From Entomortierella parvispora E1425 (lineage: Eukaryota; Fungi; Mortierellomycota): DNA of 64,000 nt. The position numbers and the translations under genes were made by a program. Positions 1-64,000 of this stretch are shown here, piece by piece (position 1 is the stretch's first letter; the number at the start of each line of letters is the position of its first letter). The stretch spans positions 1,488,001 through 1,552,000 of the forward strand of contig BQFW01000006.1 in the NCBI GenBank assembly GCA_020891255.1, read 5' to 3'. The notes under the pieces were generated by a model that was given only the letters and a program-made list of their open reading frames with translations, did no database searches and was not told where the DNA came from.

Positions 1-2014
1 CTGACTGAAAGCAGGCCATAGATATACTTGCTCTTCTGTTGTTTCCTTTAAAATAAATCTTTGGTCATCAAAGAAAAAGTTTTAAGTGCTCACTCATTCA
101 CTCATTCGTTCCCGCTTTTTCAAGAATATAGTGGCGCGTTGGATATTACAAGTCTTCTCGGGATCCGGTGGAGCCTCTGCAGCTCAACCGTCGAAACAGC
201 AACCACTGTCATCAATAGGGTATCGCGGCTCCAACACGGCGTGGCCAGGGTGTTGGATCGAGGATACGCGGGGTTCAAAAATCGCAGAGTGCCCTCTGGG
301 AATGGGATTCATTCTTGACTTTCATTCAACATTACCATTGAGAGGCTTCAACATAGTACTACTTCAACACTTTTCTCCAAGCAGCTTTGTTTTCAACAGA
401 CCAACACCTACTGAGACTTTGTGGCACGCACCTAGAGGAACAACTCCCTGCAGGAACAACAACCATGAGGAACACCACCTTTAGCCCATCACACACCTCG
501 CAAAAAGTCCCTTCGACAACTGTCAGCAAGAAAGTAGTCCCACTCAAAATCAGGAACGAGCAACGCGTCCAACGTCCATTCATCCATCAGACCCTGAGGA
601 ACAAGTGCTCGCGTTCCACTCCTACGAATCCAGGAACAGACACCGCAGGAATATCCGTTCTTCGTTTGCACGATGCCCTGCTCCTGGACAAGTCGAGAAC
701 CATTGATGCCTGGTAACAAGAGCGCTTGTTCACTCGCACACTCTCTGTCTTTCTTTTTTCTCTTTCCCTTTCTCTCTCCCTCTCTTATTCTCCATGGACG
801 GCCTCGATTCTTCGTCAGGAATTCGTCGACATTGATGGCCTCAAAGATTCTTGTGTGCAAATGAGGAGTGACGATCGACTTTAATTCTTTTGACTAACCT
901 GCCCCTCTGACATTCTTCCTTCCGTTCATCCCCCCGGTGCAACATTCTCGTTGTCTCATGTTCCCCCTGATCCCCGCAGGAGGACATTTTAGGAAAGAAC
1001 GTGGAAGGGGTCTGTCCGTTCCCGCCGTTCATTTAACATCCGAGACTAGAGGAGCGGGTAAGAAAAATAACTCAATTGAAGACAACTTTCGAGCGTGTGA
1101 CGCCACCGCGTTCGGGCCATGCGGAGGATAGAGCTATACCTTCATGAGGTACCTGAACCAACCGCCACACGTTCCTGAGTTACTGATCAGTCATTGTGTC
1201 CACTCTATCATCTTCGTAGTGAAAGCCCAGGCTTTCGGTCAGACAGCAATAATAGAATGCAATTGCCACTAGCGGCAATCAAAGAGCAAAGGTGCGAGGA
1301 CTTCAGCCAGAATGAAAAAAAAAAAAAAAAAGGCAATATTAAAGGGGAGGGGACGAGGGCGAGGGAGAGGGAGAGAAGGCAGGAAATGAATGGACTTCAA
1401 TTCTAATGAAAGGCGGTCAAGGCGCAGACAACAAAAAGTGTGTCCATTGGGCCCTTAACCAGGGTTGTGTGCCTGGCAAAAGACAGAAAAGAGAGATAAA
1501 AAAAAAAGAGAGCACAGAAATTAATTTTGAGAAAACTCCCGTCGATTCTTTCAATTTTGGGTGCAGGCCACGATATGCAAATACCCCTGAAACGCTTTCC
1601 TCTTTGGCGTTGGGCATCAATGGTTAATTCTTGGTTCTCCAACTACTCGGAAGCAAAAGGATCATTATAAATAACTTATCAACTTATCGACTCAATTTAT
1701 TTCTTCATATCTCCTGCCATTTCATAGCAATGGGGCAGTGGGGCAGTGGTGGTGGAGGTGTTGGGGGAGGAGAGATCTCTCCTCGGGGCTGTCTTGTGAG
1801 GCAAGATCAGAGCTGTTTCTATTATCTTATGAGTACTGAGTGTGAGTCGAAGAGTTTGGCTCATAAAAAGGCAAGCAGATATCCTTCGAGCGGCATTGGT
1901 CTTGGTGGAAGGTCGTGGTTTGTGGAGAAAGAGAGCACAGAAATGGAGGGCGTTGCTGATCGGTCACACACATCCTCTCCGTCCAGCGGAAAATAGGGTG
2001 ACGGCCCTAGTCTC

Positions 2015-2416
2015 TCACAAAAAATCGATTTCAACGGCGTCCTCAGTCTCGTCGGCATCCTCTTCTTCGTCGGCCTCTTGAGACTCGTTGGCGCCCTCGG
2101 CCTTGATGGCACCCTCGGGTCCGTCATTCTCCTCCGGGTCGTATGGATCCAGATCGTTGTTCGGATCTCCGAGATCGTCGTACTCTTGGTTTGGTAAATT
2201 GTTCTCAGGGTACATATTATCGGGAGGAAGAGCTGGTTGAGGTGGATAATGCACAAATGCATGAATATGCAGTGGGTACATAGGCAAGGGAAGGAGTGGC
2301 GGAAGTGGAATTGCCACTGGTGGAGGAGCTTGCCAGTGGATGTCATCATAAGGAACTAGGAACTCGGGGTTGTTGGGCAGAGGCGGTCGAGGGGTGGATG
2401 GATACTTTCGAGGCAT
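2015..2416 (-). CDS. Small Pro-rich/acidic orphan protein (133 aa), possible divergent member of the KFP..FLVP microprotein family
   Basis: ATG ORF MPRKYPSTPRPPLPNNPEFLVPYDD... with an Asp/Glu-rich C-terminus; TATATA-like element about 20 nt upstream; N-terminal RKYPS..FLVP resembles ORFs 4393 and 28148. Confidence 0.45.
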   Translation of the reverse strand: MPRKYPSTPRPPLPNNPEFLVPYDDIHWQAPPPVAIPLPPLLPLPMYPLHIHAFVHYPPQPALPPDNMYPENNLPNQEYDDLGDPNNDLDPYDPEENDGPEGAIKAEGANESQEADEEEDADETEDAVEIDFL

Positions 2417-4316
2417 TCAGAATGCGGCTGCGGTATATAAGTGTGGAGTTGGAGAGGGAGTTGTGTTGTCTGGTCTGGAGGAAACAAAAAAAAAAAAAAG
2501 ACGCAGAGAACGCCGCTATGCTTTTATATCATTTTCAAGGAAGACGCATTGGGCGGGCTGGATGTCCAATTGGAAAACAAAGAACAAATGTCATTTAGAA
2601 ATTAAAATAGTGGTGGATGACATCGTTGTGCCCATCTATATCGTTTTCTTTTCTCCACAGCCTTTGCTTTGTGTTCTTGAAAGAACGCTATGCAACCCAA
2701 ACACTTGCATCATCTTGTCAGGCCGTGTAACGCCCTGGTGTTGTGCTGTTTGGGGGAACGACATTCCTCTTCCCCTGTCCTGTTTCAAATGAAATCGAGG
2801 GCTTCTCAGCTGTCTACCTTTTGACCACACCTTTGACTTACGATGTTAGTTGGGGGCGTAGTTCTTGCCAGACTCTTCCACTTTCTTCCCCCTCCTGCTG
2901 ATGCAACCCTTTTCGTCTTTTGCTCATCATCAATTCAAAGAGGTTTAAAAAATAACCACAGACTCTGGGGAAATGAAGCCCTGATTAAGTTTAGAACAAC
3001 GTGGCCACATGGTCCTGCCCAGAGCCACGCAAAATCCTTCTTTTCACACGTCAACAGATGCCCAAAAGAACCAATGGAAAGCTGGAAAGCACCTTGCTTT
3101 GCCACAGCTGACAAAGAAAGAAAACAGCGACTCGCATCGTTTTACCCGAAGAAAAAAAAAATGCCGAATGTTATGAGCCCTCCCTGTTTTCAGGAAAGAG
3201 AGATTCACGCCCTCGAGTGAGAAAGGGTCCAATTGATCAACTGACCTGAAGGTAATACAAAGCCATTGAGCGAGAACATTGTGCTAGGTAATCAATCAAA
3301 CATAGCAATAAATAAGACCACTATAGGTCAACGGGGTATCCACGAGCACTAAGAGAATCAACCGACATGACACCGGTTCCTTTTTTCAGATCTTGGAAGC
3401 TCGATACAGACGCGAATGGGACGCGTCCTGCATTTGATCCAGTAACCGCCCGAATACCAATCGTGGAATATGTCGACTTCAGTCTGATTGGACTCCCCCT
3501 TTTTCTTGCGAGTCGGGACCTGTCTTTGGAGCGGAGGAATGAGCGATGAGATGCATGTTCAGAGTCCATGTGATGGATCAGATCAACATGCGGATCCAAC
3601 TTCGCCATTCCTGCATTGCTCTCATTTTATTTTCTTGGACCAGAGCCAAAAAGCCGCGCAGCATGCGGCTCTGATGCAGAAACATGACTTTCATTTAGTG
3701 TTGAGTCGTTATCAGGCATCGGCAATTTTTTTGTGCTCTTTCGCCCTGTGGTCCTGTGGTGATGTGGACTGGGTTGACTGCAAGGCAGAGTTCTTGTTCG
3801 CAATTTTGTTCTTTTTTTTCTTTTGAATCATTCCATTCAGTCTCCTTACTCTCACCTCATTCAGCCGTGGCATATTATATGCCGTTCAGGCGGGGATCGA
3901 AGAATGGGCAATGGGCAATCTTGTCATGGGTCCATTGGGACGAGAGGGAGGTTATGTGCAAGGGTGCGTCACCTCCATACCCTTACACTGCATTGTAATG
4001 CAAGGGTAAGGCACAGAACATGGTGCCAGACTATGCATAGATTCCCTCCTCTCTCCTTGTGGTTCCACACACACACCCACAAAGGCAACACTCGCGACAA
4101 GGAGTCTTGTCCTTCTTCGGTCCGCCCTCTGGATCATCCGAGACAAGACGACTTTGCCTTATAGCGATGCTATCGTCAAGAGAGCAATCCGCGCTTTGAT
4201 TCCCCAACAGGTCAGAAGGTCAGAACAGGGACAAAAAATGGCCAGGTAAGAGCGCACTCGTACCGTGGAATGGAGAGAAAGAACACTAAAGAGTGATTGA
4301 ATTGACCGAAAGCGAC

Positions 4317-4324
4317 TATATAAA
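4317..4324 (+). promoter_or_regulatory. TATA box of the 4393 microprotein gene
   Basis: TATATAAA followed by a pyrimidine-rich leader and caacaATG at 4393. Confidence 0.6.
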
Positions 4325-4392
4325 GCTTCCCTTTCCTTTAAGGCCCAAGTCTTTTTTTTTTTTTTTTTTTTTGCCACTCAATCATTTCAACA

Positions 4393-4617
4393 ATGACCCA
4401 AAAGTTTCCAGAGTCCAACCACGACCAAGATGTTGCTCCAACTTTACAACCACGATCCTTGTTCCTGGTCCCACTCGACCAAGAAGCAGATGAGGCCCCG
4501 GTCTACCTGGCGGTCCCTCTCGCTGTCATTGAGCACCCTGTTGTGGTGATCGCGAATAACGAACACAACCAAGTCCCCGATGCCCACGATGACGGCCAGG
4601 AGGGTGGGCAGCACTGA
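4393..4617 (+). CDS. 74-aa acidic microprotein (QKFPxSN...LFLVP family)
   Basis: TATA box, good start context, clear N-terminal homology to ORF 28148..28363. Confidence 0.65.
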   Translation: MTQKFPESNHDQDVAPTLQPRSLFLVPLDQEADEAPVYLAVPLAVIEHPVVVIANNEHNQVPDAHDDGQEGGQH

Positions 4618-5276
4618 GAGTGAACCTCAACGCGCCATTCAATTGAAGTCAATTCATTGACTTGCACAAGTAAACGATCAAGGAGCAATGAACGCCCAAC
4701 CGGTTCCCGATCCATACCAATACGGGCTCATGGTTCCTACACTCTCCCCTGGGTTTTTTCCCCTGGTCTTGCCCACCCTTTTTTTGTTTTAATTTAGCAC
4801 CACATCGCCATGTGCGCGCGCGGCGGCGGCACACGTTTTTTTATAACTTTCATCTCTCTTTCCCCCCTTTATTTATTGAGTTTGTTACGTCAGAAAATGA
4901 GGCCCAAGAGTAGTCAATAATAACAATAACAAAAGCAGCAAGCAATGAATATTCTTCTTTTATGCAGAGCTTGGTCCCAGTTAGGGTGGTGTGAACGGGA
5001 CAAAAAAAAAAGAAAAAAAGAAGAAAAGAAAACGAAAAAAGAAAAGGAAAGGGAAAAGGAAAAAGGAAAAGGAAAAGGAAAGGAGTCCTGTAGAAGGGGC
5101 GTGTGGTTTGAGAGAAAAAAGAGGGGGATGAAGGGCAACCCCAAGTCCAATCCTGTGTCGCTGCCGGCCCAGTTACTCATTCGTTTTGTCCTGCATTGTG
5201 CATGGCTCTAACTCTCCTTTGTTTATTAGTTGTGCTATATGTTGTTGTTTTTTTTCCTTTTTTTTTTCTTTTCTCT

Positions 5277-6857
5277 TCAGGACTTCATTTCAGACAGGGC
5301 AGACTCGAAACCTTTAATGCGGTTTTTGGTCCAGACAAGACGGTCGGCCCATTCCTTCTTGATCTCCTCTGCCTCCGCCTTCTCTTGCAGGAGCAGGGAC
5401 AACTGGTTACCCAGATCAGAGTGCTCCCGTTCCAAATGCTTGATCCAGAGCTCCCCTACGTCGTCCACTCCCTGTTGTTGCTGTCGATGCTGATGTTGTT
5501 GCTGTTGTTGATGCTTTTGTGATATTAGTGACAGTGAATGGGGACGGGCGTGTGAGTGTGGTTGTTGGGTCTGTGCATCATCTTCTACTGTTTCTGTTTC
5601 TTCGACTTTGACCTTCACCCTTTTGCTGTGTTCCTGGTGCTGGGCTGTAGTCGGGGAATCGTGGTAACAGTTCAAACACGAAAAGAGTTCGTTCTCTTCC
5701 TCGCACAACTCGGCCATCGAGACCGAGGACAGGGACGATCGAGGCGAGGACGCCGTCGAGACCGAGCTGGAGCTTGAATACGTCAAGGAATGACGATGGG
5801 GATCCGACTGCATCTCCTGTCCTGAGGCACAGGGCACGGTCTTGATGGTTGTTGCTGTTGCTGTTGTTGCTGTTGTGTTTGCACTCGTTGTCATTGTGCG
5901 AGCGAGTTCGGGACTTGTGCAACATTCGTCCTCACACGTGACCACAGAGCGGTGCGCTTTGTCCTCTATCTGGTGGTCTTTTTGTTCCTGTTGTTGCTGC
6001 TGCTGCTCCAAAGCACGCACCAAGGTCTGCTTGGCCGCGGCGACTTGGGAATGAGTGGACAGGACCCAGAACTGATACTGCTGTGTGATCGATCGCGCCA
6101 CAGAGTAGTCGGCTTGCATCCCGTCCAAGACTTTACGGGCTTGCAAAAGGTCATGCTCCAGTCGGCATTGATTCCGTTCCTTCTCCCTCGCCCGAGGTTT
6201 CTGGGACGGGGAAGAAGGATGCCAAACAACGTCGCCTCTGTTCCTTTCGTGGCCTCGTTCCTGCCCCTTTTCAGGAGAGTTCTCCTCCTGCTGCTGCTCA
6301 TCATCGTCGTCGTCGTCCATGTCATCTTGTTCTTGTTCTTCCTGCTCTTGTTCTTCTCGGACCTGTTGACGACGCTGCCGTAGTGATTCAAGGTCCCGCT
6401 GGATTTTGGAAAGGTCTTCCAAGGCCATGGGGGGCGAGTGGGTGTTATTGAGGGCGGACGAGATGGTGGCAGTGAGGGAGGAAAGACTACTGGTGCTGTC
6501 GGTCCTGCTGCGCGTGAATTCCACGAGACTGCTGGGGTGCAGATGACCTTGTGAGGAGTAAGAATAGACCATGGCGGTCGATGAGGGCGGGGTAGTGGCT
6601 GTGGCGGCAGCGGCGGCGTGGGTCATGGTGGTGGTCGTGGCAGCCGTTGCTGTTCTCGCCATGGCAGTGGCTGTGGCCGTTACCGGCAATGTGGGTATTA
6701 TTTTCGTCGGGATTGCTGTGGCCACGGCGGCCCTTGTTGCTGTGGGATGGCTTTGGTTTTCTAAAGCCCTTGTGGGTTGAAAGCGGGAAGTGGCGGTAGT
6801 AGTGGTAATGGCTGCGGGCTGAGTACCGCGCTGTTGAATTGGGTTTGGGATGTTCAT
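5277..6857 (-). CDS. Hypothetical low-complexity coiled-coil protein (526 aa, single exon)
   Basis: Long ATG-initiated ORF with T/A/Q/S tracts and three heptad-like segments; TATA-like ATATAAAAA at about 7380-7372 and a probable 5'-UTR intron (GTAAGT near 7261). Confidence 0.8.
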   Translation of the reverse strand: MNIPNPIQQRGTQPAAITTTTATSRFQPTRALENQSHPTATRAAVATAIPTKIIPTLPVTATATAMARTATAATTTTMTHAAAAATATTPPSSTAMVYSYSSQGHLHPSSLVEFTRSRTDSTSSLSSLTATISSALNNTHSPPMALEDLSKIQRDLESLRQRRQQVREEQEQEEQEQDDMDDDDDDEQQQEENSPEKGQERGHERNRGDVVWHPSSPSQKPRAREKERNQCRLEHDLLQARKVLDGMQADYSVARSITQQYQFWVLSTHSQVAAAKQTLVRALEQQQQQQEQKDHQIEDKAHRSVVTCEDECCTSPELARTMTTSANTTATTATATTIKTVPCASGQEMQSDPHRHSLTYSSSSSVSTASSPRSSLSSVSMAELCEEENELFSCLNCYHDSPTTAQHQEHSKRVKVKVEETETVEDDAQTQQPHSHARPHSLSLISQKHQQQQQHQHRQQQQGVDDVGELWIKHLEREHSDLGNQLSLLLQEKAEAEEIKKEWADRLVWTKNRIKGFESALSEMKS

Positions 6858-7967
6858 TTTTTCAATGTAAAGCGTGGGGCAATCAGGACAGAGTGGAAAT
6901 GAAAAAAAAGGGGAGGAAAGGGGGGGGGGGGGGAAGGGATTGAAGGTGAAAAAGATAAAGAAGTTGCTGAGTTGTTGTTTGTTCTTCGGATGGGGTGTTG
7001 CAACAGGAGAGAAAACCTATTCGTTCATAAAAGTTGAGGATGGATTGTCGCAGAAGCGAAACGTTAGAGACAAAGGAGGTTAGGGGGGATGGAGAAGAGG
7101 AGGTGGGATTAAGTCAGCGTTTCTTTGTCTCTGTTTTGGCCCGTGCTCATGAAGCGCCTTGTTCTTTCATCTCTTCTAACGTGCCTTGGAATGTGCGTGA
7201 GAGAACGACGACGAAGGAGGAGAGAGACAAAGAGGGAGGAGTTAGGTAATCGAAGCACTTACTTTTAGGTAGGGTGGAAAAGAAGCCGTATGGGGGGGGA
7301 CAACGAAGAAGAAAAGAAATAAAGAGGAAGAAGGAAGAAAAAAAAACGTCCTCGCTTGTGCCACGTCCACCTTTTTATATCGACCCCCCTACCGCTCGCC
7401 CTGCCCCCCTTCCACTTGGACCAAAAGACAAATGCACGCACATCGTGCGCCTTTGAACATTCATGCAACCGAATATTTTACTTTTGTGTCAGTTGAGTTG
7501 AGAGAGCAGCCAACAACAGAGGGCTTTGCCCACTTTCATTCTCTTGTGTTCATGTACATGTACTGCACCTCTGTGCGCGCTTCTTGCCTTGGCCAGTCCC
7601 TTTTTTTTTTCGTTCATTCTCCCTGTTGGAGGAAAGGGAGTAGGGATCGTTGAAGTAATTGTTTGTTGCGCTACCCTTTTCTTTGCTTCCTTTTTTTTTT
7701 TTTTTTTTTTTGTACAATGGTGGTTGCCACGTTCGGAACTGTTCTATCGATACAGTTGAGTGGACACGAGAAGAGAATCGGTACCGAATGAGCATGCAGG
7801 GGGGGAAGGACCATGAGCAAATGAGAGCCAAAATGGGTCAGTTCTTTTTTTCCTTTGTTTCCTCTGCGCTCAGCAATCAGACATGCAAACAAGGTAGGTA
7901 AACAATGGTGCATCTATTCAATTGAGATCCAGGTACTCCCCTTCCCCTACTAAAAGGATACGATTTT

Positions 7968-10289
7968 CTAATAAATAACCGTCAACTCCACCACCACTAC
8001 TGACAATGCTACAAAGATGACCACAGGCATCACCCCCATATTCCACTTGAAGAAGTTCCAGAATCCGACCTCGCTCTTTTTGCTTCTCAGGACAGAGTCC
8101 CACATCAGACCTGCTAACGAGCTAATCAAGGTCGTGCATGCGCCCAGATTACTGCCAACGACTAGTCCAAACAGACAACCCTTCACTACCTCTGGGGTCG
8201 CAAGGGGTGATTCAACAAAATCGGGATGTTGCAGGATCCGAGCTACCAAGATTGTCATGGGGACATTGTTGAAAAGGTTGCAAAGCAACACTGACACGAG
8301 CCCGACAGCGTATGTCGCTGCAATGTAGTTTGGAACTAGTTTCGTGGCCCAACCTGCAAAGATGGAGATCCAACCAGAGTCCGAGAGCCCCTCGACCATG
8401 ATAAACATGCTGAAGGTAAAGGGTAAGATGGCCCAGGGCATCCGGATCGCGATCGCGTGCAACAGCGGCATCTTGCGCTCAAACGCCATCATCCACGGGT
8501 TCCTGTGTTCTTGTGTTCTTTGCAATGAGGTCAAAGGTGGCGTGACAGAGTCGGGCACAATGGAGGGATTGGAGGCAAGAGACATTGCATCGCTGGTCTC
8601 AGTGTTGGTGGTAACAACATGGGTGGTGGCGATTGTTGTGGCTGGGGTAAGAGGTGAAAGCGGCGTTGAGGGAGCGTTGGAGGGGAGGATACTCTCCTTC
8701 TCTCCTGCATTGAGAGAGACTGACCCGGCGGCAATGTTGTCCAATGCGTCTTGCGATGTGTGCGGCTTTGTCCTTGGCTCGTTATCAAAGAGAGTGATCG
8801 GTCGGATAATATTGACCTCAGGAACAGCGACTTCCGGCAAGGGCAGCCCCTGCTCTATCCGTCCAACCTCCCCTCCTTTGCCGTAAAAATCCACCGCAGC
8901 CTCCTTTTCCATCCTTACCTCCTCTTCTTTCTCTTCCTCTGTCTGCAAGGTGTGGTCGAAAGATGCGCTTTGGTCTTTTAGACTGATCGATCTCGACCCT
9001 TTGTATAGACCTCGAGCGTCGTACCAAATATCTCTTGCCAACATGATCAGCGCAAAGGGGCCAGTGACGATCCAGACAGAAACATGCACAAATGAAGTCC
9101 CGATCAGACACAGCAGGGAGAGAGCCAAGATGGACATCCCAAAGATAGCCCCGCACGGATCCAGGAGACAAGATCGAGGGTCGATATCCGGGATCTTGAG
9201 CAGCTTTGGGATGTACTTTTCATGTCGAAAGTTGATTCGGAGCATCAGGTAACAGGCAGCGACCGAGAACAGACAAGGCAGGATCATCCAGGCACTGTAT
9301 TCCAGAAATGAGACCTTGTAGGCTTGGCAGGCCACCACGTTGGTCAAGTTGCCGATGTAAAGCGCCATGGATGCTAATAGAGTTTGTTTTCAAGGTCAGA
9401 GCTTGGAGTCGAGAATCCTCTTGTTCAGACTGTTCAGACTGGACCTTTGTCTTTCAAGAACGATACAATGACATCCTTGCACCGATGCTGTTCACTTACC
9501 AATGTTGGCGGTTTGGATCTCGGCCATCAGGAAGGCGATGGGCGTCACCAGCTCGACCGCATGGGAGAAATACACCAGGAACGGGGTCATGGTCAACACC
9601 ACCACATCGTTCCCAGCCAGGCCACTCATGAGCGTCGACAGCAAGAAGAACGACAGGAACACTCTCTGGCCCCCTCCCCCGCCTCGTCTCGAGATCCAAA
9701 AGGCCGCGAACTGAAAGACGCCGGTCATGTCCAGACTGATGCAGATGTAGGCAAGAGAAAAGAAGAGGATCATCACCGCGTAAGGTTCGACGCCAGAGCC
9801 TGGTACGCCCACGATCCCGTCCTTGATGCTCTCACCGTCAATAGACTTTGTCGCAAGAAGAAAGAGAACCCCAAAGACCGGTGCCGAGGCAATCCCCAGG
9901 GTCAAGTGGCGCCTCTGCCTCTGCCTCTGCTGCTGTTGCTGCTGTGGATGCTGTTGCAGAGTCGGGAGAGGCGTAATTGGATCATCCGACCCTGTGTAAA
10001 CCTGTTGCGGATCGGTGTGGTCGTTGTGGTCGTTGTGGTCGTTGTGGTCGTTGGGCTTGGACACAAGGTCTGCCGAAGGGATCGCCGTGTCTGTTGCATC
10101 CGAGGGCGGGGCTGCAGGGGTCGGGGGAGCGGAAAAAGACGACGAGGACTGCTTTTCCGTGCACATGGTCTGCACATGGGGCAGCGGGATGCGGATGGGT
10201 CGGATCACCAGCGCAATCACCACCATGAAGGTCACTACCACCAGCCAGCTGTGCCAGTCCAGGTCGTGGTTGACGTTGATGCGCGACAT
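7968..10289 (-). CDS. ArsB/NhaD (IT superfamily) arsenite/anion permease, 2 exons (10289-9500, 9373-7968), about 731 aa
   Basis: Spliced junction gives ANIASMALYIGNLTNVV; also SGLAGNDVVVLTMTP, NLFNNVPMT and GSNLGACTTLISSLAGLMW motifs, many TM helices; GT..AG intron 9499-9374; TATAAAA at 10389-10383. Confidence 0.9.
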
Positions 10290-10659
10290 CGCAGGAGAGA
10301 GAGAAGGAGAAGAGAAGAGCAGACAAATGAGGAGGAAGAAAGTCACATGCAGGCAGAAGATCGAATGGACGTGGCACCTCTCTTTTATACGGCATCTTCA
10401 AGGATGACATTTCATGGATGTGCTTGGGCCACATGGGTTCTCTTGCTCATCCTCCTTCTGGGCCTTCTTGCTGTGTGGCCTAGGTACATGTAATATTGAC
10501 GTTTTCTTTCTTTCTTTCTTTCTTTTTTTTCCATTCCGAGATAACCTAGAAGGTTGCAGAACAATTATTCCTCTTTGGGTTTAGCAACACCTATCGACGC
10601 CAAGACTTGGTGCACGAGCATCGATCTGAAGAGGTCTTTATGGAGTAGACTGCTAAAAG

Positions 10660-13600
10660 CTACTCTAACCCTTGGATCCCCTGGATATCATTGCCGCCAA
10701 TGCCCTGACCCCATGACCGCCGGGTGTGTGCTTTGGATTTCGAAGACGATGACGAAGTGGACGAAGACCGAGAGGACGTCAGAGACGACCTCCGTGCGCC
10801 TGCGTCTTCTGTCGCCAGTTTCTCAGAGTTGTCCTCTCCTGGGCTCAATTTCTCTCCAGTCATGGGCAATGAAGTCGGGCAAGAGTCAGACTCGACTCGT
10901 CGTGATTGATCCTCTGTCCGACTGTCTTCAAAGTGAACAGCTTTGATGGCTCCTGTACTCTGACCGGAGAGGGCTCGGTTCAAGGCTGCTCCCGTGGCAG
11001 GTGCAGCTGCCGCGGATGTTGTGGAAAACGACTTTGTTCCTGTGAGATTTGCTCCCAAAAAGTCAGGGATTAGCTCCACAGGGTCATCCAGTGGTGAAAT
11101 ATTCCTGTTGGCAATCGCTGGGGCAATGGCGTTACTACTGGAGAAGCTCTTTCTCGGGCTATACACACCAAAACTCCTTCGACTATTACTGACACTGTTG
11201 TCCACGCCATTGCTGCTTTCTGTCACTGTCCTATACTGAAGATCCGATGCTGCCGTCCCAAAAAGAGACTTGCCAAACTGTTGTGGCCGAGTTCCATCGG
11301 TCTTGGACGCAGAGGTGGTCAATCCATCTCCAAGAGAGCTTGATCCTGCCAAAAAGTCCTGTACTTGCGCATTACTCTGAACAGGAACGGGACTCAATGG
11401 CGATATACTTCCGAGTGGGGTTGAGTCAGCAACGAGGGGTGGTGTTGTCAATGGATCGCTCTTTCCAGAGGGTAGCGGGTTAAGAGTACCATCCAAACTT
11501 CCCAATCCCCAGTTATCAGACAGCCCGGTTTTGTTCCGCTCCAACTGATAGCTCTTAATGCTGAAGCGGGAGAGTTTCTTGGGCTCAGGTGGGCTCGGTC
11601 GAATGGGAGCAAGCCCCACATCAGCACCCAAGATGTCGGTTGTACTAATTCCTTCACTGAATGCCTTGAATCCATTCTGGTTTTGGTCATGGCGATCCTT
11701 GGGACTAGACATGCCTCCTGCGGATGGGATCGAAAGTGCAACACCCAAATGATCTTCTGTCTCTTCTGCAAGCGCCAAAGAGTGAGATCGAGACTCGTTG
11801 AGCGAAGAAAATCCACCAAACGATGTCTTGATGGTCTTGGCGCTAGATCTCTGTGGGCTGACTGGCTCCGCAGCTGCGATCGAAACCTTGGATTGCTTCG
11901 GTGTGGTGGGTTGCTGAGCATCCTTTGCGGAGATATAGTCATCAGTTTGTCCCAAACGTGCGTCTTGCTCCAATAAAGTCTCTGAAGCTTCCTTCAGTTT
12001 ATCCAGAGTAGAGATACGTCGATGTCCAATCAATTGACTCTCACGCTTCTGGCCATGATAAGAGTTGGTCCGTGAAGCATATGGCGAGAGTGTTGGTGTT
12101 TTAACTCTGACACTGCCATTGGACGAGATTCTTGATCGCTTTGGCCGTTGAATGCCCTGCACGCCAGAACAGACAGATTGCCACCAATCTTGGCCAGGGA
12201 CGTGTTCTGAGGACCACCGAATCGACATTTCATCGCGGACCCATTCGATCATTTGGCAGTCATCCTCCTCCAGGCATGTCCAGTTTGCTTTCCTGGCCAT
12301 GGCTCGCGCCAGCGCAAGACCCTCAAGGAGTACATCCTCGCCCTTGCGGATCAATTCGGTATTGCCAAATGCAACCGGGCGCACAGGGCTCGTGACTACG
12401 TTGACTTGAATCTGGATAGGGCAAGAGGCGTCCAGTGATTTCGTGGAAGCGTAAATATCGAGCCGAAAAGATTCCTCCCCTTGTTTTGTCTCCTTGAGAG
12501 AAACCCGGCCTTGCTGGTGGATCGGGTAGGCGCGACGCAACAGCACTGGGCGAAGGCGGATCTGAGCAGCGGGATTAGAGTTGTGAGCTGAGCGATCGGA
12601 TGCTGAAGGCGCGATGTCTCCAAAAAGGGTATAACTCCGGTTCAAGAATGCTGCTAATGCATTCCATGTCCTGCTCCGAAACATCGTTGTCTTTGCTCTT
12701 GCATATTGCATTTTGATTGAAAAAACCATGCAAGCGCGCTGGGATGGGTCGTCTGTACGATCTGATGACGATGAGCCGCCGCTTTCATCCTTGGAGGTGG
12801 GTGGGGTAGTAATAGCATCCAGAGATTGAATGAGTGGATGTTTCTCATTCGCGAACACGACACCACTCCTGCAAAGAACGCGACAGTTGGAAGTGCTCTG
12901 CGAGTCCAAGAGCTCACATAAAGAAAGCCCAACTGTCCTAGAGGGAGTTGGTACTGCGGTGTTGACTGTCAGGGTATTTCTTTGTCCCCCTCCAACACTA
13001 TTGAATCGCTTTAGTGGCTTTGTGGCTGGAGATGTTGCAGGTACTTCCTGGCGTGGCTTGTCGATCAAGATCGCTGTCGCACAGTAGCCAGAGCAAATAC
13101 CAACGTTTGAGGGCAAGATTGAATAATCAATGTCGCTCGACTAGGGGTGCCAATAGAAATCGTCGAGTTAGGTCCGTGCTACATCTGGCCCGATTGATAA
13201 GCCCAGAAAAAGTCGTAAAGTTAAAGAGGAGTTACCTGAGCCATGGAATGAAGACGATGATCATGAGAGTCGAGTGTAAGTCCCTGGCCTGCTTTGGACA
13301 AGGCTCCATTTGCCTCGTGAGCCCATAGTCTTTGCGCCTGCGCAACCTAAGTGAAAATAAACAATTGTGGTGGGTCAGGACCCGGTTCACCCCCTTTCTC
13401 ATTTTTCTTCTTGGAGCATGTTTTTGTTTGTTTGTGATATGATATCCAAAAGCGTCCCATGATTGTTCAATGAAAAAAAAAGAGATGAAGAAAATAAAAA
13501 AAAAAAGTAACGCACCAATATCCTTCGTATCCTCTGCACGACCCTCTGTGGAACCTTAGACTGGATAGGATGTTCAAGAACAACAAGGATTCTGTTGGAC

Positions 13601-14620
13601 GGGTGCAGTTCTGCCAGATCGCATGCACAATCGAGTGCCTAGAGATAAGAGAAGGCGTCAGTCAGCCGCTAATGCACTGGACCAAGCAAAGCTCGCCTTA
13701 TCATTGCTGTTTCTACGTGAGAGAAAGACGATCCGCCGGGTCTTACCTCGCGACCTTCTGAAAAGGGAGAGCCGGTGGATTCAACGGCACGGAGAGAAAG
13801 AGAGAGGAGGGCAATGTTTTAGTCATAGTATTCGAGATCGTGGAGCAAAACATGGTGCAGATCCGGTCCTGGTCTCCACGTGATATTCATGAGCAATGTA
13901 CACACACACACACACGCGCGCGCTCCTCTTTTTTTCTTTGTCCGTGTGCCTCTTCTTCGTCCGCTCTGTGGACAGGATGGACAGAATCAACAAGGACTCA
14001 CCTCCCACAACTATATAGTCCCATATCCGAGGATCGTTCTTGTTTTCCAAAGCTTCCAAAGCGTCGGCAGCAATCACCTCGAGAGGTGAGTTCCATTTAA
14101 GAGGAGCGTTCGTCGCTGTGGTAGATGGCGATCTTTTTCTGAGAGCAGGATCAACTGTGGTAGTGTCGTCACTGAGTTTGAGATCGTGCTGCTCGAGCTG
14201 TTGTTGCCCTTGTTGATGGTGGTGAAAGTACTGTTGCTGCTGCTTTAGCGGTAGAGGCATTTGCGTTTGTTGACTATCCTCACTCGGCGCAGTATCGTCG
14301 GATGTATTGGAGGAAAAGAGGAAGGGTCGAAGGATGGTTTTTGGTTGCGGTGTGGGAAGTCCCGAGAGAAGGACGACCTGGCCAGGGGCCGAGGGTTGGA
14401 TGAATCTCGGAGAGACAACGACTCTCGATCCGTCTCTCCTGCTCCTTTCCTGACTATGACTATGGTACAGATAGGCCAGGGCAGAAGAGGCCAGAGCCAG
14501 AGTGGTGGCCAGGGAAGCCGTCGTGGAAGAGCAGAAGAGGGACAGAGCCCACAAGGAAGAGGTGATCAAGATGGGCAGGATAGCAAGTTGATCGGGCGAA
14601 AGTCGTAGAAGACGACTCAT
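10660..14620 (-). CDS. Degenerate GMC-oxidoreductase-like protein with N-terminal hydrophobic anchor and long Ser-rich tail; 5 exons (14620-14002, 13757-13747, 13638-13516, 13346-13236, 13140-10660), about 1114 aa
   Basis: All four introns are GT..AG and the exon phases sum to one open frame; spliced WDYIVVGEGREALDCACDLAELHPSNRILVVLE resembles a Rossmann beta-alpha-beta unit; later GRVSL..., EGLALARAM, IEWVRD and GVQGIQR resemble GMC C-terminal landmarks (family call by eye). Confidence 0.7.
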
Positions 14621-15175
14621 AGTGGATAGGAATTAAGAGGGTGGAGTGTGGGGTAAGAAGGCAAAAGAAAAGAAGGAAAGAGTGGTTTGTGTTTATCCAG
14701 CGATAAGAAATAAAGAAAAGGGAGCGTACAAAGACCAGATGGACAAGAGGACAAAGGGTGTGTAACGGTGTCGAAGTGTCGTCAGTTGGGCAAAGCGGAA
14801 AGAAGGTCAAGACAAAGTGAAAAGGACAGACGAGCTGCACGAAGGAGAAAAAAAGTCAAGGGGGCAAAGTGCAGCGCAGTGCAGTGTGTAAGGATGGATG
14901 GATGGATGAATGACTGACTGAAGAGTTGATTTCAAGGAGAGGAGGCGATGTGGGGGAATGGGTGTTGGTGGCGTAGTGGAGCACCGTTGTGGTGAAGTGC
15001 GTGCAATGGTGAGCACAGAGAGAATGATAGAGAGATGGACAGAGAGATGGACAGGGGTATATGAAGGACACAAACACAAGGCAAGGGCTGGACAGACAGA
15101 CAGACAGACAGAGAGACAAGCAGAACAAACAGAACAAACGGAACAAACGGACACCCTCCTGCGGGAATGGGAAGA

Positions 15176-15236
15176 GAGGAGGAGGAGGAGGAGGAGGAGG
15201 AGGAGGAGGAGGAGGAGGAGGAGGAGGAGGAGGAGG
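15176..15236. repeat. (GAG)20 microsatellite, with adjacent (GACA)n, (GGAT)n and GAACAAAC repeats at 14890-15150
   Basis: Direct inspection; lies between the kinase stop codon and the start of the GMC-like gene. Confidence 0.95.
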
Positions 15237-15526
15237 GGGATGAGAGGAACAACGGACACATGCCATGCATGTGGTCCTCTTTTTTGTTGTTGTGGGACTG
15301 CTAATCTGTCCATCCTTTTTTTTTTTCTTTCTTTCTGGTGCCTGTCTATCTGGCTTTATCGCTGCTGTGGCAGTGTCTCTGCTGTTCGTGTCTCTGACGC
15401 GACAATCGATCGCTCTTTCAATCGGTCGGACCTGCAGCTGTTCATGAGGAAAGCCATCGTCTCTTGCTGTTGGTGGTCAAATCTCTTCTACCTTTTACGT
15501 ACTCGATGGTGTTTTCAACGCAAGTC

Positions 15527-18166
15527 CTAATTCTTTTGATGTTTAAATGTGAACCCAATAAATGCACCCTTCCATGGCTCTTGCGCCCGTAGGATCAATG
15601 GCAACGACGCGTCCTCGTTCTGGACCATCACACCCTCTGTCCCTGCATGACGTGATCTTCCCTCAGTGGACGCTTCGGTCGATGACTGAGATGTTCCGAT
15701 GGATCCAAGCGCTCTGTCGGCCGCTGCCTCAGCATCTTGAACCTGTGCCTGCCGCAACTTCACCTCTTTGTACCCTGCCATGTCCTCTGGATTCGAAAAG
15801 TCGTCAAAGTAGCTCGTATCCATGGGTGTCGAGAGCACAGGCACAAACGACGCGTCCTACAAGAAAAGAAAACAAAACATTATTTTTTTAGATTATGGAA
15901 AAAAAAAAAAAAAGGATGATCACGGACAAGAACCACTTACCATGGATCGAAGTCGACTCCAATCCAGACCGTCGAACCAGGGATGGTCTTTTACCTGCTG
16001 AACAGATGTGAATCTCTCTTCCCTGTCTGTGATCAACCTATCGAAACCAACACGAGTCAGTTCCAGCGAACCATACTGACCATGCAACAAAATCCACCAA
16101 AATGTGCTTTTACCTGGAAATCAAATCCCAAGCCTCATCCGTTAAATTGAACTCCAGATTCTCTTCCGTGTCGTAAACGGGCCTCTTCAAGACCTTGCGC
16201 CAGTGCCAGACATTGACACAAGTCTGGCGTGTATCCTCTGCCTGGAAGGGACTGTACCCACAAAGGAACTCGAACAGGATACAGCCCAGTGACCAATAGT
16301 CTACACCATAGTCGTACCCTTGAGTGGCCAGGATCTCGGGCGCCATATAGTCCGCAGAGCCCACAATCGAAAACGCGCGTCGGATCCCATCGTTCCTGTA
16401 AACACGACTCTCTTCGTCCGAGTTGGTCCCGACAGTTGCTGAAGCCGCCGTCGTGTTATTGGTAGCATGGAGGTTCAAAAGACTGTTGTTGGCAAGGTTG
16501 GATGAAGAGCTGTTCCAAAGCAGATGAGAGGGCGATCGATGAAGGATCCCATTCAGACTTGCAAAACTGCCTCCTGCACCTTGTAGTTTGGTTCCGTCCT
16601 CTATTCCTGCTCCTCGTCCATGAAGATGATGATGGTGAAGGTGATTTCCATGGTTCGCAAGTCCCGATCCTGTTCCACTGGGCATCGTCATGGACGAGCC
16701 ACCGGATCGCCTCAAGGTCGGCAAGCTCGGCTCCATGCTATCCTTCACCTCTTTCAACTTTCTCTTCAGATCCTCGATACGGCTCTCTGCCAACTGACCC
16801 TTGGACAATCCGAAATCCGTCAGTTTCAAGTGACCTGTCTTGTCCACCAAAAAGTTTTCAGGCTTCAAATCCCTGTGAATATACCCTTGCTGATGCAACG
16901 CATCGATGGCCAGGACCATCTCTGCGAAATACAACTTTGTATCCTCTTCCCTCAAGACACCGCGGGCCGTCAACATGGTCCGGACATCGCCTCCTTGCTC
17001 AAACTCCATGGCCAGGTAGACATACTCTGGGTCCTGAAACGAATACAACAACTTGACATGCCATTCCGATCGCGTGGCCGTGAGGACATCCCGCTCTGTT
17101 AGAATGTGCTGCACTTCGTCCTGGAGATGGAGATGCTTCTTGGACATGCGCTTGAGAGCGCAGAGTTCCTGACTGTCGGTTTTTCTGGCCAAAAAGACTT
17201 CTCCGAACCCTCCTTGACCTACTTGCTTTAAGATCTGGAACTGGACCGCTTTGGTGCGTGTGCGACGTAAGCGAAGGGTATTCTGTTCCTGGACACAAAA
17301 CGCTCGCCAGGCTTCCTCTGTTTCTTTGCTGGAGAGCTAAAGAAAAAGAGACCAAAAAGGATTTCAGGTCAGACTTTTTTTTTGTCTTTGAGTAAAACAA
17401 AAAGATTATAACGTTACCGAGCTCTGTCCGATGTTCTTGTTGAAAGCATCCAGTCGTTCCTGACGATTTTTAAGGTAACTCAGCAAGTCAATGTAATGAT
17501 CCAGAAAGTCTACAAGTCAATCCATGGGTTCAAGAACAGATCTGTGGTCAGTCTATAATCTGTCAACGCTTCTCGTATGGAAGAGAAGAGGGTCGTTTTC
17601 ATACAAACATCGGTGCTTTGACACTTTCTAGTGGTTCCTGCACTCGCGCTCATGGCCGGTGGCTCGTGCTCCTGAAAAGTGGGTGGCGGCTGCTGTGTTG
17701 CCTCGAGGTCTTCCATCTCATGAGGCTCTGCCTCAAAGAAGACACAGGAGCCCGGGAGAGGAGTAATGGGGGAATGCATATGAGGTTGTGGTTGTCTCTG
17801 GGTCAGGTTCTGATCGGCACCCAAGGTCATCCTGGCTCTGTCTTCGTCGCTCTCCTTGTCTTCCTCCTGATGGTTGAGGGCCAAGTTCTGCAAGGGAGTT
17901 TCAAGATCAGCTTGAGCTGTATTGTGCCCTGAGTGTGGTTGCTGTAGATGTTGACGCGTGGTAGAAGTATCATGATGCGTTGAAAGGGAGTGCGACGAAG
18001 ACAGGGGAAGAGAGGAAGTCGACGCGGAAGAGTAGAGCGTTTGACGGGTTCGACTTTTGTACATTGGGGTGAGTGGATGAACAGAAGAAGTAGGAGGGAC
18101 GTGCTTGCGCGGCGAGGCCCTGCTCTTGTGCAAAGACAAGGGCAAAGGGATATTAGAGGGTGTCAT
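15527..18166 (-). CDS. DBF2: Dbf2/Sid2-type NDR (AGC) Ser/Thr kinase, multi-exon
   Basis: YFLDHYIDLLSYLKNRQER Mob-binding region, VGQGGFGEVFLARK, HRDLKPENFL, DFGLS, AFSIVGSADYMAPE, C-terminal FIGFTFKH hydrophobic motif; canonical introns. Confidence 0.9.
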
Positions 18167-18582
18167 TGCTCTTTGAGGACAGACAGGGCGACCGATGGGT
18201 GCAGAGGCCGTGTTTGTTTGCACAAATAGCGAATACAACAAAAAAAAAAGATAGGGTGAGTAAAGGAGAGAAAGAGAGAAAAAGAAATGGAGTTGGATGC
18301 CATTGGCATGCACTCCATGGAAGGATGGATGCCATGGAACCATGTCGCGTTTAGCATACCCGTCGAGCTGGCTCATATTGGACACGAGAATCATGGGTCA
18401 TGAATGACGACGATCACGACGACAACGACCCCACACGGTCACGACGCGTTTGCGCTGTGCGCCCCTTTCTCTTCCCCGTTCGTCCTTGCTGTAAATGGCT
18501 TTTGGTTTATTGCTGTTCTGTTGCTACAAGTGAGTGGTTCCCATCGACCCTGATATGCAATGTTCAATGTTCAAAGTTCTTT

Positions 18583-21500
18583 CTAAGCAGTCGATTCCTC
18601 TGTATGGTCCAGGTCCAGGTCCAACTCGGTCTCGTCTTCTTGCCCCTGCGGCGTCTGAACCTCGGTCAGTGCCTGCTCCTCCTCTACCTCGCCCTCAGTC
18701 ACGTCGTGGACCTCGGACTCTCCAAAATTGTCCTCATCCACAAACTCCTCCTCCAAAATCTCATCACCGCCTGTGGTCTCTTGAATCAGCTCTTCTTCCG
18801 CTTCGTGTTCAACAACGTGATCCTCAGACTGCTGCGGCTGTTGGACATCTGCATCCACAGATTCATGAGCCTCGTCATGATGATCCTCTGCGGCCGCCGA
18901 TTCGTCAACTTCAGGTACCACTGATGTCGACACCTCTTCCATCTCACCCTCCTCAAGATCCGTAGTGTTTCCTGGAGTGGTGGGCAAATCTCCTGCTGCC
19001 GGGGCCGATGGCTCCTCTTCAGTCACCTCCGTCACCACAACATGACTGCTTGGTCTAAGACGCTTAACAGGCGGTGTATCATCTACTTCCATGGCCATAG
19101 ACTCGTGTGAAGGCTCCGGCGTCGAAACTTCCTCAATGTACTCCGTATCTGTTGGTCCTGGAGTCGAAGCAAGAGTAATGCTCTCCTGAACGGTCTCAGT
19201 GGCCTGAAGACGACGTTTCTGTCCATGTGGAGCAGTCTTCTGTTGAACATTGGGTGCGGATGGCGCAGCGATCTCGACCGTGGCCCCAGTAGAGTTTGTA
19301 GGAGGTGAGGCAGGCGGAGTCTCGCTCGAGTCTGTTACACTCGTTACCCTTGTCCGTTGAATGGTCACTGTCCTCGCCTCTGGGGCTACAGGAGCCGACG
19401 CTGAAGCCTCAACGACAGGAAGGGCTCTTTGACGCTTGATCACTAATGGGCTAGACCGTGTCTCAGAGACAGCGGAATGGACGGCAGCCGGTCCCGCTGA
19501 CGGACTCTTTGCTGCAGCATCCTCGGGAGTCTTGGGTTCCTGCGAGGATGTTGATGTTTGGAGCTGAGCAATGCTTGCTGGCAAATCATCTTCTCGGCGG
19601 CGTTTAATCACGACACGGCCTGTGGGCTGCGTTGGTGCAGTAGTAACAGGGGCAGGGGTCGCAGCCACAGGAGCTGCAGGTGCAGGAGTTGCCGTAATCG
19701 TAGCCACAGGCTCAACAGTAGTGACCGCTGCCTCTGGCGCTGGAGCTGCCGCAGCTGGTGTTGGGGGTGTTGCTGTTGGTGCTGTTGGTGCTGTTGGAGT
19801 GGCAACGGCTGCAACTGCTGCATTACGTGCACTCAACGGAGGTCTCAGTCGAGACTGACCAGGACCTGGAGCAGGTGGGGTTCTGCCTGGGCGAGCTGGC
19901 AAGCCCCGAATTCCTGGAGCGGTTGCGGTGCCAGCTGTTGAGGTTGCCGTAGCCGCCACTGCCTCAGGCCTAACTGGCCTTCCATTGTTCATCTGTCGGA
20001 CAGGATTGATAGGTCGAACAGGTGGTCTGCCGGCAGTATTGGGCGTGAAGGCTGCAGCAACTGGGTTCAATGCGGCTGGTTTTGCTCCTGTAGTTCCATT
20101 GGCATCTGCTACGCTCAGCTGATCTTTGAGTTTCTGCACCTCTTTCTCCTTGGATTGCAACTTGAGGGAATTACGCATCTCGACCATCCTCAATGCATCG
20201 GCATGCTTCTTCTCCAAATCCTCCTTCAGCTTTTGCTTCTCCTCCTCCAGCTTCGCATCTGCCTCTGCCTGTGTGATTGTTCCAGGCGCTGGGGCGGTGG
20301 AAGCCGCTGCTTCCTGAGTATTTTTCGCTTCGCCCTCTCTCTAAAAGTATAGCAACATATGGGTGTTAGTTAAAAGGAAACCGACTAGTAAAATCATAAA
20401 CGCGCATTGGCCAAGGTTGGAACATACAATTCTTTGAACTAGTTTCCTGTTTCTCTCGATGGTTGCAGTGGTTTTAACCTATAATAGAAGACCATGCTGA
20501 CAGTTAGACCATTGTAGGTGATATCATTTCAATAAACGTTGGAAACATCACGACTAGAAGGATAATTTACCTTGAGAGCTTCAAAATTTCGCTCCTGGAT
20601 CTCTTTGTTTGCCTTCAATTCCTTGTTTTCTTTCTCCAATTCGTCCTTGATGGCTTGAAGGGCATCCAGCTTCTGCTGATGCTCTGTATCCTGAGAGGCC
20701 TTCTTGCTCACCTCTTCAACGCTCTTTTCGAGCTCGCTGATTCTACCCTTGGCAGCGCTCAGCTCCTTCTGTGCCGCATCAAACTTGGGAGATTCTTCGG
20801 TGAATCTCTTCTTCCACATCTGTGCGCTTGTGTACAGCTTGGAGAATCGGCCGGTCAAGTCAGAGTTGGACTTTTGCAGCTCCTCGTGTTCCTTCCTGAC
20901 GGCCAACAGAGTCACTTCAGTCTCTGCTATCTCCGTCTTGTACTTCTCAACAGCATCCTTGAGCTCTTGGAACTCCACAGGGTCGATGCGGTCATGCTTA
21001 GCCATGATTTCCTGAGTTCTAGATCTCCAGCGATCTCTGTCCTCGCCGACTTGCTGCAACTCATCCTTGCTAAACTGAAGTTCAGTTCTCAACTCTGCGA
21101 GTTGATCCTTCATTGGGTTCAGCTGTGAATTCAAATTGCGGAGGTTGTTCTCCATGGACTGGACGCGTGTTTGAAGCCTGCTGTTCTCTGTACGCAGCGT
21201 TGAGTTACTCTCGCGCAAGATATTCAACTGGTTGACCTTGTCAAGGAGCTCCTCCTGTTGCCTCTGCGAAACAACGACATCCTGGTGTTGATTGCGTTCA
21301 GTAGTGAGCAAGTCTCTGGTCTCCTCCAAGGACTTGTTCGTCTGCTCCAACTGAAGCTTCAATCTGCGGGATTCTTGCAGATTGAGCTCGTACTGGCACT
21401 CCAAGATGTCCTTCTCGCGGCGGACATATCGGATAACATCACGAAGTTCTGCCACCTGGTGCTCGGGGCTACCCTTGGCTGCGCCGGTATCATTCTCCGC

Positions 21501-24500
21501 ACCCTCCTCAGACTCCACAGCCGGCAAAGGTGCATTCATACGCTGCTGGATGCTCAGGGCCTGCGCACTCACATCCTCCAGATGATGATGAAGTTTGTCG
21601 TTCTGACTCTTGAGCTCTGCACATCGCTTCTCAGTCTCGGCCAAGGTTTTCTGAAGGGTTGACTTTTGGCTTTCCCAGGACCGCTCAGCTGTCTGAAGAT
21701 TGGCGATGGCGGTCTCCGCAGCTGCTCTATGGCGGTGAAGCTCTGAAGACTGGGCCGCAAACCGTTCCTTCAGGTTCTGCAAGGCCGTCATGTCGATAGC
21801 ATGGTTTGCAAACTCCTTTTCATACTTCTCCTGTGCTTGCTTGGTATCCTCCTGTTGTCGGAGCATTGCCTCTCTATGTCGCTTCTCGATGGAATCCATC
21901 TTTGATTCGGTGTTCCGAAGGGATCGTAGCTTAGAGTCGAGTTCATCCTTCTCCTTCTTCCATTCCAAGCGCTCCTGGTCTACCCTGTTCTGCATTTCCA
22001 TCAAATTCGTTGTGGCTTCCTCGACTCGCTTGTCAGCATTGGCCAACCTGGACTCCAAGGATCTGATAGTCTGGACACTCTCTTCAATCTTCTGATCGTG
22101 ATCCTTCTTGAACTCCTCGAACGTAGCAGTGATCTCTGCGAGTCGATCCTCGTTTGTTTGACTGATGGCCTGGAACTGGGCAAGATGTTCCCGACCTGCA
22201 TCAGCCTCGGATTCGAGTCGTGAAAGTTCATTCTTGAGCTGCAAAACTTGAGACTGAAGTTGCTCTTCACGGGATGCCTCAGTCGAATCTGTTCCATCCG
22301 GCTTCTTCTGGTAAATTGCCAGTTGCTCTTCCCGACTCTTGATTTGCTTAGTGAGATCTTCCACTTTGCTGTTCGTATGATCAAGGGATGTTTTAGCAGC
22401 AATCAGGGCCTCGCGGGATGTCTGGTACTCTGCCGTCAAAGTGTCGATCTTGGTCTGCCACTCCTTGGCCTCGATATCCTTGCGATCACGCAGGCGCTTT
22501 CCGGACTCAATCTCTTCCTTCAGCCTGTCCTTCAGCGTTTCAACCTCCTGCTCCTTGCTTGCAATAGCAGTTTCCAAGCGACGCTTCGTTTGTTCGTTGC
22601 CACGTTCTACCTCATTAGCCATGTTTTGTACAGCCCGCAACAGGTCGTTGACCTGTGCCTTCTCGATATTGAGGCTCTTGTTTTGCTCCAAAATTTGCTG
22701 TTCATACGCCTTCGTCATTTTATGATCGTTCCTGAGACTGCTCAGTTCAGCATTGAGTCGAGAGGCGGCATCCCGTTCAGTGTACAGCTCTGAAGTGATC
22801 TTTTGGTTGGCCTCTTCCTGGAGTTTAGAAGAGTTCCGCAGGAAGTTGCACTGTTTCCTGAGTTCGTCGACTTCTGTTGACAAATGAGTATTGGTAACAA
22901 TGACACCTTGGTAACGGTCGTCCAAAATAGCAATCTGTGTCTTTGCACGTCCAAGTTGAATTCGACTCTCCGAGTTCTCTGTCTGGGCCTGTTGGAGTTG
23001 ATCCTTCAGGTGCTTGTTATCCACACTCGTCTCAGCGCGGTAGGCGTCAAAGGACTTTTGGAGGTCCGCGAAAAGTTTGGCATATTCGAGCGATTCATCG
23101 CTAACTGCCTTGTTTGCCTCAGTGACCTGATCTGGCGAAGATTGAGAGGTGACCGAGCCTGCGGCAAGAGGATATTTGATATTGGAGGTCTTGAGGATTC
23201 TACGCATCATGTCAAGTTCCTGCTTGTATGTTGCAATTTGAAGTTCCTTGGCGCCGATCTCCTCGCGCATGTTCTCGATCAAAAGCTCGGCCTCTGCAAT
23301 AACCTCAAGCTCATCCTTCTTCTTGGCCTGGGCCTCAGCCCCCTCAGCTTGCTCGCGAGCCTGGATCATCTGTCGGGCGACCTCTCTGAGCTTCTTGTTC
23401 TGCTGTTGCATCTCCTGGAGGTTGGCAAAGAGCACGAGATGGTCGTCAATGACCTTTTCTCCATCTGACTCCATTCCTGTGCCGACGCTGAGAGTAGATG
23501 CAGGTGCGAGTTCTTGAGGTGCATTTGGCGCCTTGAGTCGCCAGAGCAAGTTTTGAACCTGACGATCAAGATCCTGATTCTCCTTGTGAAGAAGGTCTCG
23601 CTCTTTAACAACTCCATCCAGCTGAGCCAGGGCCTCACGGGCTCCGTATGCGATCTGGTCTTTCTCGAGAGAGATTGCCTCCAGCTGTACCGCCAATTCC
23701 TCGGCGTGACGCTGTAATCTCTGGTGCTCCTCCTGCTGCTCACGGATCAAAGGAGCCTATTACGGTATTTGGTGTTAGTTTTTCATGGCAAGAAAGTATT
23801 CCAAATAAATGTTCATTGTGATAACATCATGTACATACCCCGTCCGCAAGATCCTTGACAATCTCCTCCATAGTTTCCTGCAAACGAGAATTCTCGTTTT
23901 TGAGGCGGAGATGATCGCTTTGCAGCTCCATGTATCGAGCATACTATGCGTTTTTTTTTTAAAAAAAAAAAAAAAAAAAAGAAAATAAGTATGTTAGATT
24001 CATGATGCCGAGGGATAATGGACAATGAGGGGTGTAAATTTAAACCTACCACTTGTGTAAGAGACATGCCAGTCTTTTGAATGCGAGCTGCAACGGCTGC
24101 AGTGGGTGAGAGGACACCAATCTACGACAATTACGATAATGGTAAACACTTTGACTTTGGATGAAGAAAACACCATAAACGAGCTGTAGAAATTACCCTT
24201 CCGATATCGAATCCAGATGATCCAGTTGTATCAATCAATCCAGCCTTGTTCAAGAGCTCGTCTGCACGTTTCTGCTCCTCCTTCAATTGCTCAATCTGAA
24301 TCAGGGACTTTTCAAGATTGATTTGTAGTTGAACCTTTTCTTCAGACACCTCAGTCATGTTCTCCTGGTACTCGGAATCCTTGTTGGAGAGAGCGCGTTG
24401 CATTTCATCCAGTGATTCTAAGAGGGCACAGTATGTATTAGTCTAGGATCGTGGCTTTTTATCCAAACGCCTCCATAGCATATCAATATCAAGGCTTACG

Positions 24501-25831
24501 TTCAAGATCAGCAACGCGAGCCTTATTGTCGGTAGCAGCACGCTCCCAGAGCTCTCCAAGACGTCTCTGAGTCTCCATCTCCACTCGGAATTGCTCCTCC
24601 TGTACAACAATCTGGTCCTGAAGCTCCTTGTTCTTCACCAAAAGCTCTTCACTCTTGCTTTGTTGCTCAAGAAGGCGACGCTGTGCGGTGGAGTTGGACT
24701 GAGCAGCCGAGGTAGCTTCGAGACGGGCCTGCTCAAGATCTGCCTGCAGTTGCAAGATTTGGGTGGACTTCTCTGTGCGATAGTTTCCGAATTCTGTAGA
24801 CTTCGCGGCAATTTCATTGGTGGCCCATTCCATGCGCTGCTTGAGCAATCCCAGTTCCTGTTCAAGCCCTTGCTTTTGAAGCTGTTATGGAAAGGAGAGA
24901 ATATTATCAGTTTTTTTTCTTTGTTGAATTTCAGAGCGTCATTGGGCCGTTGATCATCTCCATTAATACCTTGATCGACATCTCCGATGCCTTTGCCTCT
25001 CGTGCCTCGGATTCAAACTGCGCTGATTCCCTCTTGACTTCCTGGTAGCGAGCAGACATGGATTGATAGTCTTCGTTCGACTGATCTAGTTCAGCAACCT
25101 TACGCTCCAACGCAGTAAGAGATTCCCTCTTCTCAACCTCAAGCGTCTCCACCCTAGCTTTAAGTGTATCAAGCTCCACGCTGACATGTAGTGATCCGCT
25201 CTGCTGGTTTGCGAGTTTTGATTCCAGTTCCGCAGCCTTGGCGCCTATATGGGGAAAAACATATTAATAGCTGGGCTAGATCCATCAACACATATGGATC
25301 AGTGGAGCAGAAAGATCCGAACCTGCTTCCTGGGCTTCCTTGCTTGCTGTCATGAACTTTTGTTTCGTCGTTGTCAGCTGTGACTTGAAGGCATTAATCT
25401 TGGACTCGTATTGCTGGAGGCGTTGCTCTAAGAGATTTGGAGTATCAATGAATTGTTAGATGGAGGGCGACTCATTTTGGTCGAACACCAAGCATGGAGA
25501 GCACGTGTGTTGCAATAACAGGGGTCAAATGCGCACTCCCTTTGAACGCGCTCCATATGATGTGTTTGCATAAGTGGACGTTACCAAAGTTGATCTTCTC
25601 TGTTGAGAGTGCCGCCTTGGCCTCTTCAGCCTGATCCTTCCATGATTCATCTGGTTCTTGAACCGCCTTCTCATCCAGATACTGCACGAGCTGTTGAAAG
25701 GCATCGGTGGCTTTGGAGCCATCTTGGAGTTGATCCAGCAGACGCGACATGTCCTCGACTGGGACCGACAGCAGCTTGGAAATCCTGGACTTCTGCTGGT
25801 CGCTCAGCGGCGTCGCCTGTGAATCCTCCAT
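18583..25831 (-). CDS. TPR: Nuclear basket coiled-coil nucleoporin TPR/Mlp1, multi-exon
   Basis: More than 1000 aa of coiled coil with hallmarks SLTQMYSKY-like, VIDDHLVLFANLQEMQQQNKKL, LRDVIRYVRREKDILE, LNILRESNSTLR and RWRSRTQEIMAKHDRIDP; disordered acidic C-terminus. Confidence 0.9.
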
Positions 25832-28147
25832 CGTGAGAAGAGGGTTTCACGTTTCACCCGTTGTTGTTGTTCTTGGCAAATGGAAGAGAAAGAAGGGGGA
25901 ATGCTCTTTCCTTTGGTTGAATCGGGGCACTCTTCTTTGCTTTCTTCCTTTCTGTTGATGCGACTCTACGATGCAGGAACGCGTTTTGTGTTTAGTGAGA
26001 ATGTAACGTGCACAGTATGCATCAAGGTAATCCAGCGTGAATCGCGGGGACGGTCCCATGTCGACAGCATGTCTTTGAGTTTGGGCCGGTTCCTGATATT
26101 TGCCTTGGGCTTACCTCGTGTCGAGACGGTGGGTATTGGAGAAGCAGGAACTGTGGATGCAATGAAGGGAGGCGATGAAGGCACAGGCGATGCGTGGGAG
26201 ATCCATGCGATCGCAAATTCGGTGACGCAATCACTACATTTTGGTCACGTGAAAGTGTCGCGCACTCTGAAATCGAAGCGCGAGTACCGCGTTCGAAAGG
26301 GACGAGATCTGTCATGCAGTAGTCCAAACCACTGTAGAGCGAAGGATCACTCGATGTTTTTGCATAATAGCCCCTATTCGAATTCTCTTTCTTTACAACA
26401 CACCACTTCCCAACCAACGTTATTTTTTTGTTAACTGCCGATTGATTTGAAAAGCAACACGACGTCTTTGACAAAAAAAAACGCGAGCATGCAGGAAGAT
26501 CATGCACGCTCGGACATAGAGACGTTCGGCTGCATTGCACTGTAGGCCACACTCATATATCAGCCACCCCTCCATTTTCTGAGGTTGATCTCATGCAAAG
26601 GAGATGTTGAAAAAATGGTAGAGCCGCCAATTGCTGCATGTTTGTTTTCACATCACAACCACTCGATTTTTTTCGATTAAGGGACCACTAAACTAACAGT
26701 TGAAATGCATGAACGGCCGCTTTGTCTTTGAAATAGAAAGGAGGTCTGGTTGTCAATTCTCGACTATGCATTCGATCTCAATGCCTAAACAAATCGGAGA
26801 AGACTCCTCTGAATTATTACGCAGAACAGCAAGAAACATGTCCGAGCAAAAAACATGAAAGATGAGTATGAAGGTCCCTCTTTACCTAAACCTTGAGAAA
26901 GAATTGATGAAAGAAACATTTTTCATTTGAATCCATTATCAGGTTCTGCTCAGGATTAAAATGACACATCCTCTTCAAAAAGATGCCTAGGATGTCGTTT
27001 TGCGACGCGTGAACTACCTACGGAAAACTTGCCTAAAGAAGACATCGTCACCTCGGAAAAGTAAGACGGATTGGAGCGCGTCCAGTCAAAGAGGATGTTG
27101 TGGGCGCAAAGTATGGACGTAAACAAAGGCATAAAATCAAGGAGGTGCAGAACAAATGATGTCAACAAGTCGCGTATCGTTACTGTCCCTTACATCCGTG
27201 GGGGACAAATGACCTCATACGTCCGCCCTGTGAGTCGCGACACCGTCTTCTTTGGAACAATCCGGCAGTCCTAATCGTAGTGCCCCTTATATGATGCACG
27301 GTCGGAGCAAGGTCTTTGCTATACTTTACCTCGGAGGCGATGATGATATTGCTGTCTTCCTTTGGCCCCTTTCAAGCATGCCTCCTTTCTCACTTTTGAC
27401 CACATCATGTGAACAGACAGAGACAGGGGACAGGGCTTTCAACATTGTAATTAGCTGCTGATTCGGCAGAGGATCCGAGGAGGTGTCCAAGATGATTCGT
27501 TTCGAATATCACTTCCAGGAATACATTTACCCATTTGGGAAGAGGCTGCTATCCAAAGAAAAAAAAAAGGCAGACAGAGACAGAGAGAGTACGCACTCTG
27601 TAGTTGACGTAGGAGCAAATGTATTTCCCCCCGGAGTAGATGAAGAAGGCTCGCGGATGCCACAGCAAGGTTGAGAGACCGTGGCTGCGGGGTGGAGGCT
27701 GAGAAGGATAATTCGAAGTGAGAACGGGTCAAATAGCACAGACAAAAGAATCTGCATCGTGCATGCATCCCAAACTCTAACTCCTGCGCCGCAAGTGCAA
27801 CACCGTGCGTGTGCAGACGGACATTCTTTTTCTCATCCATAGCACCATGGGCTCTGGCTCCGTGTCGACCATCACAGGAGACAACTGGAGGGAGGATCTC
27901 GGCTCTTTCAGTTGCTTTCAACAACACGAGCCAGGTCAGTTCCTGCCACTCAACCAAACTGTTTTTTAACGCGTACTGGCCTCATAGCAATGGCAATGCC
28001 CTACTTTGCCTTCATCGGTTTACATAAAGAGAACAAAGGCTGCCACGTCCTTCCTATTTCGCTCTCCATCTCCTCTCTCGATCTCATCACCACCTATACT
28101 CTCCGCGATCTGTTGTTGTCTCCACGAACAGTAAAAAAACATCCCAA

Positions 28148-28363
28148 ATGTTGAAAGGCCAGAAATTTCCACCCTCTAATGCAGTTGCACCAGCAGTTGC
28201 ATCCCCACAGCCTCTTTATCTTGTCCCTGAGCAACCTAACAACCCTCAAGTTCAGGCTGGCCATGAATTTGGAGCCGAGATAAACCCTGTCAATGTCGAG
28301 GCTGAGATCGTGGTTCAGCAAGCCAATGACCATGGAGGGGACGCGATTCAGCAGCACCACTAG
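28148..28363 (+). CDS. 71-aa acidic microprotein, paralogue of ORF 4393..4617
   Basis: MLKGQKFPPSNAVAPAVASPQPLYLVP aligns to MTQKFPESNHDQDVAPTLQPRSLFLVP; CATAAAG element, CT-rich leader and caaATG start. Confidence 0.6.
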   Translation: MLKGQKFPPSNAVAPAVASPQPLYLVPEQPNNPQVQAGHEFGAEINPVNVEAEIVVQQANDHGGDAIQQHH

Positions 28364-29078
28364 GTTACAGACCTGAATGGTGTGTGCGTTGATTTTTGTT
28401 GGCGATCACAACCACTTGTAAGTCAAACAAACAAACAAACAAGCAAGCAGACAAACAGACAACACGTACAACACCGTCTCCTCGATGTAGAGCCGCCCCT
28501 GTGGCGTGTGCTGCATTGCATTGTGATACAGGGTGTGCTTCCTGCTCTTTTCCCTCTACTCATGACAACAACTCACCCTTCCATTTTCCCTGTAGACTGG
28601 ACAAACAATACCATCAAGCTGATTGTGCTGAGAGACATTGTGCCTGTGGACAGGACGCCCACCCATATCTCATTCCATGCCCACACTCGCACATATGCAA
28701 TGACATGATAATGAATTAGTAACACAGCTGCAATAACCCCCCTTTGAAGAGAGCAGAAGGCCGCACAGTCATCCCTTGCAATTATAGCCAGAAGTAAATA
28801 TCACTCTGCCTCCAGAAAAAAAAATACTGCGTCGAATGGCGCTGATACAGGGTTAGAGGGTGGTTGAACTTGTGCACATGAAATTTGAAAGAAGGTCGTG
28901 CACTTCACCTCGCAGCCAACGTTGTTGCCGAGTAAAGGACCGCCTCGCAAGAGTCAAGTCCTGCCGACCTTCCTTTCTTCTCCAGCGCTCTCCTTACCGT
29001 CAAAACACATTCCCAACGCGCGCACATCCACATACACGGACAGTTACCTCCTTCGCCCCCTCATTGACCTTCCACACA

Positions 29079-29504
29079 ATGTCTCCAATCACTACCGCCC
29101 ATAACTTTGGGCAATCAAATGCCTTGGATATTTGGCAAGACAAGGAGGACATTTTCTTACCCCATGATCATCCCGACGATCACGATGATTCTACCGTTCT
29201 TCAATCCGAAGATCTTCTCCTGGAAGGCGGCCACCAAGCCATGATCGTCGACCACTATCATATACCAGTGAGCACATTCCTTTCGTTCGTCAGCAATCTT
29301 GGCCCTCACCTTCCCCACAAAGTCGATCACGATAATCCTGTTGTTGATCCGGAGGCTTCACCCTTCACCCATTCTGACCCTCATGGCGCAAATCAACTCA
29401 GCGAGCACACTCCTGAGGAGAATGAGGACGCCGTTGATACATGGGATAATACCCAGTTGGACGGCGAATTCAGTCTCGCCAGTGGAACCAAACAGGATGA
29501 CTAG
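29079..29504 (+). CDS. Small Asp/His-rich orphan protein (141 aa)
   Basis: ATG in cacacaATG context after a pyrimidine-rich leader; coherent acidic composition; no recognisable domain. Confidence 0.45.
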   Translation: MSPITTAHNFGQSNALDIWQDKEDIFLPHDHPDDHDDSTVLQSEDLLLEGGHQAMIVDHYHIPVSTFLSFVSNLGPHLPHKVDHDNPVVDPEASPFTHSDPHGANQLSEHTPEENEDAVDTWDNTQLDGEFSLASGTKQDD

Positions 29505-30654
29505 AAACCATCACTGGTACAAAATGGTCCTCGCACTTGCATCATGCAAAACTGAATGAGGCGCGACTACCATGACAAAGCGTCAAACGCCAGCCTCTGA
29601 TGAGGACCATCACAGTTTTCAGTTACTTTGAAGGCCTGCAACAAAAAAAAAGCTTCTTAACTCTTGCTTCGAATTTGCGATAAAGACTTGCAAGAGAATA
29701 AATTATATAACCTATTTTTCCCTGCTGTTTGCGACCATTCCTACTCACTTTGGTCATCTTGGGCAGCTTCCTCACGACTACTCACTGCCATTTCTACTGT
29801 TCAGAGCATCCATCATTTTTTCCACAATGCTTAAATCCACACGACTCTCCATTTCCACACTCGTTTCCACAATACGGCGTAACACAAAGTAGTGCACGGA
29901 CTCCCTCCCAACTGTCGAAGCGGAGGAGAGGTGGCGTTGCTTCGTCAACACCTCAACAGCTGTTTATATGTTGGCTTGACCTTTCTGGATAGAAAGTCTT
30001 TGAGCGCTCCCAATTTTTTTTTTTAGTATCTATAGTTGTCGACCATCGCTCAAAAACGGCAATGTCGAGCCAAAGACGCGAAACAACCCTGGAAACATTC
30101 TGGCGGACAAGTATTTGCTGAGCAGTGGAAAGCGAGCGTCCAAGTAGGGCTCCATCTACCGCTAACATCGTCCTATACTCCCAATCATCTCCCTCGGCCT
30201 ACATGTTTTGGCCAAGATAGGCGCTCGTTCCCACGTCAAATCCAAAATTCCATAGTAGATTTTGTATTCGTATACCGCCATTTTAGTGAGTGAACCTGAA
30301 CGCGCGTCAAAAGGGGAAAGGCTTCCCTTGTGCGTCAAGATACCTTCCCCATGCGTGGCATGAAAGGCTCCGGGGAAGCTTCTCCACATTCTGTCCCCAT
30401 CCACATTCTCATGATGAATAGTTTTGTCTCTTCTGCTCCTCTCTCTCTCTCCCGTACTCTTTCCTCCATCGATCCAGCTCCCCAAAATGTAAATCACTCT
30501 TTTTTTGTACTCCACCATAGCCATGTCGGTCGCAAAACGTCGTGGAAGGAATAACAATAATGTTGAAAATGAAGGCAAGACGACCATACCAAACGATCAT
30601 TACCTTACGCCTACATCGTGCACAGAAGACACTGAATATAACGCAAGCAGAGAC

Positions 30655-30657
<3 letters not shown>

Positions 30658-30686
<29 letters not shown>
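30658..30686. repeat. (AG)n microsatellite
   Basis: Direct inspection. Confidence 0.95.
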
Positions 30687-30688
<2 letters not shown>

Positions 30689-30986
30689 GGTGAGGTTTAG
30701 AGTTTGACAGGTTGTCATTTGCGTCTGTGTACCCTTTCGGTTCCAACGAGGCATTTTGCAAATAGAGCAGACAAAATGACAGGGTAATCAAGGAAAGATG
30801 GGCAAAGCAGACTGCACCTTTCATCAAACGATCAAACCCAAACCTGTATAAAAAGATGATGTTCTCCTCCTCTTCACCTCCTGCCACAGTTCACTCAACC
30901 TCCTCGATATCTCCTCTATCCTCACCCTCTGTCTCTTCCCCGCACAAGATATTTACACGGCAAAACATCTTCACAAATCTCACATC

Positions 30987-31271
30987 ATGGTCATTCGATA
31001 TACTCGACCAAGCGCGTACCCCTCGGAACTCTTCCTGACTGAAATCGATTCCAGCTTCCAGAGTGGAAACGAAGCTGCACCCCATCACGATGGTCCTATC
31101 CAAGTCCTCGCAATTGATCATGCAGAATACGCAGATGTCGAAAATGACTACCATGAACATGTTGATGACGACGAAGAGAGTGATCAAGGTGATGACCACT
31201 CCGGCTCCGGAGAGGAAGAAAACATTGCAGCGAGCATACAAGTCCAAATTAACGAACAAGAGGAAATATAA
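30987..31271 (+). CDS. Small acidic orphan protein (94 aa)
   Basis: TATAAAAG at about 30847, CT-rich leader, catcATGG start; D/E/H-rich product. Confidence 0.5.
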   Translation: MVIRYTRPSAYPSELFLTEIDSSFQSGNEAAPHHDGPIQVLAIDHAEYADVENDYHEHVDDDEESDQGDDHSGSGEEENIAASIQVQINEQEEI

Positions 31272-31456
31272 CTAGACCGAACGATTCCAGATCGGTTCGC
31301 AAATGACGGGGGAACCATATCTACGCACAGCCCCGGAGACCAATAAAGTCTGGCAAGGAAGAACGGCACTTTCAACATTATAACCGCAGACACTTCATTT
31401 TGCTTTCACCTTTTTTTTTTATGACTGTGCCCAGAACGAGGGATGACAAAATTGCT

Positions 31457-33724
31457 TTATTGTGTTTTCTCTCCCATTCCATTAGGCGCGCGAACATATC
31501 CTGCCGGGATTCCATCCTCGAGTCCTCCAGGCGGTCCCTGGTACTGTGCGCTTCCGGTTCCTTGCGGCGCTCTTCCAGGGATATACAACTGCGGGTTCCT
31601 ATGGTCGATGGCAGCCAAGGTTGTGGTCGAGTACGTCATGCTGGGAGTTCCTCCAGACGTCGTCACAGAATTCGTTGCTAGAGGCGAGGACGGATACGAC
31701 TGTGGATCCTGGGGGACATAGAGAACGCCATTGTACATGAAGGGACTGGGTGCCACCACGGTTGTACTGTCGGACAAGTACGGCGAACCAGACGCGTGTA
31801 ACTGTGGTTGAGAAGAATCCATATCTGAGTGGGGGTTTCCTGGGGCGGTCGTCCCATAGGTCGTTGCACCATATTGTTCAGCGTACTGCTGAAATTGAGA
31901 CTGTTGCTGCTGGTATTCCTGGGAGTCCACCGGGCCCAAAGGCATTTCCGCTGGGGTCTCTTGAGGATTATGTCCATGTCCAACCTGTGCAGAGGTCAGT
32001 TGAGGATTCTGAGGAGGTGTCTGAGCGGCTAAATGTGTGTCCTGGAACGTGGTCTGGATAGGAGGCGGTGGCGGGTAGTAGTTTTCAGGATTGTAGACGA
32101 CGGGGATCTCCTGAGGTTCGCTGGGGGCCTGATGTGCAGGTGGCTGTGGTGCGTATCCAACAGCCGACACTTGAGGTTGCACCAGCGGCCTTTCTGGGAT
32201 TAGAGGTGGTGCTACTGCTCCTGCTCCTGCTCCTCCGTGTCCACTGCCATAAGTTGTTTGAGCCATGACTGGGGTAGGCTGGTAGGCCTCAATGATTTGA
32301 ACATCCTTTTTCCTGTTTTGATGTCGTCGCCATAAGAAAAATCCACCTCCCAGCACAACTAGCACGGCGACACCGGCGACGGCTCCAATGATGGCAGGCG
32401 AGATACCCCCGCTACTACTACCCCCACTGATGCCGCCAGTACCCCCACTACCATCGCCAGGAGCAATCCCTCCGCTGGGCGACCCCGAGGTTTTCAGTCC
32501 ATCTACGACGACCGAGTAAGAGACCGTTTGCCAGGCTCCAGCGTTCGGTCCGGAAAGAGTCAGCTCATAAAGGGTTGTCGAAATGGGCGTAGACGTTGTC
32601 ATGAAAGCCCAGGTGGCGCCTGCTCCTGCCGAACCCATTGGTATAAATGTATTAGGTTGAGAGATGGAAGTATTGGCCTTGATTGGGGTCGTAAAATTGG
32701 AGACCCCATTCGAGGACGTAACGTAGTTCAGTTCTCCTGTCAGGTCCTATCCAAAAAAAAAAAAAAAAAAAAAAAAAATCAAACAGTGATGTTAGAAATT
32801 GAGGACTGTGGCATACAGTCTCAAAGAGATTGACGACGAGGACATGAGTCGCTCGTTCTTACCTGGCACCACAAATAATACTGGTTATTAAAGACGGCAC
32901 TTTTGGGGTATCCTGCATTCAGGTCGCATGGCGACAGATTCGAAGATATACTCTTCGTGGTCGAATTGGAGAGGGCGGCCCCTGTAGCACTGACCGTAGA
33001 GGTGATCAATGTAGAAGTACCAGTTGAAGTACCAGTCCATAAGGTAAATAGATTGCTGTTGGCGCTGTTGAAGGCAAAGTCCACTGGATTGTCGAATTCA
33101 GAGGTATCCTGCGAGATGCGACGAACAAAGATCTGTTAGTGTCTGTCTTTGGGGTTCTCAAAAAAAAAAAAAAAAAAGACTTCATACCAGAATGTAGGGC
33201 GTGCTCTGCTCTACGAACGTGTTGTTGGCCTTGTTGAAGGCAGATACCGTAATCGTGTTTGTGACAATACTCGTTCGATAGACCTGCATCAATGTCCCTC
33301 CAAGCGGGAACAAGGCCGTATGCGACAACATGCTCCATTTATACCCTGCAGACACATCGATGTTTGTCCACGTTCCTGATGCACCTCCGGTCCCTGGGGT
33401 GTACTGCAGTCCACGGGGAATGACAGGCGTCTCGTCTGTGACTCCGTACCTTGAGGTCGCATCCAGGACGGTGAAGACGCCTGTGCTATCGACTGTACAA
33501 ACAAAAGTACCTTCCATAGGTAGGCCAGACAATAGATAATGCTGGCCCAAAGCAACAGCCGAGACCAATGTCCAGGAGATATCCGTGAGAGACGCTGGCG
33601 AGGCGTTGGATTTTACCAGGACGTTGGTATTGGCGCCCATGTCTGTGGTGGTGACAAGGGCGTGGGCATAGAGGTAAGTCCCATCCGAAGTAAAGCAGCT
33701 GGGGTTCAAAGTTGAACCGCTCAT
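31457..33724 (-). CDS. Single-pass type I membrane protein with Ser/Thr/Gly beta-rich ectodomain and Pro/Gln/Tyr-rich cytoplasmic tail; 3 exons
   Basis: Introns near 33187-33133 (ACTAAC-AG) and about 32863-32748; TM IIGAVAGVAVLVVLGGGFFLW followed by RRHQNRKK; tail contains YYPPPPP; start codon uncertain. Confidence 0.75.
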
Positions 33725-34595
33725 GCTGGAGGGGAGAGAGAGTCGATGGAGAAGAGCAAAAAAGAGAGAGGGGAGAGAGAAGGAGAGGATGGATCGAAAG
33801 TATGAAGGACGGGGCGCGACGAGCTCAAATCGAGTTTTGACAGTGAAAAGGGGACCCAAGGAAGGCAAGGAAGAGAGAGAGGAAGAGAGGAGAGAAAGAC
33901 GGGGAAGGGCAGGCGATGCCAGTCCATGAGCAAGTCCATTCATTGCCGCATGCTCATCAACCCGATGAGGGATCACCAGCAAGCAGCTCCGCCGTTCCTG
34001 TTCCTGGTCCTGTTCCTCCTGTTGTTCCTGCCCCTGTCGTGTTCCTGCGGCGCATCTGCTCTGTTTGCTCTGTCTGTCCTGGTGGACATTTCTTTTCGAC
34101 AAAAACAAGAAGAAAGAGAAAATACATGCGCTCCCTGTCGAGAGAGCCCACTCTTTTCGATAGTCTACAGTACATGTACGATACATTGAGCTTATGAACT
34201 TGCTCTGTTTGTTTGTTTTCTCTTTTCCCTTTTCTTACAGTATTTCTGTTCTCTCTCTTTTCTTCATCATGGTACAGAGTGAGCACATGCATAGCCTCCC
34301 GCCTGGATGTTCTGGAACAATGAATTGGTGGCAAACCGCGATCGAGTCTTCTTACGGGGTCCATCGTGTCTCCCACGCGATGCTTGTGAGTCTCCCCCAA
34401 AGTGCGCACGGACACTGCCCCCACGTCCCCCATTCCTGCTGACACAGCAGAATTGCACCCTAAAATGAACCTTGACTCCCTTTCTTTCGTGTATTCTTTT
34501 GTTCTCAAGTCTCTTTCCTCTGTCTACTTTCTGCGAGGATGCTTCCTTGGAGACTTGCGGGTCAGAGAGAAGACGCGGAAATCCGTGGGGTTCTT

Positions 34596-36277
34596 TTACG
34601 CATTCACTGCGGCTGCTGTCAACGACGCCAGGGCCCGGTTCTTTTGGTGTTTCGCCATCGCCTTGTCCATCGCCACAATTCGAAGCTTGCCACCCACGAT
34701 CGTCACGCCCACCCAGCCGGCCGTAATCAGACTCCTCAGGATCAACCCGCGCCAATCCGAGAACTTTGTCATGTCCCGTCCCAGCGCCAGCAACTTTTGA
34801 ACAAAGGACATCTCCCGTCGACCTTTGGCCAAGTCCACAAAGTTCAACACCAGATTCTGTCGACAGGCCGGACATGTCTTGCGACCGGCGTTTCGTCCTG
34901 AGGATGCATTGTAATCGTCCTGCTGTTGTTGACCGGTTGTGGGGAACAGGGGGCGGAGGACCGGCTCGGCCACATCTGCAGGATCCGTGGACTCGGCCAC
35001 TACCACTTCATGCTCTTCTGTTTGTTGTTCTTGATGCTCGTGCGTTGTTGTTTGTGACTCCAGCGCGGTTGGATCCGCGGTCGGATCTGTGGTTACCGTT
35101 GCTGTTTGCTGGCTTTGTTCTTGTTCGTGTTGCTGTGGACGCGGCTCCTGTTCCGACTCATGGGTATGTAGGTGTTGGGTATCTTGTGTTTGTGTTGTTG
35201 TGGTCGTTGCTTCGGTTTGAATCGTCATCTCGGGCAAAACCCTGGTGGTATTATCCGGGTCTAGTGGGACTCGCAGTTGAATCTCGTTTGTCCTTCTTGC
35301 CCGTGTGATTGCATCGCCATTGGGACGGAGGTTAGGCAAGGACAGCAGCCATCCAAGCCCCACCCGATTGGCCATCATGCCATGAGGTCCTGCCAAATTC
35401 GCATTCATGCCCGCTACAGCTCCATGCAAGGCTGTACCCCAAGTGACAATCCTGAAGGCCTCCATGGGCCGATAGCCCTTGGGTCCATAGTTGTACCATT
35501 TTCGAATACAACCTCGATGAGCGACGTGCTGCTTCTCCACACAAAAGTTCTCCAGGACATGATCCGTGTCCCTGTTCAATCCCGAGTGATGGTGCTTCTG
35601 ACCTCCCTGACTGTAGTACTCATCATGATCCGTGATATTAACGTCCTCATCATCGTCCAACATGGCGCCATAGCAGATACAGCAATCGTCATCCGTGAAC
35701 TCTGTATCTTTCTCCAAGGGTCGGCCCGTGATCAGGATCCGTCGTTTTTCCAGTCCAAACTTGCGGAGGATATAAAACATCACAAACTCGTCCACCATCA
35801 TGGTCGCTATCGAGAACAAGGCCACTTTGCCCAAAATCGGCCGCGTGTTCCGGAAGAAATCGCCATAGGGTCGACCTGGTCGCTTGGTCAGGGTCGAAGT
35901 CAAACGGACGACTCGAAGCATGAGATAGGCGATGACGAGGTAGTAACAGCTAATCGCTCGCATCTCGCCTTCACTCCATCGTTTCTTGCGGAAGAGCCAT
36001 CTTGGCTGAGAGTTGATCAGGATCGTGGCTATTAACATATGCAGTTTTTTTTTTTTTTTTTTTTGCAAGGCGGGTTAGTGTGTATTCATGTTTTCTCTTG
36101 ATTGACCACCTTGAGGAAGGCAAACAATATAACAATAGACTTACCCTTGAGCCATGCCGATACCGCTAAGAGGGGGAAGATGGGAAGGAATAAAAAAAAA
36201 AAAAAGGCCAGAGGTAAGCATGTGCGACACTCGAATGCAGATCGTCCCGACCAAGTGGTATTATGCAACAACCATAC

Positions 36278-36308
<31 letters not shown>

Positions 36309-36572
36309 AGAGCACAAGAATAGACGTTCTTTGTTTGCTAAAGTAAGAGGGAGAGGAGTTCAACAAAGGGAAAGGGTCCAAGCCAAACGGGACCGATGGG
36401 AGAGGTCGAAACAAAAGAAGAGAGGGGGATCAGGACAACAAGAGGATACGTTACCCCAGGCATTGAGCGAGATGACGAGTCCAGCAGGGATGCCCTTGAG
36501 GATCTCTCTGGTTATCCGGGCAGCATCCAGCCTGCCAAGCACAGACGTTGCTCTGTGGACCACTGGTGCCAT
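34596..36572 (-). CDS. Membrane-associated RING-H2 E3 ubiquitin ligase-like protein, 3 exons including a 21-nt exon near 36145-36165
   Basis: CCIC...C-x4-H-x2-H-x2-C...CPAC zinc ligands; hydrophobic helices on both sides; splice phases consistent. Confidence 0.7.
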
Positions 36573-37134
36573 GGCTGTGAACAGAATTGTTGGACAAACT
36601 ATTGTTTGCTGAGCTGAGTTTGGACCCGCGGGGTCAGTTCAGGAATGCGATCACAGTAAGAAGAGAAAGCAAGGGAGAAATGCAAAGAAGAATGAGAGAG
36701 TGCAGGTACAAAAGGAAACAGACAGGAGAGAGTGAATGCAAGAGCGAAGGAGAATGAAGGAGAATGAAAGAGAGAAAAGAGAGAGCAGAGAATGCAAGTT
36801 GGATGGGAGGATGGGATGGATGGAAAGAAGCAAGCAAAAAGTGACAATGCATGCTCGAGCAGTGGCACCAGGCAGGAAAGGAAAGAGCAGGTGGTGGCTG
36901 TCCACAAATCCACTTTGTGGGCCAACCGACCGTTTCGGCTCCCTCCTCGTCTAAAATGCATGGGTCACCTGATAGTCGGCACGGGCTTGTGTAGGCGCGT
37001 CGGACGCGATCGAGAGGGTGCCATGCTGCTTCTCTTCTCAGCAAGGTACTGTACACCGGCCATCAGCCAGCCATCTCGCCCATATCCCGCCAACGAAAAC
37101 ACAAACTATTGCTTTTCTTAAGCGGAGCTGTTTA

Positions 37135-37341
37135 TCAATGCCACGGTTGTCCCCTCGACATCCAATATTTATCCCTGGGGTCCATGTCATATTCTCCTTC
37201 GTCTATTTCATCTTCAGAGAAGTAAGAGTAATATCGATATTCTAGCCAGTTCTCCTTCATCCATGTCTGTTCTGCCTGGCCCGTGTTGAGATTCATCCTT
37301 TCGAGATCCAACCTTTGTAAGCACTTGAGGTTCTTCACCAC
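37135..37341 (-). pseudogene. Relic copy of the F-box/LRR C-terminus abutting the stop codon of the intact gene
   Basis: KNLKCLQRLDLERMNLNTGQAEQTWMKENW...RDKYWMSRG vs KDLKCLRRLTLEKMCLSTGPAEQTWMKENW...RDTFWTSRG; no 5' part or start. Confidence 0.75.
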
Positions 37342-39065
37342 CAGTCAAAAGTCGCAAGATCGTCCTGCGCCAGACCGTCGTCATCGGCAGAATATTTTTC
37401 ATTTTGCAGATCAGTGCCAACGAGGACAGAGTGGCCCCTGGATGTCCAAAAGGTATCCCTGGACTCTACTCCGTACTGCGGCCAGTTCTCCTTCATCCAT
37501 GTCTGCTCTGCAGGGCCCGTGCTGAGACACATCTTCTCAAGAGTCAACCGTCGCAAGCATTTGAGGTCCTTTAGTTCATCCAACCCATCCTGAAGAGACA
37601 TGGTCAGACACTGGTACTGTGACCCCAGCTCATACCCACTGTGTGAATAATACGCGCCCTCCATCTCTTGCTCATCCCAATGGGCCACATGATTCCCACC
37701 TTCAAAGTCTACCACGTCCTTTCCCAGTGTGATCTCTCGAAGCTTGGTAAGTCGTCCAAGCTGAGCCAAGACCTGACGTTGGATCCTGCTGCTCTCGGTC
37801 AAGGAATAATGGGAGCCGTTATTGTAGATCCCTGTGAGAGGTCGACCGTTTTTCTTGCAAGTGACATCCGGCCTCGGGACTCCTCCGATATAGCACTTGA
37901 AAGTCTCTAGACCAAGGCAAGCCCAACCCTCATCCGATTCAACGATATCCAAGGCCATCAGGGAATAGGGCTCCAGCTCGCCATGGACATAGTCTGAAAT
38001 CAAATCCAGTCGTTTGAGGTTAGGTGCCGAACATAGCAGCTTCTGGATCGATCGACTGTTGAGGGCGTCGCAGTTGGGGAGTCGAAGGTTTTCCAGAGTC
38101 GCACTGCTCGGCAGGATGGCCTCTACTGTGAGGGGCCCGATCTCGCCCTCCATGAGGTTCATAAATCCAAGGGTCTTCCAGCCCTTTGACGATTTTGATA
38201 TAATGTCGGCCAACTGTGAATCGCTCCAATGCCCACGGTATCCATCCACTGTAAACTCTTGCAGCTTTGGAGAGCGCTCTACCAAGGCTGCTATGAGGAT
38301 CGGATCTGCTGGCTCGCCTTCAATGGATAGTGTGGCCAAGTTTTCAAACATGTCTTGCTTCAGTTCTTGAAAGAGATTCAGCGCCTTGGTTTTCAATTCT
38401 TGATCTACGACCACTTCTGTGCCATGGTACAACTTGTCCGACGTCATGTGCAGCTCTTCCAAACTGGCGGGTAGACTTGACAATAAACGTGCTTGATCCT
38501 CAATCTGGAGCTTGCGGGTCAAAACACCAGCCATGACCGAAAACGAAGAAAGACGAGTCGATCGACCGAGGATCTGAAGGATGGCATCCATGTTTGTGGG
38601 TTCAGTGGCCTCGGGCAGCTGACCGTATCTAGTCAAGTGTTGCGGCTCTGGCTTTGGATCGCTCTCAAACTCAACACTGAGTTCCTTGAGTGGGATCGGC
38701 TCGAGTGGGGTAGGACCCTGCTCCCAGAACAGGTTCAGAGAGCTCGTGTATTGCACTTTTATGACGCGAATGCGGTGTATATTGCGGAGAAAGGGCGACT
38801 TTGTGGTCACGACCCCTTCTTTGCCAGGGACGATGAGATGAGGGCCATGGAGCGATTTGACACAGTCAAAGACGGGACGGTGGGAGCTGTAGTAATTGTC
38901 ATCCCTCAGTTCGACCGTATGCCAAAGACTGTCCATGAAAGCGTCGTGCCAGGCCCTGGTGACCCGGACACAGATAGATAAATCATGTCTGGAGAGCGAA
39001 GGGACGATCTGATTCAGGATCTCGGGAGGGAGTTCGAGTAAGGTCAAGACGCGCGTTCTTTCCAT
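37335..39065 (-). CDS. F-box protein with RNI-like/LRR body (single exon)
   Basis: LLELPPEILNQIVPSLSRHDLSICVRVTRAWHDAF F-box; LENLRL, LKRLDL, LGRLTKLREITLG and CLTMSLQDGLDELKDLKCLRRL repeats. Confidence 0.85.
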   Translation of the reverse strand: MERTRVLTLLELPPEILNQIVPSLSRHDLSICVRVTRAWHDAFMDSLWHTVELRDDNYYSSHRPVFDCVKSLHGPHLIVPGKEGVVTTKSPFLRNIHRIRVIKVQYTSSLNLFWEQGPTPLEPIPLKELSVEFESDPKPEPQHLTRYGQLPEATEPTNMDAILQILGRSTRLSSFSVMAGVLTRKLQIEDQARLLSSLPASLEELHMTSDKLYHGTEVVVDQELKTKALNLFQELKQDMFENLATLSIEGEPADPILIAALVERSPKLQEFTVDGYRGHWSDSQLADIISKSSKGWKTLGFMNLMEGEIGPLTVEAILPSSATLENLRLPNCDALNSRSIQKLLCSAPNLKRLDLISDYVHGELEPYSLMALDIVESDEGWACLGLETFKCYIGGVPRPDVTCKKNGRPLTGIYNNGSHYSLTESSRIQRQVLAQLGRLTKLREITLGKDVVDFEGGNHVAHWDEQEMEGAYYSHSGYELGSQYQCLTMSLQDGLDELKDLKCLRRLTLEKMCLSTGPAEQTWMKENWPQYGVESRDTFWTSRGHSVLVGTDLQNEKYSADDDGLAQDDLATFDWW

Positions 39066-39241
39066 GGGAGGCTTTTGTTGAGTTGAAGAGGAATGTGAAC
39101 GTAATGACTGGAATGAAATGTCAGGACAGAGATGGAAATGGTATGGCGAGATGGACATTCACTAGTCTGCTGAGCCCATCTCAGTAGTGGCAACGGCGTT
39201 TTATTGAGGGGGGAAGAGGAGGGTAGACCCTGCCACCAGGC

Positions 39242-39640
39242 TCATGTACTGCTTTTCATAGTACCCCTAGACGTCCAAAAGGTGTCCCTGGACTGTTTTC
39301 TTGGCCCTGCCAGTTTTTTTCCATCCATGTCTGCTCTGCTTCTCCTATCTCGACTCATCTTCTCAAGGGTCAGCCTTCGCAAGCATTTGAGGCTCCTCAG
39401 CTCATCCAGCCCATGTCGAAGAGACATGGTCAGGCATTGGGATTGAGGCCCCAATTGATACGCATCCATCCATAGATATTTTATATATCTCCATCTCCTC
39501 CTTATCCCGTCGACAATCATCCTTCTTGCTTTCAATGTAGGCCACGTCCTTTCCAAGAGTGATCTCTCGAAGCTTGGTGAGTCGACCAAGCCTGGCCAGG
39601 ACCTGACGTTGGATAGTGCTCACCGCACAGGTCGTTATTA
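39242..39640 (-). pseudogene. Frameshifted relic of the same F-box/LRR C-terminal region
   Basis: IQRQVLARLGRLTKLREITLGKDV, then after a frameshift QCLTMSLRHGLDELRSLKCLRRLTLEKM...SRDTFWTSRG. Confidence 0.8.
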
Positions 39641-39921
39641 GGGTGGATGACAACAATTTCGAAAGAATGTTCCCAAAGTCGTCGGGTTTCTGAAAGGGTC
39701 TTTCAGTGCCTGTGAGGACTGAGGGGATCTCGCAGCTTTGAAAAAAAAAAAAAAAAAAAAAAGCCTCTACACACAGAGGATAACACCGATATCGTCATGT
39801 TCAAGATTGAGGCTCGAACGAGCAATGAGAAAGGGCAACGTGCGGTACAATGATCTTTTTAAATAAAAAAAATCTTGACATGTATGACGGAGAAAGGGTA
39901 TAAAAGAAATCGAGGTAGCTC

Positions 39922-42487
39922 TTATGTCTTCATTTTCGTCTTGTCCATGACAATAAGCTCCACTCCATCTGTAACATCGTAATAAGAGATCTCACGCAGG
40001 TCGTCCGCCAGTTTCACAGTGACCTGTTCGGTATCCAAAATTAGGAGGGATGGTGCTCAGTCAGCTACAACAGGAACATTCAGAGCAATCTGATAAAAAC
40101 TCGGTCAAGAAAAAGTACCTTGACATCCACATAGTCGAGGTCGTTTGTCAAAAACACAATCTCCTGACGCAGTGAGGGGATCTTGAGCAACTTTTGAGCC
40201 AAGTTCTTCAGATTCTTGACAGTCATTGTGCCAAGAATGTTGCGCTGGACCGTGTTTTTGACTGGGCCGTCGACGTTATCCTTGGAGACCAAGGTGATGG
40301 CTAGAATACCGAGACAATTTCCAACAGAAACAAAAGCGTCAGCATATTTGGGAACGGCCTTTCAGAGTCTCAAGAAAGAAAGGCTATACGCGTACCAAGG
40401 AGTCGGTCCTTCAGGATATCACTGGTTGCCTTGCGGGATTCGTCACTGACATCAGGACGACCGTGAACTATTGCCCCAAGAAAATTGAATATAAATAACA
40501 AGAATCAGATATAAACTCAAAAAACACAGGTGCTCGGAATGTAGATATTACGATACCTTCACAAAGTTCCTCAAAACGTGGATGGGCTTTCTTGACATCC
40601 TCAGGTTTCATGCCAAGGGTGACAAGTGCCACATTCTTGAGATAGTAGAGTTCAGCATTGAACCTGTCCTTCTTTGTGACCTATAAATGTGCATTGACAG
40701 AGACGACGAGCCCACGATTAGTCATTGATAGGTTATCTTTGCGTGTACACCAGAAGCGAGCTTCAGCTGGCTTTACCTCTGTTCCATTGAGGTGCTGAAT
40801 ATGAGCCATGCGAGCAATGGTTGTTGTACGAGCCGACTCGTTATGACCACCGCCTTGTGCGTTCGACTCTGAATTCAAAATTGGGTTGTTTCCAAACCAA
40901 ACGTCAGTCAGAGAGTTGTATTTTCCCAAGCTGTCAATACTGGCCCAGTCTTGGACAAGATTGTCCGAAAGTCGAATAGACTTCAATGTCTTGAAATCAC
41001 TTGCGTCCTGAGGACCCTCGATTGTTGCAATCTTGTTTTCAGACAGGTCCAGAGACGTAAGTCTACGACGCAACCAAACATTGACGTGTTAATTAAATCA
41101 TGCGGGTACTTCTTTCCATATGATTTGAATAATCGTGGTGTAGTGCGTGTACCTGGGCAGATGGGATAGTCGCAGGATCTGGTTCCAATCGCTGAACAGA
41201 TTGCCTTCGAGATGCAAATCCTCGAGTTTGGCAAAACCACTCACTTTCTGAGTTGCAACAGGCACTGAACCATCGTTCTTTCCAAGATCTGCCAACATAT
41301 TGAAGCCGATCTGCAGCATTTCGAGGTTTGGGAAGGATGACTCTAACAACATGAACTAGAATTGAGAAATAACCGAGTGTTAATTAGACTGAACCGCAGT
41401 TGGAATGGCGAAGTTACAAAGCTTTTAGGGGCAAGTGATCGCTCTCAGTTTACCTGGTCCCACGTAAAGTATATGCGGTTTACTGCAAGACACCGGACAG
41501 TGGCAAAAGAGTGAGAGAGCAACGGAGGTTCGACCAAAGGTACAAATCGATTGCGGCTGGTAGAGTCGGCAAGACTTAAAGTTAGCAACTATCATCAGCT
41601 TTAGACAGGTTCTCGATGCAGCAGACAGCACCACTCACTTTATCCTCAAGATGTCAAGTTTCTTGAGAGGAGCGCAGATATTGGCGACATCCTGCCAAGT
41701 GGACACCAGTGAAGATGAGAGGTCGAGGTCCTCGATATCTAAAGGCCGCATGCCGCGAATTGGTTAACTATGAGCTCCCGACAATGTTTAAGCTTCTAAG
41801 CCGAGCTCTCTCCATACCTGGACAAGCAGCAAGAGTTTCGTCATAGTCTGCGGCAGTGGCAACATTCGTGTTGGCAAGCCCGATAACCTTCATGAGATGA
41901 AGTTTGCTGGATGGTTCGATTATACCAAAGAAAACAAACGTTAAGATAGCGTGCCATTGCTGAAACTCCAGCTGGCGGACGAAAAGAACAAGAAAATAGC
42001 ACCTACCGATTTCTTTCTTTGATGCGGTCAAAGTCATAGATATCGACCTTGATGTTGGACTCTCCTAGGAACAGGTCCTTGGCTGTCTTTTCATCGTCCA
42101 CGTAGCGCTCCTTCAAGATCTCGAGCAAACTTTGGCCAGCGTGGATCTTGTTTGAGAATCGAGTGAAGCTGCCCGTGCCAGGGAAGCTATGCAAGGACGG
42201 TCGGACAAAATGACATTGTTGTGAGCGTTTGTTTTCCATTCGTCAAGCAGGGTCGTGCTCGCGCTTGCTTACAGGCATTGAAAGTACTGGACGCCCTTGT
42301 TCTCGCCCGAGTGCTTGCCGCGCTGGACATCGTCCCACTCGACACCGATCCATTCGCCCGAGGTGCCGGGGACTGGCCCGAGAAATCGCACGGTGCCTCG
42401 GTAGCCCTCGGTTTCGATTCGCTGTCCAAGCACGAGCTGTGGCTGAGCGCGCGTGGAGGCCTCGGTCGTGGCCACGTCCGAGGTCAT
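39922..42487 (-). CDS. TBCE: Tubulin-folding cofactor E (CAP-Gly + LRR + UBL), multi-exon
   Basis: GTVRFLGPVPGTSGEWIGVEWDDVQRGKHSG CAP-Gly; GSFTR; LRRs (LEDLHLEGN, LDLSENKI, IRLSDNLV); AELYYLK-type exon; terminal LADDLREISYYDVTDG UBL. Confidence 0.92.
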
Positions 42488-42941
42488 GATGAATGGAATG
42501 GAATGAAAGGGAATGCAGGCGATAGCAATGAAAGTGAGGGTGAGAGTGAGAAGGAGAAAGGAGAAAGAAGAGAGGAGAGAGGTCGCTATGGTTCCAGAGA
42601 GGAAGAAAGGGATGAATGGAATGGAATGGAAGCAAAGAAGCAAAGAGAGAAGAGATGGAATCGCCCAAATGAGCCGATCAAGCCAGCCCTCCTTTTATCT
42701 GTGCTGTCTGTCTGTCTGTCTGCCTGTCACACAATGCATCAACGTAGACACACACAGACACACCGTCTGGCCCTGAAGGAGGTGAGCCCTACTTTGACTC
42801 CAGTGCAAATCGCTGCGCTCCTCTCCCCCTGTGAGTCTGATCAGTAGGTAGTCTACATGTATGTACATGTACTGTAATCAGTGTGCCATCGCACACAAGA
42901 AAAAGAGCCTCTTTTTCTCTCTCACTACCACAGTCCCCACT

Positions 42942-42992
42942 CTCACCTCGCACACCTCGCACACCCCGCACACCCCGCACACCTCGCACACG
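42942..42992. repeat. 9-bp minisatellite CACACC(T/C)CG, about 5.5 copies, in a divergent promoter
   Basis: ctcacctcg cacacctcg cacaccccg cacaccccg cacacctcg cacacg. Confidence 0.9.
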
Positions 42993-43321
42993 CTGTCAGT
43001 CAGTCCATGCAAACAAAAACGAACAAACAAACCCAAGCCCCGCTCTGTCCCTGTGTCTCCTCTCCTCTCCTCTCCATCTCCCTCCCACCGCCCTGGGAAT
43101 CAATGCTCGTCTCCCCGTTGGTCGTGCGCCAAGACAAATAAGGTGCTATAATACCTTCAACTGTCTTTTTCGACTCCACTTCTCTCTCCTCCTTCGCACT
43201 CCCTTCGGCCTATTGGTCGTCCCTCCGTCCTTCCCTCTTCTCCGCCTCCCTTTTTTCTTTCTCCCTTCTTCTCATCAACTGCATCAAACTCACTCCAATC
43301 TTCATTCTACCAGACTCTCTC

Positions 43322-45647
43322 ATGGACACCAAAAAGAGTCATCAACCCTCCGACCAATGGGACGCCAATCTCGAGCAAGAGGCCTTTGGCAACCAGGCTC
43401 CCTATGCCTCAGACTCAAAAGTCAAGCAAGACACTTATCCCGATAGCTCCATTAACGAGCAAGAGGCCTTTGGCAACCAAGCTCCTTACGCCGCTGGCTC
43501 CAGCACTCGTCTCGACGACCCTCGGGACTACCAGGACCTTCACAAGTACCGCGGAACTGCTGATGAAGAGGCACCGTACCTGGCGCACCCCTACCGACCA
43601 GACATGATGATTCCACAACATGCGATACAACCTACAGTGCCATCTTCAGCAACCGACCACCTCAAGGCTGAAAGCTGTACGTTCACGGCATAGACTCTCC
43701 GTCCCCCATTGCAAATACCTTGAGATTACTGTAATAACAACTTTCCTTGCTGCATCCTAGTTCCCTCCGAAGCGCCACCAATGTATAGCTCTGAACCTGC
43801 TGCGACGCCACTGGTCGCACACGCGGCTGTCGCGCCTTTGGCACCTCCCCAGCGATTGCAGTCGCCCCAAAGCGATACTCATTCGACTCTATTTCCTTTT
43901 CCACCGTCTGAGAATCACCCTCGAGCAATGAGATCATTGCCTTCGCTGCAACGGTCATCACAACATCAACATTCTACACCAACAGGAGACCAGCAGGCGG
44001 CTACTTCAATCCCTCTTGCAGCGCCGCCTCCAGGCTTGACAGACGACGCCAATGCACCTTACTCAGCACAGTCTCCCTTACAGCAACAACAGCTGCCATT
44101 CCCTTTCACATCCCAATCGTATGGCGCCGTCTCACCTCATGCATCATCTACCCCACATTGTAGTCGATCAATAAGGAGCCATGGCTCTAGCAGGAGCAGT
44201 ACTAGCAGTGATAGCAGTGATTCCGAGAACGACGAACTCCTTTCCGATAGACAACGCAAGAACAGATACCCCATCCGTTGCAAACACGGAAAGTCAAAAT
44301 GTTCAAAACGCATACTTTTCCTGGCCATGCTCGCTGGAACGTTGGTGTATTACATTTTTGGATGGGTAAGCCACGAATTAGGATAAAGGAGAGAAGAAGC
44401 TGGCAATGATCTATGTCCTATATTTCTCTAAGCCTGACCTTTCTTTTTTTCCTCTTCTTTTTCTTGGCCGCAGCTCATGGAGGACCCTTGTGAAACATCA
44501 AAAAGACTGGGAATAGAAGAAGAAATGTACGCTTTTCTTTACAGTGAAAACACGACCATTTCTCTTGGTATTCTGGATGGCATCGTACGTAAACATCCAA
44601 GTCTTGGCAGACAAAATGCCGCAAAAGTTGACTATCTGGATTGTGAATATTGACACTTTGTTACTAATACTCGCTCTGCTGCCAATACAAAAAAATAGCC
44701 CGGAAATATCTTGATCAAGGAACTTGACGACTGGGGAGAAGGCACGGTGTATGTCTACGTTTTCTCCACTTCAGCCGATCATAATGTGATTGACGACATC
44801 ATTTATGATTACAAGCTGCTCCCTTCCATGGACACAGTGCAATGGAACACACGTCTCCGGCCTGGCATGGAAGCATCGGAGAAACAGCTCGAGAGAATCA
44901 AAAAGACCTGTACCCGATCCAACATTGTCATCACCCTCCCAAAAGTCAACAAGGGTGTCCGAGCTCTGAACCTGTTCACTAGTCAAGGAGATATCGCGGT
45001 GCAGTGGAAAAACTTGCAGATTCTGTCCGACGAGGTCTCGCTTCATGCCGCAGATGGAAATATTATATTGGATGGCCTGAGCACTAAGAGAAAAACTGAC
45101 ATCGTCGTCTCAGGTGAAGGGTCTGTGAGTGGACTACTCAGCACAGCGGAAATAGCCAATATTTCGACCGATGTGGGACACATCGATCTTGAATTGGACA
45201 CGGACATTGGGCTGATCGAAGATTCCCGAAAGAACCTGGATATCAGTCTCTCTACCAAAACAAAAGGACATATCAACCTTGTACATGTGAGTGTCTCAAA
45301 GGACTCTCTGCCTCTCTCTTAACAAACCAATCCGTTGAATCGACCTCTCTTCTGACTGAAACTCTTCTTGTATGCAATAGACAAGAGACTACTCAGGACG
45401 CTTTGCGCTTAATTCAGGACTCGGCACCGCAATCCTAGTGTGTCCATTCAACAGCTCAATGCCTGTCTTCACCAAAAAGTCGAACGCCCATATAGAAGGA
45501 TGGATCACCGAGGATGGATCCATTCCACGAAAAGATACCCCAGTCGTGAAGGCATCAACCTACGAAGGGTCCATCAGCATGACCATCCTCGATAACTTTA
45601 TCCCAGGACACCGTGCTTTGGAGACACCAGCAGAGCCGAAAGACTGA
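43322..45647 (+). CDS. Type II membrane protein with disordered N-terminus, one TM helix and a DUF4097/adhesin-like beta-repeat C-terminal domain; multi-exon
   Basis: GTACGT..TAG intron joins the 43322 and 43781 ORFs (AESFPSEAPPMYS); TM ILFLAMLAGTLVYYIFGW; beta-strand repeats TSQGDIAV, AADGNIIL, TDVGHIDL, KTKGHINL, TYEGSISM. Confidence 0.75.
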
Positions 45648-46226
45648 ATGCAAAAATAAATTAATTTTCCCAAGTCCACTTGTGAGTTGAGATTGAAGGG
45701 TGTTTCATTCATTTCTACATACCTTTCAGCTACGTCTATGCTGCATTGATCGACCGACACCGATCTAGCCGCGACCTTGACCTGGAAGCCTCAGGCAAGT
45801 CTTTGACAAGCATCTTCCACTAAAAGCAGGAACCCTTATATTGAAAAATGGTGGCGCTCTCATCAGAACATGGTGTGAACACTGAGCGCCACTGATTCGG
45901 CGGGGAGGCCGCCTGCGGGCACATGCCTTAAAGTTGACTTTCTTTACAGCACTGGACTAAGAACTTCTTTTGATGGTCCATCTCGGCCACAAAGCTCTCA
46001 ATCTCGGATGGCCCAATCGCAAAAAGAGTTTCCCAAACTCTGTCAATCGTTTACTTCCTTTGGCAAGTGGTGCAGAACAAGAGGGCTTTTTGTTTCTTTC
46101 ATCCTCTCTCTTTTCTCCTGTCTCATCCATTCCACTTTTCCTCCTTCCACCTCCCTCTTCGCAACTCACATTGCCATTACCAGCAGAACAACACTTCGCA
46201 TCCCCTCCTGAAACTGCGCGTTACAA

Positions 46227-48265
46227 ATGGCATCCATCCAACCCACAGGTCCCTGTGTCATTATTGTCGGTGCAGGTTTAGCCGGACTCCTCCTCGGTGC
46301 CCTCCTCGAAAAAGCCGGCATCGAATATCACATCTTTGAGCGAGCTGCCAAAGTGAAGCCCCTGGGTATGACAATGCCTTCTCATCGCCCCGAATCGTCG
46401 AGTTCACATGACCGCACAACTCGCACCCCATCTCCACACAAACAAGCACCGGATCATCGAAAAGTGGCCTGCTCTAATCAAAGCGGAACCTCTTGTTTAT
46501 CATAGGAGGCGCAATGACTCTTGGACCCACCATCCTACCAGCTTTGGAACAATTGGGCTTGCTGGAAGAAATCGAAAGAATCTCCTTGCCTATCCAAGCA
46601 TTGAACGTCTTGGATGCAGACTTGAACCCTGTGGGCTCCGTTAAAATGCACAATCAGAAAGAGATGTGAGTTCCGGATTTTTTTACACCCATGCTCTTCG
46701 TGGCTGTTTTTTTTTTCGAACGTCCCCGTTTGTTGTACTGATTTTTTTTTTTTTTCCTTGTCCTACATTACAAAAAAAACGACTCAAAGTTCTGGTTTCG
46801 ACAATGTTATTTTTGCAAGACCCGAGTTTTATGAACTGATGTTGCGCCAAGTGCCAGCCTACCGACTGTACATGAACAAGCGCATTCTCCAAGTCAAGGA
46901 GATGGAGGACAAGGTCGTGATCCATTGCAGTGACAACACAGAGTACGACTGTGATATTTTGGTGGGCGCCGATGGAGCCTACAGTGCAACGAGACAGAAC
47001 ATTCAAAAGGAGATGGACGCTGTTGGCCTCCTGCCAAAATCGGACAAGGAGAACCTCGTTGCGGCGTCTCTTTGCATGGTTGGATCCACCGGTCCTTTGG
47101 ATCCCGAGAAATACCCAGTGCTGAAGGACTCGTTCGTCCAACATAGAAGTGTTCAAGGCGGAAATAGACAGGGGGTAAGAAACCCCGACCCTAGCCTGGC
47201 GGAAAAGTTCCCACGACCAGAGGAAAGACCTTGCCGTAGAACTGATTTTTTTTTTTTTACCTTGCTATGCTATCAAGTGGAATGTGTATAACATTCCAGG
47301 AAACAGGATGTGTTGGGCATATGTTGTGGGCTTTGAAGATCCGGAAGAGGCCAAGAGACAGCAGTTTGCAAACTCGGAGTGGGGTCCTGAATCGATCGAG
47401 CCGATGATCAAGCAGATATACGACAAGCCTTGTCCATACGGCGGTAAAATGGGAGATCTCATCGATGCTACGGAGAGGAGCATGATCTCCAAGGTCTTTT
47501 TGGAGCACAAGCACTTTGAGACTTGGTTCTACAAGAGAACTGTTCTTATTGGTGATGGTAAGAGGAACTCTCTTTGTCTACCTTTCAGCGACAATGAAAC
47601 CGTGCCGAGAGACACAACACTGACCAAGTTATACCGTTTGCTTGCTCTGTTTTTGATCTAGCCTGCCACAAGGTAACACGCCCTTTTGTGATTCGCTGGC
47701 CTAACGATAGAGCTTTGCCTCGCAATGGGCGACTCTAACCTCATTTCTCTACTATAGATGCTTCCCAGCGCGGGTTTGGGGGCTGTGTGCGCCATGCAAG
47801 GTAAACCTATATGGACAACCCCAATTTCCAATTCTGAATGTCAACATCCCATGTTTATTCACACATGTTGCCTCATTAGATGCTGTTATCTTGGCCAATT
47901 GCCTCTATGATCTCAAGAGCAACTCACAAGAGGACGTGACGGTTGCCTTTCAGAGTTACTATGACCAGCGGTACCCTCAGACAAAACTGGCGTACGATGC
48001 CAGTATGGCCAGAGCAAAGTTGATGAAGGGACAACGATGGCACGAAAAACTTACCCGACACGTCATCTTCAACTACGTACCGGACTCAGTCATGGAAGCA
48101 AAGGCGGCCAAGAGTCAAATGTATCGACCTCAGGCCTCCTTCTTGCCAACGGTACCCTTCCGTGGCACGGCCCCTGTCCTTCCCTTGATCCCTTCTGAAA
48201 GATATAAAAGAGAACAGGCAGCGAAGAGGGCGAGTCAACAGGTCCAGGCTGCTATCAGCGTGTAG
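46227..48265 (+). CDS. FAD-dependent monooxygenase (FAD_binding_3 / salicylate hydroxylase-like), multi-exon
   Basis: VIIVGAGLAGL, DILVGADGAYS, VLIGD(A)CHK MLPSAGLGAVCAMQDAVILAN motifs across exons. Confidence 0.92.
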
Positions 48266-48558
48266 TTGCACTTTGCCGATATCGCTGGCTCGTTCTGACA
48301 TGCCTCCAATTATCGCACTTTGATGACTTGGAGCGCGTTCGTTCGCGTCTTTATTCTTTTGTCCTCTTTTTTTTTTTTTTTTTGGTTCCTGAGAAATGAG
48401 CACGTGCGCTTGGTCACGTTGAAGGAATGGCGGCGCGGCGGCTCTCATCGACAAGTGCGAATGCACTTCGCCCTCATCTTGTTCATGGGAGTTTTGTCTT
48501 GGGTCCGCTAATTCATTGGTTTCATCTTCTTTGTCATCCTCATGAAATAAAAGCCCCT

Positions 48559-48930
48559 TCAATTTGCTTCAGGAGCAGTGGCTTCACTTTGCTGTGCTTC
48601 CCCTTGACCGTCTTCCCCGAGCACTATGATTGAAGAATATCAATAAAAACGACCCTTTTCTCTAGACTGGAAAGTACTCGATGAGGAAGAAGAGGGAAGG
48701 AGGAAGGGGGGAAGGGAGACAGCAACTCAGCCCAGGAAGGGGAAAAAAAGAAACATACCTGAGGCGATGGATTGCCCACTCATGATGGCAGCTTGCTGCT
48801 CGGGAGTTGGACAGTACAAACCAAATGTTTTCTTGACTTTCCAGTAGGCTGGCAACGCCCGCCTGGGCATGCTGAGATTCACCAACGTGAAGACCCTGTT
48901 TTCCGTACTAACTTGAATCATGAATCCCAT
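48559..48930 (-). CDS. Possible small spliced orphan gene or decayed gene
   Basis: CT-rich leader, ATG ORF ending at a CAG|GTATGT donor, polypyrimidine tract, two candidate AG acceptors giving 70-80 aa; no homology recognised. Confidence 0.3.
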
Positions 48931-49300
48931 AATGAAAGCCGATGTAAAAGCGAGGGTTGGAGGGGAAGGGAGATCGTAGAAAGTGAGGATTGAAGGAAGG
49001 AAAAGATGCGCTCTGTGATGGCACTTTTTTTCTTTTACTTCTTACTTGGCCATCGCCCCCGCGCCCTGCGTCTGGGCGAAAGTGGCTCGAATGTCCAATT
49101 GGACATTCCATTGCCACAGAACCTTGTTTCAGACACACGAGCTCTCTCCATTTCAGGCTAAGGACAGGGTCTCCACCAGCAACTGTTCTAATTCTCTCTT
49201 TTGTTTATTAAGTTCTTTCTTTCTTCGCCTTGTTCTTTCTTTCTTCGCCTTCTTTCATTGTCGTCCTATTCCTCCCCTTCCGTGCCGCGACCGCTCAAAA

Positions 49301-50869
49301 CTAGTCTTTGTTACAGACCAACCATGCCGTCTCCTGGACTTCCCTGAGCATCGAAAATCCTTGAATTTGGCGCAGTTCTGGCCAGTTTTTTCTCACCCAG
49401 GTCGCCTCTTCAACCCCCCACAGGTCCTTAATGCCTGGCGCTACAACCACAAGCTTTTTCAACTTTCGAAGCGTGTGTAGCTGATCCAGTCCCTCGGCTA
49501 TCATGAACCGCAGTCGATGGTCCTCCATCTGGTTAGGACCAAACAGCTCGAGCGCCTCCAATTGCGTCAGCTCAGAAAGGCGCGACAGCACCATGGATTG
49601 AGTCGTCGCCCGAGAAGTCAGGACAATGTTGAAAGTCAGTTCCTTAAGACCCTTACAGACCCAGGGGCGACTGTCTCGTTGTAGATGCGTGTCTAAAATA
49701 GTGCCCGCCTCCAGCACTTCCAGATTAGGCATGGATCCAAGTATCTCGATGATGGTGATCCCATCGGCCCCATAGTCGCTCATCCGAAGCACCCTCAATG
49801 TGAACAAGTGCTCGCGACTGCAATCGTAAAGGGCCCTCCAGCACCAACGATTGAAATTCGTGTTTGTGACGTCCAACTCGGTCAATCCATCCACATTGTC
49901 CAGGACTGTGGCCAGATCTGCGGGTTCCATCATCCCCAGGCGTATCCGAAGTGACTCTAACTTTTCGCAACTCCATTTCCCAGACTTGATAGAATTTGCC
50001 AAAAGCTGCATCATCGGGATCCCATGTCTGACGAAGGGCAGTCGACCCAAGCCTTCCCAGGTCAATCGCACCAGTTGACGGCATTGCTGAATGACCCAGA
50101 GGTGCGCATATTGATCGTGGTGGTATCCAGTGATGGAGAGATCGCGGATTCGTGGAGGTCCAGTTTTCTGAGCGACGATTTTCGTCAATGCCTCTGAAGG
50201 GAAGACCACGGGCGCCTGCACGGAACGGTGATTCGGGACATGCACCCAGTCGCCACAGAGCTGGACCTCATAGATCTTGGACCATAAACCTCTGTAGATG
50301 GTTAGCCAGCCATCTGGGGTCAGACAGGCGGGCGCAGCCAGCAGCTGTGTCCTTGGAGGCTTCTTGAGATTTGGACAATCTTTGATCGCTCGGAGGAGAT
50401 CTCTCGTTGCATTGACTTGAACGTCGAGGAAAGTCAGAGAGTCCTTGTGTCGACGGATCAGATCCACCTGCGCCTCTTCGCAGGACTGACCAAGATAGAT
50501 GATGGACAAGGATGTCAGAGACGGGAAGGTCACTGTGAGACTCTTTGTATCCTTGATGACCCGTCCACAGACGACCTCAAGCTCGCGGACCAAGATTGCA
50601 TGTCGGGCCAGCTGTTTGAACGAAGGTCGTTTCCCACCCGAGGACACATCTATTCGCATCGACTTCCAGAATTGGACCATGAAGATGTCGTACCAAAAAT
50701 GGGAGACGCGAAGGCACTTTACCAAAGTATCTTTGTCTATTTGCTCTCCGACTAGCAGCAGAATCTCTGGAATCGCAAGAGGATGCTGTATTGTGTCCTG
50801 GAGAGAATGTTTCGTAGCCGGGTGGAAATCTAGTTCTTGCACGAGATCATGCTGTGGGGCAACTGACAT
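49301..50869 (-). CDS. F-box protein with RNI-like/LRR body (single exon)
   Basis: HPLAIPEILLLVGEQIDKDTLVKCLRVSHFW F-box; PWVCKGLKEL, LSRLSELTQLEAL, GLDQLHTLRKLKKL, WVRKNWPEL. Confidence 0.85.
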   Translation of the reverse strand: MSVAPQHDLVQELDFHPATKHSLQDTIQHPLAIPEILLLVGEQIDKDTLVKCLRVSHFWYDIFMVQFWKSMRIDVSSGGKRPSFKQLARHAILVRELEVVCGRVIKDTKSLTVTFPSLTSLSIIYLGQSCEEAQVDLIRRHKDSLTFLDVQVNATRDLLRAIKDCPNLKKPPRTQLLAAPACLTPDGWLTIYRGLWSKIYEVQLCGDWVHVPNHRSVQAPVVFPSEALTKIVAQKTGPPRIRDLSITGYHHDQYAHLWVIQQCRQLVRLTWEGLGRLPFVRHGIPMMQLLANSIKSGKWSCEKLESLRIRLGMMEPADLATVLDNVDGLTELDVTNTNFNRWCWRALYDCSREHLFTLRVLRMSDYGADGITIIEILGSMPNLEVLEAGTILDTHLQRDSRPWVCKGLKELTFNIVLTSRATTQSMVLSRLSELTQLEALELFGPNQMEDHRLRFMIAEGLDQLHTLRKLKKLVVVAPGIKDLWGVEEATWVRKNWPELRQIQGFSMLREVQETAWLVCNKD

Positions 50870-51234
50870 TGTTTTTATCTTGTCTTGAGGGAGAAATGAG
50901 ATGGAGGGTGAGAGGAGGAAGAAAACAACGAACAACCCTTTATAGATTTCTGCACTGCCACCATGCACGAAGATTTTTTTTTTGGCAGGACACTTCTCCA
51001 CATCTTTCCTCCCCCTTGGAATTTCATTTGACCCCAACTGCGCTCATTTGACTCTTTGCCACTGTCGATAGAAAACTGTGTAGCTCAGACGCGTCTTGGC
51101 TATTGGAACCAGACAACAAGAACAGGGAAAAGAAAATTTATTTACATCGAAAGGCGGATTATGGGGGTCCCAAAGAAGGATATCCTTCCGTGAAAATCAA
51201 CAGAGAGGGCCAAAGGGAAAAGGAAGGGAGTTAT

Positions 51235-51597
51235 CTAAGCCAGAGGTTTGCCCTCGCGTGTCTCCTTTGTCGCATCGTTGGAGGCCGCTGTGGGAGGACT
51301 GACGGGATGCGAACCTTGCTGCTGCTGCATATCACCCTTGGTGATGTTGGCCTTTCCACGCGCTTCCATGGCTGGATCCTGAGTGAAGGAGCCAACCGCC
51401 TGCTCGACTTGACCCTGAAGACTGTGTCCGACTCCGTGAAGCTGGGTTTTGGCGTCGGCCATCTTTTGGTTGGCCTCTGCCTGTTCCTTTTGGTTGGCAC
51501 CGCTGGCGGCCAGATCGGGGTATCCCAAAGTCTCGCCGATAGTCTGCTTGGCGGCTCCGATGTAGGAGTTGGCGACGTTTTGCATGCGTTCAGTCAT
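51235..51597 (-). CDS. CsbD/Hmp1-like hydrophilin stress protein (paralogue 1, C-terminally extended)
   Basis: NSYIGAAKQTIGETLG...GQVEQAVGSFTQDPAMEARGKANITKG; TATAAA at 51678-51673. Confidence 0.85.
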   Translation of the reverse strand: MTERMQNVANSYIGAAKQTIGETLGYPDLAASGANQKEQAEANQKMADAKTQLHGVGHSLQGQVEQAVGSFTQDPAMEARGKANITKGDMQQQQGSHPVSPPTAASNDATKETREGKPLA

Positions 51598-52852
51598 AGT
51601 GTTATATGTTGGGTGGTTACAGCTTGTTGTTGTTGAGTTGTGTTTTTTTGGGGGGAAGAAGGGGTCTCCCCCTTTATATGTTGATAATCAACTGAAAATG
51701 ACCACACCATGACCGCATTGCTGCCCCACATGTGTGGAGAACCTCTAGACCCTTAATAGGATCATCGTGACATCATTTTTTTTTTCATTGACCATGGTGC
51801 CTGGGTCGGCAGGCACACGTCAGTCGAACCCGGTCGGGGTCCTAGTCATTCAATGGAAGTAAGTGATCCTCCCCGACAGCTAGCGACGCGTCATGTCTGT
51901 TCATCGAGGCGATCAAAAAAGACCGTTTGTGAGCGTGCGTCTCGTGCGACCTGGCCCATGGCGCTAGAGGATCGTCAACGCTACCCTCGTGATGCTCTTG
52001 CACTCACCTTTCTAAATAAACGAACGTCAATACACAAAACGACGACTGCAAAACACAACGCGGTGCTCGAATGCACCACTAGGAAGACATTGGCGATACA
52101 ATAATGACCGATGCAAAGACAGTCCTGCAGAGTGCGAGTGGCCTAATTCTTTCATAGAGGGCTCGGGCATGGAGGCGCGTGAAAAGGTCAAAATGATCCA
52201 GGTGACAGCTATCTGTTTATTAAAGGTCAGTGGCTGCCAATGCCGGGCACGTCCAAATCACTTGTTGAGGCCAAGCAGAACACCACTAGTACTGCAGTTG
52301 GAGTCTTCAGCTCCAGGGACGTGGACACCTTCGACCTGGTGGGCCAGGCAACAGACAAAGCTCTACAGATGTTGTTTCTAGCTTCAAAATGTTGAGATCA
52401 CGCGGAATATATAATGAAAAGTGAGATTGGGACACTTTCCGGCCCCAAAAAGCATTTTTCTGTCAGGAACCTATTACAGTTCTCGCGAGGACACTTCTAG
52501 CTGGAGAAATATTCATGGATGCCAAGCGCCACATGGTTAGCAGCGTGGACCTATTTCAGATCGAATGTGCATGGGGTAAGTAAACAAGATCGTCTGGAGC
52601 AGATGCGAGATATCTCATGGATCCATCGGCAAGGCAACAGGTAGCAGGAAACAACACACACATAGTGTCTAGTTACCTCCGGGGTCAACCACGCACAGCG
52701 CAAGACAGCTATTGTATGATGTAGTTTATTGTTTTATGTACAGCTTGTTGTTGAGATCGAAAAAAAGTAGAATACACACTTTTTTTTTTTTTTTTGATAC
52801 TGAAGTAAAATGAATGGGGGAAGGGAGGCGGGCCATCTGGCAGCAACCTTTT

Positions 52853-53137
52853 TTAGACGTTGCGCTTGACTTCACCTCGGGCAATGTTGGCATGCCCCTC
52901 TGCCTCCATCTTGCTGTTTCCGACTAAGGAACCGACCGTCTTTTGGACGTTTCCCCCAATAGAGTGACGGAGACCTTCGGCATGAGTCTTGGCATCAGCA
53001 GTGGCCTGGGCAGCGTCGGCCTGAGCCTTCTTAGCAGCGCCCTCTGCGGCCATAGTGGAGTTTCCGATCGCGTTTCCGAGAGTTTGTTTGGCGCCTCCCA
53101 TGTAAGAGTTGGCAGTGTTGGAGAATCTGTCGGTCAT
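52853..53137 (-). CDS. CsbD/Hmp1-like hydrophilin stress protein (paralogue 2)
   Basis: NSYMGGAKQTLGNAIG...GNVQKTVGSLVGNSKMEAEGHANIARG; TATAAAA upstream near 53232. Confidence 0.85.
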   Translation of the reverse strand: MTDRFSNTANSYMGGAKQTLGNAIGNSTMAAEGAAKKAQADAAQATADAKTHAEGLRHSIGGNVQKTVGSLVGNSKMEAEGHANIARGEVKRNV

Positions 53138-53483
53138 GCTTGAAAATGGATTTGTGTTGAGAGTAAGGATAAGTTGATTGTGTCTGAGAGGAATGAAATG
53201 AGAAAAGGATGGGTCAAGGCGGTTCTTTTATACACGCGAGCGGCCATCCATTACATCACCATAGAAATTTCGAAAGAAAGTCAAAGGCCCCAATCCCAAG
53301 AAAGCCATTGCACACCATGACGCGCTAGATGCCCTCAGTCCAGTAAGGACCCCTGCATAGGGGCCTGCCGGGGCTGTAACCCCCTTGTGAATGGTCAGTG
53401 GCCCCGGGTTGCTCCCTTGTCCTATCGCAAGAGCGCGAAAGTTGGAGACAAATCTCGACAGATCTGAGGATCATTATGACATC

Positions 53484-53517
<34 letters not shown>

Positions 53518-53942
53518 GTTCTCTCGCGTTTGTTTGCGCTGTGCGTTTCTGTGGACCAAGCGAGTTTCTAGCCCAAACTGCTTTTCACTATATGACACCA
53601 TCTCAAGTCTTTCAGCAATTCATACGGGTAAGAAATATGTTTAGAACCATGATTTGTTTGAAGCAGCCTATAATAGATGAACGCGGTCTGCCTTCGCTGC
53701 CAAGCATCAACTCCGCGATGGCGGAAGGTGGGCAATACTTGGACGCGTCTCCTTATTTTGGTCAATTTCAAGCAGCAGAACTATTGGGTGCCTCCAGAGG
53801 GTCAAGGCACAAGTGAGCTGGCCTCCTCCGAGGTCTAAAGAGCGCGGCGTGGACCGCGGGTTAAAGCAAAGCAGAAGGGGGGATCTTTGCGAAGGTCCTG
53901 AAGCTGGGTCAGCCAGAGTCCTCGACTCACCCCTAGAGGATT

Positions 53943-53974
<32 letters not shown>

Positions 53975-54243
53975 CGTACCTCTCTGATCTGCCCGCCAAC
54001 CCAGGGACTCTTCCTCCCAACTGATCAGAGGATCATGAAATAGCAATACGGAGATATGAAGAATAAACTGAGTCGATGAATTCATTTGTCGTTTGTCCGT
54101 GAGCAGTTGCTGCATCAGCATTAGACCATGGAGGCCCAAAGGCATAGAAGGGAAACTATATGGCAGGTGTTTGGTGCTTGTCAAGATTGCACTCGAAAGA
54201 AGAACGAGGGGGCTTCCTCACAAATAGTTGGAGCTCCCTCTCT

Positions 54244-54274
<31 letters not shown>

Positions 54275-54521
54275 GGATCGAGTTTCTCGGGCATCAAGAG
54301 TCGCCGTGGTTGTCTTTCTCTCAATTGTTTTCCATCCCCCTACATCTCTCCAGTACTCTTTTGGGTTATCAGGAGTCTACACTCTTCCATACCATGCCCT
54401 ATCCACCCGCTTTGCTCACGTCAGAGCCAGTCTCTTTTGACTCACCCCTTCTCGGTGTTGATAATTGAAAACAAACCACCTTTACATTAAGCAAATAACT
54501 GTTTATTACAGAGACGAGATA

Positions 54522-56856
54522 TTAATAGGCATACTCTTCGTAGTCGGGGTGGTAACCATGGAAGTTAGTACCGCCATAGATGCAGTGATCCAGAGCATCC
54601 TTGTTGGTGGGAGTATTCTCTGAAGGGTTGCCCCACCATTCGGGGAATGCACCGCCCCATGAATTGACGATGAAGAAAATGGCCAGACCGCAAATGGCAA
54701 CACCGGTATCCAGGGCGGCGGAGGTAAGGTAGTTGTATCTTGCCCACCAGTTGTAACGGTAACGTCTGAGGATGTAAGCAAAGATGAAACCAATGAAGAG
54801 ACCGTTGGTGTACATGTAAGGAAGAGCTGGGGGCATGTAACTGGTGGCAGCCAAGAGCACGGGCCAGTGAATGTTGCTCAAGAGTCTGTTGTTGGGGAAC
54901 TTCTTGGAAAGAAGCCAGGTAATGACTGGGAGGATGGCTCCGACAAGGAAACCCCACTGGACGGTACTGTAGAGAGCACCATCCTTGTTACCGAAGACGC
55001 GAGCGGGTCCAATGGCACCCCAAATGACAGAGGCTGAGTAGAAGGTTCTGGTGTTACGGCAAGTGAATGGGTAGCCCTTGATGGGGTCACAGACGAAAGG
55101 ACGGGTATCAATCAACCAAGTGGCGGTACCCAAGTTGATGATGCAGGAGATGATAGCAGAGACCAGCTGAGCCATGAACATGACTCTTGGGGGAATCTTC
55201 ATGTAGTGTCCCAACTTCAAGTCACCGACGAAAGAAAGAGCCTGGACGTTGACAATGTAACCATAGGTCTTGAAGGTGACGTTGGCAATGGCATGGCCAG
55301 GGAGGAGGTAACCAATAAGATACTCAGTGACGACGTTAAGACCGGGCTGTTGGTTGGTAACGGCCTGAACAACTCCAACGGGAAGAAGGAAAATGATGGA
55401 GATACAGAAGGCCAAGAGAAGTGCCCACCAAGGCATGTAGTCCCAAACAACACAGGTAACCATGGACAAAGCAAAGGTGATAACTCCAAGCAAGCCGTAC
55501 CACCAATCTGGAACCTCGGGGTAAACGCGCATGAGGCGGGAATGGATATCATCAGTCTCTTGGCGAGCAGCCTTCCAGCGAGAAACAATCTCAGGGCCAT
55601 TGAAGAGGGCGACGTGAACAATGGTCGCGGTCAAACCAGCGAAACCAACTCCATAAGTGAGTGCAAAGAAGGAGTCCATGCGGAGAGGGCCATAGGCTTG
55701 GTACAAGCTCTCGCTGAGAACACCGTTGCTGTCGAGCACAGCGGACTTATCATAAGTAGTTCCATTAATCTGGAACAACTCGGCAGAGACAATGGGATAG
55801 TTCTTGGAATCCCAAAGGTTGGTGTAGTAGGCCCATGGAACCATGATCCAGGCAACGACGATAAAACCAACCAGTACATTGACCTGAGCGAACCAAGGAG
55901 TGATCATGGGCTGAATAACTTGGGTGGCACCAGCCCAGTCCAAGGCGATAACACCGATACCGAGACCATTGGATCCCGTAACCTGGGCCAAAGCGATGTT
56001 GTTGGGGCTAATCCAGCAGATCCAGGCAATGTATCCAAGAGTAGGGAAAATGAGGCCAGGAAGCCAGTAGTAACAGAACGAAGCAAAGGCCACGATACCG
56101 AAGTACTTCATGCGAGACATGCGACCAGCTTCATGGATATCAGCTTCAGCGTGAAGAGAACGGAAAAGCGAAGCATACACAAGATTGGAGGGCCAAACCA
56201 TGTGAGCGGGATAAACCAGGAAACGACGAACGGCACCGGCCAAGGCGAAACCAGTAATCTGGGTAGTAAGGACCAGGAACATGCCGGCAACGAAAGTCTT
56301 CTCCGAGGAATACCAGATCTTTTGCAAGATCACAATATCGACGGCGTAGGCAGTTCCAGTGTTACAAGCGACCATTGTTCCGATCAGGACGTGCTCCTTG
56401 ATGGAGAAGGGACCGGGGTTCAAGGACCACTTGTAACCGAAGGTATTCCATTGGCGGGTGGGCAGGACTTTGGCCATGAAGTGACCCATGGGAAGAGAGA
56501 GCAGGGCACAGACAGCGTAGCCAAGCTGGATCTGAATCTGACGAAGGTAGAAGAACTGGTTGACGAAGGAGACAACGCAAGTCCACAGCAATCCGAGGGA
56601 CCACATGCGGAAGGTGTTGCAAGGGATCGAGGGGTCATCGGTGTCTGGCGAGTTGAAGGGTCCAGAACAATGGATTAGCCACTTCATATCAACTACTAAA
56701 ACTGAACCTGCAGTTGAAGATGGCGTACTTACTGGAAATAGTGACACGAACTTCCTCAATGGGGGAGTCATCCTCCTCTTCAAGCTGGACGTTGGGGTGA
56801 TCGCCCTCGACTTTCTCGTCGATGTATTTTTCGGTGTGGGCTTCTTCCTTGCTCAT
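54522..56856 (-). CDS. OPT-family oligopeptide transporter (Isp4/Opt1-like), 2 exons (56856-56733, 56644-54522), 748 aa
   Basis: SPIEEVRVTISNTDDP after splicing, SLNPGPFSIKEH, MVWPSNL, NQQPGLNV, DLKLGHYMKIPPR, IWGAIGP, YLTSAALDTG motifs; GTAAGT..CAG intron. Confidence 0.95.
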
Positions 56857-57159
56857 GATGAAGAAGAGAAGAGGACGGGGAGAGAGGGGGGGGGGGGTGA
56901 GGTGGGTTCAAAAAGCACAAAGAAAAAAGAACAAGGGGAGTCAGGTCCTACTTATATCTGACCCGATTCCTGATGGGAAGGAGTCTCTACAGGCCTGGAC
57001 TGGTGGCGAGGCACTCTCGGGTTGTGGAAAAACTTATCGTTTACCACGATTCCTGGAAATGTCGAGAGAGATTTGGACGGGGAAAGTGAGAGCCTCTGGG
57101 TAACAACTCAAATCCAGGCGACCCGCTTTGGACCAAAGCGGATTGAATCCCAAGAATTG

Positions 57160-59130
57160 GGGGACGGAGCGTGCGGAAATGGGCAAAACAAGGCCATGCT
57201 CGTGGTTTGTTTACCTCGCCATTGCATCCATTGAGCCAATCAAGGAGGGGCTCTTTCATAACACTTAGCTTTCTTGAAGTCCGCAGGTCATGCGCTCTTG
57301 TTCAGTCTCAATACCATTCCCTCGCTCTTCTGGTGCTTTTCAATCGTTGACGAATGGGATCGATTCCAGGAGGGTGAGCACGCGAACGAAAAAAAAAGAG
57401 TCTTCCCAGGCCCAGTGCTTTTTTTCTTGTTTGTTTGTTTGACCGAGAAATATGTTTTTTTTTTTTCCTAATCGCCTGCTTCGCATCAATGTTGCCTCTG
57501 CAGTTGGACAAATGTGTTTTACCTTTCAGAGAGTCGTGTCCTCCAAAGAACTCAGTTTTTCCGCTCTGCTCCTCCCCTCTTTATGGGAAACATGAGAGCG
57601 ATGCAAAAAAAAAAAAGTTTGTTTCTTGTGACCACCGCAAAGCGCGAACTAACCCGCTTGCTCGGCAGTATGGAAAGCACTTCTCGGGATAGCAAGGGAA
57701 CCGGGGTTCGCCTGTTTTTCATGGTCCAAAATTGATTACCACCATGATGAAAGGTTAGCAGACCCAACTCGTCTCTCTCCGCAAAAGTTAGGTCCGTCGC
57801 CTTGGCAATAATGGCATCAACTGTTCATAGTACCAGCAAATCATGTACAATGTACTATGCTGAACATTCGTGAGCTCAAACACGATCGAACAACTATTAC
57901 AGTTGTATACTATAATACATAGAACTGTCCCAGGCTCTTGACTGAGGTCAACGGCGGAGGTTTGAACAACAAGTAAACAAAAAAACAATTTTATTTGTCA
58001 ATTCTTGTCCTGCTGTTGGCCAACATCCGATTTTGGTCTAGGGTCCCCTTGTGTTGCGCCTTCTCTGTGTTCTTTCAACAAAGGATCGCTCCACGGGAAA
58101 ATATTGTGCTGTATCCAAGCTTTCGAGGTGAGTAAGTGAGCAAAGGCATCATTTTTTTTTTTTTTTGCTCTGCCGCTTGACTGGTCTTCAAATTCATTGC
58201 TGAAGTTCACTTGCGATCGCCCCTCTGCAGACTGCTTGACCTTTTCTTTCGAAGACATCTTGTTCAAAGAACACCCACCTGTTCTCTTGCAGCTTACTTC
58301 AGGCAGGATTCGACAGATCTGGTTCCTGCACCGTGCTCACTCGGCCATTTAGGCATTTTGGACATTAAAGTACTCATACCCCTATGCCGACACACCTTCT
58401 CCTCGGGGTTCCCCATTGGATGAGTATCTTGCCTGGTCACAAGGCGGTGCAGCTCCTCGGATACCTTCACCGGTACACGAATTGAAGTGAAACCCGGAAG
58501 GTTCATTCAGGCACAAAAAAAATTAAGAGCGAGTGCAGCTCCCAAAAAAAAATGTGACGCAGGATTGGTCAAGAAGTGATGATTGCGCCTTTCGGAATCG
58601 CTTCCGAGTTGTGGTGGGATCACACGTTTGCACGCATGCAAGTTGGGCACACAAGCACGACAGATGAAAACTCATCCGTGCGCACCAGCACTAGAACAAT
58701 GGAAGGACCTATTCTATAACGGAAGAAAGCGCTAGTTCAAAAAGAACAAAGTGGAGATCCAGGTACGCACGGATGGTATCCTCGGAAAAATGAAAAAAAA
58801 AAAAAAAAAAAAAAAAAGCCCTTCGAAAGAGATCATACCCGTGAGTGTCGATCGAATGGTGCTTTTTGGGTATGGGATAAAAAAAATTGTTCTAAAGCTT
58901 CTGCAACAAGAACTCGCCGCAATTGAGGAATCTCCCACGGTTGGGCGATCGTTATTGGAAAGAACTGCAGACAAGTCGCCAGCTGCCAAAAAAAAAGGCC
59001 GATTTGGGGTGGTCTGTCAGTTCAACCCTGCAGAACCTTGACTGTGGCCAAAAATTCGAGTCTGTGTCACCAAGCGACCTCTAGCTTCTTTTCGATGCCT
59101 TGCTTTTACCCGTCCGCCTCTCCCCTCTTT
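57160..59130 (+). repeat. Non-coding block U1 upstream of the OPT gene; diverged direct duplicate of 60545-62170
   Basis: Shared colinear anchors such as gcttttcaatcgttgacga, cagtttttccgctctgctc, gatcatacccgtgagtg and ccctgcagaaccttgactgtggccaaaaattcg. Confidence 0.85.
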
Positions 59131-59249
59131 TTCCCTCGCGTGGCTGGCAACTCGTCTCCAATGACCCTCCAATGATCCAGCAGAGGGATTGACGAGGAGA
59201 TTATGGGATGGGGTTAACTGTGTGTTTTCATAGCCATCCTCGGATTTCC

Positions 59250-59620
59250 TTATTCGCTTTGCACAAATCCTTCACTCACAATGGGGTAGCTCCTGGTGTC
59301 GCAAAGGTTAGTGCAGTAGCCCTCACGAAGGTTAGTGTAGTAGCCCCCAAGGAAGTATGACTGGGATAACGAGGACAAAACCAACCAAGGCATTGACCTA
59401 AAAGAACCAAGGAGTAACCATGGGCTGAATAACTTGAGTGGTACCAGCCAGCCAAAGGCAACAACACTGATACAGAGACCATTGGATCCCATAATCTGGG
59501 CCAGAGTAATATTGCTAAGGCTAATCTAGCAAATCCAGGCGAAGTATCCCAGGATAGCGAGATGCGGCCAGGAAGCCAGTAATAGCAGAACAGTATGCAC
59601 TATAGTACACGAGACAAGGA
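59250..59620 (-). pseudogene. Decayed internal fragment of a duplicated OPT gene
   Basis: LGYFAWIC*ISLSNITLAQIMGSNGLCISV...YYTNL...YPIVS vs LGYIAWICWISPNNIALAQVTGSNGLGIGV...YYTNLWDSKNYPIVS; in-frame stop, frameshifts and a short internal duplication. Confidence 0.85.
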
Positions 59621-59914
59621 GGATTGTAGACGAACAGGGGCTGGGGCAGGATCTGGCTGGCAGGCGCCCCGTTGGTGGGTTGGATGGGCTACCTAGGGAG
59701 TCAATAGTCATAGCGAGGCAGTGGAAAAGAGCAATCGCGTGATGTCACTGTAGTACTACCAACAGTGCTGCACTCTTTTTTTTTTCTGTATGATACACGG
59801 CGTATTCATCGAGGAAAGGACAGCTTATTTATTTCAACAGGTGTCGATTGACGATTTCGTATGGCCAAGGTACTTTGTATTCCAATGGAGTGGCAATATT
59901 GACTAGGAGACAAC

Positions 59915-60145
59915 CTAATCGCAGTTGGGGTAGTTTTCTTTAAAACCTCGAAGCTCGGGGTCACCACAGCGCTTCTTGAGAACAACGGGAGGAACAATCT
60001 CATCGCAGTTGGGGTAATTTTCTTTAAACCCTCTAAGCTCGGGGTCACCGCAACGCTTGGAAAGAGTGCGGGGGGCAGCTTCGGCCATCGACAAGACAGC
60101 CAATGTGGCCATGACCAGGAAGGAGAAAGGCTTAAGGGCGACCAT
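59915..60145 (-). CDS. Secreted Kex2-processed repeat peptide precursor (76 aa) with two copies of CGDPELRGFKENYPNCD
   Basis: Signal peptide MVALKPFSFLVMATLAVLSMAEA, propeptide APRTLSKR, core, spacer EIVPPVVLKKR, identical second core; repeats differ only at synonymous sites; AATAAA at 59833-59828. Confidence 0.85.
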   Translation of the reverse strand: MVALKPFSFLVMATLAVLSMAEAAPRTLSKRCGDPELRGFKENYPNCDEIVPPVVLKKRCGDPELRGFKENYPNCD

Positions 60146-60147
60146 GG

Positions 60148-60302
60148 CTGAAGATGCAAGTTATGGCAGAGGTTAGACACGATATGAGATCAAAGAACGG
60201 GTCCTGTATCATTGATGGAAACACCGGAACTTACTGAGTTTTTGGAATGAGGAAGGGATTGATTGTAAGGCAATGAAAGTTGTCAGAATGGCGATATTTA
60301 TA
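60148..60302 (-). promoter_or_regulatory. TATA box and 5'-UTR intron of the peptide precursor gene
   Basis: TATAAATA 60302-60295; intron 60234-60148 with GTAAGT donor, CTAAC branch site (60176-60172) and CAG acceptor 2 nt before ccATGG. Confidence 0.75.
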
Positions 60303-60544
60303 AGAAACGCGAGCGGGTGTGGTGTTTAGATGTAAATTGGACCATGAGCTGTTTGATGATGTTCTTGTCATGGGTAAAAATTTGCTCAGAGGGCGCGGGA
60401 GAGGGCGCGGGGTGGGCGCGTCTGGGTCTCCTTGTTTACTTGCCGTTTTGAGTAAGTTTTCTTCACGAGGACGGCTCTGGTGCAAGCAACCTGCCCATTT
60501 TTTTCCGGATCAACCCCCTGCCTCCAAGGCGTGTTATTGGTTGA

Positions 60545-62170
60545 GAGACGGATTGTACGGAATTGAACAAACCAAGTACGCGCACAGGGTCGATGTACCT
60601 AGCCATTGTGTCCAATGAGCCCATCGAAGAGGGTCACTTTCGACCAAACGTGGAGTCGCGTATTCTTGCTCAGCAACCTGCATCTCCACCTTAACTCGTT
60701 GACTGATGCTAGTTCATGTTGGAAGTAGAAAAAGAGACCTTTCCCAAGAGAATCAAAACTGTATTCCCTTTGACAAACTAGAGGAAGGCAGGCTAATACC
60801 ACCTCCTCGCCCTTCCAGCGCTTTTCAATCGTTGACGATTGGATATTTATTCCAGAAGAGCCGAACAGACGAACGAGAAAGAATCCTCCTAGGTCTAACA
60901 CTTTTGTTCTCAGTCTCTCATGACCAAGATGTTTGTTACTTTAATTGTCTAGTCCCCCATCTGTTCATTTCATGACCGCCTGTTAGAGTCCACCAAATTC
61001 TTTCATGGGTTCTTATAATTTTGTGGGACTTATTCAAAATCAATTTAGTCCAATGTTTGGCTCGTTCGGTCACACAAGGGTAGTGCGAATCATATTCAAA
61101 AGCCCATTGTAAAAAATATAAGAACCCACGAAAGGATTTGGTGGACTCTACGCTTGTCCTCGTCCCTGCGAACAGAGCAATGCCCTCGACCTATTTTCGA
61201 GACGATTCAGTTTTTCCGCTCTGCTCTCTTCTTAAGGAGGAAAAAAAAGTAGTTCAAATTCTTGTGACCACAACAAAGCGAGAAGTATGGAACCCGTTTG
61301 CCTTGGCGGATGGAAAGCATTTGTCGGTATGGTGGGAATGGTGGGGACCGGGGTTGACATGCTCCAGAAACCACCATAGTGAATAGTCAGCAAAACCAAG
61401 CTCGTTTCTGTCTGCGAAGGTTGTTCTATGACCTTGGCAAAGATGGTTCAGTTGAACAACTCATTTATTTAGAACGTATTTTGCTGAACTTCCGTGAGTT
61501 CAACATCCACGATGGCGTTACCAGTATTGCGGTCACAGAACCGTCTCAACGATTCTTTTTGACCCTGAAGAAAGGGAGGCAGGTTAGTAATGTTCCTTCA
61601 TAAAAAAATATAAAAAAATATTTTATGACAAGTTGGTAGAAAAGCGATCGATCGTGCCTGTCGGCATGGCTTCCGATCTATGTTGGTGGAATGACGCGTT
61701 CAAGTTGGGCGCACAAGCAGAAAGATGAAACCCCATCCATGCGCACCAGCACCAAAACAATGGAAGCAGTCTATGCGGAAGAAAGGACTAGTTCAATAAG
61801 ATCAAAAAAGGATACCATTCGTGCATGAGTGGTGTCCTTCCGGAAAAATGAAAGAACTTGTTTTTCGAAATAGATCATACCCGTGAGTGACGATCAATAG
61901 ATGTCATGCTTTGGGTTGTGGGATAAGAGAATTGTTCTAAAGCAACGTTTTCAACAATAACACGCCGCAATGGAGCAATCTCCCACGGTGGGCGATCGTT
62001 ATGGGAAAGAATTGCAGACATGTCGCCAACTGCCAAAAAAAAAAAAAGCCGATTTGGGGTGGTCTATCAGTCCTCCATCGTTCACCCCTGCAGAACCTTG
62101 ACTGTGGCCAAAAATTCGGGTCTGTGTCACTTTCGACGCCTTGCTTTTTTACCCGAGCGCCTCTCCCCAT
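60545..62170 (+). repeat. Non-coding block U2 upstream of the peptide precursor gene; diverged direct duplicate of 57160-59130
   Basis: Colinear alignment by eye to U1, with private indels (about 60900-61190 in U2, about 57960-58500 in U1). Confidence 0.85.
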
Positions 62171-62382
62171 TTTTGCTAGTTTTGGCTGCCAATTCCTGGA
62201 AAATGGCCTTCTATTGTCGGTAGGGGGTCAATGTTAACAGTGCCACCCCCGGATTTCCTCGGTGAATTGTTGACACCAAATTGTGGCCATGGTTTTTATT
62301 TTGGTTTATTCCTGGTCCAGTTCGTGTGTCTATGAACCAAATTGAGGGCAAGAACCCCAACCCCGCATGTTGGAGAGGACGA

Positions 62383-62460
62383 GCAGTTTGGCGACTTGTC
62401 TGTGTTCTTTCCAATGACGATCGCCTACCGTGGGGGATTACTCAATTGAGGCGAGTTCTT
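62383..62460 (-). repeat. Inverted third copy of an about 80-bp element also at 58908-58986 and 61956-62033
   Basis: Reverse complement aagaactcgcctcaattgagtaatcccccacggtaggcgatcgtcattggaaagaacacagacaagtcgccaaactgc matches the U1 copy with about 10 differences. Confidence 0.85.
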
Positions 62461-63392
62461 GCAGCAAAAGGCATCTGTTGGTCGAACTTGAAGAAGGCTC
62501 CCGTCAGGAGCAGCATCGAGAAAGAACAAAATGAGCGTAGAAAGGAAAAAAAAGAAAAAAAAAAAAAAAAAAAAAAAAAAGAGGTAACGAGGGACATTCA
62601 TGTCCAGACCATGACTGCGGTGACTGAGCACAAGCGTGCGGTTCTCTGAGCAACAAAATGAATGACATGACACAGGAGGAGCATCACGATTGCCCCTTCA
62701 CCCCGGGTCGTTCGCCTCTAGTCACCGTCCAAAGCAATAGGTCGACCCTTCTAACCTCCACCTACAAATGTTCAGCTTACTTCAATGGCCAGGATCTCAA
62801 AGGTGAGACGGCTGAACTCGATAGGACTTTTCGTTGCTCTGTTCCTTGTCTCTTCGAGGCCGAAGTCAGGGGGATTTTTTTTTCTTGGCCGGCACAGTTG
62901 AGGGCACTCCTATTGAACCTTTCATGGGCCTGCTCCAGGGACTCTGCTCTAACATGGTCAAATACCTGCCTGCTTTTGCGGAGTCATAGTACTGGAAGGA
63001 GGAGCAGTAAGGAAGAGGGAGAGGATAGAAGGAGGGCAGAGAGAGCAAAGGAATCCTCCTTTGACTACGCAGTGACGGACGCGTTCCTTCTCGAATCTCT
63101 GTCTCTCTTTCCTGTCGACGTGACAAGCATCTGTCAAACATGCTGAATACCTACTCTGATTGTCTCTACTGCTATACGGCATGGCCTCCTGGGTACAAGG
63201 CGCGGGCGCAGGAGGGGAGCACGTCGTTCCAACCAATCAGAGAGCAGGCAACACATAGATTCGCTTTTTCTGAATTCTTCTCAGAAAAAGCGAGTCGGGA
63301 TTGCATTTCAAAGAGCTGAATCGACAGGGACAAGGAGACGCAGATCATGTTTAATGTTTTATTCGGAAAACTCTCTCACACTCTCTCTTTCA

Positions 63393-63988
63393 TCACCAGG
63401 CAAAGACATTTGGGCTGGTGGGGCGGGGGGTTATTTTTGATATCCCAGTCATGAGCGGAAAGGGAGATAAAACGAGGTATTCGTGAATCGAACTCCCATT
63501 TGAGCAAAAAGAGAGATTCCTAGTTGTTGTCAGAGTAGCCGTGGATCGTACATCTCCACAGTGTCGTGGAAACATCCCGTCATAAGCTGATCGTATTATC
63601 CGCAAAGGGATTTGTCTCTCTTGGAGCTTGACCGTCGACGACAATAAGAGAGATGAGCTTCACCAACAGACTGCTGATGTGTTGCCGAAAACAAGATGAC
63701 GAAGGGGTAAAGAGGCTAACCCCACAAGGCCTGCTGTCAGAACTCTCACTCGACTCCAAGACGGTCCCGCACAAACTCTGTGACAGATGGTAGTAACCTC
63801 TCTGCTGTTCCCAGAATGATGCTCAAATCCGCAGATTCCAGGCCAAGTTGCTGGAATGTAGCCTGCGGACTAAGAGGGACACTGTGTGGATGTGTTTTTG
63901 AATCATCGTCCTCGGTCCCGATGGTTGTGTTCTCTAAAGTGCCTTTGCCGTCTGATATCCGCGCCTGTCGCTCCATTTTCTCCGCCAT
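63393..63988 (-). other. Interrupted ORF segments: possible 3' end of a spliced gene starting beyond the window, or a pseudogene
   Basis: Protein-like pieces in several frames, a candidate GTGAGA donor and a downstream AATAAA; no recognisable family. Confidence 0.25.
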
Positions 63989-64000
63989 GCCAACCCTAAA

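Follow-up and report, generated by a model that had tools for sequence, protein, structure and literature searches.

The window analysed here is a 64,000-nt stretch of contig BQFW01000006.1 of Entomortierella parvispora E1425, and all positions refer to it unless another locus is named. The called genes around the feature of interest follow one another, in minus-strand order, as EPL1, TFIID-18kDa, a C9orf72-like gene, the peptide gene, an OPT gene, two CsbD genes and a gene for an F-box-like protein; the neighbouring OPT protein of Entomortierella parvispora carries the locus tag EMPS_04514. The peptide gene comprises the following elements, where X2 denotes a sequencing run described below.

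60295-60302, minus strand: TATA box TATAAATA, read from the letters
60235-60252, minus strand: observed part of the non-coding exon 1 (letters 1-18 of the X2 contig, 0 mismatches)
60148-60234, minus strand: 5'-UTR intron of 87 nt, GTAAGT...CTAAC...CAG, skipped exactly by the X2 contig
60172-60176, minus strand: CTAAC of the intron, 25 nt before the intron 3' end
59814-60147, minus strand: exon 2, made of 2 nt of 5' UTR, the CDS and a 101-nt 3' UTR (letters 19-352 of the X2 contig, 0 mismatches)
59915-60145, minus strand: CDS of 76 codons plus TAG, annotated product P0001 in GCA_020891255.1
60077-60145, minus strand: predicted signal peptide, residues 1-23 (hydrophobicity profile, -3/-1 rule)
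60053-60076, minus strand: pro-region APRTLS followed by KR (L-S-K-R site), from the translation
60002-60052, minus strand: core 1, 17 residues with Cys at positions 1 and 16, from the translation
59969-60001, minus strand: spacer EIVPPVVLK followed by KR (L-K-K-R site), from the translation
59918-59968, minus strand: core 2, identical to core 1 at the protein level, from the translation
59828-59833, minus strand: AATAAA poly(A) signal, read from the letters; the transcript contig ends 14 nt downstream (59814)

Two runs (X1 and X2) of the sample that probably gave the assembly were compared with positions 59300-60700. Run X1 spans this whole region in one contig at a depth of 78. In run X2, the depth is zero in 59300-59813, in the intron (60148-60234) and in 60253-60700, and the region is represented by a contig of 352 nt whose letters 1-18 correspond to 60252-60235 and letters 19-352 to 60147-59814, with no mismatch. 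This contig joins 60235 straight to 60147, so that exactly the predicted 87 nt are missing, and the boundaries of the GTAAGT/CTAAC/CAG intron proposed in the 5' UTR by the first-pass annotation are thereby supported, albeit with an exon-1 side of the joint of only 18 nt, under the 31-nt rule of thumb. The 5' end of the contig (60252) lies 43-50 nt downstream of the TATA box, and the true 5' end of exon 1 may be slightly further upstream. Its word depth of 14.4 (exon 2) shows the presence of the transcript, not its abundance.

Run X2 is listed as "DNA?", and a search for RNA runs returned none; its RNA nature is deduced from the coverage and the absent intron. Since a genomic library would neither stop at those ends nor miss the intron, X2 is taken to be the RNA-seq assembly of the strain, and we read the 352-nt contig as the spliced mRNA of an expressed gene. 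The genome announcement of strain E1425 (accessions BQFW01000001 to BQFW01000019) describes sequencing of DNA and RNA from an endobacterium-cured line grown on CMMY medium, deposition of the RNA-seq data and annotation by AUGUSTUS (PMC8759367); the RNA-seq accession is DRA013164. The RNA came from one cured strain growing vegetatively as mycelium, in the absence of a partner.

The observed part of exon 1 is devoid of ATG, and the first ATG of the spliced mRNA is the start of the 76-codon ORF, in the strong context CC ATG G with A at -3 and G at +4. The intron contains an upstream ATG with a 26-codon uORF, both of which are taken out by splicing; in unspliced RNA, the first ATG would be the intronic one, opening this uORF. 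The codon-usage log-odds of the peptide ORF is 0.19, inside the range of 0.13-0.41 spanned by the long ORFs of the window, hence in codon usage it resembles the real genes of the window; by this measure it ranks 13th among 111 small ORFs. Assembly GCA_020891255.1 provides the only record of the exact 76-aa product, on contig BQFW01000006.1. All parts of the gene anatomy read earlier from the letters alone (TATA box, intron, ATG context, ORF and AATAAA) are in place, and the X2 contig agrees with them. The peptide ORF is thus a real gene that is annotated in GenBank, transcribed and spliced.

The N-terminus of the product resembles a signal peptide. Kyte-Doolittle means over 15 residues reach 1.5-2.15 across residues 1-25, and the segment consists of one Lys, a 15-residue hydrophobic core and AEA ahead of the putative cut. 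The -3/-1 rule fits a cut after A23, between AEA and AP, with alternatives after residues 16, 19 and 21. Both inspection and the Kyte-Doolittle profile show a single hydrophobic stretch, residues 1-23, and none later in the protein. For the 53-residue mature part, AF2 gave no confident fold (pLDDT 59.6, pTM 0.32) and was uninformative on disulfide pairing, and the ESM Atlas model of the protein has a pLDDT of 0.42. Such weak fold confidence would be expected of a pro-peptide that is processed, more than of a mini-protein with a stable fold. Neighbours in language-model space, which are to be taken as hints only, include fungal hypothetical proteins, MF_alpha, apidaecin, FMRFamide-type and similar multi-copy pro-peptide precursors.

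Like the yeast alpha-factor site SLDKR, both predicted cleavage sites combine Lys-Arg at P2-P1 with Leu at P4. In the proposed pathway, the N-terminal 23 residues would direct import into the ER and then be removed, the two Cys of each core would pair to close a 16-residue disulfide ring, a late-Golgi kexin would cut after L-S-K-R and L-K-K-R, and a Kex1-type carboxypeptidase would trim the basic tail. A 25-mer and a 17-mer would then be released and act outside the cell. The products are unequal because no dibasic site separates core 1 from the spacer, so that the first one carries an 8-residue tail. The predicted 25-mer (core plus EIVPPVVL) has a net charge of about -3 and an oxidised monoisotopic mass of ~2800.32, and the predicted 17-mer a net charge of about -2 and an oxidised monoisotopic mass of ~1953.80; the 53-mer, if left uncleaved, would have a mass of 6060. 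The peptides being acidic and not amphipathic-cationic, a ligand-like role is mildly favoured: signalling or recognition, directed at the own species or at another organism, seems more likely than membrane-lytic antimicrobial action. We infer ER import, the kexin and carboxypeptidase steps and the disulfide from the yeast alpha-factor pathway and from the literature on Kex2-processed repeat proteins, or KEPs (PMC6339444, PMC7329392).

The two KR+core units, of 57 nt each, differ at 5 of the 57 bases (CGT/CGC, TGC/TGT, AGA/CGA, GGG/GGT and AAT/AAC), all five differences being synonymous. In the remaining five frames of the same stretch, the copies are separated by 5-8 amino-acid changes, and four of these frames contain stops. 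Random single changes in the KR+core codons are synonymous in 19-27% of cases, and the chance that five out of five random substitutions are synonymous is 2.7e-4 to 1.5e-3, a range computed for transition/transversion ratios of 1 to 5. Expressed per site, the units differ at 5 of ~13 synonymous sites (~0.4 per site) versus 0 of ~44 non-synonymous sites. The former value argues that the internal duplication is not recent, and the latter that the peptide sequence has been kept constant since it took place. Moreover, the pro-region and the spacer are mutually unrelated in sequence, whereas the cores are identical. Identical cores with purely synonymous divergence indicate selection on the peptide; the five synonymous differences, the core coordinates and the purifying selection put forward in the first-pass annotation are therefore borne out. 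Its further suggestion that the precursor was formerly longer is weak and amounts to a guess: similarity between the units runs only ~8-14 nt beyond the stop codon, and no remnant of a third repeat unit is detectable downstream of the stop.

Searches for relatives retrieved little beyond the protein itself, which was the only hit of a word-indexed protein search in 5.8 billion clusters. A phmmer search of 1.84 billion representatives gave four other matches (P0002-P0005), judged spurious because they are long, internally repetitive proteins with summed weak stretches, none of them combining a signal peptide, KR and a Cys-bracketed core. For these unrelated tandem-repeat proteins, phmmer returned E-values down to 7e-16, an illustration of the inflation of scores by repeat summation when the query is short and repetitive. 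With hmmscan, no Pfam-A family was found at E <= 10, MF_alpha and MF_alpha_N included. The sole PDB match, a designed protein aligned to the hydrophobic N-terminus, was rejected, and a scan of JGI metagenome contigs matched 600 patterns, none of which was confirmed. The OPT search shows that the protein database covers many annotated Mortierellaceae proteomes, and these therefore contain no annotated homologue.

Synteny was sought with OPT as anchor in E. beljakovae, M. claussenii, E. lignicola and E. chlamydospora (loci L002, L003 and L006-L008) and with CsbD as anchor in M. alpina and E. chlamydospora (L004 and L005); the multi-exon C9orf72-like neighbour would make a better synteny anchor than the two used. 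These seven loci, from five other Mortierellaceae species, are not syntenic with the window and have no flanking genes in common with it. A tblastn of the core in early-diverging fungi had been proposed at the outset, and its run on the seven Mortierellaceae loci found no core-like sequence.

Comparison of the window with itself revealed that the peptide gene is embedded in sequence resembling the adjacent OPT locus, with three adjoining segments.

59259-59590, minus strand: decayed OPT fragment, residues 236-338, with stops and a frame break (tblastn E = 1e-14), just 3' of the gene
59592-60540, no strand assigned: 949-nt segment holding the whole peptide gene, without counterpart in the intact OPT copy (blastn, alignment)
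60541-62216, no strand assigned: upstream copy of the OPT upstream intergenic region (57157-59174), 68-72% identical

The decayed fragment, which has no X2 coverage, is 80% identical at the DNA level to the OPT coding region (59323-59591 versus 55810-56079). Between the matching blocks, the intact copy has 1077 nt that comprise the OPT proximal promoter, exon 1, intron 1 and the codons up to ~235. A blastn of 59592-60540 against 56080-57156 gave no match, and global alignment of the 949-nt segment with the OPT 5' region gave z = -0.3, nothing above shuffles; the sole local match is a C-rich low-complexity stretch. Derivation of the peptide gene from the OPT 5' region was rejected accordingly. 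The TATA box, intron and poly(A) signal of the peptide gene all lie inside this segment, which is not OPT-derived.

These alignments place the peptide gene inside a partial, decayed copy of the neighbouring locus for the OPT oligopeptide transporter, duplicated in tandem. As 949 unrelated nt stand where the intact copy has 1077 nt, the peptide gene has taken the place of the 5' half of the duplicated OPT gene, having arisen or landed inside the decayed duplicate. The OPT-like distal upstream region has been kept, so part of the OPT regulation may be common to the peptide gene. Two further repeats occur in the surroundings. About 0.7-0.85 kb upstream of the gene lies a 39-nt inverted repeat (60984-61022/61112-61150) whose arms are 92% complementary and 89 nt apart; it might form a hairpin or mark the termini of a small mobile element. 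At 62389-62470, 84 nt of the duplicated intergenic region recur as a third, inverted copy (87% identity to 58898-58981).

In its design, the product resembles the KEPs, as had been claimed in the first-pass annotation: a signal-peptide-like N-terminus, L-x-K-R sites and repeated cores are all present. It shares with KEPs near-identical cores that each follow KR and the lack of homologues outside its lineage; by inspection and hydrophobicity profile, its signal-peptide-like N-terminus is the sole hydrophobic segment. The core repeats represent 2 x 17 of the 76 residues, or 45% of the protein, compared with the repeat content of at least 15% that defines KEPs. The survey pipeline asks for three or more similar fragments delimited by KR, RR or KK, although some alpha-pheromone precursors also have fewer than three repeats (PMC6339444); the E. 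parvispora product has two. Unlike classic KEPs, its first product is less tidy, keeping a C-terminal spacer tail, and its cores are bracketed by Cys. The gene is absent from both KEP surveys because the assembly is younger than they are (Le Marquer et al. 2019; Umemura 2020). As the KEP design is present but the repeats are fewer than three and no family profile matches, we call the precursor KEP-like in mechanism, a two-repeat borderline member.

KEPs were reported in 38 of 39 Mucoromycota strains (357 proteins), and most KEP types are genus-specific or stand-alone, with 2560 stand-alone KEPs (PMC7329392). Given that they are numerous and mostly lineage-specific in Mucoromycota, an orphan KEP-like gene in Mortierellaceae is expected rather than surprising, and the novelty implied by the first interpretation was overstated. 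That interpretation holds for a real transcribed gene, for selected cores and for the KEP design, and is weak for the longer ancestral precursor. What is new here is the acidic C-x14-C core, the transcript support and the apparent birth site inside an OPT duplicate.

Taken together, these results suggest that the locus is probably a real, expressed, lineage-specific gene of E. parvispora E1425 for a small secreted pro-peptide of the Kex2-processed-repeat type. The product might instead stay uncleaved, as a secreted 53-residue mini-protein with four Cys and an internal repeat in which the KR pairs are incidental. The four Cys allow more than one way of pairing into two disulfides, the KEP survey rule does not admit proteins with two repeats, and AF2 shows a short helix per repeat; we nevertheless regard this as unlikely, since an L-x-K-R site stands exactly before the first Cys of both repeats, neither AF2 nor ESM Atlas gives a confident fold, and unrelated spacer and pro-region sequences next to identical cores are the pattern expected if only the released core matters. 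It is quite unlikely that the ORF is young and functionless, with a remnant OPT-type promoter transcribing a decaying duplicate and the peptide either not made or idle. The synonymous nature of all five repeat differences (with none at the non-synonymous sites), the gene's own TATA box, intron, strong start context and poly(A) signal in a non-OPT segment, and a codon usage resembling that of real genes speak against it, even though the gene sits inside a decayed segmental duplicate beside an OPT pseudogene fragment, has no homologue in the databases searched and is represented by a transcript contig of modest word depth.

Two more specialised roles for a processed precursor were weighed. The combination of signal peptide and KR-delimited repeats is that of alpha-factor, and the product shares with yeast MF-alpha1 the pre-pro design, predicted Kex2 cleavage at Leu-x-Lys-Arg and Kex1 trimming; an MF_alpha cluster is also found among the language-model neighbours, with scores of 0.76 and 0.67, under the lead level of 0.9. 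A mating pheromone precursor of alpha-factor type in Mortierellomycotina is nonetheless very unlikely. In contrast to alpha-factor precursors, the product has no sequence or Pfam relationship to this group (neither MF_alpha nor MF_alpha_N matched with hmmscan at E <= 10) and no X-Ala/X-Pro dipeptides for Ste13 after KR, its core beginning with Cys-Gly right after the cleavage site. The Cys-containing alpha-pheromones of filamentous Ascomycota have 10-13 residues and a short C-x6-C spacing, whereas the core of E. parvispora, with 17 residues and a predicted C-x14-C ring, is longer than known alpha-pheromones and unlike them. In addition, one cured strain expresses the gene in its vegetative mycelium without a mating partner, and nothing within +-10 kb links it to a mating locus or receptor. 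The two Cys within each repeat do recall the Cys-containing alpha-pheromones of Sordariomycetes, Leotiomycetes and Dothideomycetes, two conserved Cys being known in alpha-pheromones of several Ascomycota classes (PMC6339444). Precursors of the ustiloxin type are likewise signal peptide plus KR-repeat proteins (PMC7329392), which would allow for a dikaritin RiPP whose cyclisation is completed by tailoring enzymes. Such a precursor is extremely unlikely, as no tailoring-enzyme gene was found among the called genes within +-10 kb (no DUF3328/UstYa, methyltransferase or oxidase; for DUF3328/UstYa, Pfam families were considered as well), and as the core lacks a Tyr-x-Ile-type motif and is, at 17 residues, long for the class.

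The secreted, Kex2-processed pro-peptide therefore remains the preferred reading, and its function can be considered in the light of the neighbouring transporter. A possible parallel is the Qsp1 peptide, an 11-mer that, unlike the E. parvispora precursor, does not derive from a KR-repeat protein. In Cryptococcus neoformans, this quorum-sensing peptide is imported by the oligopeptide transporter Opt1 (PMC7537855), and the peptide gene described here adjoins an OPT gene, behind an OPT-like upstream region. The adjacency is accounted for by the segmental duplication, and a 17-residue disulfide ring is large for OPT substrates. It is decidedly improbable that the disulfide-looped peptide is an intercellular signal (quorum- or pheromone-like, or directed at plants or bacteria) that was born in a duplicated OPT locus, has regulation in common with the transporter and is perhaps sensed or taken up through the adjacent OPT as in the Qsp1/Opt1 system. 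Were the intercellular-signal reading true, this would be the first characterised peptide signal of Mortierellomycotina.

While knowledge of the KEP class is unchanged by the E. parvispora gene, peptide communication is nearly unexplored in early-diverging fungi, and the Mortierellaceae are abundant in soil, where they live in association with plants and harbour bacteria. With a supported transcript structure, predicted products short enough for synthesis and defined masses, the gene is a clean, testable candidate. It also offers an example of a young gene under selection amid the remains of a segmental duplication.

Some minor observations concern the OPT and CsbD genes themselves. The intergenic DNA near OPT and its duplicate contains unusually long A or T homopolymer tracts of 25-31 nt (53486-53516, 53948-53975, 54247-54274, 58786-58817 and 62548-62580); their lengths are perhaps uncertain, since the assembly was built from Nanopore data, with polishing by Nanopolish and, using Illumina reads, by Pilon. 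Antisense to the OPT coding region runs a 490-codon open frame (55206-56678, plus strand), most likely a by-product of codon bias and not a gene. The two CsbD-like genes beside OPT lie in tandem on the minus strand (52853-53137 and 51235-51597), and Mortierella alpina has three tandem CsbD-like genes at a non-syntenic locus (L004, 10001-12966). In E. chlamydospora, a 6.3-kb stretch without a called gene (L007, 3641-10001) contains OPT-like sequence upstream of the annotated OPT. The position matching this gap is occupied by a second intact OPT in both E. lignicola and E. beljakovae, and the E. chlamydospora stretch may be a further OPT duplicate, decayed or unannotated.
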